A stretch of 59,435 nt of DNA, filler included. It is 6 parts of 6 records of this genome, joined end to end, with 100 filler letters (N's around TTAATTAATTAA, not from the genome) between each part and the next. Parts side by side here need not be neighbours in the genome. Positions count along the whole stretch, not along the records: positions 5,592 to 10,799 come from SRR31147125_11121; 5 more parts are not named here. One strand, given 5' to 3'. The notes beneath the pieces were generated by a model. The model saw only the letters and a list, made by a program, of their open reading frames with translations. It made no database searches and was not told the origin of the DNA. Below, piece after piece: positions 1 to 59,435 of the stretch (position 1 is the first letter of the stretch; every line of letters starts with the position of its first letter). The translations under genes were made by a program, and so were the position numbers.

Positions 1-1842
1 TTTTGACGTCCACGCTTTATCAACATCTTCCCAATTAACGGTCATATCCATGCTCATCATATCTTCTAGGCTCATCATCTGTTGTTGATAAAAAGATATA
101 TACCCTTCTTCTTCCTCATTACGGAATTTTTCATATAGCTTTGGCATCATGCTTTCGTCGTGTTTCTTAAATATTCGTGCAAGTCTATATGCTTGATATG
201 CGTCAACGCCTAAAAGCTGTAATACATCTTGCCCAAGCTCTAATGCCGAACCAAATGTCTCTCCTCTAACACGTTCGATATTAAGTTCCATCAAGTCGTA
301 TGCCGCTAACCTATTAGAAGCATTTACAGCTATCTTCAGATGAGGATAATGCTTTTTAGCAAGCTCAACCAGTTTCCTAGATATCTCTAAATTGCCCATA
401 GTAATAAGCAATACCTCCGCCTCCGATGCTCCTGCAGATTCCAACAAGTCAAGTCTCGTAATATCACCATAATAAACTTCAAAACCAAATCTCCTAAGAA
501 CCTCAACATTTGCAGCATCATTATCTAAAATAACAGGTTTTATACCCGCAGATATCAAAAACCTTCCAATATCGGTACCTAATCTTCCAAAGCCTGCTAA
601 AATTACTTTATGCCCGCTTTGCTCGATCGTATCATCTTCATGCTTAGTCTCTTCTTCAGAATTATCTTTCATCATACTATTCTCATATATCTTAAATAAC
701 AGCGGTGCTAGAAACATAGATACAGCTACAGCAGAAATCATCGGCTCGATAATCGAATTGGGTAATATTCCATCTGTTCTTGCTAGCTGAAACAAAACAA
801 AGGCAAACTCTCCGCCTTGAGCCAGAGCTATTGCAAATAGAGATCTTTGTTTTTTCTTCATTTTAAACAAAAGCCCTGTTACAACTAGAACAAGCCACTT
901 AAATACAATAAGTGTAGCAACCATTAACACAATAAGTCCTATTTTTTCTATTATCAAAGTAAAATTCAAGCTTGCACCAATAGAAATAAAGAATATACCC
1001 AGCAGTAATCCCTTAAATGGCTCCAAGTCAGATTCAAGCTCATGCCGATACTCACTATCCGCTAATACAACGCCAGCCAAAAAAGTACCCAATGCTTGCG
1101 AAAGACCAACTACGGACATAAGCAACGATATTCCCACTACTAACGCTAATGCAGCTGCAACAAAAATCTCTCTAATTCTTGTTTTAGCAATCACTCTAAG
1201 CACTGGTCTGCTTATAAATCTTCCTACAACAAAAACAAGTGTAATAGCTGCAAGAGTTGCAATCATCTGCAAGTATCCTGGAAGTGAAGATATATCAATA
1301 AACGAATGGTCAATATGTTGTTGATGTACTGGTAGCGTAGCTAAAAGTGGCAAAAGAGCCAGCATCGGTATAACTGCTAAATCTTGAAAAAGCAATACCG
1401 AAAACACTGAGCGACCTTGAGGCGTATTCATCAATCCCTTTTCTTTTAACGTCTGTAACACAATAGCAGTAGACGAAAGCGACAAAATTGCGCCCACAGC
1501 AATAGCCTGTTGCCAGGCTAAAAAATTAAGTGCTATCAAACTTATTACCAAGCCAGAAAGAGCCACTTGAACACCGCCCATACCAACTATAGGTGTGCGC
1601 ATCTCCCATAGCATCGAAGGCTTAAGCTCTAATCCCACCAAAAACAACATCATAACAACGCCGAATTCGGTAAAGTGCATAACTTCATCTACATCACCAA
1701 TGAGAGAAAAACCAAAAGGTCCAATAATTATTCCCGCAATCAAATATCCAAGAACCGATCCAAGCCCAAGTTTTTTGGCAAGCGGAACAGCTATTGCCGC
1801 TGCCGCTAAAAATACAAATAATTGTAATAAAAACAGCTCCAA
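1..1842 (-). CDS. kefC: KefB/KefC-type K+/H+ antiporter (CPA2 family with C-terminal KTN domain), 3' end truncated
   Basis: Not in the ORF track because there is no stop in the window. Manual translation from TTG at 1842 gives [42 protein letters not shown], with later [19 protein letters not shown] and KTN AGFGRLG motifs. Lies directly behind kefF. Confidence 0.9.
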
Positions 1843-1843
1843 A

Positions 1844-2452
1844 TCAACCCCTCCTTATCACAGCATCTAAATCACTATTTAAAAACTCAAATTGCTTTGC
1901 TTTTTCTAGATCGATAGTATCATCACGAAGCGCAATAACAGTACGTCTATAACCCTCTGCATGCTCTAAAACCTTATCCTCTTCAAGCCCTCTGTGTACA
2001 CCAAGAACAACAAAAGGAGAAATCCATTCCATGCTACATAATCTACTCATAGCATGATACGGAGAAAGTAGCTCTCCCATATTAAAATTGTTATGCTCTT
2101 CACTTTGATAGTCGTTTTTATCCCCGCCAGCAGTTAGTACCATAAGATATTTTTTACCTTTAAGTGCTTTTCCTTTAGATCCATATGCCCAACCATACTC
2201 TAAAACTAAATCTTCCCATTCCTTTATGATTGCAGGGGTTGAATACCAATAAAATGGATACTGAAAGATAATAACATCATGAGTTTCACATAATTTTTGC
2301 TCTCTTTTACAATCGATTATAAAATCTGGATATTTTGCATATAAGTCGTTATATGTCACACCCTCAAGCCCTTCCACAGCATTTTTAAGTGTAAAATTAA
2401 TCTTAGAATGCGATATTGCTGGGTGTGCAAAGTTTATCAAAATCTTTTTCAT
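1844..2452 (-). CDS. kefF: KefF/KefG flavodoxin-like NAD(P)H oxidoreductase, ancillary subunit
   Basis: [14 protein letters not shown] and GWAYG motifs; 1 nt upstream of the kefC start. Confidence 0.88.
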
Positions 2453-2468
2453 AAAACTGCCCTTCCGT

Positions 2469-2486
2469 TATTGTATATATACAATA
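2469..2486. promoter_or_regulatory. Perfect 18-bp palindrome, candidate repressor operator for kefFC
   Basis: TATTGTATATATACAATA immediately upstream of the kefF RBS. Confidence 0.5.
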
Positions 2487-2967
2487 TTGATTTTCGAATT
2501 ATTATTCATCTTAAATCTATCTAAAAAAGTGACTTGTTATTCATTAGCCAATAAAAAGTATATTATCTCCTATAGTTATAAAAAACACGAGGATAATTCC
2601 TCGCTTAATTTTTATAACTAACGCTTCTTTCAGTTCGATAATTTTCATAAACCAATACCTTCTAATAAAAGCGCTCTACTCTAGATACAACAATATTAGC
2701 AAACCTATATACTTACTTCAAGTTATATTCAAATAAACGTGTCATTATTATATTTTTAACCTTAGTAAATAAAACTATCAGCTCATGTAAATCAGCAAAG
2801 TTTAACTAAATAGTACAACAATATGTTTTTATCAATAGAATTTAAATTGTAATTATGGTAAAATGAGGCTATATTATTATTCAATTCATTCAATTAATAT
2901 TTTGATATATTGATGACATTTTTTTATTAAACACGTTAACGTTTATGTCATTAATAAGGAGTCTTTC

Positions 2968-4028
2968 ATGAAAAAACTAGCAATTGAAGGTATGAAAGTT
3001 TTATCTGTTGATGATAACCAAAACAATTTACTCATGATTGAGATTTTCTCAAAAAAGCTAGGCTTAAATGTGAACAGTTTTACCGAGCCAAAAAAGGCTC
3101 TAGAATCTGCAAAGAACGAGTCGTTCGATATAGTAATCATAGATTACATGATGCCAAAAATGAATGGCATCCAATTTATATCTGAATTCCGCAAACTAGA
3201 TAATGAGGCACCTATTATAATGATATCAGCGATGGGTGAGGATAGTAAGTTACGGCTAAGTGCACTTGAAACTGGCGCTACCGATTTTTTAACCAAGCCT
3301 ATAGATGGAGCTATTTTTAAAGCTAGGGTAAGTAATTTACTACAATTAAAAAATCTCTAGTGTTACTTAAAGATAAATCAGAGTTATTAACTCACGAAAT
3401 TGTACAAGCAACTGAACGAATAAAAGAGCAAGAAAAAGAAGCGCTTAATACCTTGGGTAAGATATCCGAGTTTAGAGACCCAGAGACAAACGAACACGTC
3501 TTAAGAGTTGCAACCTATTCAAAAATCATTGCAAAAACATACGGAATCAGTGAAAAAATGCAGGAAATTATATATAACGCCGCACCATTTCATGATATAG
3601 GAAAGGTAGGAATCCCTGATAAAGTGTTATTAAAATCTGGGAAGTTAGATAGCGATGAATGGTCCGTTATGAGAAACCATTCAAGTATTGGTTATCAACT
3701 ACTTAAAAACTCTCAGAGCCCATACTTACAGGCAGGAGCTGTTATTGCGTACACACATCATGAAAAATTTGATGGAACTGGATACCCAAAAGGCTTGAAA
3801 GGTGAGGAAATATCTATTCTTGGGCGAATTGTAGCTATTGCTGATGTATTTGATGCACTTTGTTCAGAAAGACCCTACAAAGATGCATGGAGTTTTGAGC
3901 AGGCTTTTGATTATATATTAAGTCAAAGCGGAAAGTACTTTGACCCAGATTGCGTAAAAGCTTTTGCTTTAAACAAATCAAAAATAGAAGGAATTTTCCA
4001 TAATAATGAAGTGGACAATCTATCATGA
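2968..4028 (+). CDS. RpfG-like response regulator (REC + HD-GYP c-di-GMP phosphodiesterase), split by a homopolymer frameshift near 3350
   Basis: REC (VDD, IDYMMP, TKP) at 2968-3360; HDIGK and HHEKFDGTGYP at 3360-4028. One extra A in the run near 3350 restores LQLKKSLVLLKDK. Confidence 0.88.
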
Positions 4029-4827
4029 AGAAAAAAATACTCATTACACTACTATGTTTTTCTATATTCTTTAACCTGTCTGCCTGTAAAAAGCAAGAAA
4101 AACCCCAAATGCTTTTTTATATTGGTATTACTATGGTTAAGCCAGTTTATCAGCTTGTAGAAGAATTTGAACAGATACATGACTGTGAAATCAAAATTGT
4201 TCAGGGTGGATCTCAAGATTTGTATAATAGTTTAAAGCAAAGCAACACGGGTGATTTATATTTACCTGGTTCATATTCGTATAGAAAAAACACTTTATCG
4301 GAAGGACTTTTAAGGGATTCTGTACTAGTGGGCTATAACAAAGCTGCTCTTATGGTATCCAATGGGAATCCTCTAGGATTTACAAACGATTTATCACAAC
4401 TTGCTGATACAGCAAATAAAGTAGTCATATGTGATCCTAATAGCGGTAGTATTGGACTCGAAACCAAAAAGGTTTTAACGGCATACGGAATTTATGACGA
4501 TGTTTTTTCCAACGCTATATACCTAACTGCAGATTCAAGAAATCTAACAGATGCAATTGTAAGCGGTAATGCTGATATATGCATAAACTGGTATGCAACA
4601 TCGCTTTGGGAGGAAAATAGCGCCGATATCGATGCTATAATTATCGATGAAATGTATGCTCAAAAAAGATGTTGATTATGAATTTGACAAGCTGTTCAAA
4701 ATATCCAGAATTAGTGAAAGAATTTTTAGCTTATGCATCTTCAGAGCATGGCAAGGAAGTTTTTGCTAAATATGGTTTTATAGACGAGCAAGATCTTGTT
4801 GTAATGGGTGGAGTTGAATACGAATGA
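4025..4827 (+). CDS. ModA-like extracellular solute-binding lipoprotein, frameshift near 4665
   Basis: Lipobox LSAC and GGSQDL / GSIG motifs. Adding one A near 4665 extends the ORF to a TGA at 4825-4827 that overlaps the next ATG. Confidence 0.75.
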
Positions 4828-5491
4828 GAAGAAAAACTGGATATACTAATTTAATTATATTTATTCTTGTTATTGCAATAGGTTTTGGTTCAATCATAGG
4901 AATCCACGAGCTTTTTTCCAGTTTATCGGAGGATTTGGACAACAAGCTTAAAAACAAAGAAATGCAAATTACTATTGGTAGATATATTATCAATCATTTG
5001 CATATTATTGAAAATCAATTTTATCAAGTAGCATTGAACAGAAATTCTGAATACTCTCAAATAGTAAAAAAAGAGATGGAAGCCGAAATAGGACACCTTA
5101 AAAATTCTTTTAGCGTTTTAGAAGACGGTGGTTATATTATTCACCATATTGAGCTAAATGTGGTAAGCACCACAGAGTATGAGGAAAAGCTTTATTATGA
5201 ACCAGCTGACCCAATATATCATAATGTTGAATCCATCGATTTGAATCCAAAATTAGATCAAACAATTGATAAATTAGACGGTTTGATTTCATTGATAGAA
5301 GATTACGAATATATTGTTGAGAACGGGGATACTGATGACAAAATAGCGTTTGAGAAGGAATTTTCTAATTATATGAAGTATATTCCTCCGTACTTTGTTA
5401 GAATGAAAGAAAATGCCAGCAGAATTATTTATGAAAGTAAAATAGAAGCCGATGAATACAGACAAAATATTTTAAGACAAAAAAAACTTTT
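4824..5491 (+). CDS. Membrane sensor protein N-terminus (probable histidine kinase), truncated by contig end
   Basis: N-terminal TM helix then a helical extracytoplasmic region, in operon with a response regulator. The kinase domain itself is not visible. Confidence 0.5.
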
Positions 5492-5591
5492 NNNNNNNNN
5501 NNNNNNNNNNNNNNNNNNNNNNNNNNNNNNNNNNNTTAATTAATTAANNNNNNNNNNNNNNNNNNNNNNNNNNNNNNNNNNNNNNNNNNNN
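5492..5591. other. Artificial contig linker
   Basis: N44-TTAATTAATTAA-N44, which puts stops in all six frames. Confidence 0.99.
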
Positions 5592-5593
5592 GG

Positions 5594-5986
5594 AAGCATA
5601 ATGATAGGGATTTGGAAATATACAAGTTAGCATCAAAGAAAATGCTTGAAGGAAAGCGAATGAAGTATACAGATGTACCAAGTAAGCTACAAACACATAA
5701 GAATTTGAAAAGTTTTCTAGATCGATTTAAAGTTGTAGATGGAAATGATATATCTCATACTATGGTAGCTCATATTTCTAAAGACGGGCATCATTATATT
5801 CATCCGGATATAAATCAAAATAGATCGATAACTGTAAGAGAAGCGGCAAGAATTCAAAGTTTCCCAGATGATTACTATTTTGAGAATAGTAGGACATCTG
5901 CATTTATACAAATAGGAAATGCTGTTCCACCATTAATGGCAGAAAAAATAGCTAGGAAAATAAAAGAACAAGTAAAAAACCAGTAG
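5594..5986 (+). CDS. DNA (cytosine-5)-methyltransferase, C-terminal part
   Basis: Motifs IX/X: RSITVREAARIQSFPDDY...QIGNAVPP. 5' truncated by the contig start. Confidence 0.93.
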   Translation, partial: KHNDRDLEIYKLASKKMLEGKRMKYTDVPSKLQTHKNLKSFLDRFKVVDGNDISHTMVAHISKDGHHYIHPDINQNRSITVREAARIQSFPDDYYFENSRTSAFIQIGNAVPPLMAEKIARKIKEQVKNQ

Positions 5987-6007
5987 CTGAAGGCTACTGG
6001 TTTTTTT
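5974..6007. terminator. Bidirectional rho-independent terminator
   Basis: AAAAAACCAGTAGC-TGAAG-GCTACTGGTTTTTTT between convergent genes. Confidence 0.85.
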
Positions 6008-6010
6008 GTA

Positions 6011-7628
6011 TTAAAGATTCAATATTCCAGGTCTTGTTATGTGATGAGTTAATTGGGCTTGTAAATCTAAAACAAGTTGTTTTCTGAAAGTATATAGATA
6101 AGTTGTTGCGTTCATTAGCTCTTTATTAAAACTATCATGAAATTCTGAGTGCATGTACTTAGGGTTGAAGAAAATATTATAATTTTCACCTTTATAATTA
6201 TAAGTCGGTGTAGAGTATTTAAATTCGTTTTTTAAGGATTTCAAAAGAACGTTGTTATAATATTTTATTTTTAATCCATAAAGAAACTTATGAAATACTT
6301 TTTTATTTTGAGCGTAATCACATGATGGAGAAATTTCAACCAGAACTAAATCAATATAATCAGTTAGGTTAAATTTTATTTTATTATAAAGTAATTCTTC
6401 CTTAATATTTTTAATATAATATTGTTCCGCAATTAAATTGACTGCTTTTTCCTTATCAAAGTCTTGAATTTTATTTTTTCTCTTATTATATTCTTTCAAC
6501 ATTTCGGAGGTTGATTTACCAGTAGGCTTAAGAAATGTTGGTTGAAAACAAGGGTTACTAGCAATTAATTCTATCTTAAAGTCAGTTATTTTTAAATGCA
6601 AATTATTTAGTATGTTAATACTTAGATTTAAATCAGTAGGAATTAATTTAGCAACCTCAGATTTGAAAACTTTAATAAGCACTTCATTTTCCTTCATAAT
6701 TTCAGGGAATATTGCTTTTTTCCAAAATCTCAGAGAGCTCTTTGCATTCTCTAATATATTCAGTTTTTAAACTTAAGTTGTTATTTAAATGAACACTTCC
6801 TGGAAAGGTAAAATCTTTTCTAGGTTTTCCAATTAAGAGAGCTGAATTAATTTTTGCTTTTTGATCAATTGAAATATCATGGTCACATAAATCAAAAACA
6901 GGAATATCAATGGATTTATTTAAGTTTGTTTCAATTTCATCAATAAGTAAAGAATTAAAAACAGTTAATCCTTCTTTAATTTGATTTTCTTTTGGAAGCT
7001 TATTAAAAGTTTTACCTGCTGAAGCTTTTCCCATATTAACTATTAAACTTTGAATTTCTTTGTTCCATTCTTTTACATTAACCATTTCATTTATCGTTTC
7101 AAATACAGATTCAACTCCAGATAAAACTTTATTTCTCCAATTGTTTAGTATAGGAATACCTGGATAGTCTAAATCAGATAAAGAATTTTTTAACTCAGCC
7201 TCTATCAATGCAATAGTCTCTTCATCCGATTTTTTCAATTCAAATTTATCTCCATCTGATTCAAAATAATCAAATTTATCTAATGTAGCAGTTATTAGAG
7301 GAAATAGGTTAAAAAGTGTTAAACCTTTTAATACCTCTTCGACCTGATTCTTGTTTTTAGTCCAAAAAATTAAAATATAAGGAGTGTTTTTTTTTAATAG
7401 TCTTTTTAAATATCCAACCAACGTAGATATTGTCATTTCATTAATTACTCCCCCTTCAGTTAAATCTATATCCGAAAAAATTAATGTATAACTTTCTAAT
7501 TTTTCTTCAATACTTTTGTCAAAATCTCCATCAAAATATCTTATTGAAGAATTTAAGTTTGATAATAACTTTATCAAGGGTAAGACTTCATCAACTTTAT
7601 CATCAATTATTGCAACATTCTTAAGCAT
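6011..7628 (-). CDS. Receiver-domain protein with a long uncharacterised C-terminal region (ORFs 6702-7628 and 6011-6697, probably one gene)
   Basis: REC residues IIDD, FSDIDL, FWT and LDK. The downstream frame is open back to an A-run near 6765. C-terminal part has EISPSCDYAQNK...HHITRPG. Confidence 0.75.
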
Positions 7629-9774
7629 TTATTCTTCTTCCTCCTCCTTCTTAAAAGCAAGTCCTACAGCTGCTCCAGTTGAAAAATTTTCAGGAATAGT
7701 AACTAGACTTCTAATATCATCAATTATTAATTTACCATTATTTTTATTTAATATCTCATTGACTATGTATAGACCTAAGCCTGCGCCTTCATTAAAAGGT
7801 CTTGTAGTTACAAAAATTGTTTTGCTTCTTTTTCTGAAATAGTAAATCCTGGACCATTATCTAAAATAATTACAGTTAAATAACCTTTGATTTCATTTGT
7901 AATAAAAAGTTTAATTTTTTTATTTTCATTTCTTGAATATTTTAGCCAAGCGACTGAATTGTCAAGGATATTGATAATTATATTTCGAAGTTGTTTTTGA
8001 GGGAAAATTATTTTTTTCCTTCCAGTTCGTTATAGTCAATTTCTAAAGTTATATTATGCCTAAGTGTCCTCAATTCATTCATATCAAGTATGTTCTTTAA
8101 AGTGCTTTTTAAAGCAATATTTTTTGAGTTCCCTTTCTTTAATAAACTACCATATAAAGCTAAAGAGCCTGAAAGAGATTTAACAATTTTTTCGATTTCA
8201 GAGAAATCTTTTTTAGATTGCACAGCTAATTCTAGTGTTCTAAAAGATTTTTCAATTTCGTGTACATATATGGATAAGTTTATTCCACTACTTGATGATT
8301 CAAGTAATGTAGCTTCAGTAGCCTTAAATTCCTTTTCTATAATTTTGTATTCAGTTTCAATTTGATTTATGTAATTATCCATTTTATCTTTATCTTTAGG
8401 AGTTATATTTACATCATTAACTATTTCTTTTAATTGTTCAATATTATTACTGATAGAATTTCTTTCAATACTACCAGTATTAAGAATAGCTTTAAGATTT
8501 CCTTTATCAATATACCGATATTGTTCTACTTTAGTTATAAAATATAAAACAGCTTCAGAAAAAGCAAAAAATGCTTCATTTTCTATAAAACCTTCTCTGT
8601 TTGTTTTTTCTTTTAGATCTTGGCTATTATTTCTATCAAGATTAACCATACTAAGGACAATATTATTACTAACACGCTTAGCGGGCATATTAACTCTGTT
8701 TAAATCTTTTCCTAACCAGTCATTTCCAGGTTCTCCATAATCATAAATTCTCATATTATCTCTATAGACTTTAAATCCGCCATTAGTATTTAAATATTCT
8801 TTAAAACCTTTTTTATCTGTTTCAATGAAGTTCATTAATGCAGTATCTCTGTCAAATATATATCCTTCTATGGTAATTTTACCAATTTTATGTTTTGATA
8901 AATTAATAGTTTTCTTTCCATGTTCATATACCATTTTAGAAGTTACAAGATCCTTTAACTGAATTATTTTTGAATCAATTCTATGAGAAAAATCATCCCA
9001 AGGTTTAAATTCATAATAAAAATCAGTTATTTCATCTCCTTCAATAGCTCCTTTAAAATAGAAAAGACTACGCTTTATTATTGTATCGAATTTAATCATA
9101 TTATCTAGCCAATTTTTATTATTTATATTAAAATCAAAAGAAAAATTATTGATTTTATTAAATGGACTTGAAAGTGAATTTATAGAGTGATAAACTTCCG
9201 TAACATTTTTTTTATTCCAAACAGTTCTAAGTTTCTTTATTGTTATTTGTGTTCCTGTTTCACCTTTAAATACTTTCGGTTCTCTTTCGAAAACTGTTAT
9301 AGGAACATCATTTAAATAATTAGCAGTTTCAAATTTCTTCCAATCAATTTTTATAACTATCTCTTTTTTATTATCCATTTTAGAGATTAATTCAATTTCA
9401 TCTCCCAATTTATGTACGCCTAATCTTCCAATTCCCTTTTCTCCAAGCGGTAACCTTTTGTATTTAGGAGTATGTTCTTCATTTTCAAATTTTTTCTTTT
9501 TAAAATCACTTCCCAATTCAAGCCAAACATTTTCAATAATGTTTAAGTCCATACCACAGCCGTTATCTTTAATAATTATTTCAGGTTCATCAAAGAGTCC
9601 TATTTTTTTATCATCCTCTTCTATATTTAACATATTTATAGAAACATAACTTGCGTCTGCATCATAAGAATTTTTAATTAATTCTGTTAATGCGATTGTT
9701 CCATTTTTTATTAGTTGATCCCCTAATTGAAGTAATAATCGTGCCCTTGGTTTAAATACAAACTTATTTTCCAT
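7629..9774 (-). CDS. MORC/HSP90-like GHKL ATPase fused to a histidine kinase; frameshifts near 8015 and 7815
   Basis: N-terminal ELIKNSYDADA, DNGCGM, GEKGIGRLG, GTQITI; H-box YVHEIEK. Rejoined C-terminus reads NILDNSVAW, DNGPGF, FVTTR, GAGLGL and ends at TAA 7629-7631, abutting the next ATG. Confidence 0.88.
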
Positions 9775-9895
9775 AGTATTCCTTTCTAAAAAAATTGTTT
9801 CAACATGTTTTTCATATTATACAATGAATAAATAGAAAAATAAACAAAAATTAATATATTAGACAGTATTTATTTTAAATAGGTAACAAAAAAAC

Positions 9896-9938
9896 TTGAC
9901 TTGTTCGTACTAACGGGTTATAATTATGTTAGTACGAA
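9896..9938 (+). promoter_or_regulatory. Sigma70 promoter with an 11-bp inverted-repeat operator
   Basis: TTGACT (9896-9901), 17 bp, TATAAT (9919-9924). TTCGTACTAAC (9904-9914) and GTTAGTACGAA (9928-9938) flank the -10 box. Confidence 0.8.
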
Positions 9939-9951
9939 TTGAAGGTGAGCT

Positions 9952-10124
9952 ATGGAAAAAAGAGATGGCAAAATTTCTTTTCACAAAGCTGGTAATGGTA
10001 TTGGAGCTAAACTAACACTATCTGTTCCTTTGCTAAAAAAATGGGAATTACTTCTGAAAATAAAGAGGTAGAGATCATTTATGATGAGGAAAAAGAGAAA
10101 ATTACCGTTTTGAAAAAGAAATAA
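9952..10124 (+). CDS. Small AbrB/MazE/SpoVT-like DNA-binding protein (about 57 aa), frameshift in the A-run near 10040
   Basis: RBS GAAGGTGA. Rejoined: MEKRDGKISFHKAGNGIGAKLTLSVPLLKKMGITSENKEVEIIYDEEKEKITVLKKK, a swapped-hairpin-like pattern. Confidence 0.65.
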
Positions 10125-10307
10125 GAAAAGCCCCCATACTCCCTTTAGGTGTACAGAGGCAAGCGTTGTAAAATAACAACACTGTCGCGAGTGTATTTTA
10201 CCACGCTTCCTCTAAAAAACAATAAACAGACCTTATAAAAATGAAACAAAAGTCCTCTCCTAAATTAGGAGAGGATTTAGGTGAGGTCTAAAAAAGGAGG
10301 AATGCAA

Positions 10308-10799
10308 ATGTTTCAAACAAAAGAAACAACAAATGGCAGAATGCTATCATCAAAAGAGCTACATGAATATCTAGAGATAGGTAGAGTTTTCAACTCTTGG
10401 ATAAGAGGGAGAATTGAGAAATATGGTTTCGTGCAGGGTGTTGATTACCAAGAAGTTTGGCTTGATAATCAAACTGGTGAAATACTTGAAACAGAAGACA
10501 GGCAAAGCAAAATAGCAAATAGTACTTATCAAAAGGATTATTATATCACTATCAATATGGCAAAGGAGTTGTCTATTATTGAAAATAGTGAAAAGGGTCT
10601 ACTAGCTAGAAATTATCTAGTGATGAGACAAAAGACCTATTTGAACTTGCTTAAGGCAAAACTTCATTTGCTGGATGAGGGAAAAATTGATAAAGAAAAA
10701 TTAGCAGAATGGCAGATGTTAATTGATATGGTGAAGGATTTAAGTCCTACACTACTTAAATTCAAGAAGCAGATGCTTAACATGATATGGCAGGCGAAT
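10308..10799 (+). CDS. Phage antirepressor, AntA/AntB family, truncated by contig end
   Basis: SKELHEYLEI...FNSWIRGRIEKYGF...DYYITINMAKELS; AGGAGG RBS at 10295-10300 (start 10302 or 10308). Confidence 0.85.
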
Positions 10800-10899
10800 N
10801 NNNNNNNNNNNNNNNNNNNNNNNNNNNNNNNNNNNNNNNNNNNTTAATTAATTAANNNNNNNNNNNNNNNNNNNNNNNNNNNNNNNNNNNNNNNNNNNN
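10800..10899. other. Artificial contig linker
   Basis: N44-TTAATTAATTAA-N44. Confidence 0.99.
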
Positions 10900-11036
10900 C
10901 GCCCGGGGATGGAATCCCCGAGCGATCAGGAATTTAGTTAAGAACATCAATGTATCAAACAACATCATTTCACGATACTTTTCTATAAAAAACGAATTTC
11001 AAATCCACTTTTTAAATACTATTATGTTTATAACCA

Positions 11037-11996
11037 TTACGCCGTCTTAAATATCGGCTCCACACCCTGAGAAACAGCTAACAGCTTTTCTTTTTCCTTG
11101 TCGCCAATGGGTTTGTATTGGATGGCAATGTCCAGAGCGCGCCAGAAAAGGTCCGGTTCGCCAGGCGGGATGGCGGCTGTGACAGCGTGTGACATGGTGA
11201 ATCGAAAGGACATATCTGCCAGTTCATTGTCTTCCAGGGGAATGGGTCTGTACCAGCATTTTTCATAGGGCCGTTCTTCTCCTTTGCCAATACGGGTAAA
11301 CGCAAAGGTCTTTAGCGCCAGGATACCCATATTCTGTTTTTGCGCCTCGGCAACAACGCGAGGCCCGAAATTGCCCTGGTGCCAGCAGACAAAATTGATG
11401 GGAAAAAGAACCGTATCAAAATCAAATTTTTCCATGGCCATCAATGCCGCTTCTTCCGAGTGGGCAGAAAATCCCAGGTATTTGACCTTGCCGTCCTGTC
11501 TGGCTTTAACAAAAACTTCCATGGCCCCGTTTGGACCGAACGCGGTTTCCACGTCTTCTTTTGTGGTGATGGCATGTAACTGGTAGAGATCAAAATGATC
11601 TGTGTGTAATTTGCGCAATGATTCGTGCAGTTCTTTTTCAGCGTCCGCTTTTGAGCGTTTTGTGGTTTTACACGCCAGAAAGGATTGCTGGCGATAGGGT
11701 TGCAGGGCGGGCCCCAGTTTTTCTTCAGCATTGCCATAAGTGGGGGCCACGTCAAAATAGTTAATGCCCCTGTCAAAAGCGATGGCCACCATGTTATTGG
11801 CATCGGTTTGTTCTTCATCTTTTACCACGATTCCCCCGAAACCAATAACAGAAAGCTTTTCACCGGTCTTGCCAAGTTGTTTTTTATCGATATACTTCAT
11901 AGAGGCTTTTTCCTTAATATTGCAGTCAAGACTATTACCAAGAGTTAATGCGGCTCCTCCAACGACACTTTTTTCCAAAAATTGGCGACGGTTCAT
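11037..11996 (-). CDS. Aldo/keto reductase with a twin-arginine-like leader
   Basis: MNRRQFL leader; GINYFDVAPTY, ACKT, DLYQLH, LGFSAH. Confidence 0.9.
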   Translation of the reverse strand: MNRRQFLEKSVVGGAALTLGNSLDCNIKEKASMKYIDKKQLGKTGEKLSVIGFGGIVVKDEEQTDANNMVAIAFDRGINYFDVAPTYGNAEEKLGPALQPYRQQSFLACKTTKRSKADAEKELHESLRKLHTDHFDLYQLHAITTKEDVETAFGPNGAMEVFVKARQDGKVKYLGFSAHSEEAALMAMEKFDFDTVLFPINFVCWHQGNFGPRVVAEAQKQNMGILALKTFAFTRIGKGEERPYEKCWYRPIPLEDNELADMSFRFTMSHAVTAAIPPGEPDLFWRALDIAIQYKPIGDKEKEKLLAVSQGVEPIFKTA

Positions 11997-12251
11997 TGTG
12001 TGCTCTCCTCTAATTAGACCAGGATTTTGCTAAAAATCTAATATAAAATATATCATCAGTTAGCAGAATTTAGATATAGCTTGTTTTACAATGAAAAACA
12101 GCGGAACCAAAAGATCAAAATTCAAAACAGAGGAAAAAACGTTATTAATGATTCAAAAATATGTAAATTTACGCCTTTATCGTCTTTTTATTTAACAACC
12201 CCGGATCGAAATATCTTTCAACTGATTGTAAAAAGTGATTTGTGTGTTAAT

Positions 12252-12288
12252 GAAAAAATCCCTTTCAGATTTCGAAAGGGATTTTTTC
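12252..12288. terminator. Rho-independent terminator downstream of nrdA
   Basis: GAAAAAATCCCTTTC-N7-GAAAGGGATTTTTTC, a perfect 15-bp stem. Confidence 0.8.
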
Positions 12289-12380
12289 TTCAAGCTGCCC
12301 ATTTGGCAATGGATTTAGTGAAATAGCTACGAACAGGTCAGGATCTTGTATGCTTTGCCAGGGATGCAGGGAGCAAAGTA

Positions 12381-14789
12381 TCACTCACAGCTGGGACATA
12401 TTTTGCTTAACAAAGGATCCGTGGGGCATGCCTCCGTATCACCCCGTTTGACCTGTTCTACGACCTCATCGCCAAATTTTTCCCGTGCCAGCGTCTCATA
12501 TTTTAATAATTCTTTTTTTTCGTTGTCCTGCTCAGCCGGATTATTGTCTTTTTCCAGTCCGCGGTTTCCGAAACCCTTCCGTGACCCTCTCTTGTTGACT
12601 TTGGATGTGTATTTTTCTCCTTTGATGGTCTTGTCAATAAAACAATAATAGGTGGATTTCAATCCTTTTTCCCAGGCATAGGTGTAGATGTTTTTCATTT
12701 TATCTCGCAGATCCTCATCGATATACAGCGATTTGGAAACAGCCTGGTCAATGGAATTTTGAAACGCAGCCGCAATATCAATTTGTCTGTTCGGGTGAAT
12801 TTCATAAGCTGTTTTGTACAACTCTTTATTGATTTTGCCATCCAGTTCTTCGATATGTAATAGAGATCCGTTCTGTGTTTTAATTTTATCGGCCAGCTCG
12901 TCATTCCATAGTTGTTTGTCTTCCAGTTCTTTTAAAAGCTGTTTGTTCAAAACCATGAATTTACCGGATAAGGTATCCCTGGAGTAAATGTTACTAAAGT
13001 AACTGTCAATGGTGGATGTGGTGCCTGCAATCAGTGAAATGGACGCTGTCGGTGCAATGGCCAGCAAAACAGCATTACGTCGCGGTTTATAAGAATAGGG
13101 ATTACCTTTCTCCAACATCTCCGCATAGTGAGCAAACGGGCCTTTTGTTGTGGCCAGATATTCCGAATGCGCATAGGTGATCTTTTTCATAAACTGGCCG
13201 ATCTTTTCGGCTAAAACAACCGCGTCTTTGGAATCATAAACGATTTTGAGCTCAACCAGAGCCTGTGCGAATCCCATGATGCCAATCCCCAAAGGCCGCA
13301 GATCCATGGTGTTTTTTCTGGATTCTTCAGAAGGATAAAAGTTTCGGTCCAGGATATTATCCAGGGCCTCCACAACGGTTTTTAAAGTATCTTCAAATTT
13401 TTTCCAATCCAGATCAGACTTGTCTGCGTTGATATGTTTGGCCAGGTTGATGGATGCCAACGTGCAGACTGCTGTTGATGTGGATGAATTGGGTATCGAT
13501 ATTTCCGTACAAAGATTGGAACTGTTAATGACACTGTACTCTTTGCATGGATTGTGTTTGTTATGCGCGTCTTTGAATGTCAGCCATGGATGACCGGTTT
13601 TGGCCAGTTTAAAGAGATATCGGGTGAAGAATTCCTGACTGTCCACGGATTTCCACAACATCAGCTCTCCATTTTCAGCCTTTTGAATGCATTGGTTATA
13701 CTTTTCAGCAAAATCTTTTCCCCAGGAATCGATCAACTCAGGGCATTCGGAAGGATCGAACAGATAAAGTGGTTCTCCTGTTTGAATACGCCGCATCATT
13801 TCATCCGGCATCCACAATGCTGTGTTCAGGGATGGAGTACGGAAATAGGGATTACCTGTTTGTTCCTTCAGGTCCAGGAATGTGTCAATGTCCAGATGCC
13901 ATGGCTGCAGGTAGATAACCTGTGAACTGCGTCTGCGACCACCTTGTTGGATAGCATTTACAGTGGTGTCAAATATTTTAATAAATGGGATAATACCGGA
14001 TGATTTGGCGTTCAGCGATTTTATGGGCGCGCCTGTCGCTCTGATCCTTGACATGTCTGTACCAACGCCACCGGCATACTTGGCTAATACCGAGGTTTCC
14101 CTGGCTTTGGCCATAATGGATTCCAAATCGTCCTCTACCACATTGATATAACAGCTACTGTACTGGCTGGTGATGGTTCCCGAATTATAAAGTGTTGGTG
14201 TGGAATGCAGATATTCGAGCCTGGAAAGTTTGTTATAAATGTTGATAATCTGTTTTGTATTCTCACCAATTCCCATGGCAACGCGCATAAAAAACCACTG
14301 GGGTTTTTCAATGATATCGTAATGTCGATCTCTGCAAAAATAACGGTCCCTGAGAATGGACAGCCCAAAATAGTCCAGAGTGCTGTCCCTGGTATAATCG
14401 ATAGCTGTTTCAAGTTTGTTGAGATTTAACTTTAATAAAACCGGCTGTAAAATCTGTTCAGCTACACCAAATTCGATATACTCTTTGAAAGAAGAAAATT
14501 TCTTATCGATCCTGCGATTTAAAATCTTTAACAACTGCCTTGTTGCCAGCTCGTCATAGATAACATTTTTAGGTATGAGCTGCTCGATTGCTTTTAACAC
14601 CAGATAATCGAGTTCTTCAGTCGTCACCCTCTCAGGGACCTTTAGATCCAGTTCTTTAAGTATCTTGAAAACGATATCATAATCGTCACTTAGATCATGT
14701 TCTTCCAAAAGCCAGAAAATCGCGTTGACGATTTTTCTGGTTTGAAACCGTTCTTCCTTGCCATCTCGTTTAATAACGTATCGTTCCAC
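12381..14789 (-). CDS. nrdA: Class I ribonucleotide reductase alpha subunit with ATP cone
   Basis: VIKRDG ATP cone, STPTL, SSCY, NLCTEI, APTAS, KSTYY and C-terminal CPSCE. Confidence 0.96.
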   Translation of the reverse strand: MERYVIKRDGKEERFQTRKIVNAIFWLLEEHDLSDDYDIVFKILKELDLKVPERVTTEELDYLVLKAIEQLIPKNVIYDELATRQLLKILNRRIDKKFSSFKEYIEFGVAEQILQPVLLKLNLNKLETAIDYTRDSTLDYFGLSILRDRYFCRDRHYDIIEKPQWFFMRVAMGIGENTKQIINIYNKLSRLEYLHSTPTLYNSGTITSQYSSCYINVVEDDLESIMAKARETSVLAKYAGGVGTDMSRIRATGAPIKSLNAKSSGIIPFIKIFDTTVNAIQQGGRRRSSQVIYLQPWHLDIDTFLDLKEQTGNPYFRTPSLNTALWMPDEMMRRIQTGEPLYLFDPSECPELIDSWGKDFAEKYNQCIQKAENGELMLWKSVDSQEFFTRYLFKLAKTGHPWLTFKDAHNKHNPCKEYSVINSSNLCTEISIPNSSTSTAVCTLASINLAKHINADKSDLDWKKFEDTLKTVVEALDNILDRNFYPSEESRKNTMDLRPLGIGIMGFAQALVELKIVYDSKDAVVLAEKIGQFMKKITYAHSEYLATTKGPFAHYAEMLEKGNPYSYKPRRNAVLLAIAPTASISLIAGTTSTIDSYFSNIYSRDTLSGKFMVLNKQLLKELEDKQLWNDELADKIKTQNGSLLHIEELDGKINKELYKTAYEIHPNRQIDIAAAFQNSIDQAVSKSLYIDEDLRDKMKNIYTYAWEKGLKSTYYCFIDKTIKGEKYTSKVNKRGSRKGFGNRGLEKDNNPAEQDNEKKELLKYETLAREKFGDEVVEQVKRGDTEACPTDPLLSKICPSCE

Positions 14790-14848
14790 TGTTCCACCTC
14801 GCTGAAAATAAAAGACTTTGTTTGTAGGTGTTGATTTTCATAGAATCC

Positions 14849-15838
14849 TTAAAAGTTTGTATACTCTGTAGAAGAGACTTCAAAAAAATTGGTCAGCTTT
14901 TTAACATCTTCTTTTTGTAAAAATTTGAGCGGATTCTCATCCACATAATAGGCTGGCTCAAAGCCAAGTTCTTCCATTCGTCGATCTGTTATATATTTGA
15001 GATAGTGTTCCAGTTCATTATAAGAGAGTCCAAAAATCGTGCTGCCGCTAAATTTGGATTTCAGATAGGTAAATTCAAGGTTGGCTCCATCGATAATAAT
15101 ATTACGGATGCTCTCCACAAAAGCATAATCTTCCAGTATCTCCGGTGTCTCTTCAAGGATGATGAGAATTGCCTCGATACCATTCTGCAAGTGCAAACTC
15201 TCATCTATGAGGACCAGCTCTACTCCGGAGACAACATTTTTCATTTTACCGGTCTCTTTCATGGCAAAAAAATGGGCAAAAGAAGAATAGAAGAAAATAC
15301 CCTCCTGGACAATATTGTTGAGGAGAATACATTTCAGGATCTGTTTTTTACCTTCAAGAGAATATGGATCCCCCCTACCATAGGTTAATTTATCCACTTC
15401 TCTGATGATAACCTCCTGTTTTTCTTTCAGGAGTTTGTCATCTTTGGTAATGTTGTACATTTTTTGCCGGTCCATATCAAACGAATTCATGATGATCTCA
15501 AAAAAATCACTATGAATGTTTTCCATGAAAATCTGGGTAGTAAAGGACATTTTTACATAAGGATCGATCAATAACGGGAAAAAACCATTGACCAGTACAT
15601 TTTGAACGAGCAGTTCTGAGGATGCAAAGTATCCCACAGAGGTATCGAATATGTCTTTTTCAGTCGGTGAGAGAGATTTGTAATCCAGTACATCCTGTTG
15701 GATATTCAATTCTTCCGGAAACCAGACTGCCTTTTTTTGTTTTGTATATAATTCCTTAAAGATGGGATATCGGGGATCATCGCTGATAACGATGTTATCT
15801 CGAACAGATGTTTTGCCTATAAATCCAGTTAATTCCAT
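14849..15838 (-). CDS. nrdB: Ribonucleotide reductase beta subunit with class Ic (R2c) signatures
   Basis: WFPEE, FASSE, ENIHSDFF, EGIFFY, DESLH, NFFE...EY. ATG at 15838 has a GGAGG RBS. Confidence 0.93.
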   Translation of the reverse strand: MELTGFIGKTSVRDNIVISDDPRYPIFKELYTKQKKAVWFPEELNIQQDVLDYKSLSPTEKDIFDTSVGYFASSELLVQNVLVNGFFPLLIDPYVKMSFTTQIFMENIHSDFFEIIMNSFDMDRQKMYNITKDDKLLKEKQEVIIREVDKLTYGRGDPYSLEGKKQILKCILLNNIVQEGIFFYSSFAHFFAMKETGKMKNVVSGVELVLIDESLHLQNGIEAILIILEETPEILEDYAFVESIRNIIIDGANLEFTYLKSKFSGSTIFGLSYNELEHYLKYITDRRMEELGFEPAYYVDENPLKFLQKEDVKKLTNFFEVSSTEYTNF

Positions 15839-15984
15839 CTGAAACCTCCTTGAGCATGGTGAATGGATCGCTTGATTTGGCAAATATTATAACTATAATC
15901 GCTCTGTAGGATTGGCGGGTAATATAAAGGATTTTGATGTTGGGATTGTGTTGCCATTCAATATAAAATCTTTTACCGCTTATA

Positions 15985-16030
15985 CTACTATATGTAGACG
16001 TTAACTTTTAAAATAATCTATATATTCCCG
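15985..16030. promoter_or_regulatory. Tandem NrdR-box-like operators
   Basis: ctaCTATATGTAGacg (15985-16000) and aatCTATATATTCccg (16015-16030) each match 9/10 of the CwAtATaTwG core. They are 30 bp apart and upstream of nrdB. Confidence 0.65.
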
Positions 16031-16195
16031 TTTTATTAAAATATTTTATATTTTTTAATCAGATTTTTTTATATCTTTCTGGAATGATGCTACCTGGCTA
16101 ATAACAGGCTATTGCGCACTTTAGGTGCACTGTATTTAAGTTTTAACCATTTAACAGTAGTTGGTTAATAGTGAAATTAATTTTATGAGGTTTAA

Positions 16196-16723
16196 ATGAT
16201 TCTTTCCGGTATGGAAATAGCAAAGAGAATGGGAGATGACATCATCATTGACCCGTTTAATGAAAAACAGCTCAATCCCAATAGCTATAATTTGCGCTTA
16301 TTTGATGAACTATTGGTTTATGAGAATGATCTATTGGATATGAAAGAAAAAAACCAGGTGCAAAAAATAAAAATACCCTCAGACGGTTATATTTTGCAGC
16401 CTGGAAAACTGTATCTGGGCAGAACGCTGGAATATACAGGCACAGAGAAATACGTACCCATGCTGGAAGGCAGGTCCTCTATTGGTCGATTGGGCATGTT
16501 TGTGCATGTGACAGCCGGCTTTGGTGACGTGGGTTTTCAAGGTTACTGGACTTTGGAAATATTTTGCGTACAACCGATCCGGATTTACGCAGGTATTGAG
16601 GTGTGCCAGATTTATTATCATACCATTGAGGGAGATTACATTCATTATAAAGAAGGTAAATACCAGAATAATCAAGGGATTCAGGCGAGCATGTTGTGGA
16701 AGGATTTTGAAGATAAAGAGTGA
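16196..16723 (+). CDS. dcd: dCTP deaminase
   Basis: QLNPNSYNL, EGRSSIGRLG, AGFGDVGF, TLEI and KYQ motifs. Confidence 0.95.
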   Translation: MILSGMEIAKRMGDDIIIDPFNEKQLNPNSYNLRLFDELLVYENDLLDMKEKNQVQKIKIPSDGYILQPGKLYLGRTLEYTGTEKYVPMLEGRSSIGRLGMFVHVTAGFGDVGFQGYWTLEIFCVQPIRIYAGIEVCQIYYHTIEGDYIHYKEGKYQNNQGIQASMLWKDFEDKE

Positions 16724-17062
16724 CTGTCTGCATGGTTAAAACATTAAAAAACAACAAGAATCATCACGCATTGCACCCACAGATGCTCAACAGAGAACCA
16801 GGTGAGTGAATAATATCATAGTTTGTTCTGATCCGAAAGATCAAAAAAATTATTTATTAAGATTATTATGGTCAAATCTGCTGTTCTAAGGATTAACTGG
16901 ATTTTGTAATTGAGACTCTTTTGTGATTTTTTTAGAACTAACCCATTAATATACTTTTGTTATATAAACGTATTTTTACAGTCTGAATCACTTTATAAAC
17001 ATGGAATATCTTATTCTCTTTAGATTAGAACAGGTTAATTTATTATACAAAGAGAGCAAAGC

Positions 17063-18666
17063 TTGAGAGAAAGCAAATCTTTAATAATATATATTTTATT
17101 AATGGTCTTTTGGGGATCAGGCTTGTATGCAAAAATACTCAATGCTTCTAAAACTAAACAACCGCCTCAAATAGATGGCTGGATTTTTCATGACGAGTGG
17201 ACTGTGGAGGATTCAGCATCAGGTTTTATTCAGTTAGAGCCTTTTAAGGATCAGCCAGCTACAGAGCCCACAACTGTCTATTTCATGTTTGACACGAAAA
17301 ATATTTACATTGCTTTCAAATGTTATACAGAAAGTTCAAACGACATAGTCGCACATGTTCAATCCAGGGATCAGCTGGAAAAGAGTGATGATGTTGTCCT
17401 GATAATGCTGGATTCTTTTGCTGACAATAGAAGCTCCTTTGCTTTTTTGGTCAATCCGCTTGGTACACAGACAGATCTGAGGATTGCCGATGATGGTCGA
17501 AGTTTGGACTATAATTGGGATACTGAATGGGATGTCGCGACGCACATGACGCCGTGGGGTTGGAGTGTTGAAGTAAAAATCCCATTCACCAGTATTCGTT
17601 ACAATTCGAAAATAGACAAATGGGGTGTGAATTTTGGCCGAATCATACGAAAAAACTCGGAAACAGTTTACTGGACTGGTCCGATGAATGATGATTTTCG
17701 TGTGTCGCAAGGAGGTTCTTTAAGGAATATACAGGTACCGAAAAAGGAACATGTTGTCAGGGTGACGCCTTATGCTACGGCACGATATGATGATCTGCAA
17801 TTAGAAAAAAACAGCTCCACATGGTCTGATGAAGTTGGAAGTGATGTGTCCTATCGGATCACGCCCGGTCTGTCAGCGAATATGACGATCAATCCGGATT
17901 TTGCCAGTGTTGAAGGGGATCAGGAACAAATTAATTTGACAAGATGGGAGCTGCAATTCCCGGAGAAACGTCTTTTTTCTGGAAGGAGGGGAGTTATTTA
18001 ATACCCGTATTAAAACTTTTTATTCCAGGCGTATAGGCGATATTGATTATGGTTCAAAACTGGTTGGCAAAATCAACAAATACAATCTTGCCTTAATTGG
18101 CGTTCGAACTGTAAAAAATGAAGAGAATAATCTGGACGCCTCGAATTTTGCTGTTTTTCGTCTGAAAAGGGATATACTAAATTCATCTACGTTTGGAATA
18201 ACGGCGATCAATAAATCCTGGTCCGGGGGATATTCACGCTCCTTTAGCGCCGATTATGTGTTGAATTTGGGCAAAGCATGGAAGTTAACAGGACAATGGG
18301 TGAGTAGTGCACCGGGAAAATTTCTAAAGAATAGTGCTTATTTTATGAGAATTGCCAGGGAGAGTAATATTTATCATTATCACATTCGTTACTCTGATAC
18401 CGGGCAGGATTTTTCGAATAATGTCAACCAAACCGGCTTTATTCGGGACGACGATATGCGGGAAATCGATAGTGATTTAATATATAGATGGTGGTTTCAG
18501 GGATCCGGAGTAAAATATCTTTCTCTTAGTTCGCGCAATAATATATTTTGGAACCACGCGGGTACATTACGGAGTTGGAATATCACTGAAATGATGCGAG
18601 TTTATTTGAATTCGCGATGGAGTTTTGATGTTACCTATAATAACGAATACAAACTTTATGAGAAAA
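17063..18666 (+). CDS. Secreted CBM9-like / DUF5916-type protein, frameshift near 17975, truncated by contig end
   Basis: Signal peptide, PQIDG, EVKIPF, NPDFASVE, FPEKRLFFLEG (rejoined) and FYSRRIG. Confidence 0.78.
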
Positions 18667-18766
18667 NNNNNNNNNNNNNNNNNNNNNNNNNNNNNNNNNN
18701 NNNNNNNNNNTTAATTAATTAANNNNNNNNNNNNNNNNNNNNNNNNNNNNNNNNNNNNNNNNNNNN
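18667..18766. other. Artificial contig linker
   Basis: N44-TTAATTAATTAA-N44. Confidence 0.99.
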
Positions 18767-18767
18767 T

Positions 18768-19325
18768 GCTGCAATTGAAGCAGCCAGAGCTGGTGAATAT
18801 GGTCGAGGTTTTGCGGTTGTTGCAGAAGAGGTTAGAAAGCTAGCCGAGGCCTCTGCAAAATCGGCAGATGAGATCGGAACATTGATAAAAGGTGTTCAAA
18901 AAGAGACTGGTGAAGCTGTTTCTAATATTGAAGGTGCTGCAAAAGAGGCAAGTGCTGTAACCGGAGTAGCTCAGATGCTTTCCGAAAGCTTGGCAGAGAT
19001 AATAAACAATTCAGAGAGTGTTGCTACAATGATTGAACAAGTCTCGGCGGCTAGTCAAGAACAGTCAGTTGGTGTAAAACAGGTTTCAACATCCGTAACA
19101 GATATTGCAGCTGTAGCTGAAGAGACCGCATCTTCAACTGAGGAAGCAAGTGCCTCAACTGAAGAGATGACAGCTTCAATGGAAGAGATGGCCGCAAGTT
19201 CTCAGGAGCTAGCTGATATGGGAACTAACCTTCGTGAGCTGGTTGGAAAATTTAAAGTTGAAGGCGATATTGAGAAAATTAGCGAGTCGGTTGTTCAAAG
19301 TAAATTCAAGAGTCCAAAAAAATAG
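18768..19325 (+). CDS. Methyl-accepting chemotaxis protein, C-terminal part
   Basis: Hairpin tip [26 protein letters not shown] read from the contig start; EE methylation heptads. Confidence 0.95.
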
Positions 19326-19369
19326 TCTTATAGCTATAAGTTTGAAGTAACAGTTTTTGGAGGCAGATT

Positions 19370-19864
19370 ATGGATCAAGTGAGAAAAGAGGGAGTCGGTT
19401 CAGAAGAGCTACAGCTAGTTATATTTAGGCTTGCAGGTGAAGAATTTGGTTTGGAGATTTCTCAAGTGAGAGAAATCATAAGAATGCAGACTATTACCCC
19501 GATGCCAAAAGCCCCTCAGTTTATTGAGGGTGTGATTAATTTGCGAGGCCAAATTATAGCTGTTATGGATTTGGGTAGCAGGTTTGATCTAGAAAAATCT
19601 GAGGCTACAGATAAAACCAGGATAGTTGTTTCCGAAGTTGAGGGGAAGACAGTGGGTCTTATTGTTGATGAGGTTCCAGAAGTTTTAAGGATTGCCGATA
19701 GTAGTGTTGACCCAACTCCTGAGATGATTGAGTCTCAGATCCATTCAGAGTTTATTAAGGGTGTCGGTAAAATGGATGACAGATTGATTATTATGCTCGA
19801 TGTTGATCAGATCTTAAGTAGTGAAGAAATGAAACAAATAAATGTCACTTCCGAAAAGGGTTGA
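19370..19864 (+). CDS. cheW: Chemotaxis coupling protein CheW
   Basis: LVIFRL...EFG...GVINLRG. Confidence 0.95.
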   Translation: MDQVRKEGVGSEELQLVIFRLAGEEFGLEISQVREIIRMQTITPMPKAPQFIEGVINLRGQIIAVMDLGSRFDLEKSEATDKTRIVVSEVEGKTVGLIVDEVPEVLRIADSSVDPTPEMIESQIHSEFIKGVGKMDDRLIIMLDVDQILSSEEMKQINVTSEKG

Positions 19865-19878
19865 GGAAGGTTGTTTCT

Positions 19879-20313
19879 ATGGGGAAAAATAAAAGAGAAA
19901 ATGTGTCCAAAGAGACAGATTACTTAGAGAGAAGAAAAAATGCTAGGCTGGATATTCCTCTGAAACTCTCTTATAGGATTGTTAAAAGTGATTCCGTGAA
20001 AGATGCGGTGTCCAAAAATGTGAGTGCTGGCGGTTGTCTTCTTCTTGTCTCTGAAAAGATTCCTATAAATTCAAAAGTAGAGTTGGAAATATTCTTAGGG
20101 GAGAATAAATCCGAATCTTTGAATATAAAGGGAAGGATAGTGCGCTTAAACAGGGAAGAGTCTGGATTGTATGAGTTCGGGATAGTTTTTAATGAGATCA
20201 GTAAGGAGGCAAGACGTCTTTTCGCTGATTTTTGTTTTGCAAAGATGTATGAAATGATTGGTTTGTCTGAATGGCCAACCGATACAAGAGATAAGGTTAA
20301 AAAAGAAAAGTAA
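19879..20313 (+). CDS. Stand-alone PilZ-domain c-di-GMP receptor
   Basis: RxxxR (RKNAR) and NxSxxG (NVSAGG). Confidence 0.88.
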   Translation: MGKNKRENVSKETDYLERRKNARLDIPLKLSYRIVKSDSVKDAVSKNVSAGGCLLLVSEKIPINSKVELEIFLGENKSESLNIKGRIVRLNREESGLYEFGIVFNEISKEARRLFADFCFAKMYEMIGLSEWPTDTRDKVKKEK

Positions 20314-20357
20314 TCATTATTAAAAGCTTTTAGTTTTGATTAAAAGGAGGGCTTGTG

Positions 20358-20729
20358 ATGGCCAAGAAAAAAGCAAGGGTTCTGATAACGGATGATGCGA
20401 TATTCATGCGTCGAATGCTTGGAGATATTTTGAAAGAGGGCGGACATGAAATTGTGGCAGAAGCGGCAGATGGAAAAGAGTCGGTTGAACAGTATAAAAA
20501 AATAAAACCAGATATCGTTACAATGGATATTATTATGCCAGAGATGGGTGGAATAGATGCGGTTAAAGAGATTGTTGAACATGATCCAAATGCGAAGATT
20601 TTAATGGTTAGCGCTATGGGTCAACAACAGTTAGTTGTAGAGGCTATTCAAGCTGGTGCTAAAGATTTTATTGTAAAGCCCTTCGAATCATCAAGGGTTT
20701 TGACCGCTGTTGAGCGTATATTGGAATAG
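20358..20729 (+). CDS. cheY: CheY response regulator 1
   Basis: TDDA, MDIIMP, SAMGQ, VKPF. Confidence 0.92.
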   Translation: MAKKKARVLITDDAIFMRRMLGDILKEGGHEIVAEAADGKESVEQYKKIKPDIVTMDIIMPEMGGIDAVKEIVEHDPNAKILMVSAMGQQQLVVEAIQAGAKDFIVKPFESSRVLTAVERILE

Positions 20730-20759
20730 TTTTTTTAAGAAAATAAATGAGGCGCCTAG

Positions 20760-21248
20760 ATGACAGATCGGATATCTGTGGGAATTACTGAAATGATGGT
20801 CGCAAAAGCTCCAAGTGTTATTGAAACACAGGCGCTTGGTTCATGTGTTAGCGTTGTTTTGTATGATCCTGATAGGAAAATTGGTGGGTTAACTCATTCG
20901 ATGCTTCCAGATAAGGATAGTGCTAAGAAAAGTTTGCAGCCAAACCCTGGAAAGTTTGTCGATAGTGCCATTGAGTTGTTGCTTAAAAATGTTCTTAAAG
21001 AGGGTGCAAAGAGAAGTTCTCTGATAGCAAGGATTGTCGGGGGAGCAAATATGTTCCCTAGTATTATTTCCAATACATCATCAATCGGGGATAGAAATAT
21101 TGATGTCGCTCGTAGAATCTTAAAGAAGCTTAAGGTAAAAGTTGTTGCTGAAGAGGTTGGGGGTTCATCGGGTAGGACTGTTGCTTTGGATACTGAAAAA
21201 GGTAAGGTTATCGTTAAAAGTTATAAGTTTGGTGAAAAAGAGATTTGA
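20760..21248 (+). CDS. cheD: Chemoreceptor glutamine deamidase CheD
   Basis: LGSCV, HSML, GGANMF, IGDRN. Confidence 0.93.
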   Translation: MTDRISVGITEMMVAKAPSVIETQALGSCVSVVLYDPDRKIGGLTHSMLPDKDSAKKSLQPNPGKFVDSAIELLLKNVLKEGAKRSSLIARIVGGANMFPSIISNTSSIGDRNIDVARRILKKLKVKVVAEEVGGSSGRTVALDTEKGKVIVKSYKFGEKEI

Positions 21249-21261
21249 ATCGGGAGGGTTT

Positions 21262-21624
21262 ATGGGAAAAAGAGTTTTGATTGCTGATGACGCAAGTTAT
21301 ATGCGTGAATTAATAAAGGATGTTCTGGTTGAAGGTGGCTATGAAGTTGTTGGAGAGGCTGAAGATGGTGATGAAGCTGTCCAAAGGTATTTAGAACTAA
21401 AACCTGACTTTGTTACCATGGATATAGTCATGCGTGATAAGACCGGCATAGATGCAGTTAAGGATATTGTGAGTAAAGATCCTGATGCTAGAATATTGAT
21501 GATAAGTGCAATGGGGCAGCAGGCAATGTTGGTTGAGGCGGTTCAGGCTGGGGCGAAGGGGTTTGTTATTAAGCCTTTTAAGGCTGAGGTTTTGTTGGAA
21601 GAAGTTGGTAGAATTTTGGCTTAA
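21262..21624 (+). CDS. cheY: CheY response regulator 2
   Basis: ATG at 21262 after GGAGG; ADDA, MDIVM, SAMGQ, IKPF. Confidence 0.9.
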   Translation: MGKRVLIADDASYMRELIKDVLVEGGYEVVGEAEDGDEAVQRYLELKPDFVTMDIVMRDKTGIDAVKDIVSKDPDARILMISAMGQQAMLVEAVQAGAKGFVIKPFKAEVLLEEVGRILA

Positions 21625-21637
21625 TAAGGATATTTAA

Positions 21638-22693
21638 ATGGTGAATAATAAAATCAGAGTTGTTGTTGCCGATGATAGTGCGTTGATGCGTAAAAGGATC
21701 AGCGAGATTTTGAATTCTGATTCTGATATTGAAGTAGTAGCAGTAGTTAGAAATGGAAAAGAGGCTCTAGATTCAGTCTATAGTCTTAAGCCAGATGTTG
21801 TAACTCTTGATATAGAAATGCCGGTGCTAGATGGTTTAAATGCTCTAGGTTATATTATGAGTGAGTGTCCCACGCCGGTTGTTATGATTAGTGCTTTTAC
21901 TCAGGAGGGAACAGAAGAAAGTATTAAAGCTTTGGAGTATGGTGCTGTTGATTTTGTTACAAAACCTGGTGGAGTCATTTCTCCAAATATAGAAGATGTT
22001 GGAGAAGAAATTATTGAAAAAGTAAAGACTGCATCAAAAGTTCCAGTTTCAAGGCTTAAGCTGATATGGGCTGAAAAACCCAGAGAGATTTCAGATATAT
22101 CAAAAAAACCCAGCGAAATTAAAAAAGTTTTTGCGATAGCATCATCTACTGGGGGGACTCAGGCTCTAGCTACAATTATCCCTAAACTAAGTGCGGATTT
22201 AGCAGCATCGGTTTTAGTAGTTCAGCATATGCCGGCAGGTTTTACAAAAAGTCTCGCAAAAAGATTGAATTGGCAATCAAAGATTCCTGTTGTTGAGGCT
22301 GAAGAGGGAATGCTTGTAAAGCCAGCACAGGTTATTATAGCTAAAGGTGGTTGCCATATGGAGGTTTGTGGTAATGCTGAAAAAGCGAGGATTGCTTTTA
22401 GCGATGGAAAATCAATTCATAATCTTAAGCCTTCTGCAGATATCATGATGAAGTCGGTTGCTAAAATATTTGGAGATAAGGTCGTTGGAATAGTTCTTAC
22501 AGGGATGGGTAGTGATGGTACGTTAGGGTCTGAAGCAATTAAGTCAAAAGGTGGAAGTGTTTTTGCTCAAGATGAGAAATCATGTGTGGTTTATGGTATG
22601 CCAAAATCGGTTGTTGAAAATCAATTGGTTGATGAAATATATTCACTTCGCGATATGCCTGTGAGGATGGAAGAGTTGCTTAAGAAAGGTTGA
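21638..22693 (+). CDS. cheB: Chemotaxis methylesterase CheB (REC + esterase)
   Basis: SSTGG, QHMP, TGMGSDG. Confidence 0.95.
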   Translation: MVNNKIRVVVADDSALMRKRISEILNSDSDIEVVAVVRNGKEALDSVYSLKPDVVTLDIEMPVLDGLNALGYIMSECPTPVVMISAFTQEGTEESIKALEYGAVDFVTKPGGVISPNIEDVGEEIIEKVKTASKVPVSRLKLIWAEKPREISDISKKPSEIKKVFAIASSTGGTQALATIIPKLSADLAASVLVVQHMPAGFTKSLAKRLNWQSKIPVVEAEEGMLVKPAQVIIAKGGCHMEVCGNAEKARIAFSDGKSIHNLKPSADIMMKSVAKIFGDKVVGIVLTGMGSDGTLGSEAIKSKGGSVFAQDEKSCVVYGMPKSVVENQLVDEIYSLRDMPVRMEELLKKG

Positions 22694-22698
22694 TATAA

Positions 22699-24683
22699 GT
22701 GACAGGAAAATCTGATTATAAAAAAATATATATACAGGAATCTGACGAACTCTTACAGCAGATGAATAGCAGCCTTTTGGTTTTGGAAAAAAACCTCAAG
22801 ATCAAGGCGCTATAAATGCAATTTTCCGTTCTGCTCATACCTTGAAAAGTATGTCTGCTAGTATGGGCCATGGCGATATTGCAGATCTTTCACATAAGAT
22901 GGAAGATGTCTTAACTAGAATAAGAGAAGGATCAATTGAAATAAGCGCGAATCTTGTTGATCTCTTTTTTAGTATTTTTGATAGCTTAGAGAAAATGGTT
23001 GGCGAGGTTCAAAAAGGAAAAGCTTACAAGAGTGATATAGAGCCGTTAATGGATGCTTTGGATGGTTATCTAGAAAAAGAGCTTTCATTTGAAGAAGAAT
23101 CTGTAAGTGATGAGGTTAGTTTAAATACCTTTGAAAAGAGAACGCTAGCCAGGGTTGAAAAAGATGGGTTTTTTGTCTTTCATGTGAAAGTTAAGCTCGA
23201 AGTTAGTTGTGTTTTGAAGAGTGTTAGAGCTTTTATGGTGTTTCGCAATCTCCATGAGTTTGGAGAAGTTATTAAGTCTTTTCCAAACAGTCAAAAATTG
23301 GAAGAGGAGAGATTTGAAGATAGTTTCAGTTTTATATTTGTAACCAAAGAAGGTAAAGAGTCGGTTAGGAAAAAAACTCTGGAAGTTCTGGAGGTAGAAG
23401 ATGTTGTTGTAGAAGGACTTCCTGTGGATGAATTGTGGAATGATGAAGGTCTTGAGAAAACAGTTGTAAGCAAGTTTGGAGATTCGTCTGTCTCTGATTT
23501 TAGCCAGTTAACAGAACATCACATTCGAAATATTAAAAGTGTTCGTGTTGATATTGAGAAATTGGATAAAATGATGAATTTGGTTGAAGAATTGGCAATT
23601 AATAAATTGAGGCTTATAGAAGTTGGCTCTTTGTATCCTGATGCAGATTTTAAAAGCATTATAGAAGGTTTGAGTAGATTGACTGATGAATTGCAGACTA
23701 CTGTAATGCAGGCTAGATTGGTTCCAGTAAAACAAATATTCGATCGCTTTCCAAGGATGGTTCGTGATTTTGCGAAAAAGAATGGAAAAAGTATTAAGTT
23801 TGATGTCATTGGTGGTGATATTGAATTAGATAGAACGGTCCTAGATGAAATAGGCGATCCCCTTATTCATTTAATAAGAAATTCCGTAGATCATGGAATC
23901 GAAGCTGCTGAGGAGAGAGAACAAAACGGTAAGGCTGCTGAAGGTAGGGTTATGCTTTCAGCAATAAGGGAAAAAGGTTTTGTTTCTATCTCTGTTGAAG
24001 ATGATGGTAGAGGACTGGATTTGGATAGAATAAAATCTAAGGCCATTGAGAAGGGAATCGTGAGTATAGAAGAGGTAGAGAAATTTAGTGAACAGGAAAT
24101 TTATCTGCTTTGTGCTCATCCTGGTTTTAGCACAAAAGAAAATGTTTCAGAAATGTCGGGTCGAGGTGTTGGTCTAGATGTTGTGAAAGAGAAGGTAGAG
24201 ATTCTTGGGGGTGGTATATATATTGAATCGATACTTGGTAGAGGTTCTAAAGTTAGTATGAGGCTCCCGATTACGACGGCTGTTGTACAGGCTCTGTTGA
24301 TAGAGGTTTTGAATAGAAGTTTCGCGATTCCTATTTCGAGTGTGTTGGAGATAATAGTAATTGATGAAGGTGATATTAAAAATGTTGAACACCAAGAGAC
24401 AATTATTCACAGGGATAAGGTCTTGCCTATATTAAGATTATCTAATGTTTTTGGGTCTATTGTTGGTGACAGGTCTGAAAAAGGTTCTGATAAATTAAAT
24501 GTTGTCGTTCTTGAGTCAGCATCAAATCAATATGGTATTGTTGTTGATAGGCTGGTCAGTCAACAAGATATTGTTATTAAACAGTTAACTAAAGAATTAA
24601 GGGGTGTGAAAGGGTTTGCCGGAGCAACAATCCTGGGTGATGGCAGTGTTGCATTAGTTTTAGATGTAGCAACCTTAATTTAG
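22699..24683 (+). CDS. cheA: Chemotaxis histidine kinase CheA, frameshift near 22790
   Basis: GTG at 22699; rejoined Hpt IFRSAHTLKSM, P2 domain, HLIRNSVDHG, SGRGVGLD and a CheW domain. Confidence 0.94.
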
Positions 24684-24703
24684 TAGGTATTGCAGGAGGT
24701 TAT

Positions 24704-25075
24704 ATGGCGAGAATATTGATATGCGATGATTCAGATTTTATGAGAGGGGTTATAAAAGAAATTTTAGAAGAAGCTGGACATGAAATAATTGGAGAAGCTG
24801 ATGATGGTTCGAAAGCTGTGGAAATGTATAAAGAGTATAAGCCCGACGCTGTTACTATGGATATAGTTATGAAAGTAGGAGGTGTTGAGGCTATTCAGAA
24901 GATAGTTGAAATGGATAAGAAAGCCAAAATCCTTGTTGTTAGCGTTCTTGAGGGGTCTGAAGGTGAGTTGGTTGATGCTGTAAAGTCGGGTGCCATGGGA
25001 TATATCACTAAACCGATAAGGAAGGAATCGTTGATTGCCGAAATGGAGAGAGTTCTTGGAGGTGACAATGGCTAA
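24704..25075 (+). CDS. cheY: CheY-like response regulator 3 (divergent)
   Basis: CDDS, MDIVMK, VSVL, TKP. Confidence 0.82.
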   Translation: MARILICDDSDFMRGVIKEILEEAGHEIIGEADDGSKAVEMYKEYKPDAVTMDIVMKVGGVEAIQKIVEMDKKAKILVVSVLEGSEGELVDAVKSGAMGYITKPIRKESLIAEMERVLGGDNG

Positions 25076-25430
25076 AATTCTAATATGTGATGATGCACCC
25101 TTTATGAGGATGACAATTAAAGAGATGCTTGAAAAAGCTGGTCATGAGGTTGTTGGTGAGGCCGAAGATGGTGAGGATGGTTTTGAAAAGTATAAGGAGT
25201 TAAAACCAGATATTGTTACTATGGATATTATAATGAAAACTCCGGCTGTTGAATCTGTTAAAAAAATTATTTCATATGATCCTGAGGCCAAAATAATTGT
25301 TGTAACAGTGCTTAGAGAGAGCGAGGCTCATGTTGTTGAAATGGTTAAAGAGGGTGTTTTAGGGATTGTTATTAAACCTGTTAAGGCCGAGGTTCTTGCG
25401 GGTGAGATAAATAGAGTGCTTGCTAAATGA
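25068..25430 (+). CDS. cheY: CheY-like response regulator 4 (divergent)
   Basis: ATG at 25068 after GGAGG; CDDA, MDIIMK, VTVL, IKP. Confidence 0.82.
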   Translation: MAKILICDDAPFMRMTIKEMLEKAGHEVVGEAEDGEDGFEKYKELKPDIVTMDIIMKTPAVESVKKIISYDPEAKIIVVTVLRESEAHVVEMVKEGVLGIVIKPVKAEVLAGEINRVLAK

Positions 25431-25444
25431 TCACCGGGGGAAAG

Positions 25445-25807
25445 ATGCCTAGCAAGATATTGTTGATCGAAGATGAAGAAAATCTAGTAGAATTGCTTAA
25501 GTTTAGGCTTGAAGCCAATGGATATCTTGTTGAAGTTGCCTTTGATGGTGAAGAGGGTTTGAAGAAGATTAAAGATGTTAAACCAGATCTTATAATACTA
25601 GATATTATGATGCCTAAGGTTCATGGTTATGATGTGTGTAGGATAACTAAAGATAATAAAGAGACAAAAAAGATTCCAATAATTATCCTAACAGCCAGGG
25701 CTCAGGTGGAAGATCTTGAAATGGCAAGGGCTTGTGGAGCAGAATCGTATGTTGTGAAGCCTTTTGAGCCAATAGATTTGCTTAGAGAAATAGAAAAGTA
25801 TATTTAA
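25445..25807 (+). CDS. Single-domain response regulator (PhoB-like receiver)
   Basis: IEDE, LDIMMP, LTA, VKPF. Confidence 0.88.
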   Translation: MPSKILLIEDEENLVELLKFRLEANGYLVEVAFDGEEGLKKIKDVKPDLIILDIMMPKVHGYDVCRITKDNKETKKIPIIILTARAQVEDLEMARACGAESYVVKPFEPIDLLREIEKYI

Positions 25808-25822
25808 GGTTAGGGTTTGCGA

Positions 25823-27682
25823 ATGGAGAAGAGGATTGCCATAATTGGCGGAACAAAAAAAGCATTTGAATTAGCCGGATTGATAGTTGAAGCTAAAGGT
25901 TTGTTGCTTGTAGGTGTTTGTGATGAGAAGAGTTCTTCACCTTGTATGGTTTTTGCCAGAAAAAATAAGGTTCCAAGCTCAATAAATATAAAGCGTTTTA
26001 TCTCTAACCTCGAAGCAGATATTTTAATAATAGTATCTGGCTCTAGAGCCCAGAAAAAATACCTTTCAGAGTCTGTATTAGGTAAAACCAAACTCATTGA
26101 TTATAAAACGATTGAACCTGTTTTGACATCTCTACTTGATAGTGAAAAATTAAAAAAAATAGAGCGACTAGAATTGATTTCAAAGTTCTCCGAGGTTTTC
26201 TCTGGAGGTTATGATTTGCATAATGTCACGAGACCAGTCTATGAGCTTCTGAGGGACTCTTTTTGTGTTGATCAGGTTGCTATTGTAACTTTTTATGACT
26301 CTGCAAGTGAAATGCTCTTTGCCTCGGATTACAAGGTTAATGGTCCTGAAATAGAGAGTATTTCAAAGAAGATTATAAAAGAAACTAAGTGTGATTCAGA
26401 GGTAACTTTTGATTTTATCAGGAACGATTTTTTGAAAAATCCAAAAAAAATGCCCAAACAAAAAGATTATCTTGTTATCCCTCTCAGGACAACAACTAGA
26501 GATGAGGGGATTCTGTTTTTAAGTTTTTCAGAAAAGTTTTCCTTAGATAAGGAAGATAAAATAGTTTTTGATAATTTTATAAGAGAATTAGCTTTTTTTC
26601 TGCAGAATGAGCGTATTAAGAAGAATTTGGCCGATTCCAAGATTAGACTTGAATCAATGCTAAAGAGCATGAGCGAAGGTTTTATAGCCGTAGGTAATGA
26701 TTTAAAAATCAATCTTATTAATTCGTCAGCAATTGATTTGTTTGGTTCTGATAATATCAAGATTGATTTTGATATATACGAGGTATTGAAACGATTTGAT
26801 TTGTATGTAGAAGAAAAAAAGCTATTTGTTGATAGGATCGTTATCTCAGAACTAGAAATATATAATGAAAAAGGTTTTAAAATATTAAAACTATTTATCG
26901 CGCCCTCGAAAAATAGCGTGGGAAAAAACAATGGTTGGGTTGTTCTTATAACTGATATTTCAAAAGAAAAAGAGATCGATAGGATGAAGTCTGAGTTTAT
27001 CTCTAACACATCTCATGAGTTGAGGACCCCTTTAGCTGCAATTAAGGAATCAGTGATGCTGGTTTTAGATGAAACTACTGGGCCTATTTCAGATAAGCAG
27101 AAAAGATTTCTAGATATATCGAAGCGAAATATTGATCGGTTGACTCAATTAATAAACGATTTGCTTGATATATCAAAGATTGAAACTGGAAAGATGGAAT
27201 TGAAGAAATCGTTGATAAGCGTACCTAGACTTGTCGTGAGTGTTGTTGAATCTATGAGGCTTTTGGCTAAAGAACGGGAAATAAGCTTGGATGTGAAATA
27301 TCCGGAGAAATTGCCGTCTGTTGAGTGTGATCAGAATAGGATAACTCAAGTCTTAGTAAATTTAGTAGGTAATGCGTTAAAATTCACTTTGGCAAAAGGC
27401 TCTATCGATATTAAGGTGAGTGATGTCTTTAATATGGAGGGAGATGATTATGTCATGATATCGGTTTCCGATACGGGTGAGGGAATTAGTGATAAAGATA
27501 AGGTTAGACTCTTTAGTAGGTTTAGTCAGCTCGATAGTTCTCTTACCAGAAAATCTGGAGGGACGGGTCTAGGGTTGGCTATTTGTAGAGAGTTAGTGGA
27601 AATGCATGGTGGTAAAATATGGGTAGAGTCTAAACTAGGTAAAGGCTCTGTTTTTAGTTTTACTCTTCCGATGTTAAAGTAA
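25823..27682 (+). CDS. Cytoplasmic histidine kinase (Rossmann-like, GAF-like, PAS-like, HisKA, HATPase)
   Basis: SHELRTP, NLVGNALKF, DTGEG, GGTGLGL; no obvious TM helix. Confidence 0.9.
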   Translation: MEKRIAIIGGTKKAFELAGLIVEAKGLLLVGVCDEKSSSPCMVFARKNKVPSSINIKRFISNLEADILIIVSGSRAQKKYLSESVLGKTKLIDYKTIEPVLTSLLDSEKLKKIERLELISKFSEVFSGGYDLHNVTRPVYELLRDSFCVDQVAIVTFYDSASEMLFASDYKVNGPEIESISKKIIKETKCDSEVTFDFIRNDFLKNPKKMPKQKDYLVIPLRTTTRDEGILFLSFSEKFSLDKEDKIVFDNFIRELAFFLQNERIKKNLADSKIRLESMLKSMSEGFIAVGNDLKINLINSSAIDLFGSDNIKIDFDIYEVLKRFDLYVEEKKLFVDRIVISELEIYNEKGFKILKLFIAPSKNSVGKNNGWVVLITDISKEKEIDRMKSEFISNTSHELRTPLAAIKESVMLVLDETTGPISDKQKRFLDISKRNIDRLTQLINDLLDISKIETGKMELKKSLISVPRLVVSVVESMRLLAKEREISLDVKYPEKLPSVECDQNRITQVLVNLVGNALKFTLAKGSIDIKVSDVFNMEGDDYVMISVSDTGEGISDKDKVRLFSRFSQLDSSLTRKSGGTGLGLAICRELVEMHGGKIWVESKLGKGSVFSFTLPMLK

Positions 27683-27701
27683 GAATAGAAAAGGAGAAGA
27701 T

Positions 27702-28313
27702 ATGAAACATCAACTAACAGAGATTCAACTTGATGCTTTAAAAGAGGCTACCAATATTGGTGCTGGACATGCCGCAATTGCTCTGTCTCAAATGCTAGAT
27801 AAAAAAATAATGATAGCAGTTACATACAATGATGTTGTTCCGAGTGATCAGTTTTTAGATAAGATGGCTGGTGGTAAGGATAATGAAGTTGTGGGTGTCT
27901 ACTTGAAGACACTGGGGGATGTGAAAGGTGCAATAGTCTTTATGTTTGATAAAAAAGATGCTTTGAAGCTTTGCGATCTTCTTCTTTTTAAAAAGCCTGG
28001 TGAAACAACATTTTTGGATGAAAAATGTCAGTCAGCTATGAAGGAATTGGGAAATATATTAACAGGTGCTTTCTTTTCGGTTCTCGCAAATATGCTTAAT
28101 CTCAATTTTTTCAATTTAGCGCCCAATTATGCATATGATACCTCTGAAACAATAATGTATGGGGTGTGTGAGCAGATGTTTGGTGATAGAAAAGAGAGGC
28201 TCTGCATAGCTACGGATTTTATTGAATCGAATAGCAAGATCAAAGGTTCGTTTGCATTTATACCAGCCGAAGAGGCGATGAATGAAATATTAAATAAGCT
28301 ACAGGCTTGTTAG
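27702..28313 (+). CDS. cheC: CheY-P phosphatase CheC
   Basis: DALKEATNIG and KELGNIL, two ExxN motifs. Confidence 0.9.
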   Translation: MKHQLTEIQLDALKEATNIGAGHAAIALSQMLDKKIMIAVTYNDVVPSDQFLDKMAGGKDNEVVGVYLKTLGDVKGAIVFMFDKKDALKLCDLLLFKKPGETTFLDEKCQSAMKELGNILTGAFFSVLANMLNLNFFNLAPNYAYDTSETIMYGVCEQMFGDRKERLCIATDFIESNSKIKGSFAFIPAEEAMNEILNKLQAC

Positions 28314-28327
28314 AAGCGGGAGGGGTT

Positions 28328-28939
28328 ATGGAAGGTCAACTAACTAAGTTACAAAAGGATGCATTGACAGAGATTGTTACAATAGGCGCTGGAAATGCTG
28401 CCACAGCCCTATCTCAGATGTTGAAGAAAAAGGTCGATATTAAAATCCCAAAAGTAGATATGTGCCATGTAAAGGATGCTCCAAAGGTGTTTGGTACACC
28501 AGAGCTCCTCGTCACTTCAGTCTATTTACAAATATTGGGTGAAATGGCTGGGGTTATGCTTTTTTCTTTTCATAAAGAGGAGGCGAATAGATTGGCCGAC
28601 CTGCTTTTTGGGAAAAAACCTGGTAATACAAAGTTAATAAATGATTTGGCTGGCTCTGCATTAAAAGAGACTGCAACAATTTTGTCTGGAGCTTATCTGA
28701 GTGCAATTTCAAAAGTCTTAAAACTGAGAATATTGTTGTCAGCTCCCGGTCTTGCACATGATATGGCTGGAGCTATTGTTGATGCAATCTTGGCTGAGAC
28801 GAGCAAAGAGGCCGATTACGCAATTGTTATCAATACAGAGTTGAGTATTGTTGATGAAAAAGTTCAGGCCTATTTCTTTTTTATTCCTGATTCGGAGTCG
28901 TTGGAACAGATGATGAATATAATGGGTGTTAGTGGTTAG
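28328..28939 (+). CDS. cheC: CheC paralogue with ExxT motifs
   Basis: DALTEIVTIGAGNAATALS, KETATIL, DMAGAI. Confidence 0.85.
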   Translation: MEGQLTKLQKDALTEIVTIGAGNAATALSQMLKKKVDIKIPKVDMCHVKDAPKVFGTPELLVTSVYLQILGEMAGVMLFSFHKEEANRLADLLFGKKPGNTKLINDLAGSALKETATILSGAYLSAISKVLKLRILLSAPGLAHDMAGAIVDAILAETSKEADYAIVINTELSIVDEKVQAYFFFIPDSESLEQMMNIMGVSG

Positions 28940-29024
28940 ATAAAGGATGGTTGTTAATGGTAAAAAAGATGAAACAAAAGAAGGATGGAAATTTTTGTTT
29001 TGCACCGTCGGTTCTTGATCAAAA

Positions 29025-29124
29025 NNNNNNNNNNNNNNNNNNNNNNNNNNNNNNNNNNNNNNNNNNNNTTAATTAATTAANNNNNNNNNNNNNNNNNNNN
29101 NNNNNNNNNNNNNNNNNNNNNNNN
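29025..29124. other. Artificial contig linker
   Basis: N44-TTAATTAATTAA-N44. Confidence 0.99.
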
Positions 29125-29361
29125 CCGAGAATTTCAGCATGCCGGATGTGGCTCGGTTCTTCCGCAAGGAAATTCTCTATGGATGTCTGGGGGAGGTCGT
29201 TAGACAAGGGACGGGTTTTCTCCTGTATCAATCAACCGGGCGTCCTTTTCGAGGGTGTCATTAGCTGAGATAGACAGTGGGGCATTGTCCCGTTCGCTTG
29301 GGCCTGTCAAAAACATCCGAGTCCTTTTGGCTGCTGCCTGTGTCACGCCAAGCCGTTGCTT

Positions 29362-30280
29362 TCAGTCTTCACGGGGTACGGCCAGCATTCGTTCCAGAGC
29401 TTTTTGGGCCGGTATCCGGATATCCTCCGGAACGGTAATAACCGGTGTCATGGTTTCGAGGCTTTTACGTACATCCTCCAGGGTTGTCAGTTTCATGCTC
29501 TTGCAGATGAGTTTGGAGGTGGGAAGGATAAATTCCTTGCCCGGATTGTCCCGTCGCAACTGATAGAGAAGTCCCATTTCCGTAGCGATGATGAACTTTC
29601 TCTGAGCTTTTTCGGGCATGGTTGAGCATACCGCTTGTGGACAGGATATGGTCGGCTAGCGCCAGAATATGCGGTTGGCATTCCGGATGGGCGAGGACCA
29701 CGGCATCCGGATGTTTGGCTATGCAGGCATTGAGGTCATCCAGAGGAAGTTCATCGTGGACGCAGCAGCAGCCGTCCCAGATGTGGCAGTTTTTGTCGGT
29801 CTGAGAGGCAATGTATTTTCCAAGATTGCGGTCAGGGGTCAACATGACTTCGTCACTGTCGAGGGACTGGACCACGCGCACCGCATTGGCGCTGGTGCAG
29901 CAAAGGTCGCTCTCCGCCTTGACCGCGGCGCTGGAGTTGACGTAAGTCACGACCGGCACACCCGGATGCTGTTCTTTGAATTTGCGCAGGGCTTGCGGCG
30001 TGATGCAGTCGGCCAGGGGACAGCCGGCATCGATTCTTGGAAGCAGCACCGTCTTTTCCGGTGAGAGGATGGCGGCACTTTCCGCCATGAAGTAAACGCC
30101 GCAGAACACGATCACTTTTTTTGGCGTTTCAGAAGCGGCAATGGAGAGCCCCAGAGAGTCTCCGGCGATGTCGGCCAGTTCTTGGATTTCGTCCGGCTGA
30201 TAGTTATGGGCCAGAATGATCGCATCCCGTTCTTCGGCGAGACGGCGGATTTCCTTTTTAATTTCTTTTGCTGGGCTCAT
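29362..30280 (-). CDS. nadA: Quinolinate synthase A, frameshift near 29600
   Basis: AHNYQ, GDSL, GCPLA, YVNS, CCVH, HPEC; second frame FIIATEMG...CKSMK. Confidence 0.94.
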
Positions 30281-30676
30281 TTTTCCATCCGATATATTCA
30301 AATTTTAAACCTGGATCCGTGGGTTGGCACAGGGGAAAGGTGTAAGGGCCTGGAATGCTTAGGAGCTTGGTCAGAACTCACGGACTCAGGTTAAAGATTC
30401 TAGTGGAAAACCTCCGGCCATGTCAAACGGATATAAAAAGTGAGCTTTGGTGGCGGTGTGAAAAATACAAACTGGTTTTTAAAATGAATTCCAGGCAAAT
30501 TCTTTTTTGACCGGAATTTTCATTTTCTGCTGAAAACAGGCGTAAAATTTATGCTAATGTAAAAAATATTCTCAGATCGGTAACATGAGTCATAACCGAT
30601 TAAACTTGGGAGTGTGTCTTGGGTGAAAAGGTAATAAAGAATTTTTCTCTTCCGTTTATAGGAAACAGGTGACTTC

Positions 30677-31003
30677 ATGTTTGGGATTGGAATGCCGGAA
30701 CTATTGCTGATTCTGGTCGTCGCACTTATCGTCATAGGTCCGAAAAAGTTGCCCGATATCGCCAAGGCCCTGGGAAAAGGGCTGGCCGAATTCAAGCGGG
30801 CCGCTGATGAAATAAAAACGGCCGTTAACACCGATGTAGCTGAAACAAAAGAGCTTTCAGAGAAAGATAATGCGTCATTGGCAGCTGGGGGTGACGAAGC
30901 AGGGCCGGAGGAGGAAGATCCGTACGAGAGGGGTGAACCCACGGAGGAAGAAGAAATAAAAGAAAAACCGGGTAATGAGAAACGGGAGATTGGCGGTGAA
31001 TGA
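30677..31003 (+). CDS. tatB: Twin-arginine translocase TatA/TatB subunit
   Basis: [26 protein letters not shown]; upstream of tatC. Confidence 0.85.
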
Positions 31004-31749
31004 TCCTCATCTCCCTTTGACGGCACACCTGGAGGAGCTTAGAAAGCGGCTGATCATTTCTGGAATCGTCTGGTTAATCGCTTTTTTCGGCTGTTATGGT
31101 TTTGCGGAAAAGATTTTTCATTTTGTCGCGGAGCCGGTTCGTGCCGCATTGCCCGAAGGAAGTTCGCTGGTTTTTATCCACGCCACGGAGCCTTTTTTCA
31201 CCTATCTGAAAATCTCCGCTTTTGCCGCGGTTCTCCTGGCGCTTCCGGTCATTCTCTGGCAGGGGTGGATTTTCGTGGCACCGGGACTTTACTCCCGGGA
31301 AAAAAATTCATTATTCCTTTTGTTGTTTCTGGCTGTCTCTGCTTTGGGGTAGGAGCCTATTTTGGCTTTAAGCATGTATTTCCAGTGATCTTCACCTTTC
31401 TTGTGAGTTACGGCACCTCAACCGGGGAGATCAGCGCCATGCTCTCCATGGGTGCCTACCTGAGTCTCTGCACCCGCCTGTTGCTCTCTTTCGGCCTGGT
31501 TTTTGAGTTGCCGGTCGTGGTTTTTTTTCTAGCCCGGATGGGTTTGGTGGATGCCCCCTGGCTTGCAGCGCGACGCAAATACGCGGTCATTCTTGCTTTT
31601 GTTTTCGGTGCGGTGCTGACCCTCCCGATCTGTTCTCGCAGACAGCTATCGCCATTCCTTTTGTCCTTCTCTACGAAGTTAGTATCTGGGTGGCGCGGAT
31701 TTTCAGCCGTTCCAGAAAAGAAGAGGCGACCAAGGACGAAGAGGAATAA
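30996..31749 (+). CDS. tatC: Twin-arginine translocase TatC, frameshifts near 31300 and 31622
   Basis: [18 protein letters not shown], then rejoined LTPPDLFSQ...LYEVSI to TAA at 31747-31749. Confidence 0.92.
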
Positions 31750-31769
31750 AAATGGAGTTTGGAGCTCCA

Positions 31770-31970
31770 GGGTTGCGGCCCGGACGACGCCATACACTTT
31801 TTACTTGTCCAAAAAGAGTATGCAGAAAAAGACACCCCGTAACTTGCCCTTCGGGCTCCCTTCGCAACCTAAGCATTTTAAGAACGAACAGGAACTCGTT
31901 TTGTGCAGACAGCCTGCCCGTCTTAATCTTAAAATGCTTCCTACGCTCCGGCCTCGTTGCAAGGGGAGAA
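31770..31970. repeat. Multi-stem structured intergenic element (candidate multicopy repeat or ncRNA)
   Basis: Stems 31791-31802/31811-31822 (11/12 paired), 31871-31883/31927-31939 (13/13), a small GCCCTTCGGGC hairpin and an outer CCCCGTAAC/GTTGCAAGGGG pairing. Only one copy is in this window. Confidence 0.55.
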
Positions 31971-32092
31971 AACCCACCAAATCGTTTATTGAATTTATCC
32001 GCGAGATACCTGCAATGAAACTTTTGAAAAGAAATGTGCCGGACCTGCTCCGTTTTCCGGGAAAACAGGTCCGACGGTTGGAAAACGCAAAA

Positions 32093-32869
32093 TCAGGTTT
32101 TACGTGGCGGGGATACTTTCAATGCAACATTATGGCGTTCGAGGGCCAGCGCAAGGTCTCCTGTCGGGGGTTCATCGGTAATCAACAGATCGATATCGCC
32201 CCAGCCCGCAAAGCGTGCCGGAAACTTGATGTTGAACTTCGACTTGTCCGCAACAAGTATCTTCTTCGAGGCCCTCAACAACATGGATGTATAGATTTCA
32301 CCGGCCTCGATGAGAGCATCGCAGGGGCCATCCAGACCCAAGCCACTGGCACTGACAATGGAACAATCCACCCAGAAGTTTTCCAGGAAGCGCAGGGTGT
32401 AAGTACCGTGGTTCGCGCCCTCGGTGGCAATGTAGAGACCCGGCGCCATGAGGACGTTGATGGTCGGGTTGTGAGCCAGCTCTATGGCCACCCCGAAAGA
32501 ATGAGCAATCACCGTGAGATTGGACATTTCGGCAGCAATGCGTCTGGCAACGTGAACAGTCGTTGCACCGGAACCGATCATCAGATGGGTTGCACCCTGG
32601 ATATCCTTCACGGTCTGGCGGGCTATCGCCTCCCGCTCCTCAACCAGAAGATTACGGCGTTCCTTGAGCCCCGGTTCCTGCTCCAGATGCAGAATTGCGC
32701 CACCATATGTCCGCTCAAGCAGCCCCTGAGCCTCCATTTCATCCAGATCACGCCGAATGGTTTCGGTGGAGACATTCAGATGGTCCGCCATCTCGTTGAC
32801 CCGCAATGAGGGGGATTGGCGAAGCAGAGCAATTATCTCGTTGTGTCGTATGGTTTTTTTGTTTGACAT
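32093..32869 (-). CDS. DeoR/GlpR family transcriptional regulator
   Basis: [10 protein letters not shown]...RTYGGA HTH; GSGATT and VADKSKF sensor domain. Confidence 0.94.
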
Positions 32870-33029
32870 TGCCTTATGCTATCATAATTTTTTTTAAATA
32901 ATTAGTGCTTTTAAAGCTATTAACTGCGACAACCTATAGAAAAATTGCCGGCGTCCACACCCGGCTGCTGCCCGGACTTTCCCGTTTATTTCCACAGACA
33001 ACCGCCTTTTTTTAACGGTTTACCGCTGG

Positions 33030-33809
33030 TCAGATTTCCGCAATGGCTTCGAGGGATTCTGGTAGAATCTGGCCACCATCCACAACAATGGACTGCCCAG
33101 TGATGTAGGCCGCCTCCTTGGAAGCGAAAAACAGGGCCGCATAGCCGATATCCTCCACATCTCCAAGCCGCTTTAGGGTGATGGAAGCTGCCATGGTATC
33201 GAGATACTCCTGGCCCAGGTCCTCCAGTCCTTCCGTGATGATATTGCCCGGCATGACCGCGTTGATGGTCGTATTGTAGCGCGACAGCTCCATGGCTGCA
33301 GTTTTCAGGAAGCCCAACTGGCCGGCTTTGGAGGCCCCGTAGTGCGACCAGCCGGGATAGCCCGTCACCGGCCCCGTGATCGATGAGGTCAGGATAACCC
33401 GGCCGCCACCGCTGCATTCGAATTGAGGGATGCAGGCTTTGACACACAGAAAGCTGCTTTTCAGGTTGGTTGCCATGACCGAGTCCCAATCCTGCGCGGA
33501 CATTTCGATCATCTTCTTCTGCGGAAATATTCCCGCATTGGCGCAGAGGATATTGACCCCGCCAAAGGTTTTGGCCGTTTCGGCAACCATGGCATCGACC
33601 TGTTGTTCATCCGCGACGTCGCACAGAGTATATGCGGCCTTGCCGCCCTGGGCCTTGATTTCCTTGACGGTTTTCACCGCCTCAGCTTCTCCCCGGGCGA
33701 CGACCATGACGTTGGCCCCCTGGTTGGCGAAGACTTTGGCGATTCCCTTGCCGATGCCTTTCGAGGCGCCTGTAACAATCACTGTCTGATCTTTGATGGA
33801 AGTCAGCAT
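33030..33809 (-). CDS. Short-chain dehydrogenase/reductase (FabG-like, probably catabolic)
   Basis: TGASKGIG, NAG, YGASK. Confidence 0.92.
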   Translation of the reverse strand: MLTSIKDQTVIVTGASKGIGKGIAKVFANQGANVMVVARGEAEAVKTVKEIKAQGGKAAYTLCDVADEQQVDAMVAETAKTFGGVNILCANAGIFPQKKMIEMSAQDWDSVMATNLKSSFLCVKACIPQFECSGGGRVILTSSITGPVTGYPGWSHYGASKAGQLGFLKTAAMELSRYNTTINAVMPGNIITEGLEDLGQEYLDTMAASITLKRLGDVEDIGYAALFFASKEAAYITGQSIVVDGGQILPESLEAIAEI

Positions 33810-33951
33810 AATTTTAAGTACTCCTTTATAGCGTTATTTTTTTCTTTCCTAGGAGTCTGTTGGGCATGGGGGATCGTTATGGGAAAATGGGAAATCTGGG
33901 CCGATTTGCCTTTTTCGCAGTAGATTCATGCCTATATCCAACAGCCTCCTA

Positions 33952-34755
33952 TCAGGTTCTCATTTGCTTGAAGGCAGGCAGCAGAGCCCGAATGGTAAAT
34001 GCGACTGCAATCAGCAGGGCCGAGGCAGCCACGGAGAGCACACCCAAGGTTGGCACCAGTGGCGAGTAACCGGACACCATCTTGGCGTAGAGCCATTCCG
34101 GCAGGGTGGAGTCCGCCCCGGTCGTGAACAGGGAGAGGGGAAAGTTACCCCAACTCAACAGAAAAGCGAACAGACCTGCGGAGTTAACGGCCGGCCACAA
34201 CAGGGGGATGGTCACCTCTTTCATGATCTGCCAGTTGCTGCAGCCCATATCCCTTGCCGCGTCCTCCAGGGAAGGATCAAAACCGTATGCCCGAATGGCG
34301 ATAATGAGAGTGACGATGGGAGTGATCCAGACCAGATGCGCGACAATGGCCGTGCGCCAGCTGGGAATGATGTGCAGGGCGTTGAACCACATGAGCAGGG
34401 CCAAGCCGAGCACCGTCTGAGGGAAAAATATCGGCAGCAGGATGAGCTTCTGATAGAGCTTGCGATAGCGCCATTGATAGCGGGCAAACGCCAGTGCGCC
34501 GAAAAAGCCGACAACAATGGAGACAATAGTTACAATAGCGGCAATGCTCAGGGATGTTCCCAGAAGTTCAGCGACCGTATGGCTCTGGAGAGCCTTGATG
34601 TACCATCCTGTAGCGTATTTACGGATTGGAAAGCTCAGGTAACGTGCCTTGGAAACTGACGCGAAGCCCACCGTGACCACCGGCAGATAGAGAAACAGCA
34701 GAATAAAGATGCCGTAAAGAAAAAGCGACAGACGTGTAAAATTGGATGTTTTCAT
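33952..34755 (-). CDS. ABC transporter permease (PotC-like)
   Basis: Hydrophobic, EDAARDMG EAA loop, TLP motif. Confidence 0.9.
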   Translation of the reverse strand: MKTSNFTRLSLFLYGIFILLFLYLPVVTVGFASVSKARYLSFPIRKYATGWYIKALQSHTVAELLGTSLSIAAIVTIVSIVVGFFGALAFARYQWRYRKLYQKLILLPIFFPQTVLGLALLMWFNALHIIPSWRTAIVAHLVWITPIVTLIIAIRAYGFDPSLEDAARDMGCSNWQIMKEVTIPLLWPAVNSAGLFAFLLSWGNFPLSLFTTGADSTLPEWLYAKMVSGYSPLVPTLGVLSVAASALLIAVAFTIRALLPAFKQMRT

Positions 34756-34758
34756 GAG

Positions 34759-35613
34759 TTATTTTCCCTTGCCCATCACTGTATCGAGGTCGATTTTCGA
34801 CAGGGTCCAGACAATCAGCCCGGCAATCACAAAGATCAGGACCATTGCCAGGGCCGACCCCAGAGGCCAGTTCTGGCCATAGGTAAAAGCACTTTCCACG
34901 TCGTCCGATATGACGATGACGGCCTGCCCGCCCAGGAGTTTGGATTCAGCCACGGCCCCGGCCGCCAGCACGAAGGTTAGGAGGGAGCCTACGACAATGC
35001 CGGGAGAAGCAAGGGGCAACTCGATTTCGGTAAATATCTGCCAGCGGCTGGCACCCATATCAATGGCGGCATGGCGGGCATCCTCGGGGATCATGGCGAT
35101 ACCCTGGGCCACGGGAAAGAGCATAAACGGCAGATAGATATAAATCAGACCAAAGATAATTACGGGCACGTTGTACAATAGCCCTTCAAAACTCAACCCC
35201 GTCCAGTGGCGCAGATAGCCTTCGATCAATCCTCCCTTCATAAGGGTGAGAACCCAGCCGAAAAGGCGAATGTTTTCGGAAACGAAGAGGGTCATAACGA
35301 CCAGCACGGTTATAATCAGGGTAAAGCGTTTAAAAACCCTGACCATGGCGTAGGCCAGGGGCCAACAGATAACCAGCAGCAACGCCGTCGCGACACCCGC
35401 CATGCCCATGGACCAGGCAAGGGATTTCCAGTAGCCCTGGCGGACAAACTCCACATAGGCGGAAAAATCGGGAACATGGGCAAGGCTGAAAACCTTGGCT
35501 GGCATGATGGAAAACGCCGCCACCGCAAACAAAGGCGCAATGAAGGTAAGTAGGAGTAAAACCGTCAAGGGCAGCGATGAAAAGATACCCAGGCGTTTTT
35601 CGCGTCTGTTCAT
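34759..35613 (-). CDS. ABC transporter permease (PotB-like)
   Basis: YLPFM, AAIDMGAS, NWPLGSALA. Confidence 0.9.
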   Translation of the reverse strand: MNRREKRLGIFSSLPLTVLLLLTFIAPLFAVAAFSIMPAKVFSLAHVPDFSAYVEFVRQGYWKSLAWSMGMAGVATALLLVICWPLAYAMVRVFKRFTLIITVLVVMTLFVSENIRLFGWVLTLMKGGLIEGYLRHWTGLSFEGLLYNVPVIIFGLIYIYLPFMLFPVAQGIAMIPEDARHAAIDMGASRWQIFTEIELPLASPGIVVGSLLTFVLAAGAVAESKLLGGQAVIVISDDVESAFTYGQNWPLGSALAMVLIFVIAGLIVWTLSKIDLDTVMGKGK

Positions 35614-35759
35614 GCGACATCCTCCTGAATCAGGTGCGCCTGCTGCCAGTCGAATCCCAACCTGGCCAAGGTTCCAGGCTGTCCGACCACATCATTGGAG
35701 GCTTCCACGACAATAACCGTGCCGTCATGCTGCTCGATTTCGTACTGGGTCCGCGAGCC
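35610..35759 (-). CDS. ABC ATP-binding protein C-terminus (TOBE-like), partial
   Basis: GSRTQYEIEQHDGTVIVVEASNDVVGQPGTLARLGFDWQQAHLIQEDVA*, with an ATGA overlap with the permease. Confidence 0.7.
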   Translation of the reverse strand, partial: GSRTQYEIEQHDGTVIVVEASNDVVGQPGTLARLGFDWQQAHLIQEDVA

Positions 35760-35859
35760 NNNNNNNNNNNNNNNNNNNNNNNNNNNNNNNNNNNNNNNNN
35801 NNNTTAATTAATTAANNNNNNNNNNNNNNNNNNNNNNNNNNNNNNNNNNNNNNNNNNNN
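35760..35859. other. Artificial contig linker
   Basis: N44-TTAATTAATTAA-N44. Confidence 0.99.
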
Positions 35860-35860
35860 A

Positions 35861-37033
35861 AAAGCGCCCCGCAAATCGGCATCCACACAAGTCAAAGTCA
35901 ATACCGTTAAACTGGATGATCTGGTGGATTGCGCCGGTGAGCTCGTCATTGCCCAATCCATGCTCAAGCAGCAGGCACTCAGGGATCCCTCTTTGCATCA
36001 GGGTATCAATCAATTGGAACAGATCGTCTCCAATATTCAGCGGATTGCCATGTCCATGCGCATGATTCCCATCCACAATACTTTCATGAAGATGATCCGA
36101 TTGGTCCGGGATCTCTCCCGTAAATCCCAAAAAAACGTGACCCTCAACATGGGCGGAGAGGATACGGAAGTCGATCGAAACGTGGTGGATGCACTGTATG
36201 AGCCCATGGTTCACATGATCCGAAATGCCATTGATCACGGCATCGAAACAGAAGATGATCGGAGAGCCGCAGGCAAACCCCCGCAGGGAACCATCCAGCT
36301 GAAGGCATACCACAAAGGGGGTAGTATTGTCATCGAAATAGAAGATGACGGAAAAGGGCTTGATAAAGATCTCATCCTGGCAAAGGCGCTTCAAAAAGGC
36401 ATTGTAAAACAAGATGTCCAACTGACGGAAACGCAAATATACGATCTCATCATGGCTCCGGGATTTTCCACCGCTGCCGCCATTACCGATATTTCCGGAC
36501 GAGGCGTTGGAATGGATGTGGTAAAAGAGGGCATTGAACGATTCAGAGGCGATCTGGCCATCACCTCCAAGCCGGGTGAAGGCACTCGGTTTACCATCAG
36601 TCTTCCCCTGACCCTTGCCATTATCGACGGCATGCTCGTAAGAGTGGGGCAGGAAAAATATGTAATCCCGGCCATTGCCATTCAGCGCTCTTTCAAACCG
36701 AAACAAAAGGATTGCTTTACGGTCAAAGGAAAAGGGGAGATGATCCGGGAACGGGAAGACCTTATTCCCCTCATTCGAATGAAACCGCTTTGCAATGTGG
36801 ACAATGACGTCACCCACCCCTGGGAAGGGCTTGTGGTGGTTGTGGAATCCAAAGATGAAAAACGGTGCCTACTGGTGGATGAACTTCTGGGCAAGGACGA
36901 ATACGTCATCAAAAGCCTTGGGGGGCACTTGGAGAACATCACCGGCTTCTCCGGCGGGGCCATCCTCAGTGACGGAAAAGTGGGACTTATTTTGGATATC
37001 CACGGCATTTTTGATTTAGCGTCGATGCTGTGA
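35861..37033 (+). CDS. cheA: Chemotaxis histidine kinase CheA, C-terminal part
   Basis: KLDDLVDCAGELVI, HMIRNAIDHG, SGRGVGMD and a CheW domain. Confidence 0.95.
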   Translation, partial: KAPRKSASTQVKVNTVKLDDLVDCAGELVIAQSMLKQQALRDPSLHQGINQLEQIVSNIQRIAMSMRMIPIHNTFMKMIRLVRDLSRKSQKNVTLNMGGEDTEVDRNVVDALYEPMVHMIRNAIDHGIETEDDRRAAGKPPQGTIQLKAYHKGGSIVIEIEDDGKGLDKDLILAKALQKGIVKQDVQLTETQIYDLIMAPGFSTAAAITDISGRGVGMDVVKEGIERFRGDLAITSKPGEGTRFTISLPLTLAIIDGMLVRVGQEKYVIPAIAIQRSFKPKQKDCFTVKGKGEMIREREDLIPLIRMKPLCNVDNDVTHPWEGLVVVVESKDEKRCLLVDELLGKDEYVIKSLGGHLENITGFSGGAILSDGKVGLILDIHGIFDLASML

Positions 37034-37156
37034 TCGTGACGCCGTAATTCACCTCTCCGACGGTCACGGAAGCTGTGCTCATGTTTCCCATTCCAGCCCA
37101 ATTTTCCCGCCGGAAACGGATCCTGCACCAACTGTAAATGACTCTGAAACGAGGGC

Positions 37157-37656
37157 TTGCCATTGAAACTTATCGTCGGTGTATCAGACATGAAAGTGAG
37201 CAACGATCCCAACAACGAGCTGATTACCTATTCGCTGGGTTCCTGCATCGGCTTGGTCATCTATGACCCTGTGGTCAAAGTGGGGGGAATGCTTCACTAC
37301 ATGCTTCCGGAGTCGAAGATCGATCGGGAAAAGGCCCGAAAAAATCCATGGATGTTTGCAGACAGCGGTATCCCAAGCCTGTTCAAGGAAAGTTACAAAT
37401 ACGACGCATTTAAAAAACGAATAAAAGTGGCTGTTTTCGGCGGCTCACAAATTCTGGATCAAAACGGTTTTTTCAATATTGGTAAACGTAACTATATGGC
37501 CTTAAAAAAATTTTTTTCAAAAACAATGTATTGATCAGTTATGAAGATGTGGGGGGCAATGTCAATCGAACGGTTCGTCTGGAGATTGCCACGGGTAATA
37601 TCTTTGTCAAAACCTCCGGTTCCAAGGAGGTCAACATCACTTCCCAATTGAGGTAG
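37157..37656 (+). CDS. cheD: CheD, frameshift near 37510
   Basis: LGSCIG, HYML, IGKRN; second frame EDVGGNVNRTVRL to TAG at 37654-37656. Confidence 0.92.
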
Positions 37657-37662
37657 GTCACC

Positions 37663-38511
37663 ATGACACCCATTCAGCAGTTGATCAAAGAGGTCAAGAA
37701 TCTGAAGCCCGTACCTGCCATTGCCGGACAAATCGTGACGATGGCGGACAGCCCTTCCTGCAGCATGACGGATATTGCCGAGATCATCCAGTACGATCCC
37801 GCCCTGACGGCTCACCTTCTTCGCATTTGCAACTCCGCGTACTTCGGTCTGACCAATCCTATGGAGTCGGTGAAAGATGCGGTTGCCATATTGGGTATCG
37901 ACCAAATTGTGGAGCTGGTCCTTCTCAATACCGGATCCAAGCCCCTTCTCAACGCCCAGAAAGGGTATGATATGCAAAAAGGGGCCATGTGGAAACATGC
38001 GGTTTCTTCTGCACTGATCGCAAAGGATATTGCAAAGGAAAAGCTTCCTGAACAGCGAAATACCATCTTCACGGCCGCACTGTTAAAAGATATCGGGAAA
38101 GTGGTTCTGGATAAATTCATCCAGCAGTCCCTCACTCAGATCGAAGAGCGGGTGAAAAATGACGGTCGCACCTTTCTTGAAGCCGAAAAGGAGATCATTG
38201 GTGCGGACCATGCGGAAATCGGCGGCATGATTGCCAAGATGTGGAAATTCAGCCCCACCATGGTTAAAATTATCCGTCATCATCACCTGACCGATGAGAG
38301 GATGAAGCAGGAGCATGATGTCGCCATTGTCTATCTTGCCGACTGTATCTGTATGATGATGGGGGTGGGAATCGGGGCGGATGCACTGGCCTACCGATTT
38401 GATCGATCTGTCTTGGATGAGCTGGACATGAGCCCCGGAGACATTTCAAATATTATGGCGGACTTCACATTCAATATGCAGAAGGTTGAAGATTTACTCC
38501 ATCTCGTATAA
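37663..38511 (+). CDS. HDOD domain protein
   Basis: DPALTAHLLRICNSAYFG, LLKDIGK, DHAEIG, W..S...IRHHH. Confidence 0.9.
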   Translation: MTPIQQLIKEVKNLKPVPAIAGQIVTMADSPSCSMTDIAEIIQYDPALTAHLLRICNSAYFGLTNPMESVKDAVAILGIDQIVELVLLNTGSKPLLNAQKGYDMQKGAMWKHAVSSALIAKDIAKEKLPEQRNTIFTAALLKDIGKVVLDKFIQQSLTQIEERVKNDGRTFLEAEKEIIGADHAEIGGMIAKMWKFSPTMVKIIRHHHLTDERMKQEHDVAIVYLADCICMMMGVGIGADALAYRFDRSVLDELDMSPGDISNIMADFTFNMQKVEDLLHLV

Positions 38512-38555
38512 TATGCAGGCATTAATACTTTGGCACTCTATTCGAGGGGCTTTGA

Positions 38556-38981
38556 ATGACATTTTCCATCTTACTTGTTGACGACTCCATGCCCATGCGT
38601 TCCGTGATCAAAAAAACGTTTCGAGCCGCAGGCTATGGAAGCTCGGACTTTCATGAAGCATCCAATGGCCTTGAGGCACTCGAACAGTTGGAACAGCAGT
38701 GGATCGACCTTGTGGTAACAGACTTTACAATGCCGATCATGAACGGCCTTGACTTGATTGATAAAATGAAAGCCAACGATCTATATCGGGAAATTCCCGT
38801 GGTTGTGGTCACCACCGAAGGCAGTCAGGAAAAAATCGATCAATTTACTCGATCCGGTGCCAGGGGATACATCAAAAAACCATTTACTCCGGAGCAGATT
38901 AGGGATGTCGTGACGGAAATACTTGGAGAATCCGATGGATATGACGCATTTGACGACGATGATGACGGCTTCGATTTCTGA
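38556..38981 (+). CDS. cheY: CheY response regulator with an acidic tail
   Basis: VDDS, TDFTMP, TTE, KKPF. Confidence 0.9.
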   Translation: MTFSILLVDDSMPMRSVIKKTFRAAGYGSSDFHEASNGLEALEQLEQQWIDLVVTDFTMPIMNGLDLIDKMKANDLYREIPVVVVTTEGSQEKIDQFTRSGARGYIKKPFTPEQIRDVVTEILGESDGYDAFDDDDDGFDF

Positions 38982-39423
38982 AGTGATGGAGACCATGTTC
39001 TACATTCCAGTAGAACCCCAGGAAGCCGGAGGAATCCAAACATGCGGATTTCCGGACGGCGAAGAGGTAATGGCGTGCAGCATCAACTTTTCCGGGTCTT
39101 TTTCAGGAACCCTTTATATTTTCATCCCCCGGGCCCTACTCATGGTCATCACGGAGAATTTCATTGGAGAACCGGGTGACGTGCTTACGGATGAGCACCT
39201 GATCGGTACCCTCAAGGAAACTTTGAATATGATCGCCGGCAACACCTTCAGTAAAATCGATCCCAACGCATCTTTCGGCCTCGGAGTTCCTGAAATGGAT
39301 CCGGGACTCTACGACAAGTTATGCAACAATGGCGGAGCCTCTTTCCAGGACAGCGATACCACCGGCTTTTTTGTAATCAACACCATGGATGGGGATATGG
39401 CTGTTGCTGCAAAGCTTTCTTGA
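38935..39423 (+). CDS. cheX: CheX-like phosphatase
   Basis: SEVMETMF, FSGSFSG, KETLNMIAG; GGAG RBS at 38925-38928. Confidence 0.85.
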   Translation: MDMTHLTTMMTASISEVMETMFYIPVEPQEAGGIQTCGFPDGEEVMACSINFSGSFSGTLYIFIPRALLMVITENFIGEPGDVLTDEHLIGTLKETLNMIAGNTFSKIDPNASFGLGVPEMDPGLYDKLCNNGGASFQDSDTTGFFVINTMDGDMAVAAKLS

Positions 39424-39429
39424 TCGTGA

Positions 39430-40512
<1,083 letters not shown>

Positions 40513-40515
40513 CAA

Positions 40516-41427
40516 TCAGTCGGCTGGATGATAATGGACATGCACCTGACGCATCAACTCAATCTCTTCCATCAGTGTCTCTTCAACCTCGGTGGCAATG
40601 GCATCGCCTTTGGCAACGCTGATTTCTCCATTCACTCCAATGGTGATATTGACCACCAGGTACGGGCCGAATCGATGGGCTTTTACCTCCTCCACCGCCT
40701 CAACCCCGTTTATTTGAGCAAGTATGGAGCGAATCTGTTTTGAGAGCTGCTTGCCGGGGATGGTATCCATCAACTCCCCGGCTGAATCTCGAAGAATCTC
40801 AATTCCCGTATGGAGAACAATCAAGGAGACCACGGCTCCGGCCAAAGGATCGACCCAGACAGCCCCCATTCGACCGAAAATAATCCCAATGGTGGCGGCA
40901 AGGGAAGCCCATACATCATTTCGATGATCGCTTGCCAGTGCCAGCACCGCACTATTTTGCGTCGTCTCTCCCACCTGCTTTGTCCAGAAGCTAAGCCCCA
41001 GCTTCAACACCACGGTAAAGATAGCCACCCATAATGCCATTAATGCGGGACCTTGAAACTCCCCGGAATCCGTTGTAACGAGTTCATACACCCTGTTGAT
41101 GCTATTCCAGAAAATGGCAATGGCGGTGGTCATCACAAACGCCCCCACCACAACGGCGGCAATACTCTCCAACTGTTCATGACCATAGGGATGCTCATGA
41201 TCGGCTGGTTTTCCAGAGAGACGCATAAAAATATTGACCACAATCCCGTATGCCACGTCCGATGTGGAGTTGATTCCGTCGGCTAAAAGGGCCGGACTTG
41301 CCCCGACAATCCCGATGATTGTTTTCAACAGCGCCAATATGATGTTGGCTGAAAGACCGATATTGACGGCCAGCATCCCTTTTTGACGTCGCTCATTTTT
41401 TCTCTCATCCAAAATAAATTCACTCAT
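40516..41427 (-). CDS. Cation diffusion facilitator (FieF-like) transporter
   Basis: ALLADG.NS.SD, HPYGH, DHRND, VHVH. Confidence 0.92.
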   Translation of the reverse strand: MSEFILDERKNERRQKGMLAVNIGLSANIILALLKTIIGIVGASPALLADGINSTSDVAYGIVVNIFMRLSGKPADHEHPYGHEQLESIAAVVVGAFVMTTAIAIFWNSINRVYELVTTDSGEFQGPALMALWVAIFTVVLKLGLSFWTKQVGETTQNSAVLALASDHRNDVWASLAATIGIIFGRMGAVWVDPLAGAVVSLIVLHTGIEILRDSAGELMDTIPGKQLSKQIRSILAQINGVEAVEEVKAHRFGPYLVVNITIGVNGEISVAKGDAIATEVEETLMEEIELMRQVHVHYHPAD

Positions 41428-41436
41428 TTCTCTATC

Positions 41437-42527
41437 TTACAATCGCTCAAGAAGACTTTCATAGGCTTCGTTTAATTGTACAAACGCCTCATCGGATCCG
41501 CCTCGATCAGGGTGATGCTTGCCGGCAAGTTTTCTGTAATGGCGTGTCAACTCTTTTAATGTCATCTGCTGAAACTCGGATTTGCTCAATTCCATTATTT
41601 TGAGGGCCTTATCCTCTCTCACCCGCTTTTTCGGTGGAGGCTCATGACGGGCACGATGGGCATTCATGAATCGTCTGGCAAAGTCATCCAGCAGTGTACT
41701 GTCGTCATAGTCATGGTCAAAAAACATGATCACGTAGCGCCTAAGATAAGGATGAAGTATCTCGCTCTTTTCTTTGCTTTTACTTTGGGCCTTGTTCAGA
41801 GCCTCCCTTTGGACAGCAACATCATAATCAAAAAGCCCCTCATGGAACAACGTATGGTTGATGAGACAAAGGGTGTCAATGAAATAGGTGTCCACGGCCT
41901 CCTGATCCATGGCATGGGGCATCCGCTTGGCCATGAAGCTTTTAAAAAAACGCTGGATATCCAATGATGCATAAAGATAGGATTTCAGCTCGGTGGATTT
42001 CAGGCGCATTTCCTGATGTAAAAAATACTGCTCGATCTCATCCCTGGATTTCTCCAACAGCGGCTTGAAAATCACATCCGGCATATTTTCAACAGGACCT
42101 TGATCGATACGGCCGAATTTCAAAAAATGGAGCCTTCGTTTATCAAAGCGAGGCATCCGGTAGCGGATAAAGTTACGATTGTGCTCGGTTAGCTTCCCTC
42201 GACCGCTTGATGGGCTATCTCCACGGCTTTGGAAGGTCTCCACGGCTCGCCTAATTTCCGGCCGGACAAATGGCCAGAAGAGCGCTTCCAGCGCATCGGA
42301 GTCGATAGCGCCTTTTCCGAGATACGCCTCAAGATCGGAACGGGACAGTCTCTTCTCAATCTCTTCATCAACATAAAAGGCATTTCCCCCGGGATAGACC
42401 AGATACTTGGATGGATCCTTGCCCAACTCAAAAAGATCTTTTGAAAAAACCCCAACTCCGTCTTGAAGGATTGCCGCAAACAATAGCGTGTCCGCCCTTT
42501 TAAGGGGCTTATTTGGGCCATATACAT
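41437..42527 (-). CDS. Protein with a C-terminal DnaJ J-domain, frameshift near 42445
   Basis: YRKLAGKHHPDRGG; N-terminus MYMAQ...YCLRQS in ORF 42189-42539 joins at a T-run. Confidence 0.8.
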
Positions 42528-42656
42528 AGCATCACCCATACGTTACCGAAGAAGTTTAATCTTTGACACCCCTGTCCGATTCAGGTAAAACTTGTGCATC
42601 AAAGTAAACCGTACACAATAGAAAAGCAATGAGAATTGCGATGAGGAGAAGATAGC

Positions 42657-43190
42657 ATGGCAGGAGTAAACAAGGCGATTATCGTTGGACGACTGGGACG
42701 GGATCCGGAGATCATGTATAGCCAGCAAGGCATGGCCGTTGTAAAATTGGCCGTTGCCACATCCGAAACTTGGATTGACAAAAATACCAATGAACGACAG
42801 GAAAGAACCGAGTGGCACCGCATCACCGTCTTTGGAAAACAAGCGGAGAATTGCGAACGCTACCTTTCAAAAGGACGCCAAGTATATGTCGAAGGGCGCC
42901 TTCAGACCAGTTCATATGAAAAAGAGGGGCAAACCCACTACAGCACGGACATCATCGCCAACATTGTGCAATTTTTAGGCGATCGAAATGATGGCGGCGG
43001 CCAAGGAGGCGGTGGATATCAGCAGTCTCGTCAAGCCCCCAATCAGGGAGGCGGATATCAAGGTGACGGCAGCTACCAGGGTGGGGGTGGCGGGGGCGGG
43101 TATTCATCTCCGACAGCTCCGGGCTCCACGCCGCCTTCAGATTCGGGCAATGCTCCGTCCATGCCTCCCGAGGATGACATTCCATTTTAA
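42657..43190 (+). CDS. ssb: Single-stranded DNA-binding protein
   Basis: VNKAIIVGRLGRDPE, TEWH, Gly-rich linker, DDIPF. Confidence 0.97.
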   Translation: MAGVNKAIIVGRLGRDPEIMYSQQGMAVVKLAVATSETWIDKNTNERQERTEWHRITVFGKQAENCERYLSKGRQVYVEGRLQTSSYEKEGQTHYSTDIIANIVQFLGDRNDGGGQGGGGYQQSRQAPNQGGGYQGDGSYQGGGGGGGYSSPTAPGSTPPSDSGNAPSMPPEDDIPF

Positions 43191-43252
43191 TTCATTACCA
43201 CGTATGCCTCTTCTGAATATGGGATCGGAAGGGGCATTACACAACGCACAAT

Positions 43253-45860
43253 TTAAAATGTATACCCCACACTGACATGAATCCGACCGGCATCCTCCCC
43301 CTCTTCCCGATCAAGCTTGTACCCATAAAGCACTCCCAAGGGGCCAATGGGGGTGATGTATCGCAGCCCCACGCCCGCAGATGATCTAAACCCGGATGAA
43401 TCCAACGCGGACTCGCTATCAGCATCGGGATCAAGTGCCCCTACCCGACCCGCATCCAGAAAACAGTTCACCTCGAAGTTGGCCGGAAGCTCGATCCTGG
43501 CTTCCAAGGTGGCGTTGATACTGGTTCGGCCCCCTACGGGATCGTCATAGAGGTCAAAATCGAGCATATTCTCTTTGAATCCTCTGACATCTGAGGTGCC
43601 TCCCAGAAAAAAAGCTGATCTTCAGCCACACTATCTTCCGAGCCAAATGGTTGGATATACCCCAGCCGGGTCCTCAAAGCGAACACCACATGAGTGATGG
43701 GAGAGACATACTTTCTCAAATCCAGCTTGTATTTAAAAAATCGATCCAGATCCGTGTCAAATCCGGTAAACAAATCCACAGACGCCGTACTCAACATGCC
43801 CTTGGTGGGACGAACCGATGAATCCCGGGTATCATATCCCAAGGATCCGGTGGTGATAAGAATATTTCGGGTTTCCTGCTCTTCGGGATCCACATCTCCG
43901 TATGTTTGCCGGTTTTCATATTTCAGATTCAATCCTGCGGTAAGTCCTTTGATCCAGAGCGCTCGGGTCACCCCTGCCTCTCCACCAAACGTCCTTGTTC
44001 CGAACTCCTGATTGAGCGCCTCTTCATCTTCGGCATAAAGACTCCATACGGCATGGAACGGAGTACCCCATAAATAGGGTTTGGAAAGACCGCTCTCCAC
44101 CCGGTAACCGATTCCGCTCACCTTGGCAGCAATCCAGGCGTCGATCTCCCTACCGAGAAAGTTGTTGTCTCCGATTTCAGCCTCCAGATAAAAGGTCTGC
44201 TCGGTATCATATCCGATGGCTGCTTCCACATAATAGGGAAGATTCTCTTCGATCATCACTTCCAGATCCGGTGCGGCTTCCATGCGATTGAGTCCCGGTG
44301 CGTTGATCCGGACGGATTTTACGGCACTGCTCTCTCGAATCTGTTTTTCTGAAATCAACACCTGACGAAGAGAAAACGGCTCTCCCGGTGTCACAGTTAG
44401 GCGTTCATGAATGATATCTTCTTGCAGACGGGTGTTACCGCTGTAGCGGACGGTTCCGAATCGGGTGAAGGACCCCGATTCCACATGCCATGTCACTTCC
44501 GCCTGTTGTCTGTCTTGACTTAGCTTTGCATCCCCGACCACTTTGACATGGGGATAGCCCTTTTCAGAAATCAGCATGCCCAGCAGGTTGGCATCACTGG
44601 TGATCATATACTCTCGAAAGGGCAGCCCAACATTGAGAGAGAGTTTTGTCAACGCGTCATCCATGGACAAGATGTTATCCAGACCTACAATCTCAGCTTT
44701 CGATACCAGGGTCTGGATTCCTTCATCAACGGAGATGGTGATATTGACCAACTGAACATCTATTTCATCCCTTTCATCTTTTCCTTGGGAAGCATTTACA
44801 CTAGGATCATCATGCTTTTTTTCGACTTCATTCTCTATTATTACCTCCTGAGTTTTTTCCAATTGAGCGGTTTCTTCAACATCAATTGTTTTATCGATGT
44901 TGACATTCAAAAATCCTTTACTGAGATAGAGCAGCTCAATGGCGTTGATATCTTTCTTGAGCACCTTTTCATTGAAGCCGCCACTCGTGAGCATCCCTTT
45001 TTCCCGGGTCAGCATGACATCCAAGATCTCTTTTTCCTCAATGCTCCCGTTTCCGGAGATGGTCAATCTATTGACAACCACCTGATCTCCTTCTTCAATC
45101 AGATAGCGCACATGCCAAATTTCAGCGTCAGTTTTTTCCTGCTCTTGGGAATCCTCCACGACCTTTTTGCTCTTCTCAAATATGACGTTCACCTCTTGAA
45201 ATCCGGCATCCAAATAGTATTGTCGAATATTTACCTTTCCTTTCTTCAGAGCCGCATCCCGGATATTTCCTTTTTTTACCAGGTCGATCTTCTTTTTCAG
45301 CGCCCGATCCGAGTAAAAGGCATTGCCCTCAAATACCAGCTCATATTGAAGCCCTTCACGGATTTCAAGAATAATATCGATGGATTCCGTGGACTTGGAA
45401 ATTTTTGTTGATTTGCCGGCCGACTTTTTGCCCGAATGGTTCTCATCCGAGTTCTCATTGATGGTGTAGCGCACATCAATATCCGGATATCCTTTTTTTC
45501 GATATAATTCGATGACACTATCAATATCTTTTTGCAGCCACTTTTCATTGAAACAATTAAGATTTCCCGGCATCAAAGATGAGTGCCAGGTTTTCATTCG
45601 AAGCTTCAGACGCGCGGTGGAAATTGCACGATTGCCTTGAAGTTCCAGGGAGTCGATGTGGATACATCCATCATGCCCCCCCCCTTTTTCTCATTTGTTT
45701 CAGCGGCCTGATCCATCTGACCGGTTTGTATTACTGCTGTTGCCGATGCATTGTCATTGGGCTGGGAATATCCCATGCCGCACCCCCACACCCCCCATGC
45801 GATGACAATACCGAGCCGAATCACGCCCAATGTTCCCCACCCTTCTTTAGCCATTACCAT
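43253..45860 (-). CDS. Omp85 (BamA/TamA-like) outer-membrane protein with several POTRA domains; frameshifts near 45680 and 43610
   Basis: POTRA repeats (FEGN, ISGN, YSGN), NNFLGR, rejoined FFLGGTSDVRGF, C-terminal TPIGPL...VGYTF. Confidence 0.88.
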
Positions 45861-46026
45861 TCCGCTCCCATCCCAGCTCGTCCTTTTTCATATTATGTCG
45901 TGCAGATGTCATCATTCGTGTTTGATTCTCGAATTTTTGTCTCAAAATCAAAAAAATTGAAAAAAATTGAAAAAAATTACGGAGTGCTGTTTTCCCGCAT
46001 TAGTTTCCTCAATTGGACCCGAATGT

Positions 46027-49000
46027 TCATTTGAATTCCAATCGATAGCGCACCTCACCACCGAATTGCCCGGCAGAATCCTGAAATCCGCTGACGGAGA
46101 CATTATCCGTCATTTTATACTCCGTAACTGTTTTATGAATCATCTCTCCATCTTCCGTTTCAGCTCCGTATTTGACTGTAATCTTATCCGTGATCTTCTT
46201 TCCTACGGTGACATTGAGATCGGACAGGGCATTGCTGTCGCTGTCGTTGCCGAATCCCATCTCAAAGATATCGAGACCTGTGGCAACTTTCAGATTATCA
46301 CTCACAGCAGATGCCGCCACTTGGGAGAGCATCCCGGCTGCCGATAGTGTCGTTCCCCCTTCGGCGCTGATCAATTCACTGACGGTTTTCCCCCTCAACA
46401 ACAATGACAGAATATCGGCATCTTCCAGCTGGGGATCGGATGAGAGCCCGAAATTCAGATTGTCCGGCGTGCCGGAAACGGCCAGTGTCACCTCCCAATC
46501 CCTTACGGTGCGATTGGATTCGATATCCAGCTCCGGCTCAATGGCATACGGGTTGACAAAATCGACAATTCCCCGTGTCAACGTAAACTCACTGGCTTGA
46601 TAGGTAATGGTACCGGGATCGATTTCCGAACGACCGGATACCCTTGGGGCAGCCGCGGTTCCCTGGATATTAATATTCGGATGAATCTCCATATAGGCCA
46701 GATTGTTGTCCACAACAAACGGCGTGGCACCTCGTACCGCCACATCCAGCCGAATCCGATCCAATAGGGGATTTCGGTTCTCCTTGGATTGCACCGTTTT
46801 TCTGACACGCTTTTTTTCAGTCAATGTAGAGATGAGCCTTTTCTCGACACTGATATCTTGACTCCAGCTTGCCCCTTCCAGCACCAGCTCACCATTGACC
46901 AAACCGTTTTTTAATTCGTTTTTGTCAAATCCGGCCTGAAACTCGAGATTCGAGTGCAGTTCACCTTCCAGGCCATCCACCATATCCATAGGCAGTGATG
47001 TTGCGGTCAACCCGGCACGGATTGTTTTAGGCATCAACTCTACTAATTTTACTTCACCGTTCAATGCAAAGTCACCGGTACCAAACTCACCTTTGATCCG
47101 GGGAATGGTGATCTTGTTTAAATTTCCGGTAATGGTTCCGTTTATCTTTTCCACTCGACCGAAATCTTCAGGCAAGGTCACGGCCACTTGATGAAAGGTG
47201 ACTTTGGCATCTATTTCCGCCCCTTTTACAAACTCCGGAACACCGCCCTGATCTTTCATATTTTTATTCGATTTCGGCGTATTATGCGTTTTCCCGCCCT
47301 TTCCGAAACCTTGAGCATTCTGACGGTTTTTCCCCATGTCGGCGTCTCGATCCTGTTGAGCCACACCGTCTCCACTTAAGTGCGTGGACAAGTCCAGCTG
47401 ACCATTGAAATCCAGATCCACCGCCCCCTCCATGAGAGGCAGATCCGAAACAAAAACGGATGCAACCGACAGCGGAAGATGGGCCGATGCTTCTGCCCGG
47501 ACGATCCCGGACAGCTCTCCGGAGGCGGCCACGGTCAGCTCTCCCTTTTCAGGTAATACCGTCTTAAACTTTTCGACGTTGAAGGACTTACCATCACTCC
47601 ATGCATTCATCTTTTTGATCTGAATGGGCGCCTCTTTATACTTCCGATGCCCAATGGAAAGATCGTCGATTGTGCAGCGGGCCGTCAATTGATCAGGCGT
47701 GGATGCGTTGCCTTCCACCATCACCTTTCCGGTCAGTCGACCATCAATATCTTTGACGCCCGCCACGGAGAGCCAAGGCAGGAGATCCGTTCTATTGAAG
47801 AGGACTTTTGCCGAAAAGTCCCCGGACTTCAGGGCATACGCGGCGTCGATATCAAAATTAAATCGGCCTTTCACTTCGGCACGTCCATCCTTCATTGAAA
47901 TGTCGGCAGAAAAATCTTCCAAAGGCTTTTCCATGACCACCAGATTCTTCAATTGAATCGTCCCACTGACCTCAGGGGCATCAAAACTTCCCTTTGCAGC
48001 AACATGACATGTCGCCACGCCTTGAAGTTTTTCCTGCTTGGCTATGGCTTGGATTTTTGTGAGATCAATGCCGTCTCCATATGATGTCAACGACATTTCA
48101 AATGCATTGCTGCCGTCAAGACGAAGCCGAGCATCCGTCATCACCCCGACATCTTTATCCAAGGCCACCTTCAAAGTGGGGATGGTCAGAATGTTATCCT
48201 CTACCTTTGCGGACAGGCTCAGACCATCCAGATGCTCTCCGGCTGCCCGGATATTGTCCGCATCCAAATCCAAGTCGATGATGGGCGATTGGATATCCCC
48301 TTGAATGGTCGTGTGAAGCGTGATTGTCCCACTGATCTGATCATCCGGCATCCCCTCCAGCGCGGATTTGACGGGTGCTAACTTTCCAAGCGCTTCCATA
48401 CAGCGAGCCAGATCAATGGGCTTTCGAGAATCCAAGGTTAAATCCAGTTTGGGAGATTTAAGCAACCGATAGATCCGCCCTTTTTGCTCATTTTCTCTTT
48501 CTCCGGCGTCTCTTGTACCTTTTTTATTCTCTTTATCGGCTTCCAGGAGAATCACCTTTCCTCCCAAGCCTATCTCCGCACTGCAGGAAGCCAGATCAAA
48601 TTGATCCACCGCCATGATCCCCCGGGCAAGAGAGAGCGAAATATCGGCATCCAAGGAGGGATAATTCAAATACGTCACCTGATCCGCCTTGAGCGACAAT
48701 CGGGCTTGGGGATCGGTCATGTTGCCTGCCAGGTGAGCCTTGAATGCGCATGCCCCCGATTCCCCGAACATTTTCCTCTTCAAGAATTTTTCCCGGCTGA
48801 ATTTCATCGCCGGTAATTTGAACATCCCAATTGATTCGGCGAAGCGCCATGTCTGCTCCCGACTGTAAGAACCCACCGGGAAATGCGTCGGTCAAAACAA
48901 TGTTTCCTTGGGTCAACAACCGGGCATGGTTGTGATCGATCTCAAACGACGAAATGGTGACGACCCGGCTATCCATTTTTCCCTCAAAGGCCGCTTTTTT

Positions 49001-49972
49001 CACCTTCCGCCCCATAATGACGGCATCGGGATAATTCACTGTGAAATGTACAACAGGATCGTTAGGCTTCCCTGAGACCATGCCCCGAAAGGTCATGTCA
49101 CCGGAAATATTCTCTTCAAGTCCAACCATTTGGACAATTTTATCCGTTGCGAGGTTGCCATCGAGTTGCAAGTTAAGCGTTCTATCATTGGTCAATAGGT
49201 GAGCGATCGTGCCGGTCAAATCAAGATCCGCAGCTTCGGAACGTATGGCAATGGCCAATTTTTCAATGGTTTCTTCAAGACAGCGGAGCTCCAAAGAGGT
49301 ATTTTGCACATTGATATTCATACCTGGTTGATGGAACTGAATGGGACCGGTTTTTGTGATCAGCGCCATGGATTGCGCGAACAGATTCCCTTGACCGGAT
49401 ATATCCAATCCCTCCAAATGAACGGTCATATCATCCGGGTGAGAGCGGTATTGACAAGCCCCATCAATAATTCGAAGAGACTGGACAATGACATTGAAAG
49501 GGAATTCATTCCACTGGGAAGAAGAATCGTTGGTATCCTCTGACTTCTCTGACTTTTCACCCTTTGGAAAGGCCTTGCCGATATTGACCTCATTGCCTTC
49601 AAGCAATTCAATGGTTACTTTGGGCGAGTCTAAAGTGCACGCTTCAACAATGACCTGACGTTGTAACCATTTAGAGGGATTCAAATCCAGGTTGAGGTTC
49701 AACTGCTTTACCGATGCAAGTTCTTCATTTTCCAGGCTCAACCGAACCCCTTCCAAAGTGATCTCTCCCTGGAAAGGTGAGAGGGAAAAGCGTGTCCACT
49801 GCATTGTCCCGGGAATTCGGATGTTGATCTCTTCTTGAGCCATCCGACTGAAATGATCGGTATTGATATAGGTTAAGAGGCCAAAGATACCCCCAATTAG
49901 TAATAGAATGCCACCAAAGAAAAGTGAAGAACTCACCACCAGGAATTTTTTCAAGAAAGGCCCCGCTTGCAT
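46027..49972 (-). CDS. tamB: TamB / DUF490 translocation and assembly protein, frameshift near 48755
   Basis: N-terminal TM anchor, long beta-rich repeats, C-terminal LSSDPQL..ILSLLL and YRLEFK; adjacent to an Omp85 gene. Confidence 0.87.
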
Positions 49973-50187
49973 TTACTATTTCCGCTGCGTTACGTACCAC
50001 TGATGTTCAACAGCCTTGCGTATGGTTCACGACAATGTTTAGCCTCCAGTCTGTTTACAAGAGGCTTGGTTTCCTTTATACTGAACACTCTTTTCATAAA
50101 CCAAACCACTGTGATGCACAACAGTAAATATACCTTATTCAGGATATACAAATAGAACAAATTTAACCATAAGGAGAGTCAGACCCC

Positions 50188-50496
50188 ATGAGCGAAATAA
50201 TCAGAGAAAAGGATCATACCGTTATCCGTCCGGGAATAAGCGTGGTTGCTTCCATGGCTGAAACTTTCAAACAGGAACTGTTGTCTGCCATCAATACATA
50301 TGAGGGAAAACTGGTCATTGATCTGGCAGGTGTCGAGATGGTGGATTCCATTGGATTGGGGGTGATCATTGCCGCCCATAATACCCTCGATCAAAAAGGA
50401 TCTCAGCTTGAGATTATCAATGTATCCGAAGATATATACGGTCTTTTCACCACCATGAGACTGAATCGCCGATTCAAAGTGGAAAAAGCATCCTAA
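50188..50496 (+). CDS. STAS-domain anti-sigma factor antagonist
   Basis: IDLAGVEMVDSIGLG with the phosphorylatable Ser. Confidence 0.9.
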   Translation: MSEIIREKDHTVIRPGISVVASMAETFKQELLSAINTYEGKLVIDLAGVEMVDSIGLGVIIAAHNTLDQKGSQLEIINVSEDIYGLFTTMRLNRRFKVEKAS

Positions 50497-50706
50497 CCAA
50501 TCTGTCAAAAAAAGTCGGTCTTAGATAACTTGTCCATTGCAGTCACGCCCGTTGAGGGATGGTCTTTCCGTTTTTTTTAGTGAGAAAGTTATTTCGGCCA
50601 CAATTCTAAAGTATCACCCAACGCAATGCCAAACAAAAGATGGCTCATCAAAGGGGATGATCCCATACCCCATCTGATGTGCCATCCCATTAAAGAGGAT
50701 GAACCT

Positions 50707-51078
50707 TTGAAACGCATACAAGATTTATATCATGTCATCGTGATATCGATATGCCTCTTTTCCGCCTCTCTCTTCCTGACAGGATGCGGGGAAGATGACA
50801 AAGGGGATTATACCGGTGTCGGTAAGCTGATCTCCGACAGAAACAAAGCCAGGCACAAAACGACGCCCTCTGAGTCACCGGATTCAGATGACGACACGCT
50901 TTACACTGAGGATCTGCCGCAAACCGATTCTTCTTCCAAGAAGAAAAGATCCGGTCTGACATTTGAGGAGAACGTGAAAATCATCAGCGAGAAGTCGGGA
51001 AAAACCATTGCAAGAGCGACGGCATATCTGGATAAAAGCGGTCGTATCATTAATATCCGGTTGAAGAAAAGACGCTGA
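50707..51078 (+). CDS. Hypothetical lipoprotein
   Basis: TTG at 50707 after GAGG; hydrophobic stretch and lipobox LTGC. Confidence 0.6.
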   Translation: MKRIQDLYHVIVISICLFSASLFLTGCGEDDKGDYTGVGKLISDRNKARHKTTPSESPDSDDDTLYTEDLPQTDSSSKKKRSGLTFEENVKIISEKSGKTIARATAYLDKSGRIINIRLKKRR

Positions 51079-51816
51079 TTATGATTCTTTCCATGCTTTG
51101 GTAATCTTCTGAAGAATGGGACGGATGATATCGGCATCCTCCGGAGGAACCATCAGGGCGGGGATGGATCTGTTTTGGATCAGATGCTGAGCCATGCCGG
51201 CTTCTACGGTGTCCTCTCTGCACCTCTCTTGATCGTTGCTATCCCATGGATGGGACGAATAGAGAATCATGTCTGAAAAATTACCGGACACGCCTTCTGC
51301 ATCAAGATGCTCGATGTACTGCATGAACAGATTGTTTATCGTCAATACTTCCGGTGAAACCTGTGCAAATCCTTTTTCGGCGCATGGAATCTCCGACAGC
51401 AGGGCCCGGCATCCAAAGGGGCGATAATCGTATATGGGACATAGATAGTCCCCCCGCAAAATCGGGCAGTGTCCCCAGTCGGGGTCATTTTCCTCTTCAG
51501 GAATCTCCTGATCGGCCATGCATAATGCAGCCAATCCATTGGTACTCACTTTGGGACGATACCTGACGGGCGCTTGATTTTCCTTGATTTGCGTTTGGAT
51601 TTTCTCCCTTTGATCCGGCGTCAAATGCGTCAACAGATACGCGACTTCAAGGGAAGTCAGAGTGACATTACAGGTACAACATGCTGCACAGCCCTTACTA
51701 CAGTGCCATGAATCTTCTTCAGCGCCCCTTTTCGTTACCGATTGGTATAAACCGTAGAGTCGCTCCAAAATTTCAAACTGTTTAGCCGTATATCTTCTTA
51801 TCAAATCTTCACCCAT
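51079..51816 (-). CDS. YkgJ-family CxxCxxCC zinc/iron-chelating protein
   Basis: CSKGCAACC, CPIL, CPIYDYRPFGCR. Start uncertain (51816 or 51846). Confidence 0.85.
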   Translation of the reverse strand: MGEDLIRRYTAKQFEILERLYGLYQSVTKRGAEEDSWHCSKGCAACCTCNVTLTSLEVAYLLTHLTPDQREKIQTQIKENQAPVRYRPKVSTNGLAALCMADQEIPEEENDPDWGHCPILRGDYLCPIYDYRPFGCRALLSEIPCAEKGFAQVSPEVLTINNLFMQYIEHLDAEGVSGNFSDMILYSSHPWDSNDQERCREDTVEAGMAQHLIQNRSIPALMVPPEDADIIRPILQKITKAWKES

Positions 51817-51871
51817 GATATCCCTCTTTTGCCTGAGTTCATTCATCAAAAAATCTAATTGGAGATAAAAA

Positions 51872-53011
51872 TTGATACCCAAAGTATATTTTACCAACTT
51901 CAAAGCCAATTCCAAAGAAAATCTATTAGACAAGCTTGAACGACTGATTGATCTGGCCGGAATTCAGGATGTTCTGGCCAAGGACGATCTGGCAGCCGTC
52001 AAACTCCACTTTGGAGAACGGGGCAATGTGGCCTTCATTCGTCCTCCCTACATTCGAAGAGTTGTGCAGACCATTCGAAAATCCGGGGCATCCCCCTTTC
52101 TCACCGATGCAAACACCCTCTACGCCGGGGCCCGCAGCAATACTGTCTCCCATATTTGTACGGCAGTGGAAAACGGATTTGCCTATTCCTCCATGGATGG
52201 TGCCCCTGTGGTGATTGCCGACGGTCTCAGAGGGAAAAGTGAAACCGCGGTGGAGATCAACCGGAAACATTGCAATCATGTCTATATCGGCAGTGAAATC
52301 ATTGCAGCCGACGCGTTGATCTCTGTGGCCCATGTCAAAGGCCATGAACTCTCCGGATTCGGCGGTACTTTGAAAAATCTCGGTATGGGGTGCGCCTCCC
52401 GTAAAGGAAAGCTGGATCAACACTCCAATGTCAGCCCTAAAATTAAAAGTAAGACCTGCATCGGGTGCGGCAATTGTGCGGATCATTGCCCGGGGGAGGC
52501 CATCTCTGTTGAAGAGAGTAAGGCATCCATTGATAAAACGTTGTGCATCGGGTGTGGGGAATGCATTTTGCGATGCCCGACCTCATCGGTCAACATTCGA
52601 TGGAACCAGACCATCCCCGTGTTCCTGGAAAAAATGATGGAGTACACCCTGGGGGTGTTGAAAAACAAGCAGGATAAAGCTTTTTTCATTAACTTTGTAA
52701 CCGATATTTCACCGGCCTGCGACTGCATGTCTTACAATGACCGTCCCATTGTTCAGGATATCGGAGTATTGGCAAGCACCGATCCTGTGGCCATTGATCA
52801 GGCATCGGTTGATCTGATCAACGCTCAAGAGGCCCTTCCCGGCACCTGCCTGACCAAGAATAAATTGCCCGGGGAAGATAAATTCAAAGGGCTCTATCCT
52901 GAAGTGGATTGGGAACTGCAATTCAAATATGCAGAACAGATCGGTCTGGGAAGTCGACAATATGAACTGGAGAGAGTCAAGACATTGACGTGGAAAAAAT
53001 CTGAAGAATAG
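51872..53011 (+). CDS. DUF362 Fe-S protein with a 2x[4Fe-4S] ferredoxin domain
   Basis: KLHFGE, HVKGH, KNLGMG, two CxxCxxCxxxCP motifs, DPVAID. Confidence 0.9.
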   Translation: MIPKVYFTNFKANSKENLLDKLERLIDLAGIQDVLAKDDLAAVKLHFGERGNVAFIRPPYIRRVVQTIRKSGASPFLTDANTLYAGARSNTVSHICTAVENGFAYSSMDGAPVVIADGLRGKSETAVEINRKHCNHVYIGSEIIAADALISVAHVKGHELSGFGGTLKNLGMGCASRKGKLDQHSNVSPKIKSKTCIGCGNCADHCPGEAISVEESKASIDKTLCIGCGECILRCPTSSVNIRWNQTIPVFLEKMMEYTLGVLKNKQDKAFFINFVTDISPACDCMSYNDRPIVQDIGVLASTDPVAIDQASVDLINAQEALPGTCLTKNKLPGEDKFKGLYPEVDWELQFKYAEQIGLGSRQYELERVKTLTWKKSEE

Positions 53012-53037
53012 ACACCAGAGCAAAACTGATTCCATAG

Positions 53038-53814
53038 TTAGATGTGAATCAGCTCGCCGGGTCTGTCGGGCATGGCCACATGAACATTCACCTCCGGATC
53101 CCCCAACATGCCGCTGACGGTTTGCCATGCTTTCTCCGGGGTGTTGTTCTCTTCGCTCAAATGGGCCAGAATGACATGTTTGAGGCCCCCGTTTTTCACC
53201 TCGCCCAAAAGCGCTCCAGCTTCCTGATTGGAAAGATGGCCCCGCCGGCTTCTCACCCGCTGTTTCAAATACCATGGGTAAGGGCCTAAATGGAGCATTT
53301 CCGGATCGTGGTTGGCCTCGATATAGAGAAGTGAGCTGTCTCGAAGATGCGTCTTCACAAGGGAGGTGGCAACCCCCAGGTCGGTGGCAACCCCCAGTTT
53401 GCATGCACAATGCTCAAAGGTAAATCCTGATGGATCCTGAGCATCGTGGGAGATGGAAAAGGGATTGACGGTCAGCTCACCAATGGAAAAGGGGCGACCG
53501 CATTGAAACTGAGTCACTTGGGTCACCTTTCCCAACTTGGGGGTGGCCGCTTGAAACGTCTTTTCATTGATATAGAGGGGAATGTGATACCGGCGGCTCA
53601 GCACCCCCGCTCCTTTCACATGATCGGCATGCTCGTGAGAGATCACCACCCCTTTGAGGGTATCGGGAGAGAGCCCCTTTTCCGCCATTCGTCGTTCCAG
53701 CTCAATGCCGGAAAGTCCGGCATCCAAAAGAACCGCACTCTTTCCAGCTGAAATATAAACGGCATTTCCCTTGCTGCCACTGGCAAGGGGGCAGATGGCG
53801 AGGCTCTTGTCCAT
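53038..53814 (-). CDS. Metallo-beta-lactamase-fold hydrolase (YycJ/WalJ-like)
   Basis: LASGSKGN, SHEHADH, EANHD, GHLSN, AHLS. Confidence 0.92.
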   Translation of the reverse strand: MDKSLAICPLASGSKGNAVYISAGKSAVLLDAGLSGIELERRMAEKGLSPDTLKGVVISHEHADHVKGAGVLSRRYHIPLYINEKTFQAATPKLGKVTQVTQFQCGRPFSIGELTVNPFSISHDAQDPSGFTFEHCACKLGVATDLGVATSLVKTHLRDSSLLYIEANHDPEMLHLGPYPWYLKQRVRSRRGHLSNQEAGALLGEVKNGGLKHVILAHLSEENNTPEKAWQTVSGMLGDPEVNVHVAMPDRPGELIHI

Positions 53815-55907
53815 TAAGACTCCTTCACTGCTTTATGGCTCAGACGGATTTTACCGTCACGGGTGATATCCAGCACTTTGACTTTAAGCATATCCCCCTC
53901 TTTCACCACATCGGTCACCTTTTTTACCCGATGGGGAGCCAATTCGGAAATATGAACCAGTCCGTCCGTACCGGTTTTAATTTGGACAAAGGCGCCGAAA
54001 TCGGTGGTCTTCACCACTTTACCCTCATAGATTCCGCCAATCTCGGGATCCAAACAGATGTCGTTGATCACCTTTTCCGCTGCAGCACCATCTGTCTCAT
54101 TTTCAGCGGCAACCTTGACCAAGCCGGTATCATCCACCTCAATGGTGGTGTTGGTGTCGCTCTGAATGGCTCGAATCATCTTTCCACCCGGGCCGATGAG
54201 ATCCCGGATCTTGTCCGGATGAATCTTCAATGAGATGATCTTGGGCGCATGGGGAGACATCTCACTTCGCGTTTCCTCCAAGGTCTCCAGCATCTTTCCG
54301 AGAATGTGCAGCCGCCCCTCTTTGGCCTGGTTCAATGCGTTAACCAGAATGTCTCTGGAGAGCTCTCGAATCTTGATATCCATCTGGAGAGCTGTAATTC
54401 CTTCGGCGGTTCCCGCCACCTTGAAATCCATATCTCCGAAGTGATCCTCATCACCGAGAATATCACTTAAAATGACAGTGTTTTCTTCATCCTGCACCAG
54501 TCCCATGGCAATACCGGATACCGGCGCCTTAATGGGAACCCCGCCATCCATCATGGCAAGCGTTCCGGCACAAACGGTTCCCATGGAGGAACTGCCGTTG
54601 GATTCCATGACCTCCGCCACCAGTCGAACCGTGTATTCGAAATCTTCCGAATTGGGCAGCACCCGTTCCAGTGCGCGTGTGGCCAAAGTCCCGTGACCGA
54701 TATCCCTTCGACTGGGACCACCGGGACGGCGGCACTCGCCTACTGAAAAAGGAGGAAAGTTGTAGTGCAGCATGAACGGATGTGAGACATCGCCATTCAA
54801 TGTTTCGACCCGTAGTTCATCCCTGCCGGATCCCAGGGTCAAAACGCCCATGACCTGGGTTTCACCTCGGGTAAAGAGGGCACTTCCGTGGGGACGGGGC
54901 AGGGTTCCCACTTCACAGGCAATGGGTCGAACCTCATCAAAGGCCCTGCCGTCGATTCGCTTATTTTCTCTTAATACAATGTCACGACTACACGCTTTTA
55001 CCAGATCTCCAAAAATGGATTTGATCTCACCGGCCTGTTCCGCATAGTCCTCGCCCAGCTCACTCTCAAACTGCGCCATGATCTCTGTTCGAAGCGCATC
55101 CATGGCGGCATTTCGTGCCATTTTTCCTTTCGTCTGGACGGTTTCACGGATCTGTTCCCAAGCCGCACTTTTCACTTTCGCGATCAAGGCGTCGTTCACT
55201 TCCGGGGGAGGAATCACCCGTTTTTCCTTACCCAGTGCAGTTTTAAGCTCATGCTGGATATCAATGAGCGGCTGCATGGCCTCATGGCCGAAGAAAATGG
55301 CATCCAGCATCTCCTGCTCCGATGCAATGTCCGCTCCGCCTTCCACCATCACCACACCGGTTTTGGATCCTGCCACCACCAGCTCGATGTCGCTTTGGGC
55401 CAACTGGCTATTGGTGGGATTGGCAACGAACTCCCCGTTGACCCGAGCCACTCTTACACCGGCGATGGGACCGGCAAAGGGAATGTCCGAAATTTCCAGG
55501 GCTGCAGACGCCCCCAGCATGGCAAGGACATCGGCTTCATGCTCTTTGTCCGTGGAAAGCACAGTGGCAATCACCTGGGTTTCATAGGAATATCCTTTTT
55601 CGAACAGCGGTCGGATAGGTCTGTCGATCAAGCGGCAGGTCAGGGTCTCTCTGTCACTGGGTCTACCGATCTCCCGCCTGAAATAGTTACCGGGAATTCT
55701 TCCGGCAGCATAAATTTTTTCCTGGTACTCCACTGAAAGGGGAAGGAAAGGAACATCTGTTTTCGGCTCCTTGGAGGCCACTACCGTCACCAGCACCATG
55801 GTCTCGCCATATTGAACAACAACAGAGCCTGATGCCTGTTTTGCTATTTTTCCGGACTGGATGCTCAGCTCTTTTCCGCTGATAATCGCTTTAACTACTT
55901 TTTCCAT
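53814..55907 (-). CDS. pnp: Polyribonucleotide nucleotidyltransferase
   Basis: [34 protein letters not shown] and S1 domains; ATG at 55907 with an AGGAG RBS. Confidence 0.98.
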
Positions 55908-56109
55908 TTTTTCTCCTGTAAAAAAGGCGGCTTTCACGCCCTTCCCGTACAGAATAAACGCGCACATTCATCATCGACAAACCCGTCATCCATAGCGTCT
56001 TTCGAAGATGCACATGCGAACTTATTCATGTATCGGAAACGGCCGGAAAATACCGCCCCTCATCCTATCTCAAATTATGTGTCGTCATACGATAAAGATC
56101 GCATGACAC

Positions 56110-56151
56110 AAAAAAAGGAATCCCTGTAACATCCATCTGCTCAGGGATTCC
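56110..56151 (-). terminator. Rho-independent terminator after rpsO
   Basis: GGAATCCCTG/CAGGGATTCC stem followed by U7 on the minus strand. Confidence 0.75.
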
Positions 56152-56165
56152 AAAACCATCTTTTA

Positions 56166-56435
56166 TTATCTTCTCAAGCCAAGTTGCTCGATCAGATTAC
56201 GATATCGGTTGATATCTTTTTTCTTGAGGTAGTCCAGCAGGCTGCGGCGGCGGCCAACCAGAATGAGAAGTCCTCGTCTTGAGTGGTGATCTTTCTTATG
56301 CACTTTCACATGCTCGGTCAGATAGCTGATCCGATGGGTCAACAATGCAATCTGAACTTCCGGAGACCCGGTATCGGTGTCATGCTGTTTGAACTTCTCA
56401 ATCATTTCTTCTTTGTTTTCTGCTAATAAAACCAC
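56166..56435 (-). CDS. rpsO: 30S ribosomal protein S15
   Basis: GTG start at 56435 gives 89 aa; [24 protein letters not shown]. Confidence 0.98.
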
Positions 56436-56588
56436 TTTGTCACTCCTTAATCTTGGAATAAATAAATATTTGACACGCTTGAATCTTCTTCCCTGACGCC
56501 GCCCTAAACCAATATTCCATTCAGAAAAGGGCATGGAAAACAAAAGAAGTCAGCGCATCAACGGCAAAATTGAACGCCATGCTAACAA

Positions 56589-57692
56589 CTAATTAACTAA
56601 AACACAACAATAATCATACTTGGCCGTCAGTGGGTCATATGCCACCACTGCAGCAAGGTCACCATTGGGGTCTATTACCCTGAAAAATTGAGATGTTACA
56701 AGAGAGTTCTCTTGAGGTGAATCGACTCTTTTTCCTCTATTTTTCGCCCCCTCATGATCATCTCCATCCAGCCTCTCTTGACCAGCGCCATGCCCCTGCC
56801 CCATCTGCTCTGACAGGAGATCTGCTGTATGTGAAGTGAAATCTGGGAATATCGAATCTCTGCTTTCTAATGCTCTCGACTTCAGAGGGGCTCTAGAAGG
56901 ATAAAAAGGACGACCAAATCGAACCGTGGTCATCAGTTCGGCATCCGCATGAATGGCCGGCAGGAAAGAGAGGGACTGCGCCATGGGGGTCACGTAACGA
57001 TCAAAGGCCGTTTCTCTATCCATGGCCTCCAATTCATTGAGAGACACGGCCCGGTCAACGGGGACACCGCAGGTTTCGGTTCTTCGGAGGGATGAGAGCA
57101 TGGCACCGCAGCCCAATGCCCGGCCCATGTCATGGGCCAAACTTCGAATATAGGTGCCGGATGAGCAATGAACATTCAGTGTCACATGGGGAAGATTCAA
57201 TGCGATTATCTCAATGGAATGAATTTCAATTTGACGCGGAGGCTTTTGGACCGGCCGCCCTTCCCTGGCCAACTGATACAGGGGCTTTCCTTTATGTTTC
57301 AAGGCGGAATAGACAGGGGGCTGCTGCATCTGCATCCCTTTGAATTTCTCCAGTAGCGCCGTGAACTTTTGAGGAGTGACCGCATCAATCTGATCTTGAG
57401 AGGCTTCACGCACAACCGTCCCCGTGATATCCAGGGTATCGGTCTCTTTACCCAGTGTCACTCCTGCAACGTATCTTTTGGCACTGTCCAGTAGAAAACG
57501 GGATATTTTCGTCCCTTTATTGATCCCGCACAGCATCAAACCCGTAGCAAAGGGATCCAACGTTCCGGTATGACCGACTTTTTTCACGCCCAATGCTTTT
57601 TTCACACGTGCCACCACAGCGGCGGAGGAGATGCCTTCAGGTTTATCAACGGCAAGAATGCCGTGATGGAGCTGCATATCAATTCCGGGCAT
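56589..57692 (-). CDS. truB: tRNA pseudouridine(55) synthase
   Basis: DKP, GHTGTLDP, PPVYSA, SGTYIRSL. Confidence 0.96.
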   Translation of the reverse strand: MPGIDMQLHHGILAVDKPEGISSAAVVARVKKALGVKKVGHTGTLDPFATGLMLCGINKGTKISRFLLDSAKRYVAGVTLGKETDTLDITGTVVREASQDQIDAVTPQKFTALLEKFKGMQMQQPPVYSALKHKGKPLYQLAREGRPVQKPPRQIEIHSIEIIALNLPHVTLNVHCSSGTYIRSLAHDMGRALGCGAMLSSLRRTETCGVPVDRAVSLNELEAMDRETAFDRYVTPMAQSLSFLPAIHADAELMTTVRFGRPFYPSRAPLKSRALESRDSIFPDFTSHTADLLSEQMGQGHGAGQERLDGDDHEGAKNRGKRVDSPQENSLVTSQFFRVIDPNGDLAAVVAYDPLTAKYDYCCVLVN

Positions 57693-58168
57693 TACGCATC
57701 CGATGTATCTTCGTCGGACCGATGTCGGCCACTATTTGCTCGGTTATCCGACGCATGACCGTTCCCCCTTGTACCATCTACACCACTAGCATCATCTGCA
57801 TTATCAGCGACAGAATCGGTGCGTTTCCCCGATACCTGGTTGAGAAGGGAATCAATACGAGCGCCGTAGTCAAACGACCGATCATGAACAAACCGAATCT
57901 CGGGCATGTACTTGAGCCCCAACTTCGGAGCAATCATTCGCTTGATATACCCATGGGAGCTTTTAAATCCCTCCATGGCGTCAGCCACACTTTTCTCCCC
58001 ACCGAAATGGGTGAAATAGACATAGGCAACCCTTAAATCGGAGGTGACTTTCACACTGCTGATGGTGGCCATTTCAATGCGGGGATCCCGCATTTTTCGG
58101 CTGAGCAGCTCTGACAGGGCCGATTGGATGGCAACGCCGATTCGATCCGCTCGTGGATACGGTTTCAT
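57692..58168 (-). CDS. rbfA: Ribosome-binding factor A
   Basis: RADR, RDPR, DLRVA, PEIRF.HD; between infB and truB. Confidence 0.95.
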   Translation of the reverse strand: MKPYPRADRIGVAIQSALSELLSRKMRDPRIEMATISSVKVTSDLRVAYVYFTHFGGEKSVADAMEGFKSSHGYIKRMIAPKLGLKYMPEIRFVHDRSFDYGARIDSLLNQVSGKRTDSVADNADDASGVDGTRGNGHASDNRANSGRHRSDEDTSDA

Positions 58169-58174
58169 GGGGGG

Positions 58175-59434
58175 TTACTCCTTCAAACTGTCGATACTGG
58201 CTTTGCGCTCTTCAATTTCATAACACTCAATGACATCACCTACTTTGATGTCATTGTATTTCTCGATACCGATACCGCACTCGTATCCTTGACTCACCTC
58301 TTTGGCATCGTCCTTAAATCGACGCAGTGAAGAAATGATGCTGTCGCACTTGACCACCCCTTCCCGGAGCAGGCGGATTTTCTCCCCTCGGGTCACCTTG
58401 CCGTCCTGAACAAAACAACCGGCAATGGTACCGCGACTCGGAATGACAAAGGTATCCCGCACTTCAGCGCGTCCCAGGATATTCTCGTGAAACGTGGAAG
58501 GCATCAAGCCGGTCAAGGCCGCTTTGATATCGTTTATCACATTGTAGATAATATCATAGAAGCGCATGTCGACATTCTCTTCCTTGGCCAGCTCTCGCAC
58601 CTTAGGCGTCGGACGAACATTGAAGCCGATAATGATGGCATCGGACACTGCCGCCAGGGAGACATCGGACTCATTGATGGCACCAATTCCGGAGTGAACG
58701 ATTTTGATATCCACCTCTTCTTGGACCAATTTCATCAACGATTCATTAAGGGCTTCCAAAGATCCGTGAACATCGGCTTTAAGCAGAAGTTTCAGCTCTT
58801 TGATCTCATCGGCACCCATGTTGGCAAACAGTTTCTCAAGGTTGGCTCTGCTCTTCTTGGCCAGCTCTTTAGCCCGCTCTTTTTGCATTCGGTTTTCACT
58901 GATCTGCTTGGCATCCTTTTCAGACGCCAGGGCAACGAATTCGTCTCCCGCCTCCGGGACGCCATTCATTCCCATAATCTCAACCGGCGTACTGGGACCT
59001 GCGGAATCAATGGTTTGCCCCATATCCCCGATCATGGTTCTGATTTTACCGGAGTGAAGACCACAAACCACCGGTTCGCTCGCCTTCAAGGTTCCCTGCT
59101 GCACCAGTACGGTGGCGACAGGTCCACGACCGGCATCCAGACGCGCTTCCACCACATGGCCGACGGCCAGACGGTTGGGATTGGCTTTTAACTCCAGCAC
59201 CTCGGCCTGGAGCAGAATCATCTCAAGCAAATGATCGATTCCCATCTCGGTCTTTGCAGAGACCTGGGCAAAGATCACATCCCCGCCCCAATCTTCCGAA
59301 AGCAATCCATGCTCTGCCAGCTCTCGGGTGACGCGATCGGGATCCGCATCGGGCTTATCCATCTTGTTTACGGCAACAACAACCGGAACCTCCGCCGCTT
59401 TGGAGTGGTTGATCGCCTCAATGGTCTGGGGCAT
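58175..59434 (-). CDS. infB: Translation initiation factor IF-2, C-terminal part
   Basis: [29 protein letters not shown]. Confidence 0.98.
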
Positions 59435-59435
59435 G

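Follow-up and report, generated by a model that had tools for sequence, protein, structure and literature searches.

A methylase-linked, horizontally mobile cassette of a cytoplasmic GHKL–histidine-kinase-like protein and a receiver protein with a predicted toxin-type fold

In the window analysed here, a DNA stretch of 59,435 nucleotides, we found a set of genes for a C5 cytosine DNA methyltransferase, a cytoplasmic GHKL-DHp-CA protein resembling a histidine kinase, and an adjacent partner in which a receiver (REC) domain is joined to a domain with a predicted CcdB/MazF toxin fold. Together, they probably represent a methylation-linked defence or addiction switch. The genes for the kinase-like protein and its partner are intact, and the contig carries an ordinary copy of a widespread cassette. 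The observation made in the initial annotation of this DNA is partly confirmed and its interpretation partly supported: the architecture of a methylase-linked cytoplasmic GHKL and histidine-kinase protein with a receiver-effector partner is borne out, and the predicted toxin-type fold at the partner's end fits the suggested phosphorelay-controlled defence or abortive infection.

Gene intactness and domain architecture

The window is made of draft contigs chained via N44-TTAATTAATTAA-N44 linkers, and the finding sits on a single 5.2-kb contig (5592-10799); since the window concatenates contigs, the sequence left of 5492 is no true neighbour. The initial annotation had reported two frameshifts. 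Both are present in the kinase-like gene, which this assembly divides among three frames (8008-9774, ~7811-8020 and ~7632-7820), and a third, missed at that stage, cuts the partner gene into orf308 (6702-7628) and orf228 (6011-6697). All three are homopolymer assembly errors. The corresponding contig of a second read assembly (run X1, depth 26.8) spans 5592-10799 with 0 substitutions over 5208 bases and seven indels, every one at a homopolymer: three bring the reading frames back, supplying one or two extra bases exactly at the three frameshift homopolymers, while the other four fall in non-coding homopolymers. At 6001, within the hairpin region, run X1 has 2 fewer bases. Such an absence of substitutions together with homopolymer-only indels is the signature of homopolymer miscalls. 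Since run X1 could derive from the same strain or sample, it serves as a technical control and not as independent biological evidence. With its indels applied, a 715-aa kinase-like ORF and a 539-aa partner ORF result, which match their family profiles end to end (A1, positions 1-698 of 699; A2, positions 8-421 of 422). The relatives have a single protein matching both orf308 and orf228, and the two pieces are one gene, not the separate receiver protein first described.

Features of the contig and its boundaries, in window coordinates
Feature	Position	Strand	Remarks
Contig-joining linker	5492..5591	.	Left end of the 5.2-kb contig with the finding
C5 cytosine DNA methyltransferase, C-terminal ~125 residues	5594..5986 (ORF 5612-5986)	+	Convergent with partner gene
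Hairpin with T-runs on both sides, bidirectional terminator-like	5974..6006	.	Between convergent methylase and partner genes
Partner gene: REC, helical linker, CcdB/MazF-fold domain (predicted)	6011..7628	-	Split here; 539-aa ORF in run X1
CcdB/MazF-fold domain of partner (predicted)	6011..6850	-	Fold from a relative's predicted structure
Homopolymer	6724..6727	.	Assembly 2 bases short; third frameshift, splits partner gene
Receiver (REC) domain of partner	7149..7628	-	D9/D10, D53, W89-T90, K118
GHKL-DHp-CA kinase-like gene	7629..9774	-	Three frames here; one 715-aa ORF in run X1
Kinase-type catalytic ATP-binding (CA, HATPase_c) domain	7632..8000	-	N, G1, G2 boxes; interrupted by two homopolymer errors
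Homopolymer, 4 bases	7820..7823	.	Assembly 1 base short; second kinase-gene frameshift
Homopolymer, 7 bases	8011..8017	.	Assembly 1 base short; first kinase-gene frameshift
H-box His505-Glu506, predicted phospho-acceptor His of the DHp helix	8257..8262	-	Invariant in A1 and A4
N-terminal GHKL (HATPase_c_3) ATP-binding domain	9304..9696	-	Pfam match
AntA/AntB-type antirepressor gene	10281..10799	+	Pfam AntA E 2.9e-20
Contig-joining linker	10800-10899		Right end of the 5.2-kb contig

The kinase-like protein has the two GHKL-type domains originally described. The N-terminal one is matched by Pfam HATPase_c_3 at residues 27-157 (E 4e-16) and contains the quoted motifs ELIKNSYDA, DNGCG and GEKGIG (motif residues E31-N35-D38, D70-G72-G74, G111-EKGIG-R117 and G174-T175), and the second is a kinase HATPase_c domain whose N/D/G columns, those of the N, G1 and G2 boxes, show little or no variation in relatives. 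The H-box had also been read correctly, its His being invariant in 25/25 and 48/48 aligned relatives. Over the DHp and CA domains, the family profile matches solved histidine kinases (LvrB, E 3.7e-11; HK853, ~9e-9), and the alignment puts the family His on the H-box of these two. Strongly conserved motifs without assignment are found in the middle region (residues ~160-440). No transmembrane segment was found in the kinase-like protein, in agreement with the earlier reading (maximum Kyte-Doolittle 19-residue mean <=1.26).

The N-terminal domain had been called MORC-like, an identity that gained no specific support here. It resembles MORC2/3 (E ~7e-3, motif I alone) less than it does HtpG/GRP94 (5e-4 to 1e-3), its similarity to a prokaryotic MORC-like protein ends past the Bergerat core, and the likeness to both kinds of protein is confined to that core.

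The stop of the kinase gene adjoins the partner's ATG at 7628, as first noted. The partner's receiver assignment holds for both fold and residues (D9/D10, D53, T90 and K118). Its acceptor D53 (codon 7470-7472) corresponds to column D57 of the A2 alignment, which is Asp in 58/58 rows, and columns D13, W93 and K125, each directly after strand 1, 4 or 5, are each kept in 56/58. For the closest full-length relative among the matches listed, the partner model (pLDDT 92, pTM 0.86) superposes at residues 1-160 on CheY (6tg7_A; Z 10.0, rmsd 3.2, 126/130 aligned), and Foldseek on this model ranks response regulators top. No HTH or DNA-binding output domain was found in the partner, again as described at the outset; the model consists of REC, helices and a CcdB/MazF-type barrel. 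Partner identity is 17-37% in every A2 row except L049 (58%), with catalytic-looking residues retained, and the window's partner retains every family-invariant residue.

On the other side of the partner lies the methylase, a piece that aligns from 5594/5597 to residues ~283-408 of ~410-aa MTases with 52-67% identity, and that is matched by Pfam DNA_methylase (E 1.4e-16, profile positions 253-323 of 324) and by PADLOC DrmMII/MTase_II. It is partial because the contig end cuts the gene. The bidirectional terminator said to be shared with a C5 methyltransferase is present as a terminator-like hairpin, next to the C-terminal end of such a gene. The phage antirepressor neighbour was likewise confirmed; this AntA gene is divergent from the kinase gene and is cut by the right contig end.

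Predicted toxin-type fold and exchange of effectors

The partner's C-terminal domain, earlier without assignment, is predicted to have the CcdB/MazF toxin fold, an assignment that is new here and that rests on predicted structures of a relative 24-29% identical to the window's pieces. The model of this domain, the last ~145 residues of the relative's partner, has a pLDDT of 91.8. When it was compared with 48,161 chains, the top 15 rows were all CcdB, MazF, Kid or type III toxins (Z 8.9-3.7), and the next unrelated row was at Z 3.3; just 12 chains reached Z 5 or above. The best values, for MazF (4mzm_A; Z 8.9, rmsd 3.6, 110/115 aligned) and CcdB (1vub_A; Z 8.3, 95/95 aligned), barely exceed the level that the tool terms common. 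The Foldseek check suggested in the initial annotation agrees, CcdB and MazF ranking first for the C-terminal domain (E 5e-3, prob 1.00). In the window, the first strand of the domain (…FPGSVHL) lies at the end of orf308 and the remainder in orf228, past an insertion of ~110 residues between strands 1 and 2. The family-invariant residues N261 and G277 (orf308) and E121, P124, C126, D127, Q130, K132, H219, R222 and G224 (orf228) are all retained.

The predicted fold covers nearly the whole toxin chain of CcdB, MazF, Kid (PemK) and the type III toxins ToxN, AbiQ and CptN, but a match to CcdB/MazF/Kid toxins at the sequence level is absent in Pfam and NCBIfam searches. The toxin models of Pfam, NCBIfam and PADLOC gave no match to the partner's C-terminal domain; the suggested PADLOC check did return DrmMII/MTase_II and REase_II matches for the locus. 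CcdB/MazF/Kid toxins pair with an antitoxin gene, whereas here a receiver and a helical domain precede the toxin-fold domain in the same protein, and no antitoxin gene is evident. The conserved residues of this domain, a Cys-Asp that follows strand 2 and an Arg-x-Gly that follows the last helix, differ from those of the toxins. We take the invariant Cys-Asp and the C-terminal Arg-x-Gly to be distinct from the known catalytic residues of MazF and Kid.

The effector is exchangeable, the toxin fold being substituted in some relatives among the best 80 of at least 577 matches. Two loci (L031 and L039) have a receiver with a weak HEPN-like tail, another (L042) has a receiver-only protein followed by an LmuA-like MBL protein (PADLOC E 1e-15), and in L044 an HsdR-like protein comes after the receiver.

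Linkage, mobility and possible functions of the cassette

Out of at least 577 matches, the best 80 were examined as loci, a set that is therefore not a random sample. Across phyla, the order is kept as C5 methylase, GHKL-DHp-CA protein of ~700 aa and REC-effector protein, often followed by Vsr. Within these best 80 of at least 577 matches, the partner adjoins the kinase gene in 66/74 loci with room, 61/75 loci have a C5 MTase within 4 kb and 43/75 have one that abuts upstream, and 26/55 have Vsr within 4 kb; the downstream ORFs scanned gave Vsr in 17/37 and HhH-GPD in 4/37. Other neighbours include AIPR, EcoRII, HpaII and MvaI/BcnI REases, HNH_2 and SIR2-TPR. The predicted recurrence with C5 MTases, Vsr and restriction or defence genes thus extends over many phyla in this set. 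In loci such as L037, L073 and L078 and on plasmid pRspBT03a, the pair has an entire R-M system next to it, REase included, and is accordingly not the sole restriction arm there.

The cassette is horizontally mobile and is found in many phyla. The kinase tree conflicts with taxonomy, and a full-length homologue is present on ten plasmid records. The Campylobacter conjugative plasmid pCA639-1 has the same layout of HK, RR and convergent MTase as the window, and its 340-aa response regulator has the same barrel (hhalign prob 93.9, E 1.5e-7). The cassette is rare among phage records: 3 of 50,697 gave a match, of which 1 covers >=80% of the query. Closely related kinases adjoin different C5 MTase clusters (16 label changes on a 48-tip tree, minimum 5), which makes a reader of motif-specific methylation unlikely; S5 or MORC-specific evidence is also absent, and the idea of a MORC clamp that reads DNA methylation is not supported.

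The reading that we favour, with slightly better than even confidence, is that the cytoplasmic kinase switches the fused toxin by His-to-Asp phosphotransfer while the methylase marks self. The kinase-like protein would respond, inside the cytoplasm, to a cue tied to DNA or its cytosine-methylation state, autophosphorylate at the H-box histidine and hand the phosphate to the partner's receiver aspartate. Receiver phosphorylation would turn the toxin-fold domain on; the opposite polarity, in which constant phosphorylation is lost and the toxin released, is also conceivable. The domain would then halt the cell, most likely by RNA cleavage like MazF, Kid and ToxN and less likely by gyrase poisoning like CcdB. 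If the linked methylase marks self, the set would act much like an R-M system, in defence or addiction, with a toxin under signalling control instead of a DNase as its 'R' arm.

Post-segregational killing is done by R-M and toxin-antitoxin systems, and the pair may serve addiction only, stabilising a methylase-bearing mobile element so that the loss of methylation or of the cassette lets the toxin kill the segregant. The toxin-antitoxin type of the predicted effector fold, the horizontal transfer and presence on conjugative plasmids, the tight MTase linkage, often without an REase, and the rarity among phage records would all agree with this, but the LmuA-like MBL and HEPN-like effectors and the AIPR and SIR2-TPR neighbours are typical of anti-phage loci, and addiction and defence can coexist; we regard addiction alone as unlikely. 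REBASE reads the GHKL protein as the R subunit of an ATP-dependent, type II-like restriction enzyme, as in BbrUII/HgiDII. An unrecognised nuclease would then reside in the middle region or the partner, and the kinase and receiver domains would be ATP-driven conformational or assembly modules free of phosphotransfer. The ~200 N-terminal residues do match NCBIfam NF050001, the BbrUII/HgiDII family (E 9.7e-26 here; 1e-25 to 5e-27), as well as PADLOC REase_II models, the gene pair fills the REase slot between C5 MTase and Vsr, the middle region has its conserved motifs without assignment, and R.EcoUTORF4938P, which has the same architecture, is listed among putative REases in the accessible portion of PMC2441816. 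We nevertheless consider this quite unlikely: the NF050001 match, at 90.5 bits, is far under the cut-off of 550 and concerns the GHKL part alone, nuclease families matched neither protein, the predicted C-terminal fold is known in RNases and a gyrase poison but not in DNases, and the conservation of His, Asp, Mg-binding, Thr and Lys residues across phyla is hard to explain without phosphotransfer.

A non-toxic regulatory role, proposed in the Discussion of PMC8011034 as far as that text was available, would have the pair control neighbouring R-M or repair genes (MTase, Vsr, HhH-GPD glycosylase) in response, for instance, to nucleotide levels or 5-methylcytosine deamination damage. The consistent linkage with Vsr and HhH-GPD among the best 80 of at least 577 matches is in line with it, but the partner is devoid of a DNA-binding output domain, some relatives have swapped their output for HEPN-like and MBL-nuclease-like modules, and the partner evolves fast yet keeps its catalytic-looking residues, which together render such a role decidedly unlikely. 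It is very improbable that the cassette has decayed into a pseudogene remnant next to a prophage fragment. As assembled, three frame changes in 3.8 kb break both genes, and the MTase and AntA genes are truncated; however, the extra bases of run X1, albeit perhaps from the same sample, fall precisely at the frameshift homopolymers, the restored ORFs match the family throughout with all invariant residues, and the truncations are contig ends.

Relation to described systems

The novelty claimed initially is weakened, as the cassette was in print in 2021 (PMC8011034) and the kinase-like protein in 2008 (PMC2441816), judging from the accessible parts of both papers. Bellieny-Rabelo, Pretorius and Moleleki (2021, Genome Biol Evol, PMC8011034) predicted an HK-like/RR-like 'TCS-like' pair tied to R-M systems, covered by Pfam HEF_HK (PF19191) and Response_reg_2 (PF19192). 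In the text available, this work is bioinformatic, gives the partner's C-terminus no fold, proposes regulation and reports no experiments. Its kinase, like that of the window, is soluble, with an N-terminal HATPase_c_3, an H-box His-Glu and a C-terminal HATPase_c; its partner is adjacent and has receiver residues and no further known domain; and its pair has a C5 MTase upstream, Vsr downstream and HNH_2, EcoRII and MvaI/BcnI nearby. One locus examined here (L065) has the same chromosomal context as described there, and its proteins are in our family alignments. Orlowski and Bujnicki (2008, PMC2441816) described, in the portion at hand, the REBASE putative enzyme R.EcoUTORF4938P as GHKL, a middle part without assignment and, at the C-terminus, a histidine-kinase-like domain that carries N, D, F and G motifs. 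This is the architecture of the kinase-like protein. The BbrUII/HgiDII enzymes share its N-terminal GHKL and adjacent C5 methylase, but their NF050001 model matches just ~200 N-terminal residues (90-95 bits vs a cut-off of 550), and the C-terminal part of HgiDII is, in the same available text, a different domain without assignment. The kinase-like form is not known to have nuclease activity.

Iyer, Abhiman and Aravind (2008, PMC2292703) described the MORC/paraMORC GHKL ATPases of R-M systems, whose genes accompany those of cytosine methylases, Vsr and HNH endonucleases. These ATPases are defined as GHKL plus an S5 domain; in the retrievable text, 'receiver' has 0 occurrences and 'histidine kinase' appears twice, just expanding the GHKL acronym. 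Detocs (Rousset et al., bioRxiv 10.1101/2023.01.24.525353) is, from what the preprint's accessible part gives, an abortive-infection system of a kinase and a receiver-effector that requires His and Asp. The likeness is one of outline, with a cytoplasmic sensor kinase and a response regulator bearing an exchangeable killing effector instead of a DNA-binding output. In contrast, the third Detocs gene, the stand-alone receiver 'buffer' DtcB, is absent from this contig and from the typical cassette, TPR repeats take the place of the GHKL domain in the Detocs kinase, the principal Detocs effector is a PNP ATP nucleosidase, and methylase linkage is not among the features described in that part. The cassette is an analogue of Detocs, not a member. 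Experimental work or a worked-out mechanism for the cassette was not found within the reach of our literature searches, where the earlier remark to that effect still holds.

The two Pfam models of the 2021 pair fail to pick up the lineage of the window. PF19192 matched 0/58 partners at E up to 0.1 and none of the partner genes in 5 genomes holding examined loci, and PF19191 matched 1/25 kinases of this lineage, at E 0.089. True PF19192 proteins (L082, L083) are 555-617 aa, longer than the window's partner, with which they share collinear motifs alone at non-significant E values (0.03-0.04). The kinases of these two loci match the window's kinase family significantly (9e-21 and 7.5e-14).

Gene content of the contig and errors of the draft assembly

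The 59,435-base window is composed of six draft contigs and is no single chromosome stretch. Five pairs of 44-N runs around the six-frame stop linker TTAATTAATTAA (5492-5591, 10800-10899, 18667-18766, 29025-29124, and 35760-35859) separate the contigs, and gene neighbourhoods across these linkers are artificial. The kinase-like gene and its partner lie on a contig of 5208 bases (5592-10799), where the stop codon of the kinase gene stands directly before the ATG of orf308 and a spacer of 506 bases separates the kinase gene from an AntA-type gene. The initial annotation had placed a C5 methyltransferase next to the pair, with a shared terminator. The terminator-like hairpin was recovered, with T-runs on both sides, and the methylase is present and convergent with the partner gene, but it is a C-terminal fragment of ~125 residues cut at the contig edge; no further methylase pieces were found elsewhere in the window, and no Vsr on this contig or in the rest of the window. 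At 2968-5491, on the adjacent contig, are genes for a receiver protein (Pfam Response_reg, 2e-25), a solute-binding protein, and an HD-GYP-type HD_5 protein, together with a sensor-like ORF extending into the linker. This signalling cluster is ordinary and unrelated to the kinase–partner finding, and the genes left of 5492 were rejected as parts of the system because they belong to a different contig.

Features of the contig carrying the cassette, with the differences in the second read assembly X1
Feature	Position	Strand	Remarks
C5 cytosine methyltransferase, last ~125 residues	homology from contig edge 5594/5597	+	Pfam DNA_methylase, E 1.4e-16, profile positions 253-323 of 324
Hairpin, T-runs on either side	5974-6006		between methylase and partner genes
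orf228	6011-6697	-	C-terminal piece of the partner gene
orf308	6702-7628	-	N-terminal piece of the partner gene
588-aa ORF of the kinase gene	8008-9774	-	extended by two further frames; stop at 7629-7631
AntA-type antirepressor gene	right end of contig	+	Pfam E 2.9e-20; cut by contig end
X1 indel	6001		2 bases fewer; homopolymer
X1 indel	behind 6723		AA added; third frameshift, splits the partner into orf308 and orf228
X1 indel	behind 7819		T added; frameshift of the initial annotation
X1 indel	behind 8010		T added; frameshift of the initial annotation
X1 indel	behind 10034		A added; homopolymer
X1 indel	behind 10213		A added; homopolymer
X1 indel	behind 10247		AA added; homopolymer

The contig was compared with X1, an assembly of one public DNA run from 2020 that contains 94% of the stretch's sampled words; X1 possibly represents the same strain or the same sample, so the comparison serves as a technical check. 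An X1 contig of 7038 bases (depth 26.8) spans 5592-10799 with 0 substitutions and 7 indels, every one at a homopolymer. Applying the X1 lengths yields one 715-aa kinase-like ORF and one 539-aa partner ORF, which cover positions 1-698 of 699 of the kinase-family profile and positions 8-421 of 422 of the partner profile, respectively; since both profiles contain the window fragments, this coverage is informative and the scores are not. The absence of substitutions, the four extra indels in non-coding homopolymers, and the restoration of three frames leave little room for real pseudogenes, and a decayed pseudogene was rejected. The two frameshifts reported in the kinase gene by the initial annotation are present as assembled, but they are homopolymer assembly errors, and the third one, in the partner gene, had been overlooked.

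The X1 contig extends 1824 bases past the left contig end, which is long enough for the absent part of the methylase. At the other side, the last 44 bases before the contig end (10756-10799) are also found on several other X1 contigs, and this end seems to fall in a repeat inside the AntA-type gene. False frameshifts are probably numerous throughout the window assembly, most of all where it is AT-rich. The original observation was largely right, with three details that are artefacts of a linker-joined, homopolymer-error-prone draft; for annotation in general, such linkers and errors can imitate pseudogenes and false neighbourhoods.

Kinase core, receiver and predicted toxin-fold domain

Residues 27-157 of the kinase-like protein have a GHKL fold (HATPase_c_3, E 4e-16), and the C-terminal third is a histidine-kinase core, for which the family profile matches LvrB (3.7e-11) and HK853 (~9e-9) across the DHp and CA domains. 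The HATPase_c domain in the downstream frame scores just below the cut-off (E 4.9e-5; 24.2 bits vs 26.4) because it is cut by the frameshift; all 25 aligned relatives, and almost every one of the 120 matches listed, have both HATPase_c_3 and HATPase_c. The family His-Glu is aligned with the H-box of solved kinases, and across alignments of 25 and of 48 relatives His505-Glu506 and the N, G1, and G2 columns vary little or not at all, with H497 of the 48-row alignment invariant. Every GHKL motif quoted at the outset is invariant in the relatives, and the protein has no membrane segment, as had been claimed. The middle region (~160-440) is strongly conserved; family searches gave no match to a named family there, and an ESM Atlas search of residues 160-440 gave only unnamed clusters.

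The earlier description of the N-terminal domain as MORC-like goes too far. Its closer matches are HtpG/GRP94 (5e-4 to 1e-3), with MORC2/3 behind them (~7e-3, for motif I only, profile positions 28-75), and its match to a prokaryotic MORC-like protein encoded at locus L007, one of the loci of relatives, is confined to positions 31-139 and ends past the Bergerat core. The GHKL ATP-binding motifs that mark MORC and paraMORC proteins are intact; on sequence comparison, a specific MORC assignment was rejected, given the closer HtpG/GRP94 and a MORC likeness limited to the Bergerat core.

The partner is in relatives one protein of ~410-470 aa, with its first 300 residues corresponding to orf308 and its last 110 to orf228. 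As a word-indexed homologue search with orf308 gave 2 matches only, the partner family was built from genes adjoining the kinase loci; 58 sequences were aligned, and the closest full-length relative, that of locus L053 (426 aa), was folded (pLDDT 92.0, pTM 0.86). No Pfam, NCBIfam, or PADLOC model matched the partner, chance-level matches at Pfam apart (58 partners, E up to 0.1). Residues 1-160 of the L053 model are a receiver, with CheY 6tg7_A as the best match (Z 10.0, rmsd 3.2, 126/130 residues aligned) and the receivers of PorX, FixJ, and PmrA ranking first in Foldseek; Pfam Response_reg reached 2 of the 58 partners, at a best E of 0.019. All 58 aligned rows have the acceptor Asp, and 54-56 of them have the first acidic residue, the Trp-Thr/Ser pair, and the Lys, each directly after strand 1, 4, or 5. 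The receiver residues stand directly after strands E9-12, E53-56, E89-94, and E119-124. The window partner retains D9/D10, D53, W89-T90, and K118, in agreement with the receiver and its DD/D/T/K residues as first described. Two features of a canonical two-component system are found in the pair: a DHp H-box and a CA domain with N, G1, and G2 boxes on one side, and a (beta-alpha)5 receiver fold with its active-site residues at the ends of strands 1, 3, 4, and 5 on the other.

A helical region (143-270 in L053) separates the receiver from the C-terminal domain, which reached a pLDDT of 91.8 when folded alone. In a comparison with 48,161 chains, the first 15 rows were all CcdB, MazF, Kid, or type III toxins (Z 8.9 to 3.7), led by MazF 4mzm_A (Z 8.9, rmsd 3.6, 110/115 aligned), MazF-mt3 (Z 8.8), CcdB 1vub_A (Z 8.3, 95/95 aligned), and Kid (Z 7.6), and followed by CptN (Z 6.3) and by ToxN and AbiQ (Z 3.7-4.5); the row below the toxins was an unrelated chain at Z 3.3. 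A Foldseek search of this domain, of the kind proposed by the initial annotation, gave CcdB (E 5e-3) and MazF-mt1, both at prob 1.00. From this predicted structure of a relative, the output domain of the partner is predicted to be an SH3-like barrel with a C-terminal helix of the CcdB/MazF/Kid type; sequence profiles of Pfam, NCBIfam, and PADLOC (58 partners at Pfam) did not place it in PemK or CcdB. The high pTM of the whole L053 model suggests that the three parts of the partner are held in a fixed, possibly auto-inhibited arrangement.

An invariant Cys-Asp lies just after strand 2, in the motif E-x-[ST/A]-P-x-C-D-x-A-Q-x-K, and an Arg-x-Gly lies just after the last helix. All invariant barrel residues are retained in the window partner, whose length of 539 aa is due to an insertion of ~110 residues between strands 1 and 2. 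Of 1.84 billion cluster representatives (50% identity), 1770 match a profile of the barrel domain at E up to 1e-3; the domain is C-terminal in the 150 best, most of which are 400-560 aa long, the shorter ones being fragment-like. The ESM Atlas again gave only unnamed clusters for the partner C-terminal domain; the nearest named cluster in the Atlas searches carried PF19192 on 13% of members (score 0.78), which we take as a lead only.

Methylase linkage, effector exchange and mobility in relatives

The kinase family is very large and consists of ~700-aa proteins (5775 of 8000 scored candidates at E up to 1e-3). In contigs representing one genome per species, at least 577 encode a relative, of 605 pattern matches listed; the best 80 loci of these matches were retained, and the counts that follow describe this set and no random sample. 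Of the 74 loci with at least 1.4 kb available downstream, 66 have the partner directly next to the kinase gene. A C5 methyltransferase is found within 4 kb in 61 of 75 loci; in 43 of the 75 it directly precedes the kinase gene on the same strand. With respect to the co-occurrence that the initial annotation proposed to check, 49 of the 55 loci with long flanks have the methyltransferase, 26 have Vsr, and 50 have the partner. Pfam assigned DNA_methylase to 28 of 39 upstream ORFs scanned (from 55 candidates, the 16 omitted being tblastn matches to the window's methylase fragment), and other upstream ORFs include EcoRII, HpaII, and MvaI/BcnI restriction enzymes and AIPR. Downstream, where 37 of 46 candidates were scanned after 9 short or cut ones had been dropped, there are 17 Vsr, 4 HhH-GPD glycosylases, and 2 HNH_2 proteins. 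At L005, L016, L049, and L053, an HhH-GPD glycosylase occupies the Vsr position after the partner, which suggests an alternative repair partner for 5-methylcytosine deamination.

Where the standard partner is missing, the gene that follows the kinase nevertheless starts with the family receiver (E 1e-10 to 6e-36). Two such loci encode ~250-aa proteins composed of a receiver and a weak HEPN-like tail (L031:10109-10861 and L039:10156-10905; Pfam HEPN_Swt1 1.3e-3 and DUF4145 2e-3, PADLOC CARF_HEPN 2e-4 and 1.6e-3, all under the cut-offs). In a third (L042:10199-11896) the receiver makes up the whole protein, and an MBL-fold protein with matches to PADLOC LmuA (1e-15), PDC-M48B, and DRT-associated MBL comes next; in a fourth the receiver is followed by an HsdR-like helicase-nuclease (L044:10051-13422). 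The output domain is exchanged for other nuclease-type effectors in relatives, a modularity of effectors also described, in the available text, for Detocs and similar defence systems (bioRxiv 10.1101/2023.01.24.525353).

The cassette is horizontally mobile. Built from 48 kinases, a quick maximum-likelihood tree is at odds with taxonomy, and the neighbouring methyltransferase cluster changes 16 times on it (minimum 5, shuffled mean 22.2, with 0 of 200 shuffles as low); close kinase pairs such as L074/L078 and L008/L052 stand beside different methyltransferase clusters. Full-length homologues are found on 10 plasmid records; one of these, a Rhizobium plasmid, has dcm, vsr, a type II restriction enzyme gene, and an HNH gene next to the pair. 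The layout of the window, with the methyltransferase convergent and downstream, is also present at L077 and on the Campylobacter armoricus conjugative plasmid pCA639-1 (L085; NZ_CP044261.1, 2220-11473), where a sensor histidine kinase, a response regulator, and a DNA cytosine methyltransferase are annotated. The regulator of pCA639-1 (340 aa) matches Pfam Response_reg under the cut-off (E 2.8e-5) and has its barrel in common with the partner family (hhalign prob 93.9, E 1.5e-7). Among 50,697 phage records, 3 match, 1 of them over at least 80% of the query, and phages in this collection do not typically carry the cassette.

Several further arrangements were seen at these loci. The pair on pCA639-1 adjoins a gene for a P-loop NTPase fold and a RepL and PIN-domain pair, and 43 Campylobacter plasmid records match the kinase query, those listed over only ~60% of it. 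Right after the cassette, L007:11427-15733 and L047:11925-16234 encode a 489-aa HATPase_c_3 protein (confirmed by Pfam in L007, an ORF of the same length in L047) and a ~946-aa Z1-domain protein; this neighbour is a prokaryotic MORC/Z1-type pair, giving two GHKL systems beside one methylase. In L012, from an archaeal MAG labelled Cenarchaeum, kinase-like matches lie at both 1617-3857 and 7977-9628 and partner-like ones at both 324-1106 and 6502-7386, and the partner gene apparently lies ahead of the kinase gene.

Proposed mechanism and relation to described systems

The kinase core and the receiver are intact and are conserved jointly across phyla, in combination with an output domain of predicted toxin fold fused to the receiver and with a tight linkage to C5 methylases and Vsr. 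We propose that the kinase-like protein would sense a cytoplasmic cue tied to DNA or cytosine methylation and would phosphorylate the Asp of the partner, thereby switching the predicted toxin domain, whose target may be RNA or gyrase, and that the methylase would protect self. A motif-specific, co-evolving methylation reader was rejected, since the mixing of methyltransferase clusters among close kinases in the 48-kinase tree argues against it; the cue may instead be the overall 5mC status, the methylase, or a product of a phage. The phosphorelay-controlled defence put forward in the initial annotation is a reasonable reading, though not new as an architecture; with the predicted toxin fold and the exchange of effectors, the cassette family becomes a clearly defined candidate for a two-component system of defence linked to methylation.

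Three rival readings are less probable. The cassette may serve addiction only, for which the predicted CcdB/MazF/Kid-type domain speaks and against which the exchangeable effectors do. It may be a true ATP-dependent restriction enzyme: the best named match of the first ~200 residues of the kinase-like protein is NCBIfam NF050001, the BbrUII/HgiDII restriction enzymes (E 1e-25 to 5e-27), and PADLOC 2.0.0 gave for the kinase only the N-termini of REase_II models, over its GHKL domain. The NF050001 match reaches 89-95 bits vs a cut-off of 550 and covers profile positions 10-202 of 659 only, so that the likeness to BbrUII/HgiDII is confined to ~200 N-terminal residues and stays below the cut-off. 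It may also be a regulatory two-component system, in line with the regulation of restriction–modification suggested for such pairs by Bellieny-Rabelo, Pretorius and Moleleki (PMC8011034, in its available text). A pseudogene relic is practically excluded by the X1 comparison.

A more far-reaching form of the defence reading, which we offer tentatively and consider rather doubtful, is that the cassette represents a restriction–modification-like immune system without a restriction nuclease. The kinase would monitor the state of DNA or of the methylase and would fire a receiver-fused toxin of CcdB/MazF fold by His-to-Asp phosphotransfer, with the toxin exchangeable for HEPN- or MBL-nuclease-like effectors, coupling methylation-based self/non-self recognition to abortive infection; it would then be a second defensive two-component family after Detocs, by far more widespread (at least 577 species genomes). 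If this mechanism is true, defensive two-component systems would gain a second class, far more frequent than the first, in the methylation-linked phosphorelay toxins, which would also account for many "orphan" C5 methyltransferase–Vsr loci. The family is mobile and occupies the slot where C5 restriction–modification systems keep their nuclease, and the predicted toxin fold turns the vague "TCS-like" label into a testable mechanism with a kinase His, a receiver Asp, and a separable toxin domain.

The architecture itself, for which novelty had been considered, was already described bioinformatically. In the available text, Bellieny-Rabelo, Pretorius and Moleleki (2021; PMC8011034) report an "HK-like" protein with HATPase_c_3 and HATPase_c, 91.6% linked to an "RR-like" protein that has receiver residues and no other known domain, in a context of an upstream C5 methylase, a downstream Vsr, and nearby HNH_2, EcoRII, and MvaI/BcnI; the pair is linked there to paraMORCs, by bioinformatic means only. 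The window matches this pair in HATPase_c_3 plus HATPase_c, the invariant His-Glu, the receiver partner, and the methyltransferase linkage. The same context in locus L065 (F. columnare) indicates that the gene sets of that study include the window's lineage, and 0 of 6 strain names from the present loci are listed in the available part of its supplement. Orlowski and Bujnicki (2008; PMC2441816, available text) describe R.EcoUTORF4938P as a GHKL domain, an unassigned middle, and a histidine-kinase-like C-terminus, and Iyer et al. (2008; PMC2292703) define the paraMORCs, with no kinase fusion or receiver mentioned in the available text. Detocs, as far as its available description goes, differs in having a three-gene set of a TPR-kinase (DtcA), a stand-alone receiver (DtcB), and a receiver-effector (DtcC), whereas neither the contig nor the typical cassette has a stand-alone receiver or TPR. 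Outside subscription journals and bioRxiv supplements, we found no paper on a receiver–MazF/CcdB fusion, on a CcdB/MazF fold of the partner, or on an experiment with the cassette. The copy in the window is intact and ordinary and belongs to a kind that is known but uncharacterised; what appears new here is that the output domain has a predicted toxin fold and is exchanged for other effectors in relatives.

By sequence, the window lineage appears to be a shorter sister form that lies outside the Pfam models PF19191 and PF19192: none of the 58 partners had a PF19192 match at E up to 0.1, and PF19191 matched 1 of 25 at E 0.089. In five genomes with these loci, PF19192 was absent from the partner genes, with a sub-threshold match in one of the five, on another contig (E 0.013, 17.5 bits), and none over the cut-off. 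The kinases of the PF19192 type match the present family significantly, and their partners match it in collinear motifs only (hhalign, and hmmsearch with the two partner profiles, not significant); kinship of the short and long partner forms is suggested by these collinear motifs together with the kinase match. In the class searched from genome G003, 300 genomes were scored, and 2 had true PF19192 proteins, which are the longer form. This long form is seen at L082 (genome G112) and L083 (genome G023), where the partners are 555-617 aa long, resemble a receiver at the N-terminus, have an SPaCD-like motif, and end in ..SRVGL, and where the DHp-CA part of the kinase matches the window family.
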